A DNA stretch of 63,999 bases, the filler included, from Basidiobolus ranarum (lineage: Eukaryota): assembly GCA_040143965.1 (NCBI GenBank). It is 20 parts of 20 records of this genome, joined end to end, with 100 filler letters (N's around TTAATTAATTAA, not from the genome) between each part and the next. Parts side by side here need not be neighbours in the genome. Positions count along the whole stretch, not along the records: positions 6,444 to 9,562 come from JASJQH010002716.1; 19 more parts are not named here. One strand, written 5' to 3'. Position numbers and translations under genes: made by a program. The notes below the pieces were generated by a model. That model was not told where the DNA came from. It saw only the letters and a list, made by a program, of their open reading frames with translations, and did not search any database. The first letter of the stretch is position 1. Each line of letters begins with the position of its first letter. This document shows, piece by piece, positions 1 to 63,999 of the stretch.

Positions 1-2542
1 ATAGCACAATCGAAATAAAATTAATCAGTCAATTTATCAGTGAATCAAGTCCCGGAATTGCACTCACCTCAGGAACCAGCCTCAATAATTGGGTCGTAAC
101 GAAACCATATATGTAAGTGATAACCAGTAAGACATTGCACAGGTTCGTATAGAACTGACAATCAAATTGCTACAGGCTGCACATGTCCGAACAAACGCTC
201 TATGACACCTTGTTGTATCACAACTAGTTTGTATAAATACAAACATTTACAACTATCAATAAGGGAATCATCTTAATCCAGCTTTTTGTGACCTAATTGT
301 CAAAAGCTTACATCGAGAGCTCAGTCAGGAGATAACCAAGTAGAAGACCGTCCAATTGATAAGCAGCAGGAACGACAATTGTCTGAGTAGTAACATCCAT
401 GAAAGTTTAAATTGTCAATTGGGAAAGTGTATTTGAGCACAGACAGCTTATCATGCGGGGCAGGGCCTAGTTCCTGAGCACCTCACTTTAAAAGTTCTCT
501 TCTTTTAGGTACCATTGCAAATGTGTATTCTATTCGCATGACTGCTCTACATTATGTTTCTTTACATGTCAACTGTACTAACATAACACGCATTTTTATT
601 GCAAAGTATGTCCTGGAACTACCTACTCTATACTTGGCTACTTTGAATAATGATTAAACAGATACTTCGCTTATGAGAGGTATAAGTGGGAATAAAAAGC
701 AATAATCCAGGATTAGGACGAAAAATATAAGCAGATGTCAACGATCATGTTGACCTGCTTCCTTTCTTGATAAGAAAAGGCCAGATAACCAAATGTAGTA
801 TATCCTGGAGCACCGAATCGGATCGTTTGTCAGCCAAATAATCTAACCTTCACAACATGCTTGAGTCGGAATTTCAGGCTCAATCAAACAATTAAAAAAG
901 GGATTACTTCAATGCAGAATTATTCCATTTAGATATAGTTACTTACGGATCACGCGAGAAAATTAAGGGATTGATTTTGAATAATGAGTTGACCAAAATT
1001 ATGCACAATAGAGTGGGTATCTGTATATTACTGGCCGGGAAAGAGGATCGATTGAATATTCAGCTTAAAAGGTGGGATGGATTCTTTCGAGAAACTGTAT
1101 TTGTATTAGCAGTTAACTGTAAATTAGTATGAATGGCTTACACACAATCATCAGTATTAACTCTTATTTCTACCAACTCCATCCTTCACTTGAATGTATG
1201 GAAAATCAACGCCATGTGATAAGAACTACCCAAAATAATGAAGCTCCACATTCTCACCCTCACCCTAGTTACCAGAATTGCATCAGCCTAATTTGTTGTA
1301 ATCAGGGAGATATAACTTCCACCGATCGATCTCACTAATCCGGAATTCTCTATCTGGCATAGAGAATGTAATCCTTAGATTCTCCAAAGAAGTAAATTTA
1401 GATAACTACTAGTTGAAATTAGGGTTGTGGAAAGGAGCCCCAATAGAGGGTTCTGAAGTGTTCAAATAAAAAGAGTGATTACCGTTATAAAAAATTGTGA
1501 GGTTTACTAATAGCTATTGATGTGATAATATTTCAGTATCAAATAGACACAATATTGAATGTATTTTATTTGTCAGTTACAATGCTACTGTGATTGGGTT
1601 CATCGAATTTAGATGGTTCGTTTGTATTTGTAGCTAAGAGGTGATTAGACATACTTAGTATGCTAACTAACCGATATTTATGGCAGCATGCACTAAAGCT
1701 ATCCAATGAGGAAGCAGCAGGAACTTTCAACATTCTTTACTCACTCAAGATATCCATCATCAACTATGAAAGAAAATCCTTCAAAAAGTAAACACCATCA
1801 ACTATATATGGTTGAAGTTAAGAAGCCCATAGTAGAATTCTATAAAGCAATTCTCCTCTGTAAATGATCGAACTAGACTTAAAGGCCTTTACAAAACGTC
1901 AACTTTAAGTGCCAAGCTGTTCTGCTATTACTGGCCGATTGTTTCCAATTGGTTCGTGCTGAGCTATCGGGCAGAAAGATATGGCTACGCGTTAAAACTC
2001 TTCCATGCTCAATTCAAAAAAAATTTCTACCTGATTCTATCAATACCAATGATTTGATAGAACCGTTGCTAGATTCAATGTCAATTTAAAGGAAGCAACA
2101 AAATGGGGGGCAAAAGGACTGGGAATTAGTGAATTAACTCGCGTAGAGATTCTCTTTAGCAGCAACCAAAATATAGTTACAACATCAACAGCGAGCTTGA
2201 GATTGTCATGTCTGTGATAACATATCACTATGAAACCCACGTTTTCTAACCTCTAAATGAGACCGGAACAATAACGCTCTTTTGTAAGACTCAATTTAAT
2301 GCTATGAATTGTTATCATATTATATAAAGGAAGCATATTACTTCTCTAATAGTTTTCTACTACCATTCACTTTAATATCTGTACTTATTCCATTGCATGT
2401 GAGGGTTAGTCAGTCGGAACCAGTTCAATAAGTATCATACACTTGGAATGATTATATCTCGAGATTACAAATCGCACTCAAGGAGTCAGACTCCACTCAT
2501 ACATATACAAACACTTGATTGACCAGGAGAGAATTATCCAAC

Positions 2543-3122
2543 TCATTCTAGTCGAGCACATCCTCCAGGTAAAAGATATTTTAGGCGGTTGGCATTTAGT
2601 AACAGATAGTCAGGTACGTCAATGAACAAAAATGTTGTATCTATGGACCCCCATCGTAGAAGCAAATCCTTGAAAGTAAAGACTTCAGGAAGAAAGTCAA
2701 AGATATTCTCTCCAGAACATATCTTATGACGTATCACTTCATCATCCATCAAACGCATATTCGTAACACGATCAGCATGTGAATAAGCCAACATCTTGAA
2801 CTGGAAATCCTCAATTTTCGGAAAACAAAAGGTGCAATGCCAGCCAGCATCAGCAAGTATCTTATCAGTTTGACGCTCGTGGGTATACGTAGTAGAGCCT
2901 GGCTTATACAATTGGACACTTGCTCGCCACGAGTCCATGCCGGAATAATATTCAAACGAGTATACAAATTCACGCAGTTCTAGATGAATTATATCTCCCC
3001 ATCCATGGCAAGTTCGTAGTAATCGAATTGTATCTCGTCTGGTATTTCGTCCACATCACTCATAATGATTAGATCTCCAGCGGCAATTTTTTCTTCCTCC
3101 ATGTAGTCTATAATTGATTGAC
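2543..3122 (-). CDS. Glycosyltransferase family 17 (MGAT3/GnT-III-like beta-1,4-N-acetylglucosaminyltransferase), 5'-truncated, with a 1-nt frameshift
   Basis: Family motifs GDLIIMSDVDEIP (upstream frame), then DTIRLLRTC, HLELREFVYSFEY, DSWRASV, ILADAGWHCTFCF, FQFKMLAYSHADRV and KYLLPGGC. The frame shifts at about 3041, right after DVDEIP. Confidence 0.88.
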
Positions 3123-3222
3123 NNNNNNNNNNNNNNNNNNNNNNNNNNNNNNNNNNNNNNNNNNNNTTAATTAATTAANNNNNNNNNNNNNNNNNNNNNN
3201 NNNNNNNNNNNNNNNNNNNNNN
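3123..3222. other. Artificial contig-joining spacer N44-TTAATTAATTAA-N44 (first of 19)
   Basis: Identical 100-nt spacers start at 3123, 6344, 9563, 12781, 15998, 19213, 22428, 25641, 28853, 32063, 35272, 38478, 41684, 44889, 48092, 51292, 54491, 57690 and 60888. The 12-mer puts stops in all six frames. Intervening segment lengths never increase (3121 down to 3098 nt). Confidence 0.98.
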
Positions 3223-3420
3223 ACTATGAATAAAGCTTTCATTATCTTTTGAATGTGTAATAATGTCTAAAAGTACTTTTCTTAAACATACCACATGAGT
3301 AAAATATACTGTTTCCAAAATGGTAAATAACATTGTGCCGGATAGTGCCCAATCATGCCAATTTGTGCTGGCACACTTTTTAGCTGGCCTGATCTGGCTC
3401 AATAAAATGGAACAAGTCTA
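3223..3420 (+). mobile_element. 3' end of DDE_Tnp_4-type DNA transposon, with TIR
   Basis: Reverse-complement match to 57142-57340. Ends in AATGGAACAAGTCTA (3406-3420), the reverse complement of TIR TAGACTTGTTCCATT. Confidence 0.8.
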
Positions 3421-5470
3421 ATATAAAAAGATCCCTAATTCTGTTTGAAAGCAATAAAGTCTAACATCACAGATATATATGGTAGTGTTACATATCATGT
3501 TAAAACAGATTCTTCCTGATTCAAAACCTACTTTGGTATGGGAAACCATCACTTCCAAAATTTTGTGCACAAAGTCAAACAAAGGTTTGGGTGTTGCAAA
3601 GCAGCACATACCTAATGATTTTACAGATGGCCAGCTATCTGCTATGAGTTCTTGCTTGGATATATGAGAGTTATCAATAAACTTGACAGAAACTGGGGAA
3701 GAAGGCATTAGACAGAAGTGGAAGCAACTTTTGACTCTGCTTTGGAGTGAATACTACAGCTGCATGCCTTCAGAAGTCTGCAAGAAAATATACAATAAAA
3801 ATCATGAGGATAGAAAGCATGATGTGAACCAGAGGAATTTCAATCTTGAGTCTGCAAAGACACAATACAAATTGTATTTTTGCCTGTATGGACTGGAAGC
3901 AACCGTTGCAGCATAAACTTTAGAGACAAAAGATGCTCTAAATAGATATCTACCACTACTCAATGAGGCTTTGTAGCAACTGCTGATGGAGGTTGCAGAG
4001 TTCAAAACAACATTTCAGGACACTATGGCAAGAGTAATTAATGGAGGTGTAAAAAGAAAAGCAAGATAATTTATTGAATCTGAAGATATTGCAAAAGGCA
4101 AATTGAAGCAGTCTAGACCATGGCAGAGATATACTGGATCACTCCAAATCAAAGAAACTCTTGACTAGGTATCTATTCAGAAGAAGAATCTACACAACTC
4201 CCAACTAGTATTGAGGTTACATCTCCAACAAGGGCAAGAGCCCAACAAGTTGGTTCATCAGCTAGTAGTATACATCAACAGCAATGCTAGCTTGGAAGAG
4301 TCTGTGTTATTTATCCTGTTTTTGATGAAGAGCAAGAAGTCAATGAAGAACCAGAAGGTGAACAGCCTGCATTCTCATGCATCATAGCACCTGATTTACA
4401 CGATTCAACCAAACCAACCTGTGAGCTTTTTTACATCTGGAGAAGAGTCAGCTCCAGGGAGCATGCAACCAGAAAGACATACCAGTTTAACGTGTACTAC
4501 CACACTACAGCAACAAAGGAAAATCGCAAGAATTATTGAACCTTCCACTTTATTGGATGAAAATCTGACACCTGAGAGTGATCTACAAAGATAGCAATCC
4601 ATTACAATGTGTACCTTCATGAGACCAAGACAATGGGTTTTGAAAGAGATAGTGAAGCTTTTACTGAGCTTGAAGAAGCCACAACAGGCAAACACAAACC
4701 TCAAGGTAGACAATATGCTCCAAAGCATTCCGCCATGCAACAGAGGTCACAGTGGCCAGTCAAAAGAGATGAAGCTTATACCATGGTTGAAGAGGCAGAA
4801 ACTGCCACATGTGAATCTCAAGGTATATGACTCACTCCAACACATACTCAAATGCAACCACTGCAATGGCCAGTCTTAAGAGATGAAGCTTCCGCTGCGG
4901 TTGAAGAAGCAATAACCACCCAGCACAATTCACAAGGTAGACAACTTGCTCCAACATGTACTGCCATGCAACCGTGGCCATGGCCAGTTGAAAGAGATGA
5001 AGCTTCTACCATGGTTGAACAGGCAAGCACTGCCAAACACCAACCTCAAGGTACACAACTTGTTCCAACACATACTACCATGCAACCACGCTCAAGGCCA
5101 GTCAAAAGAGATGAAGATTCCACTGAGGTTGAAGAAGCAATAACTGTCAAGCACAAATCTCAAGTGAGACATTCCGGGTTGATGCGTAGAGCTGTGTGCT
5201 AGCAGCAATGGCTGGTTAAACCAATCAGTGAAGGCTCCACATCTGAAGAAGACACTGTAGATACAAACAAACCAAAAACTAGACCAAATGAGCCAACGCA
5301 TATCATAGCACACTGACCTCAAGCCACAACTCATGCTGGCTGAGGTAGAAGAACTTCAGCAGGATCAAACTAACCAGCTCAGTGCAGAGGTTGAAGCAAA
5401 GTTCCTTCCGTGAAATATCAAGAAGACAACAAAAGTAACTGAAGCAAATCAGCATGTACTGCTTCCAATC
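3421..5470 (+). pseudogene. Long decayed ORF of an unclassified repeat element
   Basis: ORF-track pieces 3479-3667 and 3683-3916 are in the same frame, separated by a single stop. Coding-like sequence continues into the 114-bp repeat array. The region is CpG-poor. I recognise no domain. Confidence 0.45.
4647..5165 (+). repeat. 114-bp (38-aa) in-frame tandem repeat, about 4.5 copies
   Basis: GAGATGAAG recurs at 4766, 4880, 4994 and 5108 (exact 114-nt period), with a more diverged unit at 4647. Unit peptide is approximately RDEASTMVEEAxTxKHxPQGRQLAPTHTAMQPxxWPVK. Confidence 0.9.
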
Positions 5471-5754
5471 TAGGCAACTGCTGAATACTCCAGTTAATAC
5501 CTACATTATCCTGTCTTTACTGTTTAGTGCATCATGCAAAATTGATATGGATTTCAGTTAAATATAGCATCACTCACTTTAGTTGGATAATGGTTGCTTA
5601 TGTCTTTATGAAACACCAATAGCATGAAATTGTCATATATCAAAATAATTAATGAGAACTTATCAATACAAGCGATTTCACTACAGTTGAATGAAAAATA
5701 TCTGTCAATAAAAAGCCTGCGCAGCCATATGGCTCAATCCAGTCACATTCTCAC

Positions 5755-6310
5755 CCAATTAGAGGCTTACATGATTGAATTAATAATTTGCTAATCTGAA
5801 ATTGATGAATCAAGCAAGCCTGATCACTACCCTCATACTGCAGATAGATCCAGCATAAAGTGTGGTGTGTTGTCACTGGTGTGCCAAAACTACTGCTGTT
5901 TCATAATGCAGGAGCTGTTGGGCCCAAGTAAAAATCAGGATACTGTGTTATGAAGGACAAATGATTGGCCTAAAAACATGTGAATGTCTTGTTTATACAT
6001 TTGATTGGGTAGGTTACAGTAAAAAGTTTGTTTATTGTTACACATTAAGTAATTAATGAGTTACAAACTAGGGGATGAACTTGCTTTGTCAGTTACCAAA
6101 AATCTAAATTTGGCAACACTAAATGGGGCAACTTGGTACAGCTGGCACAATATCTCCAATAAAAGCATTGTGTCTGAATGTGGTGGGATAGTGCCATGTT
6201 GTTCCTTATAGTGTCCAATCAAGTGTTATAGGACCTAGGCATGGTAATTGACAGATCATGCCAGATGGTATGCTAGCAGGCTGGATTGAGTGGCACAATC
6301 TGATCTGGAT
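5755..6310 (-). mobile_element. 5' portion of the DDE_Tnp_4-type transposon (TIR missing in this copy)
   Basis: Reverse-complement homology to 59800-60353, with repeated GGCAC/GTGCC subterminal motifs. Confidence 0.75.
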
Positions 6311-6443
6311 ATGGTCTGTAAGCCACATAATATGCTGCATGGANNNNNNNNNNNNNNNNNNNNNNNNNNNNNNNNNNNNNNNNNNNNTTAATTAATTAAN
6401 NNNNNNNNNNNNNNNNNNNNNNNNNNNNNNNNNNNNNNNNNNN

Positions 6444-6789
6444 CTGACTTTCAACATTCCCCCTCAAGCAGGCCTTCCGGATTTAGCACTAACCGGGGCT
6501 CATAACCTGTTGAAATTATTTAAGGAGGAATATTGGTCTGGCCAGGGGTTGCGCCTGGGGCCTCCTTCACTCTAGCAAGGTGCTCTAACTACTGAGCTAC
6601 CAGTCCTTGTATGCTATGCCTATATTGCTAGGGAACCTTAACCTAGTCTGTCAATGTATGGTACTTTGGCATTTTAGCTTTACAAGCAACTGATTGGCCT
6701 AAGACTTTATGTTCAGATGCAGTCACCATACTCCATATTTTCCACTTTGGGAATTGCTGCTTGTACCACAAGTCACCAGACTTTCAACA
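6444..6789 (-). mobile_element. TRIM (miniature non-autonomous LTR retrotransposon) with a tRNA-like sequence in its LTR
   Basis: On the minus strand: LTR 6789-6508 (TGTTGAAAGTCTG...TTTCAACA, 282 bp), PBS GGTTATGAGCCC (6507-6496), 51-bp internal domain ending in PPT TTGAGGGGGAA (6467-6457), then a second LTR starting TGTTGAAAGTCAG (6456-6444), cut by the contig end. Confidence 0.88.
6534..6606 (-). tRNA. tRNA-like (pseudo-tRNA) cloverleaf inside the TRIM LTR
   Basis: GGACTGG TA GCTC AGTAGTTA GAGC A CCTTG CTAGAGT GAAGG AGGCC CCAGG CGCAACC CCTGG CCAGACC A: 73 nt with canonical spacing and perfect D and T stems. The T-loop is degenerate here but reads GGTTCAAATCC in the copy at about 45026-45040. 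The anticodon arm is imperfect. Confidence 0.75.
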
Positions 6790-6860
6790 TGCACAACTCA
6801 CAAAACTCTTAGGATATTGCAGTTATAGTTGCAACTTACACCCTAAAACAACTACAGCAT
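6790..6860. repeat. Fragment of a dispersed repeat, also at about 51580-51650
   Basis: Both sites share ATATTGCAGTTATAGTTGC..CTTACACCCTAAAACAACTACA. Confidence 0.65.
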
Positions 6861-9420
6861 ATAATAAACTACCCATCATGGACTGATAAGGGAACTCCTG
6901 GCTTTGATTTGACTTAATTTGGGCCTAATCAGATGAAATTGGCATGGCTACAGGCTTGCTGTTCTCCATCTTGAAGTGCTTCAGGATGTCTGGGATGTAT
7001 CTACACTGATTCAGCATCAATTGCTGATTGGGCCCATCTCTCTTGATTTCAATTCTAAAGACAAAGCTTAATTCATCTGAAATTGGCTTCATAAGCTTCT
7101 TTTTGTCTGATCTGTATTTCTAGATCAATTGAGGCCATGATCAAGTCATTTGTATATAGCACAATGCTAAGTATCTTAATTCTGGTTGTTTAGTTATCAA
7201 TACCTTAAACTGCTGTGCATTTTTGGAATCCAGTGATTCCATATAAGTATCGATCTTGTTGTACCATGCCCTTGGTACTTGCTAGAGTTCATACATCATT
7301 TCCAACAGTTTAAAGACCATATTAGAGTTTTTTTGGTAAACAAATTCATCTCATTGCTCTGTAGAGAAGTCTTCTTCTAGAGTACCACTGAGGGAGGTTG
7401 TTTTTATATCCATTCAATGTATATCAAGGTTATGAATGGTTGAGAGTGCCAGGATTGATGTAATGGAGCTACATTGAGCTGCTGGAACAAAGGATTCATT
7501 AAAATCAAATTCTGGAGTTGGGGAATAACCATTTGCAAATGCTCTTGCTCTGTACCCTTCTATGGCTCTCCATATGCTTGGTTTCTGACTTTGCTGGCCC
7601 ATTTGCAACCTATTGGAGTTCTCCCTCATGGTTGAGAACCTGAAACCTATATTTTATTGTCCTAAAGTCAAGAAATCTTGCAAGACATTGCTTTTTTAAA
7701 TGATTTTTATTCTAGATACTCTGAGGGTTGATGTAAAGTCTGAAGCTCATTTGAGAATGCTTCATAATCTAAGAAATCATCATTGGCAGAGTTCCACCAA
7801 TTTCCAGGATTTTTTCTGCTTCTGGATGATCTGCTGGTACTTGTACCTTCTTCTGAAGTAATTGGTGTGGAAATTGGTTGAATTGGGCTCAGGTATAGAT
7901 TGTTTCTGTCCCAATTCTTCCCAAATAGTGCCGAATGTGTTTCCTGAATCAGGAACTGTGATGTCAGATGGCAAATCTCCTGTTCTACCCAAACCCACAT
8001 ACCTACACTTATGAACTTTTGATTCTCTGTATTAAGCATTCTGAGGCCTTTGATTTTTTGCAGTAACCAAGAATTATGTATTTCCTACTTTCAAATGCTG
8101 ATTTAGAGCATCTTGAGTGGGAATTAGCAAATATATTTCATAACCAATGATCATGAAAAAATCCATACTTGGTTTTGATACAAATAAAGCCTTAAATGGA
8201 GTAGATTTTTGTAGCAGTCTTGTTAGGCAACTGTTGTTTGTACATATCTTGCTTAGAGCATAAACTAGCAAAGTCTTCAGAACAGGATCATTCTCCATTA
8301 TCACTCCTAAGTACCCTTATTTTTTGTGCTGATTCCTTCTCTACCATTCCTCTGTAGTTCCTGAATGCAGTAAAGGCTTCAGATTTTGATATAAGAATGA
8401 AGCCCTAGTATTTCTGGTATTATCACTAATAAAGTTCACAGCACAACTTTTGCCCCCTGGTGGGATGCTTATTATGGCCTTACAAAGGTCAGAAGGAACC
8501 AAGGCAGAATTCTGACTGTGGTTGACCTTTCCAAAGCCTAAAATAAACTCTCTATGATACTTACTATCGATGTAACTTTCAAATGGATCCAATTTTGTTA
8601 CATTGTTGATTTGGACGCCTGGAACAAGTTGATTTTGGATTATTTCCATCATATTTTGCTCTCCAATGTGGCTCAATCTTCTCTGCCATGGTTGCCAGCT
8701 TATTTCACCAGTTATTACTAAGTTTACATGCTCAAAATGCAATTTGCTGATTTATAACTTGTAAAAGTTTTCAATTTTGATCCCTGTAGCTAGTTTGTAA
8801 TTATTTTGCTCTCTGTCATTTAATTCAGCCTGACTGAACACAAAATATTGACCCCAAGCTGTTGCATTGCTGACTGAGTTGGATATTGCTATTCTTGGTA
8901 CAATGAATAGATCCATCTAGTTTCCAGATGATGTGGCTGAATTTTGGTCTAAAGTGAGCACAACTGTGCCCTTTCCATCTGCATGTGTGCATAGCCTTCT
9001 CCTAAGTAAACTTTCCTTGTCTAGCTGGATGTTAGGCTGGAAAACTAGCCTTTGTTGTTTGACACATGCTGCAAGGTTCTTGAATTCATAAACAAGTCAT
9101 ACTTAGTGGTTACCGAGAGGGAAGAGACATAGATGATCCCTGTCAATACTAATTTGATTCAATTGTTTTAATTTTTGCTTTGTGGCAAAAAAACTTTTTC
9201 TGCAATTTATGATTGAATGGCCCAGCTTCTTATTATACTTGTATATAGTTGATTTCCTAATAAGCACACTATTATTGTAACCTGCTAGAAGCATCAGAGC
9301 TCCAAAAAATGCCTGTTCAGGATTATTTTGCCAAGAATTAAATCTGCCAAATTCCTCATTCAAAATCCTAGTACCAACATATTCCAATATCAATTGCTCT
9401 GATCTTAATTCTAGCATAGT
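6861..9420 (-). mobile_element. Decayed Ty1/Copia gag-pol remnant
   Basis: Fragments of Gag, GAG-pre-integrase (WQRRLSHIG), integrase (SDLC) and RT (YRARAFANGYS..EFDFNESFVPAA) in Copia order, with many stops and frameshifts. Confidence 0.85.
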
Positions 9421-9453
9421 GTAGGGTTCCCAGATTTGTCTGGTATGCTCCTA

Positions 9454-9562
9454 CCCTAACAAAAATAAAATCGATTTGATCCGGATCGGATCCACCCTCC
9501 GAAATAGCAAAACCGTCAGAGAACCGTCACAATATCGTTGGCTTGCATTCTGCCAGGGATTT
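9454..9562 (-). mobile_element. 3' terminus of CMC/EnSpm DNA transposon (CpG-intact copy)
   Basis: CCCTAACAAAAATAAAATCGATTTGATCCGGATCGGATCC matches the copies at 14113, 41506 and 44587. Confidence 0.85.
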
Positions 9563-9662
9563 NNNNNNNNNNNNNNNNNNNNNNNNNNNNNNNNNNNNNN
9601 NNNNNNTTAATTAATTAANNNNNNNNNNNNNNNNNNNNNNNNNNNNNNNNNNNNNNNNNNNN

Positions 9663-10251
9663 TTGAATAGTTTCTATTTGAGAATATTTACACATAAATC
9701 ACATGGATTGTATGCGAGCTTGTAGATGTTCTGAACCTTTTCTCCTAATGCTGAATAATTTCCATTTTATTCAGTACTGGTGCATCCTGATTTATCAAAA
9801 TTGAATTTATCCTCTTCCGAGGTTGCCTTGCATACAGATAAAACTTTTTTGGCAAATCTAGAACAAGAAGAATGAACTGAAAAGTATACACTTTCTCTTT
9901 GGAAGCTCCAGTAAATGGATGTTATATTTCCCATTTCAATGGCATCCAATGTATGGTCATATCGCAGGAGGATCTTTCCAACAAGGATTTCTTCATAACT
10001 CATATATCATGCTTTTCATTTGTGACATGCTGAGATGTTCCTGAATCAATACACCATTTTGGGGAATATTTGTTGTTAGTCACAGATAGTGCAGACATGA
10101 ACAAATAATAATCTGTTATAACTTTATTTCCAGATTCAGTGTGTTTTTTTTGCAGTTGGTTTAAAGGAATCTTTGTTTAAATGGCCAGATCTTTTACAGT
10201 AGTCACAGAATGTGTTACTTTTCATCTCAAAGTGCTTTTGACCTCCATAGA
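9663..10251 (-). mobile_element. Copia gag zinc-knuckle/protease remnant
   Basis: CDYCKRSGHLNKDSF zinc knuckle and WCIDSGTSQHV protease motif. Homologous to 12881-13080 and 36050-36660. Confidence 0.8.
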
Positions 10252-10545
10252 TGATAAAAGCATTTAGGGGATTTAGAAGTAACTTGGACAAGATATGGGT
10301 TTGTAAATTAGGCATTAAAGTTGTATTGAATTGAATGTGCACTATTTACAGTTTACTAGGAAATAGGACTCTTAGATGTGCTTAGATCATAACAAATGTG
10401 CCTGTTAAGAATGGGTGAATATGGGAGGTGATTTGGAGAAGTTGTGAGAAAATATTGAAAATTGGTGAAAGTGATCATATTGATATTTCTATCATTTAGA
10501 GCAATAAACACATGTTTTTCAATGACAGAATCATGCTAAATAATT
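10252..10545 (-). mobile_element. Partial Copia LTR, family B
   Basis: Reverse-complement match to 11270-11559. Confidence 0.8.
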
Positions 10546-12780
10546 GAAATGCATCCAGAGTGCCAGAATATTGCAGAACCAGATCTACAGTCTCTCCCAA
10601 ATACTTGAACATTTGATTTACTGCAGTTTTGTGCTCAGATCCTGGACTTTTGAGATATTGGGTGACAGTTTCTACTGCCATAACAATATCTGGACAGTCT
10701 CCAACAATTGTTTACACTAAACTACCAACCATGGATTGATAAGGGAATGCCTGGCTTTAATTTGAGTCGTGCTGGGCCCAATCAGATGCAATTCTAATAA
10801 TCTCACATTGGGATCTATTAATCCTAATACAGGCTTGCTATACTCCATTTTAAAGGATTTTGGGATGTCCATGTTGTATCTAGACCGTTTCAGTATGATT
10901 TTCTAATTGGGTTTATCTCTCTCTATTTGATTTCCAAGAAAATAGCTTATTTCACTGATATTATGCATCTGAAATTGGTTTAATAAACTTTTTTTTCTGA
11001 CAAAGTGCTTCTAGATCATTTGTAGCTATGAACAAGTCATTCACATATAGTGCCAAGATAAGGATCCTATTTCTGGTGGTTTTAATGTCAATACTGTGAT
11101 CTGCTGTGCATTTTTGAAATTCCAGTAATTCCATATAGATATCTACATTGTTGAACCATGCCCTGGGTACTTACTTGAGTCCATATAGGGATTTTTGCAG
11201 TTTGCAGTGTTGAAATTAGGTAAAGGGCAACCTAGTATTTAGTAGTTAGTTTATTTATATTCTGATTAATAAGCACTCAATTCTATCATTGAAAAACATG
11301 TGTCTATTGCTCTAATAGATAGAAATATCATTCAGGTAACTTTTGCCAACTTTCACTATTTTCTCAAAACTTCTCCAAATTATCTCAAATTTTCACCCAT
11401 GCTTAACAGGCATGTTTCTTATGATTCAAGCATGTCTAATAGTTTTATTTCATAGTAAACTATGAATAGTACATATTCAATTCAATAAAGCCTAAGTGTC
11501 TAATTCTCAAATCCAAATCTTGTCCAAAGCTCTTACAAGTCCCCTATACACTTTTATCATGCAGACCATATCAAGAAGTTTGTGGTCAATAAATCCATCT
11601 GGTGGCTCCATTTACATCTCTTCTTCTAGATTTCCATTCAAAAAGGCTGTTTTATATCCATTTAATGTAAATCAACGTTACAGATGGCTGAGAGTGCCCA
11701 GATTCATCAAATGGAGCTAAACTTAGCTAATGGAGCAGAAGTTTCATTAATTGGAACTGCTGGAGTCCCAGAATAACCTTTTGCAACTGATAAGTGAAGA
11801 TAACTCATCAGGCATTGCTTTTTCCCATAATTTGAATTATGGACACTCCAGAGTTTGATGTAGAGTCAAAGTCATGTCACAGAATGCTGCATAAGCTTAT
11901 ACATCATCATTAGAAGTGTTCCATGAGTTCCCTGGCTGGTCTGCAAGCATCCTCTGAAGTAATTGGTGCTGGAATTTTGGTTGAATTGGGCTCAGATACA
12001 GCTGGAATTATGTCAGGCTTGGCCTAAGTATTGCTGATTGTAACTTCTGGATCAAGAACTGTGATTTGAGGTGAAAGTTTACTTGTTCATCAATCATCCC
12101 ATCTCTCCACATAATAAACTTTGGATTTTCAGTATCAAATAGCATGTGAGCAGTAGATCCATCACAGTATCCAATAAATATACATTTGCTGCCTTTGAGC
12201 TCCAATTTAGAGCAATTATGAGCTGGAGTTAGGCAATATCCTGTGCAACCAAAGATCCTGAGATGATGCATGCTTGGTTTTTATCCATATTGGGCTTCAA
12301 ATGGAGTAGAATTTTGTTGCAGTCTTATTGGACATCTGTTTTTCATATAGAATGCAGCAACACAGATTCAGAGCAATATTGTTAATATAACATTCCATCA
12401 TGAAACATTGATTTTGCAAACTCCACTATGTTTCTTTTAGCACATTCAGCAACTCCTTTTTTCTGTGAAGTATAAGGTACAGAGGTTTGTTGCTCAATCA
12501 CATGTTTAGGACAGAAACTAGCAAAGTCTTTGGAGCAGTATTCTCCACCATTATTGCTCCTTAGTACCCTTCTTTTTTGGGCTCATTCTTTCTCTACCAT
12601 TGCTTTGTAGTGCTTGAGCATAACTGAGGCTTCACATCTTCAATGGAGAAAGAATATCCTTGTGCATGTTGTTTGTCATAATTTATGGACTTGATTACCT
12701 GTTTCCTCATTGTGATACATTTTCCTTAGGGCCATAGAGATCAGCATATATCAGTGCAATATTATGAGTGGATTTGATCT
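10546..12780 (-). mobile_element. Decayed Copia integrase-RT remnant interrupted by a solo LTR
   Basis: HLRIFGCTGY..KLELKGSKCIFIGYC, LRSNNGGEY and RT/LALYVND-type segments. Confidence 0.88.
11208..11559 (+). mobile_element. Solo LTR, family B (352 bp), with 5-bp TSD TGCAG
   Basis: TGTTGAAATTAGG...TTTTATCA, flanked by TGCAG at 11203-11207 and 11560-11564. Confidence 0.92.
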
Positions 12781-12880
12781 NNNNNNNNNNNNNNNNNNNN
12801 NNNNNNNNNNNNNNNNNNNNNNNNTTAATTAATTAANNNNNNNNNNNNNNNNNNNNNNNNNNNNNNNNNNNNNNNNNNNN

Positions 12881-13655
12881 TAAGAAGAAAAGTAACATAT
12901 TCTGTGATTACTGTAAAAGAACTGGCCATTTAAGCAAAGATTGCTTTAAAAGAATTGCAAAAGAAGAAAAACATACTGAATCTGGAAATGTAGTTACAAC
13001 AGAAGATCACTTGTTCATATCTGCTCTATCTATGACTACCAACAAGGATTCTCAGACATGGTATATAGTTCTATTCAATAATGGCTTAAGAGACTTGGCC
13101 ATATTGGATTTGAGTATTTGAACAAAATGATCATAAATTGTCTAATTTCTGGAATTCAAATTAACCCCCCCAACCAAAATGGAATTTTGTGAGGGTTATA
13201 TATATGGAAAACAAGCCAGGCAACTGTTCAAGAGCTCTGGCTTAGTCAAATATGTCAAAAAATTGGATCTAATTCATTCAGATTTGTGTGGACCTATACA
13301 AAATTTATTTTTAGGTGGAAAAAGATATTCAATCACATTTATTGATGCTTATACAAGACACACTTGGGTCTACTTTATGAAAAGAAAAGAAGAAGCTCTC
13401 TTGATATTTAGTGATCTTAAAACACTTGTGGTGACTGATACTGGAACTAAAATCAATAAAATATATACTGATAATGGTGGAGAATATACTTCTACACTAT
13501 TTAAGCACTTTTGCAAAGTTCATGGAATTAAGCAAGAAACTACTGCCCCCATTCACCTCAACAAAATGGAGTTGCTGAAAGAGCTAACAGGACTATAGTA
13601 CACATGGCAAGATCTATGATAAATGCACAAAATTTATCTCATTACTTTTGGGTGG
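12881..13655 (+). mobile_element. Copia gag/integrase remnant
   Basis: CDYCKRTGHLSKDC knuckle. ORF 13179-13598 has LDLIHSDLCGP, ITFIDAYTRHTWVYF and TDNGGEY. Confidence 0.92.
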
Positions 13656-14112
13656 TGTAGTGGGGTAGCATTGCTACCCACTGGCAGGTTGACTTATTTC
13701 CACTCCAAGCTCATATCATTACTATTGCACAATTTCTATTTTGTTATCCATATTTGACTTACCCATATTTTCTAGCCAATCATATCACACCATTAGTATC
13801 ATCCCCTATTATTTCAGATTTATCAGTGTTAACCCACATTAGCCCTATTATTTTCTGGAAAATTCTACAATCTACCAGAACATTCCACTAGATTCTTGGA
13901 ATATTTGATGATTGATTGAGTTTTGACCAATCAAAACTTGATTTTGCCGGAACATTCCATGACTTTCCGGATTATTCTACCACCTTCCAGAACATTCCAT
14001 GGATCACTAATCTTATAATTTATGGTGATAGCATAACCCCAGATCCCCACCAATAGAATTCTCTGGAACTTTCTGGAAACTCTCATTGGTAATTATTTCT
14101 ACCATCAGAAAA
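13656..14112. mobile_element. LTR-like insertion rich in heat-shock elements
   Basis: Starts TGTAGTGGG abruptly within a Copia integrase, with a hairpin GGGTAGCA-T-TGCTACCC near its start and repeated nGAAnnTTCn motifs. Truncated by the CMC element at 14113. Confidence 0.55.
13853..14078. promoter_or_regulatory. Cluster of three perfect 3-unit heat-shock elements
   Basis: TTCTGGAAAATTC (13853-13865), TTCCAGAACATTC (13985-13997) and GAACTTTCTGGAA (14066-14078), plus 2-unit GAACATTC at about 13877 and 13950. Confidence 0.55.
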
Positions 14113-15997
14113 CCCTAACAAAAATAAAATTGATTTGATCTGGATTGGATCCACCCTCCAAAATAGCAAAACTGTCAGTGAACCATCACAATATTGGTGG
14201 CTTGCATTCTGCCAAGAATTTTGATGGTGTGATGGTGGATTTTGACGGTATTCATACATGTTAAAACATTGATCCTCAAATTTGGCATGCATTATTAAAT
14301 ATCTGGCAATTTTTGAAAAAATATATTTTTTCAATGCCAAATTACTGGGTTTACTGTTGTAGGAATTCAAATCAATATCCATGCCTTTATTTAGATATTT
14401 TAGGCTTTGTATTCCAGCCATAATGAGAATCAAAGAATAGAAGAATCTAGTTGTGTTTAGTCTCTACATATGCACATACTTGACTGATTAGACATAACTC
14501 AACAACATCCATATGCTTTACCAGCAAACTAATAGTGGAAAAATTGCTAAATATCTGAAATTTTGAATAGCACTGACACTTAGCAAATAGCTGACTCTGG
14601 TTACCATTCATAATAAGAATAAGCTCTTGGATTTTGGCAAATTTCCATAAAGAATTCAGCCAATATATCCCCAACTTGCAGTCAATAAATGTCCTGCCAC
14701 AAGTAGATGCATCATTGCTAGAATGGATTACCCCATGGCTAAAACAATAATACAGCATATCTTGATCTATCTCACCAAGAAATCTGTCTTGCAGCTTTCC
14801 TAAAAATACCATCAGATTATTACACAAACAAATTAGTCCAAATCATAGAGGTACTTACTCTGTCTCCATGGATTGGGCTTTGTTGCTGTTATTGTGCTCA
14901 AACAATGTGAAAACCCATGAGCACATTGAAAAAAGCCCATTGTTGGCAGGTTAATATACTCTGGAGTCTCCTTAACCCATTGCATTTCATCCATCACTGA
15001 TTTTGCTGATACATTTTTAATCAGATTAGCATATGGTAACACTGACAATTCCACATGGAGCATCATTTCACTGCAGGTGCACTCCATTGGGAACTCCCAG
15101 AATGTATAGAAAGGGCCTATAATCTCTAAGCATTGTGAAAGGTGCAGCAGGGAATATACTGAATATTGGCATACATTCAGTCTATCTTCTTTAAATCTGT
15201 GATAAAGTTTTTCATATCCAATTACAAAATCTTTGCACAATTGCTGTATCTACCTGAGATCTACCAATGTGAGTTGATGCCATAAGAATATATTAACAAT
15301 ATTGACAAACAACTCCCAATGTTGCCAATATTTATCAGGCAGAAATCTTTTCAAAATTCCACTTGATTATATACAAATCCAATACTTCCAGTCTTTGCAT
15401 TTGAATAAATGCCTAGATGAGTGGATATTGATGGGAGTCCGGGTAATATATGATGGTATCTTGACATTTTCAAGCATTTTCCCAATCAATTCAAACTTTG
15501 ATCCTATCTTAAATGGTTCATTCATATTGAATTTACCACTATATAGCTGAGTGAGTAGTTTTGGAATGTTGTTGAATAGTAAGTGCATTGTGCCTAATAG
15601 GACACTCTGGCTCCAGCTGATCCCCTTTAGCAATAAAATCTTAGGCTTACAGCTAATACCAAGTTTGATGTTAGACTCACTATTTGGTGAACTGATATCA
15701 GTGATCATATTGAAATCTGACTGGGCTCTTGATGGTAAAATCATGAAGTTTAGTATTGTATTTGGATAGTAGTAATGCGTATGCCTGATAGAATAAACTC
15801 CATTGATTTGACAAAATCTACAGCAAGATAATGCATTGTGCCTGCAAAAACCTCCAAGTTTACTGATGGCAGGAGTGTCACCAATACATACAATGATATT
15901 AGCTTTAATAAAATATTCACCCATCTGAACCCCATTAGATAACCATTCAAATTCTGCAATCAAAGGCTCCAAGAAGCTATCTATAAGCACTGGTGAT
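14113..15997 (-). mobile_element. CMC/EnSpm (CACTA-superfamily) transposon: decayed Tnp2-type transposase and 3' terminus
   Basis: IDSFLEPLIAEFEWLSNGV, CIGDTPAISKLGGFCRHNALSCCRFC, GTMHLLFNNI, FKCKDWK and SLLHL..GP..FWEFPME are Transposase_21/DUF4218-like motifs. CCCTAAC terminus at 14113. Confidence 0.9.
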
Positions 15998-16097
15998 NNN
16001 NNNNNNNNNNNNNNNNNNNNNNNNNNNNNNNNNNNNNNNNNTTAATTAATTAANNNNNNNNNNNNNNNNNNNNNNNNNNNNNNNNNNNNNNNNNNNN

Positions 16098-16361
16098 CGA
16101 AAATTTCTTAGAATAATGACACCAACTTAGAAGTTCTCAGATATATAGATTTTGATAACTAGTGCTAGAAGCCCCAAACTTTGCACACATATTCCTGGGA
16201 CCTTCCTTAGCACATTATATGCTTTAGTTTGTTTACATCTTGACAAAACTATAAATGTCAGTTGAATACTCAATAAGTCAACAAGTGAAAACCACTAATT
16301 TGTCTAGTTCTCCAAAACACTTCCAACAGGCTCCCAAAATACTTGAACAGGTGATGAGCCC
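16098..16361 (+). mobile_element. Copia LTR family A (3' part) plus PBS
   Basis: Matches 29139-29467. Ends AACA at 16349, followed by GGTGATGAGCCC. Confidence 0.85.
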
Positions 16362-17155
16362 TAAGCTTGCACTCTCTGTAATGTTCACCTACGAAAACAT
16401 GTTAGACCTGCTTCACTAACTGTAATGAATCTAAATGTATGTAATATCTCCAAGAGTAGTGGAATCACCTTTGTTATATCAAAGACTGTTAGTTGGGTTC
16501 TGATTAGGCTATGTGAAAAATATAAAGTTGGATCATGGAGAGATATTGTCAATTGAAAAATGCACACACAGAAATGAATGAGATATGAACGCTAGTGCAT
16601 CTTGGCTCCATCATATTGATGAAATTTGAGAAATCCAGCTATATTACTATAGAGTGCATCTGACTATATATCAGTAACACTAGCTTAGGATTTGATATTG
16701 AACTTGTTGCAATGTCTCCTACAATCATGGCGGTAATAGAGTTAGTGCTTTATCGCCAAGTAATGAAACATATAAATATACAAGCTCCAAATATTATTAT
16801 AAATGGACAGTCTAGCTTTTGTCATAATGGACGATTACACGGCTGGTGTCCCAATCCTATCACAACGGCATCTGTCTGATGAGAATTGAAGGAGAACTTA
16901 GCTGCAGCAATCGATTCAAGTCATGAATCCCAATGGTATTCAGTGAAGCAAAGATGAAAAGTGTTTATTTTCAATTTAGTGGCGTTTGGTGGCAACAATT
17001 ATAAATACACAGCAAAATGGATATATATATCCGTAGTGTGTATTCTTGATTGACTCTTGCTAATACTGTAGTATAAATTTGATAAGATATGAAAGCTAGA
17101 AAAAAGCTTCGTTTCGAATACACTTCAGTTACTGACTCTGTTGTTTCCTCTCAGG

Positions 17156-17500
17156 TCAAATAAGGCTGACAGCTTTCCTGGTTTTCTTTATGGTATCAAA
17201 TATATCTTCTTGGGAAGCAGTTCCGTGAACGATTACAATTCGATCTTCCAAAGAGATGTCTACTTTTTCTACGCCTAGAAAGAGAGCATGATTAGTTACA
17301 TCACGTCTAGTTTGCTTTTCATTGACATTGAAGCCTACCATCTAGTTTGTTGAGAGCTCTATCAATGGCGCCAGTGCAGCCGGAGCAAGCCATTCCAACC
17401 TTGAACTTGTATGTCTGCTGAATATTTTGATGTGAAACGGTGTGAGACTACATAAAAGAATAATGAATAACTTGAAGATAGCGCTTACTGATCCGGTCAT
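17156..17500 (-). CDS. ATX1: Copper chaperone Atx1 (HMA domain), 3 exons, 69 aa
   Basis: Exons 17500-17489, 17417-17339 and 17274-17156 with GT-AG introns of 71 and 64 nt give MTGSQTYKFKVGMACSGCTGAIDRALNKLDGVEKVDISLEDRIVIVHGTASQEDIFDTIKKTRKAVSLI, containing the MxCxxC motif. Confidence 0.92.
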
Positions 17501-18096
17501 GTTGTTAAAGCAAAGTGGAATTGGTTACTTAATTCACAATATTGCGCTAGCGGTTATTTTAAAAGAATCGATTCACCTTGGATTCCTAAATATGAAAATA
17601 TTGGGAAAACTTTATACCTAGATAGTAATGTCAGGTATTGTAAAAAGAAATCAATTACCGTCCGTTACCTACATCCTTCGAATACTTTACTAGTCTTCCC
17701 TCCATCCATGTTCCAGTCACAATAGGGTATTATTATTTCTAGTAAATATATATTATCTTCAGGAGGCAATCTGTTAAAGCAGCGACCTTTTGTAATTCAC
17801 GAATACAGGTGACACTCTTTCTATAGACAGACATGAGTATGTCTTTTTTAATACAAAGAGAAACGTTTACCACCGTACCCAAAATTGCTGATAGCAGAAG
17901 AGAATCTATGGTAAGTAGACCGCTTTTACTAACTAGGACTTCCAGTCAAGCTGGAAGGCAGATAAATGCAGAATCTTAGAACGGTACTTGGTGAATATAG
18001 AATTTACTGTGATGCATGTTTAACTTGGTACCTATGAAAGTATTATTTCAATTAAATCCACTGGAGATATTGATGGTGATATTTGATACAAGGTTC

Positions 18097-18442
18097 TGTT
18101 GAAATAAGCATAGCCTAAACACCTATATAGTCATATATAACTTAGTTTTTGGTTATCCTATATTGAACTAAGATATCTCTCATTATTCTCAAGAGGAATT
18201 TACTTGGAATATTGACACCAACTTGGAAGTTCTGAGATATGTAGATTTTTCAAACTTGTGCTGGAAGCCCCAAACTTTGCACACATGTTCCTGGGATCTT
18301 CCTTAACATATTCTACACGTTTGTTTGTCTACATCTTAACAAAACTGTAAATGTCTACTTAATACTCAATTAATCAATAAGTGAAAACCAACAATTTCTA
18401 GTTCTCCAAACCACTCGCAACAGGCTCCAAAATACTTCAACA
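18097..18442 (+). mobile_element. Solo LTR, family A
   Basis: TGTTGAAAT...TTCAACA. Flanks GGTTC/GGTTA are a TSD with one mismatch. Confidence 0.88.
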
Positions 18443-19313
18443 GGTTACAAATGAAGTGATCTGATCTTTCTGCTAAGTCATTTTATATTCTCCTAGGACT
18501 AGAGGTGCTAAACTGCAAAAATGAATACACTACAACATTCTGTGGACATAACATTGGCTCTGTTGCTTTGGCATAAGCAAATCTCATTCGCCGCTCTTTA
18601 ATTTGTATTTGAACTATGGTTTTTATCAAAGTAATACGAACAATCTGGGCATTCAAAAAGGGTCATTGAGTCTAAATACATTCTCCAGTTGTAATTAGCT
18701 GTTCCAAATAGCTTAGTTGAAGGTAGAATTTCACTCACTTCCTGACCCTGAAAATCAGTACTAATGTGTGGATTAGAATTAAGGTTCCAATCCGTGTTAG
18801 CAGTACAGTACAACCATTGCAGCAAATAGCATTTATCTAGATAAGATTATATATATATAGATTATATAATATTATGAATCCTTATCCAGGTGGAGATTTA
18901 TCACCAAAGCAAAAGCGCCTACGTTGTCCTAATGTAGATAAATCCATGCATCAAAAAAAGAACAGCAATGATCGTGTCTGCGGGCTTGCATAATTGCTGC
19001 GGCTTAGGTGGCATGAGACTACTTACCAAAGCACCCCCCCCCCACTTGGCTGGTTCCAGTATGGTAGGCATTGTCAATAGTTGATAATCATAAATGAAAA
19101 CCACTTGGCCACTGAGCAATATATATATCCTTAAGGATCGGGCTATTTTAAAGGTGAGATACACATGAGCTCAATCACCATCAGAAAGGAAAACCCCTCA
19201 GACAGCTGCTCTNNNNNNNNNNNNNNNNNNNNNNNNNNNNNNNNNNNNNNNNNNNNTTAATTAATTAANNNNNNNNNNNNNNNNNNNNNNNNNNNNNNNN
19301 NNNNNNNNNNNNG

Positions 19314-19439
19314 GAGGAGAGCTCCATGGATGTCCAAGGAGGATTCAGTCCTGAGGACTCTGAAGGCTTCATCAAGATCCAAAGCATTCGTCTCAAGAAG
19401 TTTGGACAATCAGTCGCCCGTAACGGTGGCAAATTCTAA
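19314..19439 (+). CDS. ARG1: Argininosuccinate synthase, C-terminal end (5'-truncated by contig start)
   Basis: EESSMDVQGGFSPEDSEGFIKIQSIRLKKFGQ..* matches the fungal Arg1 C-terminal SSMD..GF.P.D..GFI.IQ.IR.KK pattern. Confidence 0.88.
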   Translation, partial: EESSMDVQGGFSPEDSEGFIKIQSIRLKKFGQSVARNGGKF

Positions 19440-20777
19440 ATTTATACATGTTCATTAGTTCTCGCTTATTTTAACCAAAATTAGGACAGACGTTTCAAGG
19501 AATACATTGTACAATTTTCACTATTCATAGATCATTACTTCAAGCCAATGGATTGGTATTCAATAAATCGAAATTAAAACCATATACATTTAGTGAATCA
19601 AACGTTAATTACGGTCATGTATCATTGTCATTATGGATGTACACTTCTCTGTTATTTACACTAGGTTTTACGTTCATTAACACTAATTAGTGACAACAGG
19701 CAAGTTTGTTCTAATAGTCAATCATCAATCGTGGAGATGTGGTTATTTACATGAATTTTCAAAATCTTGGACATCTATATTTAAATCATTGTTACAGCTG
19801 ATCTCATATTTTGATTGTCAGACGATAATTGAGTTAATTTAGGGAATAAGATTTACTGATACTCCTATAACAATATGATCTAGAAAGAATACTAGCCACC
19901 TTGTACCTGCCTCCTTAAAGTTATTCCATAACTGTGGCTTTTGACAACTTATCAATCGCATATTTATTGAAATCTATACAGGTATCGGCACTTGAATGTC
20001 TGATATGTAAGGACTAGTCCACTCTAAGCACAATCCTATATTATATTTGCCTTTCTTTTCAAAAAATATTGTTTCAGAGAATTGTGTGCAAGAAAAATAT
20101 GGGATTAATTCAGGCAGAATACTTCAATATCGATATTATTATATTTCTTGGATGGAGAATGTATACTCTGCTGACTTTCAGATATTACCTTGTTCGCCTC
20201 AGTTGTGTGCCATTGATCCGAGAAATGGCGTGTTGGATATATTATATCTCTTTGTCTTCATTTATTAATATTCAAAATGGATGTTTCTCAGCCTCAAAGA
20301 TTTCACTATTTTTAATCAAAGTCTTGACCAGACCAATGATTCTACTTTAGGTAGGCTTGGAACGGACCACGCCATGTTTTGGGAAGCAAAATCAATTACG
20401 TCGATGGTGTCTATATTCAAACTGAGGTTAACAGTCAACAATCCTTATAAGGGTATCTACTTTCTAGTATAGTTCATTTCGTAAAAATATTTGAAGAATA
20501 GGGCAGCTTTTTGGTGATGGTTGAAATACCGAATTCTCTCATTTTCATTCGGGGTTTATTGTAATATCTAGAAACAATGAATGTTATCCTAGACTCTAGC
20601 TCTGGACGCGATAATAAATGAAATATGAAGAGAGGGAAGGTGCATTTATCAAAGAATTATAGTTGTTATGTATATAATACACCTCAACATAATAGTCAGT
20701 TGAAAGGAACGCGTGTCCAAATTCAAGGTTATGTGGGGCAGGGGAGAGTTCAAACCATTTAGAGGACTGAACGCTCT

Positions 20778-20999
20778 CTAATCTTCAGTCTTCGGTACGG
20801 CATTGGCTGCACTTATGGAACCAAATAAGGTGGACTTTGGATAGGGACTACGTGGAAGCTTGCAGCTTTCTTTGAGCCAATTGACATCTTTGGAGAAAGA
20901 AATGGACATGTTGGGCTTATGTGAAGAGCTCTTTGTCTCGCCAGGGATGAGGTTGGAGTTGCTGCTTTCAAGTCCCATGGTTTGTGTGGCAGTAGACAT
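20778..20999 (-). CDS. Small hypothetical Ser/Thr-rich protein (73 aa)
   Basis: ORF MSTATQTMG...KLPRSPYPKSTLFGSISAANAVPKTED is a GC-richer island with a TATA-like TATATAT about 150 nt upstream. No homolog recognised. Confidence 0.4.
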   Translation of the reverse strand: MSTATQTMGLESSNSNLIPGETKSSSHKPNMSISFSKDVNWLKESCKLPRSPYPKSTLFGSISAANAVPKTED

Positions 21000-22167
21000 A
21001 AGTAATATTAAGATAGAATAAAGGTATATAATATGAAAGTAAAGTTCAAAACCAGTCCCAGAAGTAAGGAAGTCGAAGTTATTTATTGCTTTGCTCTCAA
21101 TCTTTACTGATTGCACGTTTATAAGTCCTGGATCGATCAAGAGCATATACATATATATAGGTGGCTATTTGAAGGGAGAAATATTAAATCTCCGTGATTC
21201 AGATTTACAATTGGAGTAAATGGTTGACATAACACACTGAACATCAATTCTATGCACAGGAAAGGTACTTCATGATATCATGTTGATGTCAACCTCGTGT
21301 GCTTGATTGGACCAGTTTATCCGTAAAATCATCTAGTATCCGCCAGACAAGTCAAGAAGCAATTGAAATAGCTCACACTCAGTCCCATAAACTCGAGGAT
21401 CGATGGAGGATAAACAAAAGGGCCTTGATGTGTATTTACTTAGTTAGGTTTCAAGCACACATGTAGAACCCGACACCGTTACACCATGCTGTCTGGGATT
21501 GGACAAGATGTGCGAGATAAGCAACATATGCTTGGAAAATCGTTCATCCGCCCGCGTGATTTATCTATTAATGGTATTTTAGCGCTTAGAGTCGGAACGA
21601 ATTTCCTATATCCATATATACAAACACAGATATAAATATACACACATTTTAATCAAATTGCTCTGATTCCCGGATTGATGGTCACTTTGATTGATGCTAC
21701 TTGAATATCATTCAGGGGACATGCAACAAATTCAACTTAACTAAGGATATTGTTAATTCCTGTATTAGACTCCAATTAATTCATCTCATTTATTGCGAGG
21801 TGATTGGGGTGCGTTTAAGTATAGTATATGTATAGTATCGTTTACTAGTTCAAGGTCAGACTCTCTAATTTGTGTGATATAATTGCACTCGGGTATTAAC
21901 CATGGATAAGCGTAAGTGAGCAAGATTCACTCCTTACTCTATTGCGTTTAATGATTGTGTAGTTGTATTCAAAAAGAGGCGCTCGAAACTAATCCATACA
22001 GAGCTATTTGAAGAGAAACAAGAGAAACGATTACAACGGATGGAAAGGACAAAGGATCGAAGTTTGAGATGAGTCGGATATAACTGAGGGCTGGTGCTGT
22101 CAAATGTAGGAGGGGAAGTGTACAAAAATGGATCTTCTCGTAGCGTTTTTGTGATTGTGGATTATAT

Positions 22168-22427
22168 TCATTTCATTAATTGGTTTAATAACTGTTCGGC
22201 AGTAAGGCATGGTTGTGTACTATGATGTGCGGGTGCAGAAATCGTAACGGAAGTGGAGTTGGACATAATGTAATCAATAGAATGAGCTGGAGCATAAAAC
22301 AAATCGTCAAATGAGGAAACGCTCGGAGATCCGGAATTCGTATTGGTCATTGCTGATCTAGGTGGGGAGAAGTTTGGTGAACTGGGGAGTTCTTGAGATG
22401 GATGCCCATCGGAAGGGGAGTGTAGGG
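22168..22427 (-). CDS. C-terminus of an unknown Ser/Pro-rich protein (5'-truncated)
   Basis: Frame is open from the contig end: LHSPSDGHPSQELPSSPNFSPPRSAMTNTNSGSPSVSSFDDLFY...EQLLNQLMK*. CpG-normal, gene-like composition. Confidence 0.5.
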
Positions 22428-22527
22428 NNNNNNNNNNNNNNNNNNNNNNNNNNNNNNNNNNNNNNNNNNNNTTAATTAATTAANNNNNNNNNNNNNNNNN
22501 NNNNNNNNNNNNNNNNNNNNNNNNNNN

Positions 22528-22660
22528 TAAGCACGTCCAATAGTCCTATTTCATAGTAAACTATAAATAGGACATATTCAATTCAATAAAACTTAAGTGT
22601 CTAATTCACAAATCCAAATCTTGTCCAAAACACTTCCATATCCCCTAAACACTTTTATCA
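22528..22660 (+). mobile_element. Copia LTR family B, 3' part
   Basis: Matches 11428-11559 and ends TTTTATCA. Confidence 0.85.
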
Positions 22661-22920
22661 GTAACTCCATGGTATCTTGACTTTTGGCAGTGTTAACAAG
22701 ACTTTGAGGCAAACTACAATCAATGGACTCAATGGGCAAAACTAATGTCAATTTAGTGTACTTATTACTATTGTTATACACCAGGCTTTTTGCAGCTGGT
22801 GGCTTTGTACAGTGACCATGCTTGTGATTACTTTCTTTATGAAGCCTCCGGCTTTCATAGCACAAGAATTTGCAACAATAATAGCAGGGCTTCTTTAAAC
22901 ATATGTGTTGCAGCATGAGA
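22661..22920 (-). mobile_element. Fragment of the CMC/EnSpm element (5' coding part)
   Basis: Reverse-complement homology to 41784-42040, which runs on into the EnSpm transposase. Confidence 0.7.
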
Positions 22921-22979
22921 AGGATATTGTAGAAAAAAGAACACATCCTATATAAGGGTGGTATTTTAGATTGCCCAAA

Positions 22980-25640
22980 ATCACCTAGATTTGAGCCAAT
23001 TGTGGAAAAATCAAAAACCAGTCATTACTCTGAAACATCACAGGCAGCCATTTTCAAGCTCTGGGGAGACCATATTAACTCAGAACTCTGCCCTAACTCT
23101 GTTGGAACTATGTGGGCCCTTAAAAAATGTCTCACTAGTTAGCATAAGGTACTTTATAACCTTTATTGGTGACAAAACAAGTTGTACTTTGATATTCTTT
23201 CTCAAAGCAAAATCTTAAGCCTAAGCTACATTTAAGCACTACAAAGCAATAGGTGAAAAAGAGTCAGCAAAAAAATAAGGGTACTAAGGAGTGATAATGG
23301 TGGAGAATACTCATTTAAAGACCTTGCTGGTTTTTGTTCTAATCAAGGAATTATTCAACAAACTAACATATTTTATAATCCACAGCAAAACAGAGTTGTA
23401 GAACATGATAATAGGACCATATAGGAGATTGCAAGATCAATGTTACAAGATCAAAAGTTAGATTACCTAAATTGGGCTGAATCTGCCTCCACTGCTGTCG
23501 GTATCACAAATAGATACCCAACAAGATTGCTAAGAAATTCTACTCTATTCAAAGCCCTATATGAATCAAAACCTAGTGTGGATCATCCCAGCTACTTTAG
23601 TTGCATAGCATTCTGCCTAATTCCATATTAAATATTCTCTAAATTGGAACCCAAAAGTAGAAAAAGCACTTTTCTTAGGTACTGTGATGAATTTCCAGGC
23701 CTACAGACTGTTTGATACCAAAAATCAGAAGCTAATTAAGTGCAGAGATGCAATAGTTGAGGAATAGCCAAGTTTTTGACTTCTAATCACTGTTCTTGAA
23801 CCAGAAAATGCAATTGGTACTACTCAGGAAGTGTCTGACCAAATTACAGCTATATCTGAGATCTATGCACCCATAATTCCTGTTCTAATTACATCAGATG
23901 ATGATATAGGACACAGAATATCATCCAGAAGGAGAAATATGCCAGTAAACTGTTGGAACACATACAATGCTGATGCATATACTTATACAGCACTCTTGGA
24001 TTTAGCCAGAGACTTTGGTACAAGTGCTGGAGTGTCCAGAATCAAAATTCTGCACAAATGCAATGTCTGATGAGTTTTCTTCACTTTAGCACAATAAAAC
24101 ATGAGTCTTAAGACCTCTTGCATCAGGAAAAAAGCCAACAGGCTGCAAATTGGGCTACAGGGTCAAAAACCAAGCTGATGAAACCATATAAAGGCACAAA
24201 GCAAGATTAGTTGCAAAAGGTTATTTCCTGACCACTGGAGTTGTTCATCATGAACCTTTTTCCGCAGTAGCTAAGTTAAGCTTGATTGGATCAATCCTGG
24301 CACTCTCAGTCATCCACAACCTTGCTTTACTATAAATGGATGTCAAAACAGCTTTTCTGCATGTAAATATTGAAGAAGAGATCTATAGGGAGCAACCAGA
24401 TGGATTTGTTAAACTAAAGCACACTAATATTGTCTAAAAGCTGAAAATGTTGCTCTATAGACTCAAGCAAGCACCCAGGGCATGGTACAATGAGATAGAT
24501 ACCTACTTGGCATCACCGGAATTCTGGAAATGAATAGCATTTCAGAGTGCTTATATCAAAACTGATCAAAGTGTTTAGGATTCTTGAAAGTGCTTTGGAC
24601 AATATTTGGATTTGTGAATTAGACACTAAAGTGTTATTGATTTGAATGTATTTTGTTTATAATATAAAATGAGGTAGGACTATTGGATATGCTTAGATCA
24701 TATCAAACATGCCTGTTAAGCATGGGTCAAAATTTGAGATGATTTGGAAAAGTTTTAAGAAAATAGTGAAAATTGTTAAAAGTGATCTGATTAATATATC
24801 TACCAATTAGAGCAATAAACACATGTTTTTGAACACAAGAATTGAGTGCTAAATAATCACAATATGAATAAACTAATTACTAAATAATGAGTTGCTATTT
24901 ACCTAATTTCAACAAAAACAACGAAAACAGGATCCTTATCTTGGCACTGTATGTGGATCCCTTGATCATAGCCACCAAAGATCTAGATGCACTTAATCAG
25001 ACTAAACCAGCTTATCCTACCAATTTCAGATGATTGGTATTGGATGAATAAAGATAGTTTCTTGGACTTCTAATCAAGAGAGATAAACGTAGTAAGAAAA
25101 TCATGTTTATTCAGTCTGGATAAATCCAAGGCATCTTAAGACATTTCAACATGGAGAATAGCAAGCCTGTATTGAAACCAATGAATCCCATTTTAATATA
25201 TATCAAATTTCCATCCAATATGCCCCAAAATGACTAAAATCAAAAACAGGAGTTCCCTTATCACTCCTTAGTGGGTAGTTTAATGTATACAATGGTTGCA
25301 AGATGTCCAGACATTGCTCTGGCAGCAGGAACTGTTGGCCAATTTCTCAAAAATCCCTGATCTGAGCACAAAACTGCTGTAAAACAAATATTCAGCTATT
25401 TGCTAGAAACAGTAGATCTGGTTCTGGAATACTCTGCCACACATAATGCACAAATTTTTGAAGGCTATAGTGATGCAGACTGGGGAAGAAATCCTGATGC
25501 TAGAAGATCAACTACTGGGTAAGCTTTTCTCTTTGGTAGTTGAGCCATAACTTGGAATAGCATTAAGCAATCAACCATAGTATTTTCCACTACAGAAGCA
25601 GAGTATATGGCTGCCACTGCTACTCCACAAGAAGCTATGA
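22980..25640 (+). mobile_element. Decayed Copia integrase-RT-RNase H remnant
   Basis: LRSDNGGEY, PQQNRVVEH, HKARLVAKGY, MDVKTAFLH, LALYVD, EGYSDADWG and FSTTEAEYMAA. Confidence 0.93.
24563..24914 (-). mobile_element. Solo LTR, family B (352 bp), with 5-bp TSD AAAAC
   Basis: Reverse complement of 11208-11559. AAAAC at 24558-24562 and 24915-24919. Confidence 0.9.
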
Positions 25641-26916
25641 NNNNNNNNNNNNNNNNNNNNNNNNNNNNNNNNNNNNNNNNNNNNTTAATTAATTAANNNN
25701 NNNNNNNNNNNNNNNNNNNNNNNNNNNNNNNNNNNNNNNNGTTACCCTTCTTCATTTCATCTTTTGCTATCTTTATTCGTTCATTCTTCTTTAAGAGTAT
25801 GTTTAAGAACATACGTAGCTTGTTTCCGAATTGTAAGGAGATGCCATTCAATTATTTTCGTTACTTCATACGAGACTATTTGATGTGCATACTTTAAGTT
25901 AATTGGCTCATATAAACTATGTTGAAAGTAATTGGTACATTTGTTGGAAAAGGGTCAGCTTTCGTTTCCTAATTTGCACAAGAAATAAACGAAAGTCTAT
26001 CAGTAATGACCCTTGTGAATTCTGGATCGATATGGGGTTCAACCAAACACCTCACTATAGAACTCCAAGGCTGAAGGGCAACTCCAGTGGCTTTGCAAGT
26101 CACGGTTCGTATTAGCCTTATACTCTATACAGCCACCGTAGTCTTAATTGGAGGATATCGAGACCACAAGAAAAGTATAGATTGGGAAATTCTGGATTTA
26201 TGATATCAAGGATACGGTTCAAATCTGGGCCAGGTTCAAATGCCACAAATCAGATAGCTTAGCTTTGAAACCAGTGTGGCATTGTACATCATAAAGGAGA
26301 AGGTAAGACATCTAGTGCGGACCTGCTGTCATTACCATTCTGTAAACCCAACATATATATTGATGGCTATTCCAGATGTATATACTATGCATGCCATGCA
26401 GTTATTAGAACTACCCGCCAAGAATTACCGATATAGCTAGCAGGCTTAGATAATGGCCTTTTGCTTTTCTAGTATGGTTAGTGCTAATCGTGGATATTAA
26501 AATGAAATCTCGGATTTTCCATTTGTAATGGTGCATGTAGCCATCCCAAACACTGAGCATGTTTTTCAAACTTGCATTCTATTTCTTGGTTTGCTGAGCA
26601 GCCATCTACAGTTCCCTGGATCTAATTTGATCGACTCCAGCTTATGAGATCGATGTCGCTGAGCCTGCTGAGGAAGTAGCGTCAACTACAGCAACCCAAA
26701 CAATGGAATCATATCCTTAAGGATTAAACGCAGCCATCCATTCTTACCGAAGATGTTGACCGTTGGTCTGCAGTGACTTGCTTTTTGTATGGGTTTTTAT
26801 TTATTGAAATATACGTGTCACAGAAATGGTTGATTTTTGTGATGTTGGTGATATTTATGGACTTTGTACTTAATACTACATAGTTACGAGTATGACTGCT
26901 GTTATACATAACCTAT

Positions 26917-27144
26917 TTACACGCGAAGCTTACGCCTAGCTGTAGCTAATGGGCCTTTCTTCTTCTTTGGCTTCATACCGAGCATTCTTTTAACCCTGAC
27001 AGAGGTCGGAACCGTGGATTTCCTGGCTCTACGTGGTTTTGTAGCCACAACGCGACGATGTTGTTTGACCTTGGGAAGGGCAAGCTTGCGAGGCTTGCTA
27101 CGTGGGCGACGAGTGGTTTTGACGGTTGATAATTTGTTTCCCAT
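26917..27144 (-). CDS. Small, highly basic protein with an N-myristoylation motif (75 aa)
   Basis: Starts MGNKLS (MGxxxS), has 29 K+R and no D/E. AACATGG start context, TATATAAG about 100 nt upstream, AATAAA downstream. GC/CpG-rich island. Confidence 0.7.
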   Translation of the reverse strand: MGNKLSTVKTTRRPRSKPRKLALPKVKQHRRVVATKPRRARKSTVPTSVRVKRMLGMKPKKKKGPLATARRKLRV

Positions 27145-28741
27145 GTTGTTCGGATGGAGTTGTTCGAGTAGTAAAGATTATTAATGTGTAATGTGTAATG
27201 TGGAGACGTAGGCTGTGATAATCTTTATTCAAGCCATACTGCGTCTCTTATATACTTCATTGAAGTTATCTCTGAACTGTGATGAAATCGAATCGACGTC
27301 ACTACTTCTCCAAATGGCCGAGCGTCATTCTTGGTTTAATATCATGAATTCGCAACTGTACTTGACCTATGACCAACCTGGTGATAAACCATATCCATGT
27401 TACTCAGAGTGCCTTGTGCATGTTAAGGATCGGCCCCTTCATTAAAAACGGTAATGAAGTAGAGGCAGCGTCCATTAAGCTATATCTGGATCATGAAAAA
27501 TACTTAGCATACAACAAACCTTATTTCTGCAGCTCAGACAACTGTTGAATATGACTATTGGATAGGTCTAGTGCCCTCCCATTCCTATCATCTGGCTCAG
27601 AGATAATGGTATCACGCAATGGAAACTATGGCCACACCATCTAACCAATACTTCATCCATCGTCACTACCCTAATGGAGGAATGTGATACAAAGTTTAAG
27701 CTTCAACCTGAATATACCTGGGAACAAGAAATCTCGACCATCTATTCACCAGCGACTCGGCTCTAGAGCTAGGATATCGGCGCCAGTACGAGTAGATCGG
27801 TTGATTGAAATCACAATTCGCATATCATTCGATTAATTCTAAAATGCATTCTTTTACATGTTGTAGTATAGCTTAACGCGATATATGTCTTTAGTTTTAT
27901 TATTTAATTAGTACTCAGAGATTGAACAATTACTCTAACATGGGTTAACTTTCTATATAATTCTCGTAGATAACACGTTATACTAATTGCTTGATGTTTC
28001 AGTATTAGGGCAATATTACAGTATATATATATGAATGATTGCCTCAATGATTAAATGCTTGCTGGAAATTATAACAAATTAGCAATAGGCTTTATAACCA
28101 TCAACTCCCTAAACATTGCTCCTTTGCTATAAAACTACTACTGAAATATTTACATGATGAGCTTTAGTGAAATAGTATATCCCAATTCCAATTAGATATA
28201 TATTCTTCAATAGCCGGGAATAGACAAAATACTTCTCATATCGAAACCTAGTTAACCTCCTAAAGATGCTTGAAATCTTCCTACCTGACATTTGTTCATT
28301 TCCAACGCAAGTATAAATTCCACATAATGATGTTGAGATCTGTTATCCAGAAGCGCCTACTACATGCATATATTACATCCAAGCTTATTGGCATTGATTA
28401 TTCAACTATTAGGTCAAAATTAATATGGATCTATGTCAATTACCCCATAGTTAATAAGTTGCACTTGAAACTTGAATCATCAAAATTAACTCCAAAATGG
28501 CTGACTTTGCTCCTAGAGATGTTCTGAACACAAACTCATTGTAGGTTTTTAGTATCACCTTTAACAGTATTAACGTATTAACTATGGGCATTCAAGAAAC
28601 TTATCCTAAGTACACAGTAAGTCCACAAACATCAAACTTGCACTCTAGAAAAAACCAGTGTAAATTGCATCTTTTAACTATTACAAATATTTTCATTTCA
28701 ATCCAAACATTTACAATAACCGCCTTGTAAATAGTACCTTG

Positions 28742-28852
28742 TGTTAAAGTATTTGGGAGCCTGTTGGAAGTGGTTTGGAGAATTAGAGGAATTGGTAGTT
28801 TTCACTTATTGATTTATTGAGTAGAAAGTTGACATTTATAGTTTTGTCAAGA
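28742..28852 (-). mobile_element. Copia LTR family A, partial
   Basis: Reverse complement of the LTR-A 3' end, cut by the contig end. Confidence 0.85.
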
Positions 28853-28952
28853 NNNNNNNNNNNNNNNNNNNNNNNNNNNNNNNNNNNNNNNNNNNNTTAA
28901 TTAATTAANNNNNNNNNNNNNNNNNNNNNNNNNNNNNNNNNNNNNNNNNNNN

Positions 28953-29062
28953 CTACTATATAAGTCACCATATACTCTTAAGAATAAACTAACTAAAACA
29001 CACTATCATAAGTTGCTTCTAATACTCAAAGTCTACCCCATTATGTCAAGATCCTCCAACAA
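28953..29062 (+). mobile_element. Copia LTR family D, 3' part
   Basis: Reverse-complement match to 39358-39468. Ends CCTCCAACA. Confidence 0.7.
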
Positions 29063-29138
29063 TCATTTATAAGAATACCAGTTATCCACATATAATCAGT
29101 GGTGACTTGACCATATTATAGTATTTGTGACTTGATAC

Positions 29139-29467
29139 TGTTGAAATTAGCATTGCCTAAGCACCTATATAGTCATATATAGCTTAGTACTTAGTTATCT
29201 TATATCTCACCAAGATATTATCCATTATTCTCATAAGGAATTTACTTAAAAGTTCTCAGATATATAAATTTTGGTACCTTGTGCTAGAAGCCCCAAACTT
29301 GGCACACATGTTCCTGGGACCTTCCTTAACACATTCTACATGCTAGTCTGTTTACATCTTGACAAAACTATAAATGTCAACTTTCAACTCAATAAATCAA
29401 CAAGTGAAAACCACCAATTTGTCTAATTCTCCAAACCACTTCCAACAGGCTCCTAAATACTTTAACA
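29139..29467 (+). mobile_element. Solo LTR, family A
   Basis: TGTTGAAATTAGCATTGCC...TTTAACA with internal TATAAAT and AATAAA. Confidence 0.9.
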
Positions 29468-31384
29468 TACAGAGCATCACAAAGAGTGGTGAGATCATTT
29501 GCATAATTTGAAGTACTATGGTTAAGCTATGTGTAAAATGTCAAGTTGAATCATACAGATATTGTCATGAAAAATGTTTGCAAAAAAAGTGAATCATTTA
29601 TGGAGAATATGTATAATTAAGAATCCATAGATTCTAAGCATGTGGACTAGTGACTAGTATCTAGGTATACCTAAAAACCTAGTACAAGATGCATACTGAT
29701 TGCATGCTCTTGGCATCTTGCTACCAAGTTCCAATCTCAATGCCAGGTGCTTCCTTTAGACAGAATCGTCCTACATACTGCATTTGATCTGCTATTGTTG
29801 ATCCAAATTATTTTCCAGTATAACATATGAAACTTGTGTTTAGCGACATTGCCTGAGAACTAATTTTAAACGAACTATTCCCCAATATCTAGAGATCATT
29901 CCCCTACAGCACCTGCATCTCTCCTACAAGTATCAGCAACTACACCGTTTACAGTAGATGTCCAAATGACAAGTACCTAATAGTTTTCCGGTTTTCCAGG
30001 TCTGACAAATATTATTGAGCAGCCGAATGATATCTGAATTAGTATTCTATAATGAACTCTCCTGTTGCATTGTAAACTTTGGTTTCATTCTATAAATTTC
30101 TGATTTCAGTTGAAATAGTTCACAACTCCACATGCAACATGTAATGGTCTACTAAGCTTGATATATGCAGGAATTGAATAGACAACATACTGTATATATC
30201 CAATAGATTAATCTAGCAGAGAATAAAATACTCCAGCAATGCTAGATTCAACCTGATCTTGATAGAATCAATGCTGGCATTTTCAAAATCACTCGGATAA
30301 CTTCCTACTTGTACAAAACTCCGACTGGTTCTCAACTAAGGGAGAGTACCATTAATTGTAGCAACTGTACCATTCACTCAATTACAATATCTGACTTTTG
30401 CCAATCCCCCCCCAAATTTCTCGTTGGGGCAGGCTTACCTAGAATGCTCTTCACTTTTTCAATATGACGATGTTATACGAATGCCCAAATATACAACTAA
30501 CAATTAGTTATACGATAATATACCAAGCTATCTTGAAATCCAGCGTCGTTGGTAAAGCCAGCTCTTGTCTAGGCACTTTACTATCGATAATATGGACTTG
30601 GAGCATTGGCCATCTGGATTATTATCGAGCTCATCGTTGCACGAACTCTTCAACTCTCAACGATACCGGTTTATATTCCTTTATTGGTCTACCTGATCTA
30701 GTCTATCTTTGTTTCCCACATTTGACAACTCATAAAAGAGCTGGCCAGGGTTGACAAGCAAGGCTTGTAGGGTTAGGTAGCTCCAGGTAAAATCGAGGAT
30801 CTCTCAACATCCCAACTGTTTCTAATTTCTTGGATATGTTGGAATACCCCTCATGCGATTTATTACGCACCTCAAATATCACTCGCATACATGTTGATTT
30901 GATCCGGTGCTGGAATGTCAGGTTACACCGACACTGAGACTGAACATGGGCCATTAGTGGCTACGATATCTACTAAACAAGATAATTACCCAGTTAAGCA
31001 AAATTCTTTACAATCGTATTCTCAGAAAAATATCGAATTCTCGGGGTTTTCTCCTCCAAAGAGGTATAATTTGCGAACTGATGGTGAAATCAAAACTTGA
31101 TTATCAATGGAAAAGCATCCATTTAATTGGTCACATTTTAATGGGCTACTGGTGCTATAACAGACCGATGACTCACCACATATTTATTACCCACGCTCTT
31201 GTTTCAATTCCGTTTAAAACTTAGGGAATCTGGAAATATTCTTTTACTTCACAGAGAATTAGTTTTATTCGACTGAGTTCGCTTCATAACAGCCCCACAG
31301 CCTTGTGCATCAAAATTTTAATACAATACTGTTCTAGCTGTTTCCTAGGTTTAGCTTCTTATTTCGTAACCCAAGTATAAAGGA

Positions 31385-32062
31385 ATGTTGGTACAGACCA
31401 ATTCCTCAAACCAGCTTGACGACATCTACCCCAATAATTTAGTCGAATATCCCGACGTTTCGCCAAGTCATTCAAACATCTCCCCATTTTTAAATAGTGT
31501 TTCAGAGCATGAATTCTTCAAGAGTCACTCGATCCCTTCTGACGAATCAGACCTCGTTACACCTGAACCAGAGGGATTAAGACCCTTACCCGAAATCGAT
31601 GCGAGTAAGAGCGACAGCATAACAGACATCAACTACACAGAATCAAGTCTCACGAATATGGATTTTTCAGATACAGAAGAGTTTGAAGAAGAATACCCAC
31701 CTATCCTTCCTCACCTCCCCGATCAGCCTTTTGCCTTCTCCTTAAAGTCTTCCGAACAATTTAAACTAGCCAGGAAAAAGGGGAGGAATTCCAAGAGTGT
31801 TTCAGAGAAGGCTTCACATTCCAAAAACAAAGATGTCAGCCAAGACTCAAATTCCGAAAGCGAACCTCAATCTTATCCCGAAACTTCTTCCACTACAGAT
31901 AATAAGGACTCTAGAGTAACAGGAAACGATGCCTTTTATATCCCATGGGGTTCAGAAAGAGATCGGTTAGGTTGTGCACCATTATATCCGCAGCCGTTAA
32001 AAGCCAAAACCCCACTACCCAGTGGATTTTCTCTATTGAGCAAAAATCTTCGGGAATCTTTA
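31385..32062 (+). CDS. Hypothetical protein, acidic Ser-rich N-terminal part (3'-truncated)
   Basis: 226-codon stop-free ORF open to the contig end, with CpG-normal composition. No domain recognised. Confidence 0.7.
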
Positions 32063-32162
32063 NNNNNNNNNNNNNNNNNNNNNNNNNNNNNNNNNNNNNN
32101 NNNNNNTTAATTAATTAANNNNNNNNNNNNNNNNNNNNNNNNNNNNNNNNNNNNNNNNNNNN

Positions 32163-32510
32163 GGTAAAGATGGAAAGGACGGAAAGGATGGTAAAGATGG
32201 AAAGGATGGCAAAGACGGAAAGGATGGACCTCCAGGGAAGGATGGTAAAGACGGTAAAGATGGGAAGGATGGCAAGGACGGTAAAGACGGAAAAGATGCA
32301 GCACTCTTCGCCAACAACCAACAAATCCAGGAAGATAATAATGAACATGCTCGTCTAGTTGCTAGAGCCGAGATCCCATACAGAAGACCTAATTATGGAA
32401 AAGGCAATGATGGACCTAAACTCCAGCAAGCTGATGATGGCAGCTTCTGTGAGGAACCGATTGCTATACCTATCCCTAGTATCATGCAAGTCATCACAAT
32501 TTGTCTTTGA
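32163..32510 (+). CDS. Collagen-like protein, C-terminal part: (GKD)7-GPP-(GKD)7 plus a 70-aa tail
   Basis: Frame from 32163 gives 15 uninterrupted Gly-X-Y triplets with varied synonymous codons, then AALFANNQQ...SFCEEPIAIPIPSIMQVITICL*. Missed by the ORF track because there is no start codon in the contig. Confidence 0.85.
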   Translation, partial: GKDGKDGKDGKDGKDGKDGKDGPPGKDGKDGKDGKDGKDGKDGKDAALFANNQQIQEDNNEHARLVARAEIPYRRPNYGKGNDGPKLQQADDGSFCEEPIAIPIPSIMQVITICL

Positions 32511-33542
32511 TTACTCTAGTCAAGTTCTCAGTTAACTTTAAAACTTAGCGCTCTCAAGGCACCATCTGTTTAAGATACCATTTATATATTTACATTAACC
32601 CTTATGAAATTCCTCTAGAATTTAAGACCTTAGTCAATCTTTTTACTCCAATTGCTCTCGCTATTTGTACCAATCATGTGATAGATAGATTAAATCAGCT
32701 TCCTATGTTATGTGCATAAATAAATGAAGATTGAATAAGCAGTATTAATATTTAATGGCACAAATCTATTTTTGAGTAATGGTGGTGATTTTTAGAATAT
32801 TTGCAAGGCGAAAAAGATTATTGATTCCAAGGTGGATTTCTTGGTTGACTAGAATTGGTTTATCATGTAACCCTTTTTTGCGAAATATAGCCTGTGAGTG
32901 ATTTTCTAAGATCTTTAATGTTCAGCACAAATGTTCAGCACAGACCGATTAGTTAATTGGATTCCAGATAATCTAGAAATGGAAGTCGAGCATTTATAGA
33001 AAAGAAACGAAATAACATAATTCAGCGGGTATTTATAGCACTCCTTCCGAATCGGGAAACTCCATGTTGCGCTCCAAAAACGCGACAGGCACCACTTCCA
33101 TTTATTGTTGTAAACATAGGTGACATGTCTACATATGGTCAATCAGTCACCTAACCCTAAATCACCATCATAACCCCCTAAACAGCCAGTATTTAGTAGC
33201 TTCCAACCCTATTCCTAAATCACTTAACACGCTCCAGTCCAATGAAGAAATAAATTGCATGTTAATTACATTCGAGGTCAATCGGAATATCTGATCAGGA
33301 TTAATTCTAGAGATGGTGATTGGTAACAGAATATATACTTGGAAAACCTGGGCAATCTGAGCAATCTTCGATTTCTATCGAAGTTTAAGAATGAGACCAA
33401 CATAAATAAATTGCTGTGGTACGAGTCTATTCCCGGATTTTTGCTGCTTCTCTTAATATCCCACTTCACTTCAGTTTGTAAGAAGTGTAGAGCATACACA
33501 TACCAACACAGCTCTATCATATAAACCTATATTTCTTATTCA

Positions 33543-34856
33543 ATGGGGAGTCCTGGTCAATTTACTGACCTTTGTCATCAATTTGCATTTTCCGTTTGCC
33601 CACTGGTAGGCCCACGACCTGATGGCGTGGCACCCGATTGTATTCCGCGTAACTTAGACTTATGGGGGACATTCTTTTTGGAGCCTGGTATGCTTTTGAT
33701 TAGCTTCTCGTTGCATGTAGTTCTTGATCTCACCTCTTTTCGTTTTGATCTCACCTCTTTTCGTTAGGTGCCCTCATAATGGACTTAGGGTCGATGGGAA
33801 TGGCAGCAATTATGGCCTACAATATATTTCTGAAGTATACCGCCGTTGGTAAGCGTGTAGAAATGAACTATCTAACTTATGGATGATTCTTATCACATTT
33901 GATTCTACAGGCCGCAAAGAAATGCTCATATTTTTCTACTTGTATTTCACTACGCTTATATTCGACTTCATCATGCTGTCAGGACTGATTCCAGCATCGA
34001 ATGGTGCTTACAAGGTACTAAATCACTACATATCTCCTCTAAAGATCCTCACCTAACCGTATTATGTTAGTATATCGCTGCTATACACGTGTCTCTTATT
34101 TCCACTACAATCTGGGCACTCCTCGCGAATGGCTTTGTCGGTTTTCAATTTGCCGAAGATGGGTCGAGGTTATCCCTTTGGGTAAGCATCGCTTTGGTTA
34201 GAACCAATGGTTTTCTATTTAGTATTACTCACTCGATTCTTTTCTAGTCGCTGAAGATTTCCTCCTTTATCGTATTTGCCTTCGTCTATGTTGTCGCTAT
34301 TGGAACTTTTCTAGACTGGACCACTGGATTTAGTCCCGCCGCGCCTTACGCATTATGGGCGATTTATTGGGTCTTGAATCCCGTTGCTGTTTTCATTTAC
34401 TTTGTTTTACAAGTGATTCTTGTAGTGAGAACTCTACAAGAGCTCTGGCCTCTGGGTAAGTTTTTATTCCAACAATTTCCTCGCAACCATTTAACTAACC
34501 CATCTTTAGGGGATATCATTCTTGCCTTGGTCTCGTTTATTGCAGCCAATGTCATTTCTAGTTTCGTTTCTAAAGTGATCTGCAAAGGAACCAACCATTA
34601 CATTGATGGCTCATTTTTTGCCGTGCTATTCAATCTATTTGCTGTCATGATGGTCTACAAATACTGGGATTCCATCACTAACGAAGAGCTGGAGTATTCC
34701 TATGGAGATACTGGTTACAACTGGGAAGTGCGAGAGTTACTTACCGCCGAAGACGAATCCGACTTCCAATACGAATTTGATGGTTCAAGCACTGGCGGAT
34801 CAAGTATCAGGGGGAAATCACCATTGCGAACCGCTTCCAGAGATCGATTCTTATAA
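33543..34856 (+). CDS. CHS7: Chitin synthase export chaperone Chs7, 6 exons, 331 aa
   Basis: Exons 33543-33687, 33768-33848, 33911-34014, 34071-34181, 34248-34455 and 34510-34856 (996 nt, all introns GT-AG). Motifs KYTAVGRKEM, NGFVGFQFAEDG, WPLGDI, HYIDGSFF and VMMVYKYWDSIT. Confidence 0.95.
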
Positions 34857-35371
34857 CGGATAGACATAACACATCATCGCGCATTATCTCCACATCACCA
34901 CTCAGTTTTTCACGCGTCCTTTTATCTCTTTCATAGCCCTAATCATTTGTCACTTTGTGAAGGTGAATGCGCATCTGTAGTGCCTTTATATCAGTCATGT
35001 CAAGCTTGACGAAATCTTAGGGACTTTCACAGCTAGCTCTGAAATGTTGATACTTCTTGTAGATTTCTTTAAAACTTTTGTTTCTTCATATTAAATATTA
35101 ATCTTGTTTTTGGAGTGAGTGTGCCATAGTAAATGCGCCATATTATAAAATCTCTATTCAAATACATACTTTTTTGTTATCGTAGCCTAGCCATACTTAA
35201 ATGTACCATGGTTTTTCTGATCTTGGGGTTATGAGAAGATATGCCAAGTTTTGTCCCTTCATTACTATAACNNNNNNNNNNNNNNNNNNNNNNNNNNNNN
35301 NNNNNNNNNNNNNNNTTAATTAATTAANNNNNNNNNNNNNNNNNNNNNNNNNNNNNNNNNNNNNNNNNNNN

Positions 35372-35489
35372 TTTCAGCTATACAAGCAACTGAGTGGCCT
35401 TAGACTTTGTGTTCAGATGCAGTCACCATACTCCATATTTTCCTCTTTGGGAATTACTGCTTGTACTACAAGTCACCAGACTCTCAACA
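35372..35489 (-). mobile_element. Second copy of the tRNA-TRIM LTR (5' part)
   Basis: Aligns without gaps to 6672-6789 (CAAGCAACTGA.TGGCCT.AGACTTT.TGTTCAGATGCAGTCACCATACTCCATATTTTCC...CAAGTCACCAGACT.TCAACA). Inserted in a Copia integrase. Confidence 0.9.
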
Positions 35490-37270
35490 AACATGAGATA
35501 AATTTAGTGCATTTGGCACAGATCTTGCCATTTCTTTTATAGTCCTGTTAGTTCTTTTAGCAACTCCATTTTTCTGAGGTGAATAGGGAGTAGTAGCTTC
35601 ATGCTTAATTCCATAAACTTTGCAGAAGTGATTTTATAGTGTTGAAGTATATTCTCCACAATTGTTAGTACATATTTTCCTGATCTTAGTCTCAGTTTCA
35701 GTCTCCACAAGATTTTTAAAATATCTAAAGATAGAGAGCTTCTTCTTTTCTTTCCATAGGGTAGATCCAACTGTATCTTGTATGGTTGTCAATAAATGTA
35801 TCAAAATATCTTTTTCCACTGATGGATAAATTTTGCATAGATCCATATGTATCTGAATGAATTAAATCCAAATTTTTAACAGATTAGATTAAATTAGAAC
35901 TCTTCATTATCTCCATGGCTGGTTTTCCATATGTACAACCCTCACAAATTTCCCCTTTAGTTGGGTGGTTACTTTAAATTACAGAAATTAGTTAATTTTT
36001 AATCATTTTTCTTAAATAATCAAATCTAAAGTGTCCCAGTCTGTTATACCATAATTGAATAGTTTCTTGAAGGGAATGACTTATGTTTACACATAAACCC
36101 CTTGATTTATGTGTCAGCTTGTATGAGTTCTGATCCTTTTCATCTAAAACTAAATAGTTCACATCTAGATCAATGATGATATGTCCTGACTTATCAAATT
36201 GAATTTTAATCCTTCTGAGGTTGCCTTGTATACAAATATTATAATCTTGGCAATATCTGGAACATGTAGCACATCCTTAAAGGTATATAGTTTCTCTTCA
36301 GAAGCATCAGTAAAATTGACTTGAATTGTCCTCATTCTATTGGCATCTAATTTATGGCCATCTCCAACAAGAGCCTTTCTATTTAGGATTTATTCATAAT
36401 CCACAAACCAATGTTTTTCTTTGATGAAATGTTAGGAAGCGCCAGAATCAATATATAGCATGTGAGAATCCTTGTTATTGGTCATAGATAGAGCAGATAT
36501 GAGCAAGTGATCCTCTGTTATAGCCACACTTCCAGATTCAGTATGTTTTTCTCCTTTGATAATTCTTTTAGAGCAATCTTTGCTTAAATGGCCAGTTCTT
36601 TCACCATAATCTCAGATTATGCTGCTTTTATTTTTTAAGTGCTTTTCACCTCTATATGAAGGTTCTCTATAGCCTATTTATGCATTTTCTCATTCCTTTG
36701 GTTAGATCTTTATTTGCATAAATTGCCATCCAGTTGTCTGCCAAATACATGATTTAAGGTCATATTTCTAGTTCTTGATTCTGGAGTCATCACTAGGCTA
36801 TGAAACTTGTGTGCCAGGCCATTTAGGACTGTAACTATAATATCTGGATAATTAGTTACATCCAATTTTTCAAAAGAGGGAAAAGTGTCAGAAATTTGAC
36901 AAGTAGAGAATACAGAGAGTGCAAGCTTGGGCTCATAACCTCTTAAAGTATTTTGGGAGCCTGTTGGAAGTAGTTTGCATAGTTCAAGAAATTGTTGGTT
37001 TTCAATTAGTGATTTATTGAGTTGAAAGTTGCTATTTATAGTTTTGTCAAGGTTTTAACAAACTAACATGTAGAATGTGTCAATGAAGGTCTCAGGAGCA
37101 TGCATGCAAAGTGTGAGGCTTCTAGCACAAGTTATGAAAATCTATATAGCCCAGAATTTTTAAGTAAATTCTCTTGAGAATGATGGGTGAAATCTTAGTG
37201 AAATATTGAAAATTAAATACTTAGCTATATATATGATTATATAGGTGCTTAGGCAATGCTAATTTCAACA
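35490..37270 (-). mobile_element. 5' half of a Copia element, family A: 5' LTR (37270-36941), PBS (36940-36929), decayed gag-protease-integrase
   Basis: LTR-A is followed by GGTTATGAGCCC, then YIDSGAS protease and ICTNNCGEY integrase remnants. Confidence 0.9.
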
Positions 37271-38087
37271 GCTTCAATGTATATAATCTTACTTAATATA
37301 ATTGGGTTTTAAGTACAACTTCCTCAGCTTGTCTAAATATGTTATATACTTCAAATGAATTTTTGATAGTTAATGCTAGTCAATACTAATTCTCAGTTAG
37401 TGGAACTCACTTGATATGACGATTTCTGAAACCTTCACGTGCTTGGATGGTGCATAATTAATAGCTCATCACATAATCACGTACTCAGAATACAGATCGA
37501 GAGAACTTGAACTACCTGCTGGCCACGTGATAATGTAAGCAAAGGATGTTTATTGATTTAAGTGTACTTCCAATACCCTATCAGATGATCACACCCTGAC
37601 GCTCGTTGGCATGTGATACTGGTCTCACAATTCTTATTTTCATATGAATATTCGTGTTAGCGGAGATTCATGTGAGTTCAACTATAACATCCGCCCATAT
37701 AGAGAGTAGTACATCTAAATTAGTAAAAAAAGGTACCCTGGAGTGACCACTTTTTTCCTAGCAATGAATCAACAATAGGATAATTAAATGAACAACATGG
37801 AATGAGGTCAGCTAAATCCACACCTGCTCTTGAACATCGCTACACAAATAGATAATATTCCTTTTTATTGACCCCTACTGCAATTTTGACACCCCTCACT
37901 TTATGACAACTCCTTGTAACTAAGACTGTCTAATTTCTTATACCAATACTACGACATTTTCTTTTCACCTGTGGACCTCAAAAAAAGAAAGTTGACTTCG
38001 TGTATATCCACCGTTCATACCTACAGCCCTTCAAACTTACCACAAAAGCATTAGGAAGGCTTTAGCGTTTCTATTGTAGACTGAAAA

Positions 38088-38477
38088 ATGCCCAATGTTC
38101 AGTCTACTCTACGACTGGTTTCCAAGCGGGCCGAGCTTACCGCTGCTCGTATGAGCCCGTTGGTCCAGTTGATCATACAGAAATACATTCGTAACAAAAC
38201 TTCCATAAAGCGGTCCATCATGGGGCTCATCTTACTCGCCATGACATATCGAATCAAAAACGTCCTTTATGGCTCGAATGAGAAAGCAAAAGACAAAAAA
38301 TCCGACAAACCTGGTCGTGTGGAGGTAAGTTTCTTTAAGCTATAATGAAATGGAGAATATAGTCTAAAAAACGAATCTCTTTCATAGGTGGATAGAGAAT
38401 ATTTTCAAAGACTCTTTAGTCTCCTTAAAATTATAATACCTGGAGTCAAATCTAAAGAGTTTTGGCTACTTTTGATG
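38088..38477 (+). CDS. Peroxisomal ABC transporter subfamily D (Pxa2/PMP70-like), N-terminus (3'-truncated)
   Basis: Exon 38088-38324, GT-AG intron 38325-38387, exon 38388-38477 give ..[36 protein letters not shown], the start of the ABC_membrane_2 domain. Confidence 0.8.
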
Positions 38478-38577
38478 NNNNNNNNNNNNNNNNNNNNNNN
38501 NNNNNNNNNNNNNNNNNNNNNTTAATTAATTAANNNNNNNNNNNNNNNNNNNNNNNNNNNNNNNNNNNNNNNNNNNN

Positions 38578-39216
38578 GCAGTTTTAGCTCTTGAACATTG
38601 AATTAGCAATTTGTTTTTAACATTAAGACAAATTGTGTTAAAGGCACTTTGTTCTTTTTTAACCTGGAGTAAAACTTTGGTTTCAGATAGTTTTGCTTTG
38701 TTTTCTTCTCCTACAATAGTGTCCCAAAGTCCTTTTTCTTGCAGCAGCATTTTCATTTTATTTTTCCAAACTTGATAAGTGGTTCAATCCAATTTTTGAG
38801 AAGAGGGAAAAGTTGCATAAATTTGAGAAGTAGACAATACAGAGAATTCAAGCTTGGGGCTCTTTACCTGTTAAAGTAGTTGGGAGCCTGTTGGAGGTGG
38901 TTTGGAGAATTAGAGGAATTGGTGGTTTGCACTTATTGATTAATTGAGTAGAAAGTTGAAATTGATAGTTTTGTGAAGATGTAAGCAAACTAAAGTGTAA
39001 AATGTGTTACAGAAGGTCCTAGGAACATATGTGGAAAGTTTGGGGCTTCTAGCACAAGTTTGAAAAAACTATATATCTGAGAACTTCTGAGTTAGTAAAA
39101 ATACTCTAAGTAAATTCTGATTGAGAATAATTGATGATACCTTGATAAATTATAAGATAACTAAGTACTAAGCTATGTATGACTATATAGGTGTTAAGGC
39201 AATGCTAATTTCAACA
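38578..39216 (-). mobile_element. Copia family A 5' LTR (39216-38869), degenerate PBS and gag N-terminus
   Basis: LTR-A, then GGTAAAGAGCCC, then YQVWKNKMKMLLQEKGLWDTIVG (DUF4219-like Gag start). Confidence 0.9.
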
Positions 39217-39357
39217 AAAGCCTGCCTCTCTAATAAGCTGGTAATTATCTTGAAGAATCAAAGAAATCTTTATCCTGGACCAAGTCTCCAATAACTGTAC
39301 TTATTATAAACCCCCTGTTAGATCTATGGATGCAAACTAAGAATCTCTTTCCAAACC

Positions 39358-41505
39358 TATTGGAGGATCTTGACATAATGGTAGTAGACTTTGTATATTA
39401 GAAGCAACTTAAGATAGCATGTTTTTATTACTTTATTCTTAAGAGCATATGGTGACTTATATAGTAAAACAGTAATTCAATTGTTTGAGATATTCAGGAG
39501 TTTGTGTAATAAGATATAATAGATTAGAAGGGTTAATAAGACATACTTGTTCTATAGATATAGAGATATTCCTATTTAGAATATAAGGGCTATAGATATG
39601 TTGCTTTCTGTCTCTGATAAATGCATGAAAACTAAATTTGACCAGATGTTGAATAAAGAATAATTATCCAACCCCTTCCCTTAACTTTTATTCAGGAATG
39701 TGCTTGAATTCACTAAAGCCTATTCCTACTTTTAACTTATCAAAGCTTGAAGTTTTAAGTAGCTTTGATAGTATATCTGCAAGAATGTTTCAGTATTACA
39801 ATAAATAAAGTTCACTTTGTAGTCTTGAACTTTCACTTGAATGAAATGATGTCTTTTGTCAATATGTTTCATCCTTGAGTGATGCTCAGGATTTTGGGTG
39901 ATCTGAATACAACTAATATTATGTTGATATATTGCACTACAATTAACTTGATCATATCCTAGTTCTTTGAAAAGACTCCTTGGGCATATAGCTTCTTTAA
40001 CAGCCATAGAGCTTGCCATATATTCTGCTTCTGTAGGTGATAATGCAGCAGTTTGTTGTGTCTTACTAACCCTACTTATTGGTTCACCTGCTGGCTGCAA
40101 CACATATCCAGTTCTGGACTTATGGTCTTCTGTATTGTTAGCCAGTCTGCTTCAGCATATCCTTCCAAAGTAAGTGATATGTTGTATCTGCTTACAAAAT
40201 AGAATTCCATGAGGTAATGTTCCTTTTGGATAGCATATTATCACTTTCTCAGCTATCCAGTGTTCCATAGCAGGATTTTCCATATATTTGCTTACTATGT
40301 TTACTACTGTAACATCATCAGGCCTAGTACCATTTGTTGCATATATGTGACTTCCAATGGCACTATGGTAAGGTATGTGTTATTAGGAACATATGGGCTA
40401 TTTGGAGGAACTTTAGAAAATTGGAGTTGTGAATAGCTTTGTGAGATAATTATTTATTGTCCAGAAATAAAGTATTTATACATTTTGGTGGTAATAGAGA
40501 GAACTAGCACTGGGGCTATGTTCGGAACATCTGTGGGAGTAAAATGAGCTATCTTTGGGGCAATTTGGACAAGTTTGAAATTTCCAATATGGAATTGCTA
40601 ATTCTCGCATTATTCACATATATATATAATATATGTTCCAATTTTCACTTAAGTAATATTTGACTAAGTAACATTGACTAACTTATATGTGATATATGAA
40701 ATAGTTAGATGTATAAAAATTGAGATAACAAATATGTTAAAGACAATAAACTTCAACATATGTTTCTTGATTCCAATATCTTCACAGGGCTTAGGTTGCA
40801 TATCCTTAATGAGTTTCAGCATTTGTAGTGGATTTGAAGCTGTCTTACATTCTGACATATAGAATCTGTTTAAAACATTTCCAATAAATTTTTCTTGTGT
40901 AATGGAGAGTGTTCCAATATTAGAATTTTGATGTATCTGCATTCCAAGACAATATGCTAGTAATCTAAAATCTTGCATTTCAAACTTGGCATATATCAGG
41001 TCTTAGCTTGTTTCATCAGACTTGAGCAATCACTAGCTATTAGGATATCATCAACATAGAATGAAATTAAAACTTTGGTGTCTTTGCTAGTCTTCAAGTA
41101 TATGCAGTGATCAGCTTTGCTATATTGTAAATGATGTTTCATGAAGATCTGATTGATATTGGTATTCCATGTGTGAGGAGCCTATTTCAGACCACACAGA
41201 CTTCTCTGTAGTTTACATACTTGATGTTCTTTTCCTCCTCCCATATATTCCTCTGGTTGATTCATGTGCATATCTTCATCCACTTCTCCATTATGGTATG
41301 CTGTCTTAACATCCATTTGTTCAATTGGCATTCCTTGGTGGGTAGCAATAGCTAAGATTAGTCTGATTAAGGTAAACTTAGCAATGGGAGAAAACATTTC
41401 ATCATAGTCAATGCCAGGTTTCTGAGCATAGCCTTTTACTACTAATCTTGGTGTGTACCAGTTGATAGATCTATCTGAGATAAATTTCAGTTTCAGCATG
41501 CATTT
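39358..41505 (-). mobile_element. Copia RT-RNase H remnant with PPT and 3' LTR (family D, about 39358-39673)
   Basis: [41 protein letters not shown] and HSRMKHIDKRHHFI. Purine tract AAGGGAAGGGG precedes the LTR. Confidence 0.9.
40381..40758 (-). mobile_element. Solo LTR, family C, nested in Copia RT
   Basis: Reverse-complement match to 46780-47156. Flanks TGTGT/TATGT. Confidence 0.85.
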
Positions 41506-41683
41506 CCTTAACAAAAATAAAGTCAATTTGATCCGGATTGGATCCACCCTCCCAAATAGCAAAACCATCAGAGAACCGGCACCATATTGTTTGCTTGCAT
41601 TCTGCCAGGGATTTTGATGATGTGACAGCAGTTTCTTGACGGTATCTTAATGGTATTCATACACGTTAAAATATTGATCCTCA
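41506..41683 (-). mobile_element. 3' terminus of CMC/EnSpm element
   Basis: Matches 14113-14280. Confidence 0.85.
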
Positions 41684-41783
41684 NNNNNNNNNNNNNNNNN
41701 NNNNNNNNNNNNNNNNNNNNNNNNNNNTTAATTAATTAANNNNNNNNNNNNNNNNNNNNNNNNNNNNNNNNNNNNNNNNNNNN

Positions 41784-44225
41784 TGCTGCAACACAAATCT
41801 TGAAAGAAAAGCTGCTATTATTGTCACAAATTCTTGTGCTATGCAAGCAGGATGCTACATAGAACTATAATCACAAGCATGGTCATGGTAAAAGCCACTG
41901 ACTGCACAAGGCCTGGCAAATATCAATAGTTATAAGTACACAAAATCAACTTTTGCTTTTCCCACTGAGTCCACTGGCTGTGCTTTACCTTATAGTTTTG
42001 GTAGCACTGCTGAATGTTAAGATAGCATAGAGATACCACAGTTATTTAACCAGAATGCTGTAGGTAGAAATTCAATTTTGTTCAAACCAGTAAGTCCAGA
42101 CAACCTTGAGGAGATATTGGTAGATGTGAACCTTGATTATTCCGGTAATGATGGTAGTATATCAGAAGATGAAGAAGAAGACCATGGTCTTGTTATGGAC
42201 TCTTTGTTATTGGTAAGCATCAGTCCACTCATAACACTTACAGTAAAAAGAGCAGCTCTAATTATTGAGTAGTGGATAGTTCACTCCAATATTGGCAACC
42301 AGATTCCATTGGTTTTCTAACACTTTTATCATAGTTGTTTGGCAACTGTTGCTTGCCACAGACCTGGTACAAGTGGAAAACACTGGTCAATTGTAGGACT
42401 TATAATCCTTCAGTGATTAGACTACATTCATGTCCAAATGGTTGTTTGGCTTTCACCAGTGATCTGAATACCTGAAGTTATGTACTGTTTGCACACAATT
42501 GGCAATTGCTGAAACAGGTAAGCAATGTTCATATATGGCTTACATACCATTGATTCCCTATCTGAAGTTATGATCAAATTACACAAATATAGATCAATGC
42601 TCTGGTAAATAAGTACTCACTGTAAAGCTGATGATATTACTTATGTACTTGAGGGATGCTGCTACCAGAATCTGAAAAGTCAAGGTTTCTTTGAGAACAA
42701 ATAGGATCATGCAATTGTATTGGCTCTGGCTGCTTTCTCAATAAACAAACATACTGTTGAAAAGGCTTGCTGGCCAACAATTTTAACTAACTTAAATACT
42801 CCTCCTTCTCAACAGTGTAAGAGTTATGATATTTTTATACCATCTACCATATCTGGGCCTAAATCACTAGTACTTATAGGTAGCTTCTTGAAGCATTTGA
42901 TTGAAGAATTTGAATGGTTATCTGATGGGGTTCAGATGGTGAATATTTTATTAAAGCTAATATCATTGTATGTATTGGTGACACTCCTGCCATCAGTAAA
43001 CTTGGAGGTTTTTGCAGGCACAATGCACTATCTTGCTGTAGAGTATATCAAGTCAATGGAGTTTACTCTACCAGGAATATGATTAATAATATCTAAGTAT
43101 AACACTAAGCTCCATGATGTTACCAACAAGGGCCTGGTAAGATTTAATATGGCTGTAGAGATCAATTCACCAAATGGTAAGCCTAAAAACCAACTTGGGA
43201 TTAGCCATAAGCCTAAGATTATATTGCTAAAGGAGATCAGCTGGAGCCCAAGCCTCCCATTAGACACTATGTACTTACTATTCTACAGCATTCTGATACT
43301 ACTTACAGAGCAGTAGAGTGGAAAATTTGATCCAAATGAGTTGTTCAAGAAAGGATCAGAGTTTGAAATGATTAGGAAAATGCTTGAAAATGTTAACATA
43401 CCATCATATCTTACCTGAACTCCTATCAATATTCACTAATCTAGGCATGTATTCAAATATGAAGACTGGAAGCATTAGATTTGTATATATTCAAGAGAAA
43501 TTTTGAAGTGAATTCTGCCTAATAAGTATTGGCAACATTGGGAGTTGTTTGAGGATATTTTTAATATATTCTTATAGCATCATCTCTCATTAGTTGATCT
43601 CAGGCAAATACAGTGACTGAGCAAAGATTTTGTAATTGGATATGAAAAAGTTCATTACAGGCTTAAAGAAGATAAACTGAATCTATGCTGGTTTGCAGTA
43701 CATACCCTGCTGCATATATGACAAAGCTTAAAGCTTATGGGCCCTTGCTATACATTCTGGGATATCCTACAGGAGCACAACTGCCATGGAATGATGCTGC
43801 ATGGAAATTGTCAATATTACTGTATGCTAATCTAATTGAAATTGGGTCAGCAAAATCAGTGATGGATGTAATGCAATATGTTAAGGAGACTCCAGACTGT
43901 ATTAACTCCCCAACAAAGGGCTTATTTCAATGTGCTTTGGGGCTTTTGCATTGTTTGAGCACAATAACTACAACAAACTCAATCCATACACTAAGACTGA
44001 GTATCTGTATAATTTGGACTAATTTGTGTATGTGATAATCTACAGTATATCTAGGAAAGCTGCAAGACAGACTTCTGGGTGAGATAAATCAAAGTACCCA
44101 ATAATATTACTTTAGCCATGAGGTATTTATTCAAGCAAAGCCATATCTATTTCTAACCCAAAATATGTTGCCTGCAAGTTTGGGAAATTTTGACGGAATT
44201 CTCTACAGATATTTGTCAAAATCAA
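41784..44225 (+). mobile_element. Decayed CMC/EnSpm transposase
   Basis: IHVQMVVWLSPVI/HSCPNGC-type N-terminal region, CWPTILTNLNTPP and ISGPKSLVLIGSFL. Reverse-complement homology to 14700-15997. Confidence 0.88.
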
Positions 44226-44586
44226 GAAAGCAGCTAAAGATGGACTCACACACCAGAAGACAGTAGACCCAAGGGAAAAGCAGAGGAGCCAGTGAGTTTA
44301 GGCTCTACTGTCTGACTGATCAAATCTTTCACACCATTACAAAGAACTGTCTTTCCAGAGTCAGATATACCATCAAATATACTGTGGAAATTAGAAATTG
44401 GACAAGGACTGGAAACAGATATATGAGGCTAGAGAGCAGGAGGATACTTGGGTGTTGATCACAAATAAGACAAGACAAGACTGGACAGAAAAGATACTTT
44501 GCAAGAATCTTTATTGATAACTGGTGCTCATCTGACTGAGGTCTGACAAGGAAAACTAGGAGCCTATTTAGATATTGCAGGGTATA

Positions 44587-44888
44587 CCCTAACAAAAATA
44601 AAATCGATTTGATATGGATTGAATCCACCCTCCAAAATAGCAAAACCATCAGAGAACCATTGCAATATTGTTGGCTTGCATTCTGCCAGGTATTTTAATG
44701 GTGTGATGGTGGTTTCTTTACAGTATCTTAACGGTATTCATACATGTTAAAATATTGATCCTCAAATATGGCATGCTTTATTCAATATCCAGCAATTTTT
44801 GCAAAAATATAATTTTCAAATGGCAAATTACTGGGTTTACTGCTGTAGGAATTCAAATTAATATGCATGCCTTTATTTAGATATTTTA
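44587..44888 (-). mobile_element. 3' terminus of CMC/EnSpm element
   Basis: CCCTAACAAAAATAAAATCG, matching 14113-14402. Confidence 0.88.
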
Positions 44889-44988
44889 NNNNNNNNNNNN
44901 NNNNNNNNNNNNNNNNNNNNNNNNNNNNNNNNTTAATTAATTAANNNNNNNNNNNNNNNNNNNNNNNNNNNNNNNNNNNNNNNNNNNN

Positions 44989-45080
44989 TATTGAAATTAT
45001 TAAGGGAGAAATATTGGTCTGGTCAGGATTTGAACCTGGGACTTCTTTCACTCTAGCAAGGTGCTACCAGACTTTCAACA
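44989..45080 (-). mobile_element. 92-bp internally deleted tRNA-TRIM LTR
   Basis: Minus strand TGTTGAAAGTCTGGTAGCACCTTGCTAGAGTGAAAGAAGTCCCAGGTTCAAATCCTGACCAGACCAATATTTCTCCCTTAATAATTTCAATA. Both LTR ends and the B box are retained. Confidence 0.85.
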
Positions 45081-47156
45081 AATTTCCCATGCAAGGAGAT
45101 CCAATCAGATGAGATCTTGCCTGATTACTACTCTCACACTAGCCAAAAGGAGCCTAGTGCTAATTTAGCCATTTTTGATGAACCCAAATCAGTACAGGAG
45201 GCAATGGAGAGTCCCAACACAAAGTTTTGGAGTGCTGGAGTGGCAGAGGAGTATTGGTCACTCATAGATAACCAAGCTTGGACTTTGGTTAAATTACCTG
45301 GTGACCAAAAATCAATTGGAAGCAAATGGGTCTTTAAAGTTAAACAGCAAGCTGATGGATCTGTAGGAAGATATAAAGCCAGACTTGTGGCTTTAGGATA
45401 CTCTCAAATAGAAGGAGTGGACTACAATGGAACATTTGCTCCTGTAGCAAAGTTTAATTCCATCAGAACCATACTAGCAGTATCAGCAAAACACTGCTTA
45501 AAATTCCATCAAATGAATGTTAAAACTGCTTTTTTGAACAGGGACTTGGAAGAGAATTTATTGATGGATCACCCAGATGGTTTGGTGGATCCTGAGCTTC
45601 CTGAGGACTTGTGTAAGCTACAAAAATGACTTTATAGACTTAAACAATCACCCAGGGCCTGGTACACTAAGACAGACTCATATTTGGAATCACTTGATTT
45701 CCAATAGAGTATGGCAGATTTTGGGATCTACTTTAGGACAGATAAGGACAGTAGAATGAAACTTGCCTTATATGTAAATGATCTGATTATAGCTACCAAT
45801 AATGATGAAGCTCTCAGGAACACCAAAAGAGATCTACCAGTTCTATTCAAGATGACCAATTTGGGTGAACTTATTTTTTGGGCCTGCAGATTCATAGAGA
45901 TATATTGAGCAAATCTATGGTTCTGAATCAGACTAAATACATCCCAGACATTATCAGACATTACAGGATGGAGAATTGTAAGCCAGTAGCAACTCCCATG
46001 GATCCAGGTGTGAAACTAGTCAAAAATCCCATCAAAAATGATGAAAATTGGCCAAATATGGTTCAAAATATGTCATTTGAAAGCCTTGAGTTCCCTTATC
46101 AATCTATGGTAGGTAGTTTTATCTATGCTATGACTGGAACCTGGCCAAATATCTCTTTTGCAGTGGGAGTAGTTAGCCAATATGTGCACAACCCAGGATC
46201 TGAACATTTGGCAGCAGTTAAGTGGATTTTCAGATACTTAAAGAGGACAATTGATCTGGTTTTAGATACACTTATTCCTATGATAATCTAGATCTAATCA
46301 GGCTTAGTGATGCAGATTGGGGATGTGATATTGAGGACAAAAGATCTATCACTGGAAGTACCTTCCTCTATAGTGAAGCAGCCATATGTTGGAATAGCAA
46401 GAAACAACCCACTGTAGCTCCTTCAACAACTGAAGCAGAGTACATGGCAGCATCACATATAACAAAGGAGGCTATGTGGTTAAGGAAACTGTTCAAGCAC
46501 TAGGGCTTTTTATTAAAGTTCACCCACCATAAATTTCTAGAATAATCAAAGTTGTATTTCTTTAGCTAAAAATCCCAAATTTCATGCTAGAAGTAAGCAC
46601 ATTGCCATTCAACATCACTTTGTTAGGGAAGCTATTGAGAATAAGCACATCCAACTAGAGTACTGTCCAAATGAGGACATGATTTCTGACATCCTTACCA
46701 ACCCATTACCCAAGCCCAAATTTGAAGAATTAAGATTTAAGTTAGGATTGAGATATATGAATATTTAGTTGAGTGGGAGTGTTGAAGTATATTGTCTTTA
46801 TCTTATTTGTTATCTCTATCTTTTTACACTTAACCATTTTACATATCACATATAAGTTAGTTAACATTACTTACTTATTTATCACTCAGTTAAAAATTGG
46901 AACATATATTATATATATATGTGAATAATATGAGAATTAGCATTTTATATTTGCAATTTCAAACTTGTCCAAATTGCCCCAAGTACAGCTCATTTTACTC
47001 CCACAGATGTTCTGAACACAACCCCAGTGTTAGTTTTCAGTATTTCCATCAAAATGCAAAAATGCTTTATTTCTGGACAATAAATATTCATCTCACAAAG
47101 CTATTCACAACTCCACTTTTCTAAAGTTCCTCCAAACAGCCCATATTTTCCCAATA
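45081..47156 (+). mobile_element. Copia RT-RNase H, PPT and 3' LTR (family C, 46780-47156)
   Basis: EPKSVQEAM, IGSKWVFKVK, YKARLVALGYSQIEGVDY, LYVNDLII, SDADWG and HARSKHIAIQHHFVRE. TTGAGTGGGAG is followed by TGTTGAAG. Confidence 0.95.
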
Positions 47157-49431
47157 GTTGATTCAGCAATGTTAATACAATGGTAGGTTTTGATGGAGTT
47201 ATTGTTACAAACTTGTGATGGATATGAACTAAACCTTGGGTATGAGCAACTCTATACAAATATTCCAGACAATATATCAAAGAAACTAGGGATTTTGAAG
47301 ATGACAATTTAATATTCAAGTAGCAAATGCGTAAAAATTGAGTTACATTTTTTGCACATGTGTTGATCTTTAGTTTTCTGTGATTGCAGCCAATCATTTA
47401 CAGTTATTTTGCAAGATCTTGAGATTTCACTACTAAAACCAAAAAAATTGATTAAAATCAAATCTAACCTGATGATTTTATTATGGTTAGTAAACAGTGA
47501 ATCCAAAATGTATTAAAAATGTGATGGTTTTCTTACAATAATAATTCTCCAATTTCTGTTAGGGCACATATAAATTCTGCAAATAAAAGGTTCTATCTGT
47601 TTCCTCTCACCTAATTAATTGATTAATTTGGCCACACACATGTGTATTTCTCTGACAGAACTTCCCTTTGCTTACTTTTTTAGAGTCCTATGCCAATATT
47701 ATGGGCTAAAATTGCAGTATATAGCACCAAGTATACAGTTATAGGAATTACAATCCATATGGCAAAATCCTACACATGTATAAAACAAATTGTTCCAAAG
47801 ACAACATGATTGTTATATCTTGCTATTGAAACCACAACAAATAATAAACTTAGGTAGTGCTCATTGACTATGGGCTTATGACAGCTTTGTATATATTGCA
47901 TAACACCAATGATAGCCCATGAGGACAGCTAGGGTTAAGTAATTCATACTTCTGGTAAATGCATTACCACTATTTGGACATATTGGTTTATGAGAAGTGG
48001 CGGGCTCATCAGTGAAATACCAGCCCAAAGCCTTCCACTTAAATCACATCTGGGGTAAGCTATCCCCAGTATTATATTTGGTAACATCTGCNNNNNNNNN
48101 NNNNNNNNNNNNNNNNNNNNNNNNNNNNNNNNNNNTTAATTAATTAANNNNNNNNNNNNNNNNNNNNNNNNNNNNNNNNNNNNNNNNNNNNAGAGTCAGA
48201 AGTTAAGAAAAAACAAGAAGGAAATATTAACCAAAATAAGTAATTATCTATGGCCTTGATTTGGGTACTGGCAGTAAGGTTTGAAATATCATGAATTCCT
48301 TGGTGCTGTATAAAAAGCATGACCTGGATGTTTTTATTTGCATATATCCAATATCATTTGAACACTCTCAGTTATCATCCTGCTCTTGATCAATTTCTTC
48401 TAGATAAGTGTTGCCACTGTTTCTCTGCTCATTCCAGCCAGTGCTGGTCCTAATCATAAAAATTATCATGGAATTGCTGCCAGTCCAGAGTATGTGGAGA
48501 TATATGCACATGCTAAAGCTTGTGGAGACATCTTTCCAGCCACTTTGGAAACTGTACCTGCTAGTATTGAAGACAGATTTAATGAATGTGTAATAATATT
48601 TGAAAACTTTATTACTAGTTCCTATCAGCCAGATGCTTTGTAGTAAGGTGTGGTGCAGACAGCAGTACTTCTGGAGGGGTACTAGCCAATGCAATTGGTC
48701 CCATTTTTGTTCTTTGTAAAGGTTGGGTAAAAGAAGAAAAGGAACATGGCTTTCACAGTGATGTCATCAAGCAAAGAGGAGACAAAGACATAAGTGGCTG
48801 CCAAAGTGGGTTCTGATGGAGAAGGGTAAATTTCTGCAAGTCATATATTTAGTTCTGGTTGATATTCATCCAGTGGGTCTATTAATATATTCCTGAAGAC
48901 AGGTCTGTCAGAAGGGAGCAGCATAGTGTTGGCAAAAGGATTGGTACCACATAATTCCTTGCTGTTATTAAAGTTACATGTCATTACATATTCATAAATG
49001 CACCTAGTGGTGCCCTTGAAGAATTCTTAAACAATGATTCTTTTGGCTAGAAGGATGCATGCATCTTTGCCTGAATAAATATTGATTGATTTTTTCCTCA
49101 CAATGCTGAGCTGTTTTCCCTAGTCTGATTAAATGAGTTTGTTGATGTCAATAGTGAGCAACAGTTTCTCTGCAGGGACTGATGTCTCAGAACTGGGATC
49201 ATCTCTAAAACTAGGATACATTGCTTTAGTATTAACTTGTGTAATTGGTCACCTTGATCTTTTGCATCAACTTTCCAAGTTTTAGTTCATTGTAGAGATT
49301 CACAAAATATAGATGTTCATAAATTCTTCTTCATCAACCATGATATCTGTTTGACTAGATTGTTTGTACAAAGCCCACATATCTGGCATAGTGCATTCTC
49401 TTGATTTCCTTTTGAACTTGCACACCATAAC

Positions 49432-49763
49432 TATTAATATTAGCTTTGCTTAAGCAACTTTATAGTCATATATAGTTTATTACTTGGTTATCTTATATTT
49501 TACTAAGATATTATGCATTGTTCTCAATTGGAATTTACTTAGAATATTGACACCAACTTGGAAGTTCTCAGATATAGAGATTTTTCAAACTTGTGCTAGA
49601 AGCCCTAAACTTTGTACACATATTCCTGAGACATTCCTGAACACATTCTACACATTAGTTTGCTTACATCTTGACAAAACTATAAATGTCAACTTTCCAC
49701 TCAATAGATCAATATGTGAAAACTATCAAGTTCTCTAATTCTCCTAACCCAAGTACTTTAACA
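49432..49763 (+). mobile_element. Solo LTR, family A (diverged)
   Basis: Homologous to 18097-18442. Confidence 0.85.
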
Positions 49764-52074
49764 ATTGACATGCTCTCAAGTACTTCTACAATAACCACAC
49801 TTAACAGCAGGTAAGCCTACTATAAATAATAAAGGGTGTTGAACCAATAGATGATATGTATAAGCTACATGGTTACTAAGACTAAGGATTCAGAGCCAAA
49901 GGGTAAATGGGGGATCTTATAAGCTGTAACATTACTTACTGTTTACAAAGTGCTGAGCTCACAAACCAGTGTTAACAGGAATGGTGCCAAGAAGTAATTA
50001 GTTTGGAAAACACTCAAAACAAATTCTACAAATTGATAAATATTACTGACAAATGACAATGAGCATTGGAAATTCTTGAAATGGAATTTATAAAGCCCCA
50101 AACACTACTAGCAAATAATAAGGTGTATAGAGCCAAAAATAATGTAACCTTCTCTATTACAATCAAAACATAAACCTCTCCAAGCTTTACATGATGACCT
50201 GTTTATTGAACACATACAGGAAACACAATGCCCAAAAATATACCAAGAAGTCACCAAGCAATGCTGCTTATGATTTGTAATGACACAAATACACACTTGA
50301 TTTTGTGGGTTAGATGAAGAATAGGATTTGAATTCAAGCTCAATTTCAGCAAAAGGTTCCCTTGTTGGAGAAGAAGATTCTCAACAAGAATTCCTTGGAT
50401 TTCCAGCAATGTGTAACAAATCAATTGATATTATTGGTTATAGCCAAGATTCCATCCAGATATTGATGACTGGTTACATGTATACAGGTAATCAGGATGT
50501 TACCATTATATTAGCATTGAACCATAGTATTTTATCAGTGACAAGTGATCAATATTGTGCAATAAATGTATGCATTCAGTAAAATTGTAGTTATCAATTG
50601 TACATGAGAGATTGAAGAAACCCTGTTTGTTACTTTGATAGCAATGCTAATGTAGAACAAAATGGAGTATTTCACACTGATAACATTGAGCTATTGATCA
50701 ATGCTTTGTCATCTATTAATTTATTGGAATTGAGATATATCATTCACTCACTTACTAAGTTCTTTGATTTTTAAATAACATTGTGAGCTGATGTGGAACT
50801 CATGGTAGGACTGACAAATAACTCATCTTATGCTTTTCCAAGTATAGTACTTCAAGCAGAGACTATTTTTGTGTCTATAGAAATGCATACCTTAATATAA
50901 ATGGATGGTCAGTTGCTTAAAATTATCATATACATGGAGAATTCAGCTATACCTATGTGAGAAATCTGGCTGTACATTAGGCTGCATTGTTATATACACT
51001 ATGGATCATAGGTAAGAGAAATGCTTGGGTTTTATTATTTATTGAAGTATTGATTGAATGCCCTGTTGCTTTGTCTGCTTGATGTAATATATTGCATATG
51101 TTTTTATATAAAATTTGTATGATAAGTGAGAGAAATGCTATGATTTTCTAATTAAAGCATTTACTGAATGCCATTTTACCTTGTCTGACTGTTGTATTAT
51201 ATTGTGGCACTCAGAGTAGCTTGCTGTCCTTTGAATATATAGATAACATGGTTAGGACAAAATGTGCATTAATCTCACTACTTGTAAAACTNNNNNNNNN
51301 NNNNNNNNNNNNNNNNNNNNNNNNNNNNNNNNNNNTTAATTAATTAANNNNNNNNNNNNNNNNNNNNNNNNNNNNNNNNNNNNNNNNNNNNAAGCCACTA
51401 TATTCTTTTGTCGGGCACCAGCATATTATTCAACAGAAAGCTGGACATTGCATTGTGGTTTATCAGTCCTTAGACATTTCTAGAGGCTTGATTTCCTTTC
51501 ACAAAGACCCAAGAGGCAAGAGAAAGACCCATATTACAGTACATCCCAGAGTTATTCAACCGTGGTTATCACACCCTTTGGACACCTCACAAAAGCCTTA
51601 CAATATTGCAGTTATAGTTGCTGCTTACACCCTAAAACAACTACACCAGCATTATTGAATGTCATCTAAATTATTCAACAATTCTTTATTTAGCTAGCCT
51701 GTTGATTGGCTTATGGCTTTATGAGGTTAAATATGTTGGCATGTCATTATTTATACTTCTTAGGCTGCATATTCTAGCCACAATGTGAATCTAAAAAAAC
51801 TGGCATCCTATTGTGCTTGGTCTCTATATAGTAACATAATTGACCAATTAGACATATTTCTACAATATCAACATGCTTTCACATCCAACTGATGGTGGAA
51901 AATATATTAAGCATCTGAAATTTGGAGTGGCAGTGGCAATTCACAAATAGATGATTTTGCTACCACCAGCATTAAGAATAAGCTCCTTTATTTATGCAAA
52001 TTTTTGTAACGTACTCAGCCTGAATATCCATGACTTGCAATCATCAAATGTACTAAAACAAGTGGAAGTGTCAC

Positions 52075-54055
52075 TATTAAAGTATTTGGGTGCCTATTGG
52101 AAGTGGTTTGCAAAATCAGAGAAATCAATGGTTTTCATTTATGATTTTGAGTTAGAAATGCAACATTTATAGTTTTGTAAAGATGTAAATGAACTAACAT
52201 GAAACATATGTTGAGAAAGGGCCCAGCAAAGTGTGTGCAAAGCTTAGGGCTTCTGGCACAAGTTTTAAAAAATCTATATATCTGAGAGCTTCTAAGTTGG
52301 TAAAAGTGTCCTAAGTTCGAGTTAAGAATAATGGGTAATATCATAATGAAATGTACAACAGCTAAGTAATAAGCTATATATGGCTATATAGGCTCTTAGG
52401 CAATGCCAATTTCAACATTCTCTCTCAACTGAATAGTCATATAAACAATTCCTAAGGAAGATCTAAATTTCTCAAATTTTGATCCAGGAAATGATTTAAT
52501 TGATGTATCTGCAATCATGTCTTCAATAGGGCTATAAATTAAGTCAATACACCTGCTCTCTAAAGTCTCTCTAATTGAATGATGTCTAATATCTATATGC
52601 TTGCTTTTAATAAGAAAATGGGATTTTCTGCCAATTTGATATCACTTTGATTATGTTAAAATGTTGCAGTAAATGAAGTTTGAGAATAACCTAAATCTGT
52701 TGAAAGTTTTCTTAATATATTGCTTCTTTTGTTGCTTCACATGCAGCTATGATTCAGCCTCTGCTGTTATGAGCACAAAAATCTCACAAAATATGCTATA
52801 TCCAGCTATGTTTCAACTAAGTTATACATTGACCTACCACCCATTGATTGACAAGGAAATTTCTTGCTTCTATTTGAATCTAAAAATATCTGATTTAAGC
52901 CATTTGGGTCAAGTTAGGATTTGTATCCATTGGGGTAAAAGATGGAGTACATTCTTCCATTTAGAGCTTATTTAGTATATCTAGGATATACTTACACTGG
53001 TTTAATTTAATTGTTTGGTAGTTGTATTAATTTTAATTTGAATTCCAAGATAGCTCATCATTTCACCACAATCAGTCATTTTGAATTGGCAGATAAGCTG
53101 GATATGGTTCTCCCTAAAGATGTCAAGGTATTGGTTGCAATAATAAGGCCTTCTACATATCAGGCTAATAAAGTGTAGGTTTGTCTTATCTTGCCTGAAG
53201 TAGATATAACAGTCAGCACTACTCTTTTGGTATATAGGTGCTTCCAAAAAAGCATCTATGTTGCTATTGCAAGCTTTTAGAGATTGCTTTAAGCCATACA
53301 GTGTGTACTGGAGCCTACTAACTTTTTTATTGTGTTCTGGGTCCACAAATCCATCTGGCCGGTTCATATAGATCTCCTCACCAAGCTCACCATGCATAAA
53401 AGCAGTTTAACCATCCATTTGATTTATGATAACCGGCAGCCCAGCTGACATTGCTGAAATCAATATATTTGAGTTAAACTCTGCTACATTAGCAAAAGTT
53501 TCTAGATGATCAATTCCTGGGGCTTGGGAATTGAATTTGACTCCTAGTCCAGCCTTGTACCTTTCAATATCACCATCAGAGTTATATTTAACCTCAAATA
53601 CCTGATGTCAGTGAATTGATTTTGAATCATCAGGTAAGTTAGTGAAAATTCAGCTTTGACTATCCATTAAGGCCTGGTACTCATCAGCCGTTGCATATCT
53701 CCAAAATTTCTTGTGGGGTCATTTAGGGCCTCTTTTACAGTCTTGAGTTCATGTTATTGAGCTGTGCAGGCATAGGTCCAATTATGAGACTCATAGATAT
53801 GGTAATCATGGCGATTTCTAATTTGATTAGATCACATGGTATAGGATGAAGATACTACAACTTCTGGCATTTTATTGGGCACTTCAGCTGGCAGAATCTT
53901 GGTTGAAAGGTCCACAGGAAAGCTGCTCTCTTCATTGTTTTGATTTGAATTAGTTTGAACAATTGGATTGGGAGGATTTTGATTTTCATCATCTTTCATC
54001 TTCATCAAACAAAACATCCCTGAACTTTATTGATTTTAAATTTTGGTATCATAAA
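52075..54055 (-). mobile_element. Copia RT-RNase H remnant, PPT and 3' LTR family A (52417-52075)
   Basis: HGELGEEIYMNRPDGF, LYGLKQS and KHIDIRHHSIRE. PPT TTGAGAGAGAA abuts TGTTGAAATTGGC. Confidence 0.9.
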
Positions 54056-54121
54056 GTCTGTAGGCCTTAGAACAGAGAAACTTGTGGTTTTAAAACTTCC
54101 CCTCCCAACACAGTAAGTATT

Positions 54122-54490
54122 ATGTCTACACCAGCCCCCACAATGGAAGATATTATGTGAGCTCTTACTCAGCTCCAGCAAGAAAATCAAGAACTTCGTA
54201 CTTCTATTGCTCAAGTACAGAATCCAGCCCCACCCAACTATACTGCAAATCCAACTCCTGAACCCAAAATCTCCTTACCAAATAAGTTTGATGGCACTTG
54301 CCAAAACTATCGTGGTTTTATTAACCAAGTAAAGCTCATCATCCAGTTACATCCCCATCGCTACCCCTCTGACCAAACAAGAGTAGGCTTAGTAGGAACA
54401 CTATTATCAGGAACAGCTCTATCTTGGTTTGCCCCTTTGATGGAAAGTCAATCTCCACTACTTTCAAACTTCCTTGCCTTTCTTGCTGAA
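54122..54490 (+). mobile_element. Ty3/Gypsy (chromovirus, Tcn1-like) gag with one premature stop, 3'-truncated
   Basis: MSTPAPTMEDIM*ALTQLQQENQELR...EPKISLPNKFDGTCQNYRGFINQVKLIIQLHPHRYPSDQTRVGLVGTLLSGTALSWFAPLME, a Retrotrans_gag/PEG10-like capsid pattern. Confidence 0.85.
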
Positions 54491-54590
54491 NNNNNNNNNN
54501 NNNNNNNNNNNNNNNNNNNNNNNNNNNNNNNNNNTTAATTAATTAANNNNNNNNNNNNNNNNNNNNNNNNNNNNNNNNNNNNNNNNNNNN

Positions 54591-56766
54591 TGTCTTTGAT
54601 GGATTAAAGACCCATAGACTGTTTGATACCAAAAATTAGAAGTTAATTAAGTGTGGAGATGTGATTTTGATGTAAAAGCAAGCTTTCCACCACAAATCAT
54701 AGTTGTTGATCCAGAAAAGACAATCAGCACTATTGACAAAGTGTCTGATGAGATTTCAGCAATAGCTGAGCCCTATTCTACCAAAGTTCCAGTCCCAATT
54801 ACATTACAGGATGATTCAGGATCCAGAAGCTCATTCAGAATGAGAAGTAAGCCAGGAAACTGGTGCACAGTTCCAATGATGATGTATATGCTTATGCAGC
54901 ATTCTATGACAAACCACAGACTATGCATTAAGCTCTGGAATGTCCAGAATCAAAATTATGGAAAAAAACAATGTCTGATGAGTTTTCTTCACTTCAGGCC
55001 AATAAAGCATGGGCTCTAAATGCTCTACCATCAGGGAGAAAGCCAATAGGTTGCAAATGTGTCTACAAAGTCAATACCAAGCTGATGGAAGCACATTGAA
55101 AGGTCAAAGCAAGATTAGTTGCAAAAGCATATTCCCAAACACCAGGAGCTGATTTTAAGAATGTGGTTGCTCCATTAGCTAAGTGTAGCTCCATTAGATC
55201 AATCCTGGTACTTTCAGCATCTATAACCTTGACTTATATCAAATGGATGGAAAGACAGCAATTCTGAATGGAAATCTAGAAGAAGGGAACAATATGCAGC
55301 AACCAGATGGATTTGTTGAACCAAGACACCCAGATATGGTTTGTAAACTGCAAACTGCTATATGGACTCCAGCAAACACCCAGGGCATGATACAACAATA
55401 TCAATACCTATTTGGAATCACTAGAATTCCAAAAATGCTCAGCAGATCACAGTATTTACATTAAAACAGCTGGAAATAGGATTCTTGCCTTGGCACTATA
55501 TGTGGATGACTTGACCTTAGCCACAAATGATCTAGAAGCATGTAATCAGACAGATTACAGCTTATTGAACCAATTTCAGATGACTGAAATGGATGAATTA
55601 AGTTATTTTCTTGGAATCCAAATCAATAGAGACAAACTCAATTGGATAATCTTGCTGAATCAGTCTAGATACATCTTAGAGAACCTAAAAAGGCTTCAAC
55701 ATGGAGAATACAACGCCTGTATCAACACCAATGGATCCCAATGTGAAATTAAACAAATTCTCATCCAATTTGTCCCAAAATGACTCAAATCAAAGCCAGG
55801 AGTTCCCTTATCAATCCATGGTGGGTAGTTTTATGTATACAATCATTGGAACATGTCCAGACCATGCTGTAGCAGTAGCAACTGTCAGCCAATATCTCAA
55901 CAAACTAGGATCTGCACACAACACTGCAGTAAAACAGTTATTTGGGCATTTGCAAGGAACTGTAGATCTAGCTCTAGAATATTCTGCCACTCCTGATGCA
56001 CAAATTCTTGAAGGCTACAGTGATGCAGACTGGGGAAGAAATCTTGATGATAGAAGATTGACAACTTGGTACACAATTCTCTATGATAACGGAGCTATAG
56101 CTTGGAATTGTATGAAGCAACCAACCATAGCACTTTCCACTACAGAAGCAGAGTTTATGGCTGCCTCTGCACTACACAAGAAGCTATGTGGTTAAGGAAG
56201 TAATTTACAGACTTGGGATACATGCAAAAATGTGCTATTACTGTATTTGAAGAAAATCAAAGTTGTATTTCATTAGCTAAAAACCCTACATCTCATGCTA
56301 GAAAAAATATATAGTTATTAGGTATCATTTTGTCAGAGAGGCAACAGAGAATAATATGATTGAACTTGTCTATTGCCCTGCTGAAGAATTGATAGCTGAC
56401 ATCTTAACCAAACCTTTTGCAAAAGCACAATTTGTTTGTTTATTATTCAGTAGTTAGTGTATTATTATTATGATTCTTGAGTACTCAACTCTGTAACTCA
56501 AAAACGCGTGTTTATTGCTCTAATTGATTCAAATGTCAATTAGATTACTTTTACCAATTTTCACTATTTTCACAAATCTTCTCCAAATCACCTCAAATTT
56601 CCACCCATGCTTAACAGGCATGTTTGTTATGATCTAAGCACATCCAATGGTCCAATTTCATATTAAACTATAATTAAGACATATTCCATTCAATAAAACT
56701 TAAGTGTCTAATTTGCAAGTACAAATCTTGTCCAAAACATTTCCAACTCCCCTAAGCACTTTTGTT
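54591..56766 (+). mobile_element. Copia RT-RNase H remnant with truncated LTR-B (about 56436-56766)
   Basis: LALYVDDL, EGYSDADWG and ALSTTEAEFMAA. The downstream sequence matches LTR-B. Confidence 0.92.
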
Positions 56767-56769
56767 GGT

Positions 56770-57141
56770 AGGTGTCTGAGATCTACCAATGTGAAATGAT
56801 GCTGTAAGAACATATTAACATTGTTGCAAAACAACTCATAATGTTGCAATACTTCTCAGGTTGAAATTTTTTCAAGATTCTACTTGAAAATATACAAATC
56901 CAAAACTTCTAGTCCTGGCTTTTGAATCAATGCCTAGAAGAGTGGATATTGATTGAAGTCCTGGTAAAATATGATGATATCTTGATGTTTTCATGTATTT
57001 TCCCAATTGATTCAGACTTTGATGCAATCTCAAATGGCTTATTTGTATTCAATTTTTCACTAAATAGCCAAGTAAGTAGTATTGGCATTTTGTTGAATAG
57101 TAAGTGCATAATGCCTACTGGGAAGCTCTGTCTCCAGTTAA
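56770..57141 (-). mobile_element. CMC/EnSpm transposase fragment
   Basis: Homologous to 15250-15620 (MHLLFN.., INIHSSRH). Confidence 0.85.
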
Positions 57142-57689
57142 TAGACTTGTTCCATTTTATTGAGTCTGATCAGGCCAGCTAAAATGTGTGCCAGCACAAA
57201 TTGGCATGATTGGGCACTATCCGGCATGATGTTATTTACCATTTTGGATACAGTTTATTGAACTTATGTGGTATATTTAAGAAAAGTAGTTTTAGACATT
57301 ATTGCACATTCAAAAGATGATGAAAGCCTGATTCATAGTGTCTTAAGTCTAGATCTCTCAATGGATATTTTTGAGTATGAATGTATTGAGAATTAATCAA
57401 GATTTTGACTACTTTGCCTAACTTTGATTGAGGCCTACAAAATGATTTTCTTCTATACCTCTCTGCTACAATGCTATATCTCTTTAGGAAACCAAACCTA
57501 TGTTCTACTCTTGCTCTAAAATGGGTAAAAATGTCATTGTAAAGCTTTTGCCTCTCTATGAGTATCCCTCCTCTGGGCCTCTTGTTAGCAATGACACATC
57601 CTAGCCTTCAGCATTCTTCCCTAACATATGCCATATCGGACATAGTCTTCTCATATCTTACTAATGGTGCATGCCTCTCAACCCCAAGC
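57142..57689 (-). mobile_element. DDE_Tnp_4 (IS5/ISL2/PIF-Harbinger superfamily) transposase C-terminus and 3' TIR
   Basis: My translation of 57688-57299: ..EKTMSDMAYVREEC*RLGCVIANKRPRGGILIERQKLYNDIFTHFRARVEHRFGFLKRYSIVAERYR..; TIR TAGACTTGTTCCATT at 57142. Confidence 0.8.
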
Positions 57690-57789
57690 NNNNNNNNNNN
57701 NNNNNNNNNNNNNNNNNNNNNNNNNNNNNNNNNTTAATTAATTAANNNNNNNNNNNNNNNNNNNNNNNNNNNNNNNNNNNNNNNNNNNN

Positions 57790-59783
57790 AATTGCCTAGT
57801 ACCAGCTCAAAAAGCTTTAAATTGGAACCTAAAAGCACAAAATACATATTTCATGGATCCTGTGATGGATCTATAGCCTTCAGACTGGTTGATGCTGAAA
57901 ATAAGAAGTTAGTTAAGTGCAGAGATGCCATTTCTGAAGAAAAGGTCACTTTCCAACCAAAATAACACTTCTTAATCATGAAAACACAATTAGCACTATC
58001 CAGGATGTGTTTGGCAATGTTCCAGCTGTATCTGCGCCCAGTTAAACCAAATTTCCAGTTTCAGTTACATCAAAGGAGGTTTAGCATCTAGAAGATCATC
58101 TACAGTGAGAAAGAAGCCAAGGAACAGGTGGAAAACTTCCAATAATGATGTTGATGCTTTGCAGCATGCTGTGACCAGCCACAGACTCTGGATCAAGCAC
58201 CAGGATTGGCAGAATCAGAATTATGGGAAAAAGAAATGTCTGATGAGTTTTTGTTACTTCAGGACATTAATAAATGAGTATTAAGTTCCCTACCATCAGG
58301 AAAAATGCTAATTGGTTGCAAATGGGTCTATAAGGTCAAAAATTGAGCTGATGGAACCATAGAAAGTCACTAAGCAAGATTAATTGTAAAAGGTTATTCC
58401 CAGTTGAATTACATATAACCTTTACTCCAGTAGCTACATTTGGCCCCACTAGATCAATCCTGGCACTCTCGGCCATCCATAACTTTTATTAGTATTGAAA
58501 GTTTGAAGAAACAGTCTTTCTAAATGGAGATCAAAAAGAAGAGATCTATATAGGGCACCTAGATGGATTTGTGGACTTAAAACACCCTGATATGGTCTGT
58601 ATATTGCAAAAAATTGCTTTGCAGACTCAAACAGCACCCATAGCATGGTGCAACAAGATAGATACCTGTTTGGAAGCACTGGAATTCCAAAAATCCACAG
58701 CAGATCTCAGTTTTCATGTCAGAACAACTAGAATTAGGATCCTTATCTTGGCACTATATTTGGATGACTTTTTCATAGCCACAATTAATCTAGAATCACT
58801 TAATCAAATCAAAGCAGCCTATCAAGTGAACTTCAGATAGCTGATATGGGTGAATTAAGTTCTCTTCATGGAATCCTAGTCAAGAGAGATACATTTAGAG
58901 AGAAAATGATGGTGAAGGAGTTTAGGTACAACCTTGACATCCTTAAGCACTTCAACCTGAAGAATAGCAAGCCTGTATCAATACTAATGGATTCCATTGT
59001 AAAATAGTTCAAAACTTCATCCAATATGGCCCAAAATGACTCAAATCAAAGCCAGGAGTTCCCTTATCCATCAATGGTGGGATGTTCACTATAAAGAGTG
59101 GTTTGAACACATTGAGACATTGCTGTGGCAGTGGGAACTCTCAGCCAATATCTCAAAAATCCATGATTGGAGCACAAAACTGCAGCAAGATAAATATTCA
59201 GGTATTTGGGAGGAATTGTTGATTGGGTTCTGGAATACTCTGGCACTCCAGATGCACAATATTTTGAAGGCTATAAGGACTTGGGAAGAAACCTTGATGA
59301 TAGAAGATCAACAACTGGGTATACTTTTCTCTATGGTATGGAGCCATAACTTGGAGTGGTAAGAAGCAACCAACCATAGCACTTTCCACCACAGAAGCAG
59401 AGTATATGGCCATCTCTGCTACTACACAAGAACTATGTGATTAAGGAAGTTATTTACAGACTCAGGATACATGCAAAGATTTGTTATCACTGTATTTTAA
59501 GCTAATCAAATTTGTATTTTGTGATCTAAAAATCCTACACTTCATGCTAGAACAAAGCATATAGATATTAGGCATGATTTTGTTTGAGAAGCAATAGAGA
59601 ATGATAAAATTGAACTTGTCAATTACCCTACTAAAGAAATGATTGCTGATATCTTGACCAAATCTTTAGCTATAGCACAGTTTGAATTATTGAGATAACA
59701 GTTAGGTTTAAGAGAAATACAAAATATTTAGTTGAGTAGGAATGTTGAAATTAGGTAAATAGCACACATTATTTAGTAGTTAG
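57790..59783 (+). mobile_element. Copia family B RT-RNase H, PPT and start of 3' LTR (59743-59783)
   Basis: LALYLDDF, ALSTTEAEYMA and HARTKHIDIRH. TTGAGTAGGAA is followed by TGTTGAAATTAGG. Confidence 0.92.
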
Positions 59784-60353
59784 TAGACTTGTTCCATTGG
59801 GCCAGGTCAGATTATGCTGCTTGATCCAGCCTGCTGTCACACCATCTGGCACAATGTGGCAATTACCATGGCTAGGTCCTATAACACTTGATTGGACACC
59901 ATAAGGAATGATATGGCACAATCCCATCACAATTAGACACAATAACTATTTTGGAGATATTGTGCCATCCCAAACCAAGTTATCCAATTTAGTATTGCCA
60001 AATTAAGATTTTGGGTAAGTGACATAGCAAGTTCATCACCTAGTTTGTAACTTACCAATTACTGATTGTGTAACAATAAACAATTTATACTGTGCCTTAC
60101 CCAATAAAACGTATAACCAAGATATTCACATGTTTTAGGCCAATCATTTGTCCCTCACTAAGAAGATATCCTGCTTTTCAATTGGGCCAAACAGCTCCTG
60201 CATTATGAAACACCTGTAGTTCTGGCACACTGGTGACAAATCACAGCGCTTGAAGATGGATCAATCTGCAGTATGCTAGTAATGATCAGGATTCCTTGAT
60301 TCATCATTTTTAGATCAGCAAATTATTCATTCACTCATGTAAGCTTCTAATTG
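59784..60353 (+). mobile_element. 5' end of the DDE_Tnp_4-type transposon, inserted in LTR-B
   Basis: Begins TAGACTTGTTCCATT, then diverges from the other end. Homologous to 5755-6310 (reverse complement). Confidence 0.78.
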
Positions 60354-60887
60354 AAAACTTTATTACAGGCTTAAAGAAGATAGACTGAATCTATGCTGGT
60401 ATTCAATCCATTCCCTGCTGCATCTTTTGCAATGCTTAGAGATTATAGGCCATTGCTATACATTCTAGGAGTTCTCAATGAAGCACACCTGTGGTGAAAT
60501 GATGCTCTGTGTGAAGTTGTCAGTATTACTGTATGCTAATCTGATTAACAATATATCAGCTAAGTCAGCAATGGATGTAATGTGAGAGGGTAAGGAGACT
60601 GCAGAGTATATTAACCTTCCAACAAAGGGCTCTTTTTGATGTGCTCACAGGTTTTCACATTGTTTGAGCACAATAACAGCCACAAAGCCCAATCCATGGA
60701 CACAGAATATATACCTCTATAGTTCAGACAAATTTGTTTGTGTAATAGTCTGATGGTATTTTTAGGAAAGCTGCAAGACAGACTTCTTGGTGAGATAGAT
60801 CAAGATACACAGTATCATTGTTCTAGCCATGGGGTATTCTATTTAAGCAATGACACATCTACTTGTGGCAGGACATTTATTGGATGC
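60354..60887 (+). mobile_element. CMC/EnSpm transposase fragment
   Basis: Reverse-complement homology to 14680-15212. Confidence 0.88.
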
Positions 60888-60987
60888 NNNNNNNNNNNNN
60901 NNNNNNNNNNNNNNNNNNNNNNNNNNNNNNNTTAATTAATTAANNNNNNNNNNNNNNNNNNNNNNNNNNNNNNNNNNNNNNNNNNNN

Positions 60988-61766
60988 CAATTAATCAGGA
61001 AATCTTGCCAGTAAGCTGGGTCCTCTCCAGAATATTCGTCGAGTTCCATATTTACCCATCTCCAGCTTGTAAAACCGGCAGTTCGCAAAGCCCAATCATA
61101 TGTCTCAAATGACCACCAAAAAATATCAAATGTAACAACCGACTCATCTGAGTTAAACAGTTCGTATCTGAGCAAGTCTTGCTCCTTCCTGGGAGAGTTT
61201 TCATTCACCATGGTTTTAAGTAAGCTGTACTTCTTCACTTTCTTCTCCATATCTGTGGTGTATTTGTTTGGATCATCACCCGGGTTATCGTTGAGAGCAA
61301 CCAGTTTACCACCCTCTTTAAGGTTGGCAGCAATTACTTGACAAAATTTCAACAATTCTTCCCGGGTATGCGCATAGCATAAAAGGTATGTGGCAGCAAC
61401 AACATCAAACTTCGGTAGTTGATCAACTGGTTCAGTTGTCGACATATTAGCCACGTCGGAGATTTTGTATTGTATGCGACCTTTGCGCAGAGAATCTTGG
61501 GCTTCCTTACTTTTAGCCATATCTAACATAGATTTGGAGATATCTACACCATAAACAAAGGATGCTTTCATTTCATCTCTAAATACGCGGCTATAGTAGC
61601 CATCTCCACAAGCTAGGTCTAACACCCAACTGTTGGTCATCGAACTTCCAATTAACTTCACTAGGGTTGCCTTCTCCACCAAGTGTCGAAACGGAAGCTC
61701 CTTTGACTTCGTATATTCGCTTGCAATTGCATCATATGCAGCATAAGATTCAACTACTACAGTCAT
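60988..61766 (-). CDS. Class I SAM-dependent methyltransferase, ToxA-like (last few codons cut by contig start)
   Basis: Intronless ORF of about 259 codons with VLDLACGDG, GVDISKSML, DVAN, FDVVAATYLLCYA, LKEGGKLVA, WSFETYDWALRTAGF and a C-terminal YWQDF. Confidence 0.9.
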
Positions 61767-63999
61767 CAGCGGTATATAGAGGAAATTAAAGATGAATAAG
61801 TGTTATGAAATTACACGGTGAATGGAGAAGAGATGTATATTAAATATAGTTTGTAGAGTTGGTCAGGGATACATTGGGTTTTTTATACTCCTCAACATCC
61901 CCTCTTTAGTGATCCGTTTCATATGAATCAACTATGGTCGCACATGCTATGAATCCGTTTCTTTCTCTTTTCTCGATATAGACAAGTCCATCGTCAAATA
62001 TGTGTGAATATATACCTACTGTATTATAGCGCCTAAACTTACAGCCATAAAAGCATATCGTTACACCTATCATAACTCATCTATACAAGTACTCAATCTA
62101 TCAGTCATTAGTTAGCAAGTTGATATGGATTGGCATTCAATACATGTGTAGTATAATTGATTCAAACCTTTCAATTCTATATTATGAAATCCACTTTGAA
62201 CTGGTTTGAAGCGAAATACATATAACCGAAATGTATATTCACTGCTGATGTATATGTATTGCCAAGTGTGGATCGGAACTGAAATTGCTTGTTTTACCAG
62301 TCGTGCCACTGAGCGGAGCCAACATAAGAGGTCTCCTTCGCTTATCTAAGAATTGATCATCTTAACAGACTTCCATGTTGCACTGTACTAGTAACGTGAA
62401 CTAGTATTGAGATAGCGACTATCAGCAGGTTATGACATCAGCCCCAAGGATACGTGAAATACAGGAAATAAGCCATTGTGATTGAGTAATTGTTGATACT
62501 ATGGTTTGCTTGATTGTGCTACTACAATAGATGGTAATTTGGGCTGTTGATCTTGGCAAATCCTTATTTGGAACCATCATGCTAACAGAGGCTGTTGGGA
62601 AATCAAATATGTCCATCATCTTCATGTATTCATCCCTTGGTAGCATCGGTTACTGGAACTTATTGCAGCTATGTGTGGGTAACTAATGGTGCACCTAATA
62701 TTTGCTGCCATACCCATTATTGTTAATTTGATACTACGTAATGCCTTAATTCATCCGTAGCTACGTCGGTAACTACGCAAGAATACTTTTATATCCAGAG
62801 ACCTGCTGGTTTATATTGCCATCGAAAATCGAGTTAGCATATATATCCTGTGCGATATCTCCTTACTACATTGCGGCAACTAAGGATCAGTTATATTACA
62901 ATCACATTCACATTCATTTCTTTGGATACAGTCATAGTAATTATGTTGATGATACTAGTAGCATGTATATCCCTGGAGTTGTCAGATGTTGTATGCGTTG
63001 TGAGCATTCTCAGGAATATCACTTCTCAGTGCTACTTGCTAATATTTTACTGCGTTAACTCAGATAAGTTGATGACCTCGACGAGCTTGGGGTATTCAAA
63101 TCCCTTGGCTCTTGTTTGAATGCAGTTACTGACCTGGGGTTTGAATGCTCAATGATTATCTAGTGAAATAAAAGTATTGGAAAAGTCTTGGCTCTGAAAC
63201 TCCTGTGAAGTGCACCGTCTTTGCCTAACTCATGTTCTATATACTGAGTACCACCCGAATTTAGAGGTAACTGCAATTACGATATCTAAATGGTACAAGT
63301 TTGATGATCGCGGCTCAAGAGGGGTTTTTCTTGGTTAGCGAGTAGAAGAGGTGCATACTGGTAATATACCTCTACCTAAACCTAAATCTATAAATGCAAC
63401 TTGAGTGTGTTTACTCTGATAGAAGCAGTATTTATCCTATCGATAAGCTAAGCACTGGAGATGAACGATTTTTCTCGGAGAATTCTAAAGAGGTTTCAAT
63501 TAAAATAAATAGGTGTCAACTCTAGTTCCAAATATATTCTTAGATGCACCTAAAGTAATCTTAGCAGAATTCAATTGAGTATAAATCATTCTAGAACAAA
63601 CTGAGAGGGGATATATACTGGTTGATAGATTCATGGCCAGTAATCCCAGTTTTCAGATTATTATTTGAATTGACCCACAGACTGATATTTAAATTGTAAC
63701 CCGATTGATTGTATGAATCATCTAGCAAATCTAAGCAAAATAGGCCAATTTAGTCGCCTGTCTGGTTTGATTTGTTCTCAATGTTAGACAGCCATTATAT
63801 TTGATTTCTCTTACGTGGAGAAGCTCTATGATTTAATGTTACGATTCTATTGGCAAATCATCACGTGCTTTAGCATCATATTATATAGATGGATGTCTTG
63901 TTTTGTCCATTCCATAACCCTAGCCCTAGTGTTCGATATCATTACCCCTCACTTTTAAAATTCAAAGAGTTCCTTCGTCACACGCTTTTGTTTTGGTGT

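Follow-up and report, generated by a model that had tools for sequence, protein, structure and literature searches.

At positions 6444–6789 of the window, which is the whole stretch of 63,999 nt of Basidiobolus ranarum DNA analysed here, the minus strand carries a compact repeat that runs into a contig end. The window consists of 20 contigs of about 3.1 kb each with N-spacers between them, so that "contig end" is meant literally in what follows. GC content is about 35% across the window and CpG is strongly depleted (observed/expected 0.30), with TG and CA in excess. The ORF at 34248–34853 encodes a chitin synthase export chaperone (Pfam Chs7, E 3.8e-41), whose closest relative, at 91% identity over the read-through ORF, is "Chitin synthase, class 7 [Basidiobolus ranarum]", the next being from B. 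meristosporus (74%). When the 346 nt of the element were compared with the window by BLASTN and nhmmer, two further pieces were found, and we refer to the three as copies 1, 2 and 3. Their features are as follows.

6789..6508, minus strand: 5' LTR of copy 1, 282 bp, TGTTGAAA...TTTCAACA (TG..CA), read from the sequence, with a 5' boundary common to copies 2 and 3 and confirmed by paralogous uninterrupted sites
6607..6789, minus strand: the LTR upstream of the tRNA-like part, 183 nt, read from the sequence; U3 under the Pol III model set out below
6606..6534, minus strand: tRNA-derived sequence, 73 nt, LTR nt 184–256, in sense orientation, by ARAGORN and Rfam
6507..6457, minus strand: internal region, 51 nt, non-coding, which starts GGTTATGAGCCC and ends TTGAGGGGGAA
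6507..6496, minus strand: primer binding site (PBS), 12 nt, GGTTATGAGCCC, the exact 12-mer recurring after a Copia LTR
6467..6457, minus strand: polypurine tract (PPT) TTGAGGGGGAA, directly ahead of the second LTR and followed by TGTTGAAAG
6456..6444, minus strand: presumed 3' LTR, first 13 nt, TGTTGAAAGTCAG, 12/13 identical to the LTR start; the contig end and N-spacer follow
35489..35372, minus strand: copy 2, LTR nt 1–118 (92% identity), lying within Copia integrase sequence and cut by a contig end (BLASTN/nhmmer)
45079..44989, minus strand: copy 3, a 91-nt short form reaching a contig end (match 45065..44991, 75 nt, 85%)

The coordinates of the 282-bp LTR on the minus strand are confirmed, as are the 51-nt interior with its PBS at the start and PPT at the end and, by sequence, ARAGORN and Rfam together, the sense tRNA cloverleaf that ends 26 nt before the end of the LTR. 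The 3' boundary of the LTR is placed at the PBS because the TTTCAACA/GGTTATGAGCCC junction recurs in at least 120 metagenome loci. ORFs within the element bounds do not exceed 46 aa, or 24 aa over the tRNA part. The 183-nt stretch ahead of the tRNA-like sequence resembles only copy 2 within the window, and contains a TATA-like AATATAG at 6620–6626 (minus strand), 14–20 nt upstream of the tRNA start, where it could equally serve as an upstream element for Pol III or as a promoter for Pol II. As for the predicted second LTR, 13 nt of it are indeed present at the contig end, but there is one mismatch among them, and since TGTTGAAA opens many LTR families in the window, only about five of the 13 positions discriminate and one of these differs.

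Two statements about the finer structure fared less well. A CCGG-TTAG/CTAA-CCGG hairpin had been proposed for the 51-nt core, and is absent from its predicted minimum-energy fold (−11 kcal/mol, z +1.57, with 194 of 200 shuffles at least as stable). The sense strand had also been said to lack T-runs; there is no TTTT in the 346 nt, but this is statistically unremarkable, as 46% of 2000 dinucleotide shuffles of the element and 275 of 2236 (12%) 346-nt tiles of the window are equally free of it. TTTT-free stretches being so common, the lack of TTTT here is permissive for Pol III read-through and is not evidence for it.

Each of the three copies breaks off at a contig end, so that the visible flanks are 5' only and no target-site duplication is seen, and the internal region is carried by one of the three. 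The original prediction described copies 2 and 3 as LTR copies at contig ends, nested in transposons; they are real and lie in degraded Copia, but they are fragments and not full LTRs. In copy 3, LTR nt 1–15 run into the tRNA-like part through a CTGGT common to both, and the LTR tail comes after it; about 170 nt of the LTR are missing, as are the A box and another 14 nt from the D arm, and the 3' two-thirds of the tRNA-like sequence is retained. We considered that the long LTR might have arisen from a short LTR consisting only of the tRNA through insertion of 168 nt between CTGGT repeats, and set the idea aside as the same repeats equally fit a microhomology deletion in copy 3, three copies being too few to decide.

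The similarity between copies begins exactly at TGTTGA in 3/3 cases, and the sequences upstream are unrelated. Paralogues of two of the flanks are found elsewhere in the window: that of copy 1, at 51648..51579, continues with other sequence from the LTR start point or within 3 nt of it, and that of copy 2, at 13447–13642, lacks the element and likewise departs at the LTR start or no more than 3 nt off. These uninterrupted paralogous flanks of copies 1 and 2 indicate that the 5' end is a true insertion boundary. The copies and fragments are dispersed over 3 of the 20 contigs with unrelated flanks, and the family may be abundant, given that 3 of the 40 contig ends in the window fall within it.

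The short contigs also raise the question of whether the order LTR-core-LTR is real at all, or whether repeat reads were joined into a chimera at the contig end. An assembly in pieces of about 3.1 kb breaks in repeats, and three contig ends lie in this family; against this, the CA/PBS and PPT/TG junctions are biologically exact, which is not expected of a chimera, and the PBS has an exact counterpart in a Copia element of another contig. We regard such an assembly artefact as very improbable.

Within the LTR, the 73-nt sequence at 6606..6534 is the single ARAGORN call in the window (Ser, anticodon AGA) and the sole Rfam match at gathering level, with 45 bits against a cut-off of 29 (E 2.4e-6) over positions 1–71 of the 71-position tRNA model. 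The Rfam alignment contains two non-standard pairs, one in the acceptor stem and one in the anticodon stem. A permissive Rfam scan of the window (E ≤5), in which one of four matches was a tRNA, revealed no further degraded tRNA-like copies, and an exact-pattern scan of public metagenome, genome and viral contigs with a 24-nt anticodon-arm motif, with degeneracy allowed at the 3 positions that distinguish copy 1 from copy 3, gave 0 matches. A functional tRNA-Ser carries a long variable arm. The variable arm here is short, and a 73-nt "tRNA-Ser" of this kind is thus a pseudo-tRNA rather than a working tRNA-Ser. Copy 3, at about 15% divergence, keeps the 3' part of the tRNA at the same distance from the LTR end, which argues that the tRNA segment is a trait of the family and not a private insertion.

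The internal promoter boxes are less well kept. In copy 1 the A box retains its TAGCT core and has TAG where YGG is expected (D-loop), and the T arm, GGCGCAACCCC, contains a degenerate B box with GGCGC instead of GGTTC; copy 3 has a canonical GGTTC B box in its T arm, GGTTCAAATCC, and has lost the A box. The comparison of boxes A and B draws on two informative copies, too few for a consensus. By eye in the alignment of copies 1 and 3, the tRNA part is conserved no better than the LTR tail.

These observations bear on a reading in which the element belongs to a genuine TRIM/LTR family and the tRNA segment is inert, as the relic of a tRNA-derived SINE or of a tRNA retro-copy in an ancestral LTR, with transcription by Pol II from the upstream part of the LTR or by read-through from the surrounding Copia. 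The degenerate B box of the full copy, the deleted A box of copy 3, the lack of excess conservation in the tRNA part, the TATA-like motif ahead of it and the non-significance of the missing T4 are all in keeping with such a passenger, as is the setting, in which 3/3 copies lie inside Copia and 2 of them in sense orientation. It also has a precedent in print: for Helenus elements, TRIMs with tRNA-derived sequence in their LTRs, Kojima (2024) proposes that they originated when a SINE inserted into the LTR of a TRIM, and describes their Pol III activity as unproven (Biology 13:119, PMC10886601). However, copies that have diverged by about 15% have the segment at an identical position, its orientation is sense and its score is still that of a complete cloverleaf, and A and B boxes are the conserved part across many independent Helenus lineages in the published description (PMC10886601). 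On balance we consider an inert tRNA segment unlikely, though it carries appreciable weight.

The surroundings of the family tie it to Ty1/copia. The element and its two further copies all lie within degraded Ty1/copia sequence: gag-PR-INT-RT remnants full of stops adjoin copies 1 and 2, RVT_2 adjoins copy 3, and 2/3 copies are in sense orientation relative to the surrounding Copia. The final 70 nt ahead of copy 1 are part of yet another repeat. One Copia in the window is of particular interest as a candidate helper type.

37270..36941 and 36940..36929, minus strand: Copia LTR, 330 bp, TGTTGAAATT..., and a PBS identical to that of the element, followed by a degraded gag-PR-INT region

There are 8 further matches to this Copia LTR family in the window. 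A PBS with one mismatch is present in the same Copia context at 16350–16361, and at ≤1 mismatch the PBS 12-mer has three matches in the window against 0.16 expected. At about 52417 (minus strand) a PPT/LTR junction of this family reads TTGAGAGAGAA/TGTTGAAA, to be compared with TTGAGGGGGAA/TGTTGAAA in the element, and the element and the Copia of the window thus have in common the LTR termini TGTTGAAA and (C/G)AACA and the PPT context TTGAG(R)G(R)GAA followed by TGTTGAAA. With an identical PBS and common termini and PPT context, mobilisation by Copia machinery, as originally suggested, is likely, and the helper is likely to be the Copia family of the window or a relative of it. The copies of Copia in the window are themselves full of stops. 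A search with the flanking RT ORF returned no intact Basidiobolus Copia polyprotein, the matches being generic Ty1/copia polyproteins of at best 64% identity; in a matching helper the PBS GGTTATGAGCCC would be expected to continue as ...GAGCCCCGGTTAG.

The PBS also suggests how reverse transcription may be primed. The sequence GGTTATGAGCCC is the complement of GGGCTCATAACC, which we take to be the anticodon loop CUCAUAA of initiator tRNA-Met with its flanking runs of G and C, and from this sequence match the PBS appears to be complementary to the tRNA-iMet anticodon stem-loop, as in half-tRNA priming of the copia/Ty5 type. Priming from the anticodon region of tRNA-iMet has been described for copia, Ty5 and most fungal Helenus families (PMC10886601).

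In public metagenome contigs the 20-mer TTTCAACAGGTTATGAGCCC, which spans the LTR end and PBS, is present at no fewer than 120 loci. It lies at an LTR-end/PBS junction in every locus listed, and several of these have Copia-like coding sequence or another LTR beyond it. What the loci have in common with the element is limited to the LTR end, the PBS and about 12 more nt. ARAGORN detected a tRNA in 0/120 of the TTTCAACAGGTTATGAGCCC loci listed, either between −600 and +1500 of the PBS or anywhere in the locus, while the tRNA-like sequence of the window, used as a positive control, was detected; a tRNA in the LTR is therefore specific to the family described here and not a general trait of Copia LTRs. 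The TTTCAACAGGTTATGAGCCC junction is accordingly a generic signature of fungal Copia, and the metagenome loci are not relatives of the tRNA-LTR family. Two of the loci, L064 and L002, are TRIMs with LTRs of about 68 nt, and were considered as carriers of internal A and B boxes; Rfam gave no tRNA match for either at E ≤0.1, and they were discarded.

Immediately downstream of its LTR, the element has about 24 nt that resemble the starts of Copia internal regions in these metagenome loci, a resemblance that would be expected if the 282-bp repeat were the LTR of a larger Copia-like element, autonomous or large and non-autonomous, and 6444–6789 a one-off internal deletion of it or a solo LTR beside a foreign PPT/LTR. 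That the internal region is seen in one copy, the other two being LTR fragments, and that the 13-nt stub is mismatched and begins with a TGTTGAAA generic in this genome, would fit as well. Nevertheless, the PBS and PPT are situated exactly at the ends of the 51 nt, which is the minimal cis set of a TRIM, the order LTR-PBS-gag with this LTR occurs nowhere in the 62 kb of the window, and the compact build matches that of published Helenus families (PMC10886601). Descent from a larger element consequently strikes us as improbable.

Helenus was named for TRIMs of this kind by Kojima, who groups it with Cassandra and Ajax as TRIMp3, denoting TRIMs with transcription from a Pol III promoter, and the original prediction was correct in naming tRNA-bearing TRIMs as Helenus (PMC10886601). 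The idea of a SINE-like promoter on an LTR chassis, offered in that prediction as a summary of the element, is not new, being in print as TRIMp3 (PMC10886601). [quoted passage not shown] Fungal pseudo-tRNAs are often predicted as tRNA-Ser-AGA, Thr-AGT and similar, Ser-AGA being predicted for Helenus-9_PSt, Helenus-2_UVF and Helenus-6_CroRib (PMC10886601, Table 2). The fungal hosts given are 18 species of Pucciniales with Agaricus bisporus and Coprinopsis cinerea (Table 1), and Amylostereum areolatum in the text; the screen, which was not exhaustive, started from Repbase and moved on to related genomes (PMC10886601). Our literature search found no report of a Helenus-type element in Basidiobolus, while Supplementary Table S1 of that article might list more genomes (PMC10886601).

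The architecture of a miniature, non-coding LTR-PBS-PPT-LTR element with a sense tRNA in its LTR is thus supported, and we are reasonably confident that copy 1 is a Helenus-type TRIM, in which two LTRs enclose a 51-nt core with nothing but a PBS and a PPT, and which would be mobilised by Copia. By the features that can be tested against the class description, it is probably a new Helenus family in a new host lineage.

We propose the following life cycle, in which packaging, priming and integration are modelled on established LTR-retrotransposon biology and initiation by Pol III on the TRIMp3 hypothesis. In intact copies, the tRNA segment of the LTR would serve as an internal Pol III promoter with A and B boxes. 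A start at tRNA +1 (LTR nt 184) would make nt 184–282 the R-U5 part of the LTR and, the element having no T-run, transcription would read through into the 3' LTR; a transcript that crossed the core and the entire 3' LTR and went on as far as the first T-run of the flank would suffice to regenerate both LTRs. This RNA, comprising the R-U5 part of the 5' LTR, the core and the 3' LTR, would be packaged by Ty1/copia proteins (Gag). The minus strand would be primed by a fragment of tRNA-iMet annealed via its anticodon stem-loop, in the copia/Ty5 mode, the plus strand would be started from the purine tract, and Copia integrase would recognise the TGTTG...CAACA termini common to the co-resident Copia families. 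For the Pol III step itself we would put the chances a little short of even, and the copy at 6444–6789 is probably dead for this step owing to its mutated B box.

If the assignment holds, Helenus-type TRIMs that depend on Copia and are possibly driven by Pol III exist outside Dikarya, in Basidiobolus, and represent either an older design or an independent origin, a conclusion towards which we lean only slightly. In the first case, the fungal Helenus combination of an LTR-borne tRNA with priming at the tRNA-iMet anticodon loop would predate by far the roughly 130 million years proposed for Pucciniales. In the second, it would have arisen again independently, and a tRNA promoter on a Copia chassis would be a recurrent solution. 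Either way the Helenus/TRIMp3 class would now include an early-diverging lineage of fungi whose genome is large, rich in repeats and depleted in CpG. Should the family prove abundant, it would inflate tRNA gene predictions with pseudo-tRNA "Ser-AGA" calls, would help to explain the shattering of short-read assemblies of this fungus, and would bear on the repeated origin of Pol III-promoter TRIMs where half-tRNA-primed Copia meets tRNA-derived sequences. The class was already described in 2024. No new mechanism is opened.

Among known systems the closest are the fungal Helenus elements, to which the element is likened by published description, with one full LTR and 13 nt of a second in view. 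[quoted passage not shown] It differs in its host, Basidiobolus lying outside Dikarya and being absent from Table 1 of PMC10886601, and in its core, which at 51 nt is shorter than the 85 bp singled out there as short (PMC10886601). Cassandra of plants and Ajax of nemerteans resemble it in that a fragment of a small-RNA gene with an internal Pol III promoter resides in a miniature LTR, and Cassandra is the only one of these with transcripts shown (PMC10886601). However, the 5S rRNA sequence of Cassandra and the 5S promoter fragment of Ajax provide a type 1 promoter in other hosts, whereas the sequence here is tRNA-derived and of type 2. Like the element, tRNA-derived SINEs (SINE2) have a tRNA-derived head with A and B boxes and are short, non-coding and dispersed, but they are mobilised by LINEs and have no LTRs, PBS or PPT, and the cis signals of the element are those of LTR retrotransposition. 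Finally, Drosophila copia and yeast Ty5 have termini TGTTG...CAACA and a PBS directly after ...CAACA that is directed to the tRNA-iMet anticodon stem-loop, the LTR end and PBS of Drosophila copia presumably resembling those of the element; unlike it, both are autonomous coding elements with Pol II promoters in their LTRs.

The window (1-63999) is not a single locus but comprises 20 separate contigs, each of 3.0-3.1 kb and arranged with the longest first, separated by spacers in which 44-N runs lie either side of a TTAATTAATTAA linker, and any feature that apparently spans a spacer is an artefact. Across the whole window CpG is strongly depleted (observed/expected 0.30) and TG/CA is in excess (1.27), a combination that points to extensive methylation and deamination of cytosines in this repeat-rich fungal DNA.

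The probable Helenus-type miniature element lies directly downstream of a different repeat, and a Ty1/copia LTR family is abundant in the window.

6790-6860, minus strand: repeat (TGTAGTTGTTTTAGGGTGTAAG...) that supplies the 70 nt next to the element on its upstream side
51579-51648, minus strand: second occurrence of this repeat
37270-36929, minus strand: Ty1/copia LTR family, starting TGTTGAAATTAGCATTGCC, about 330 bp, with a TATAAATAG box
About 29139, 18097, 39216, 16125, 49439, 52417 and 28851: same Ty1/copia LTR family

The TGTAGTTGTTTTAGGGTGTAAG repeat that adjoins the element itself interrupts a Copia RT, and there are at least two levels of nesting around the element. Within 62 kb the TGTTGAAATTAGCATTGCC family gives nine matches, with identities of 72-86%; contig ends hold two of these, and stops are scattered throughout all the coding parts seen.

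Further repeats starting with TGTTGAAA(G/T)T are present at 1732 (minus), 25920 (plus), 52698 (plus), 59743 (plus), 24914 (minus) and 11208 (plus). A purine tract precedes some of these, as at 1732, where GAGTAAAGAA abuts TGTTGAAAGTTCC, and at 59743, where GAGTAGGAA runs into the repeat start TGTTGAAATTAGGTAAATAG. These are putative additional LTR families. Chs7 is one of the few host genes in the window and marks the host as Basidiobolus; two further ORFs are listed after it.

33543-34853, plus strand: gene for the chitin synthase export chaperone Chs7, interrupted by several introns
15367-16038, minus strand: weak Transposase_21 (tnp2/CACTA-like) ORF, 22.7 bits, under the Pfam cut-off
60939-61802, minus strand: class I SAM-methyltransferase ORF, 288 aa

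The 20-mer TTTCAACAGGTTATGAGCCC, which joins the LTR end to the half-tRNA-iMet PBS, is found exactly at no fewer than 120 LTR/PBS junctions in public metagenome contigs (L001-L120), many of which come from a single series of related records. This signature is very widespread and is probably that of fungal Copia. Two of these contigs contain complete miniature LTR elements.

L064: complete miniature LTR element, at about nt 37-380 in the oriented extract
L002: complete miniature LTR element, at about nt 330-665 in the oriented extract

By eye the internal parts of both gave the impression of being tRNA-like, but they have no Rfam tRNA match. A 5-bp flank repeat around the L064 element agrees at four of five positions. 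The LTRs of both are about 68 nt each, and both share with the window element the TGTTGAAA...TTTCAACA ends and the tRNA-iMet-loop PBS.
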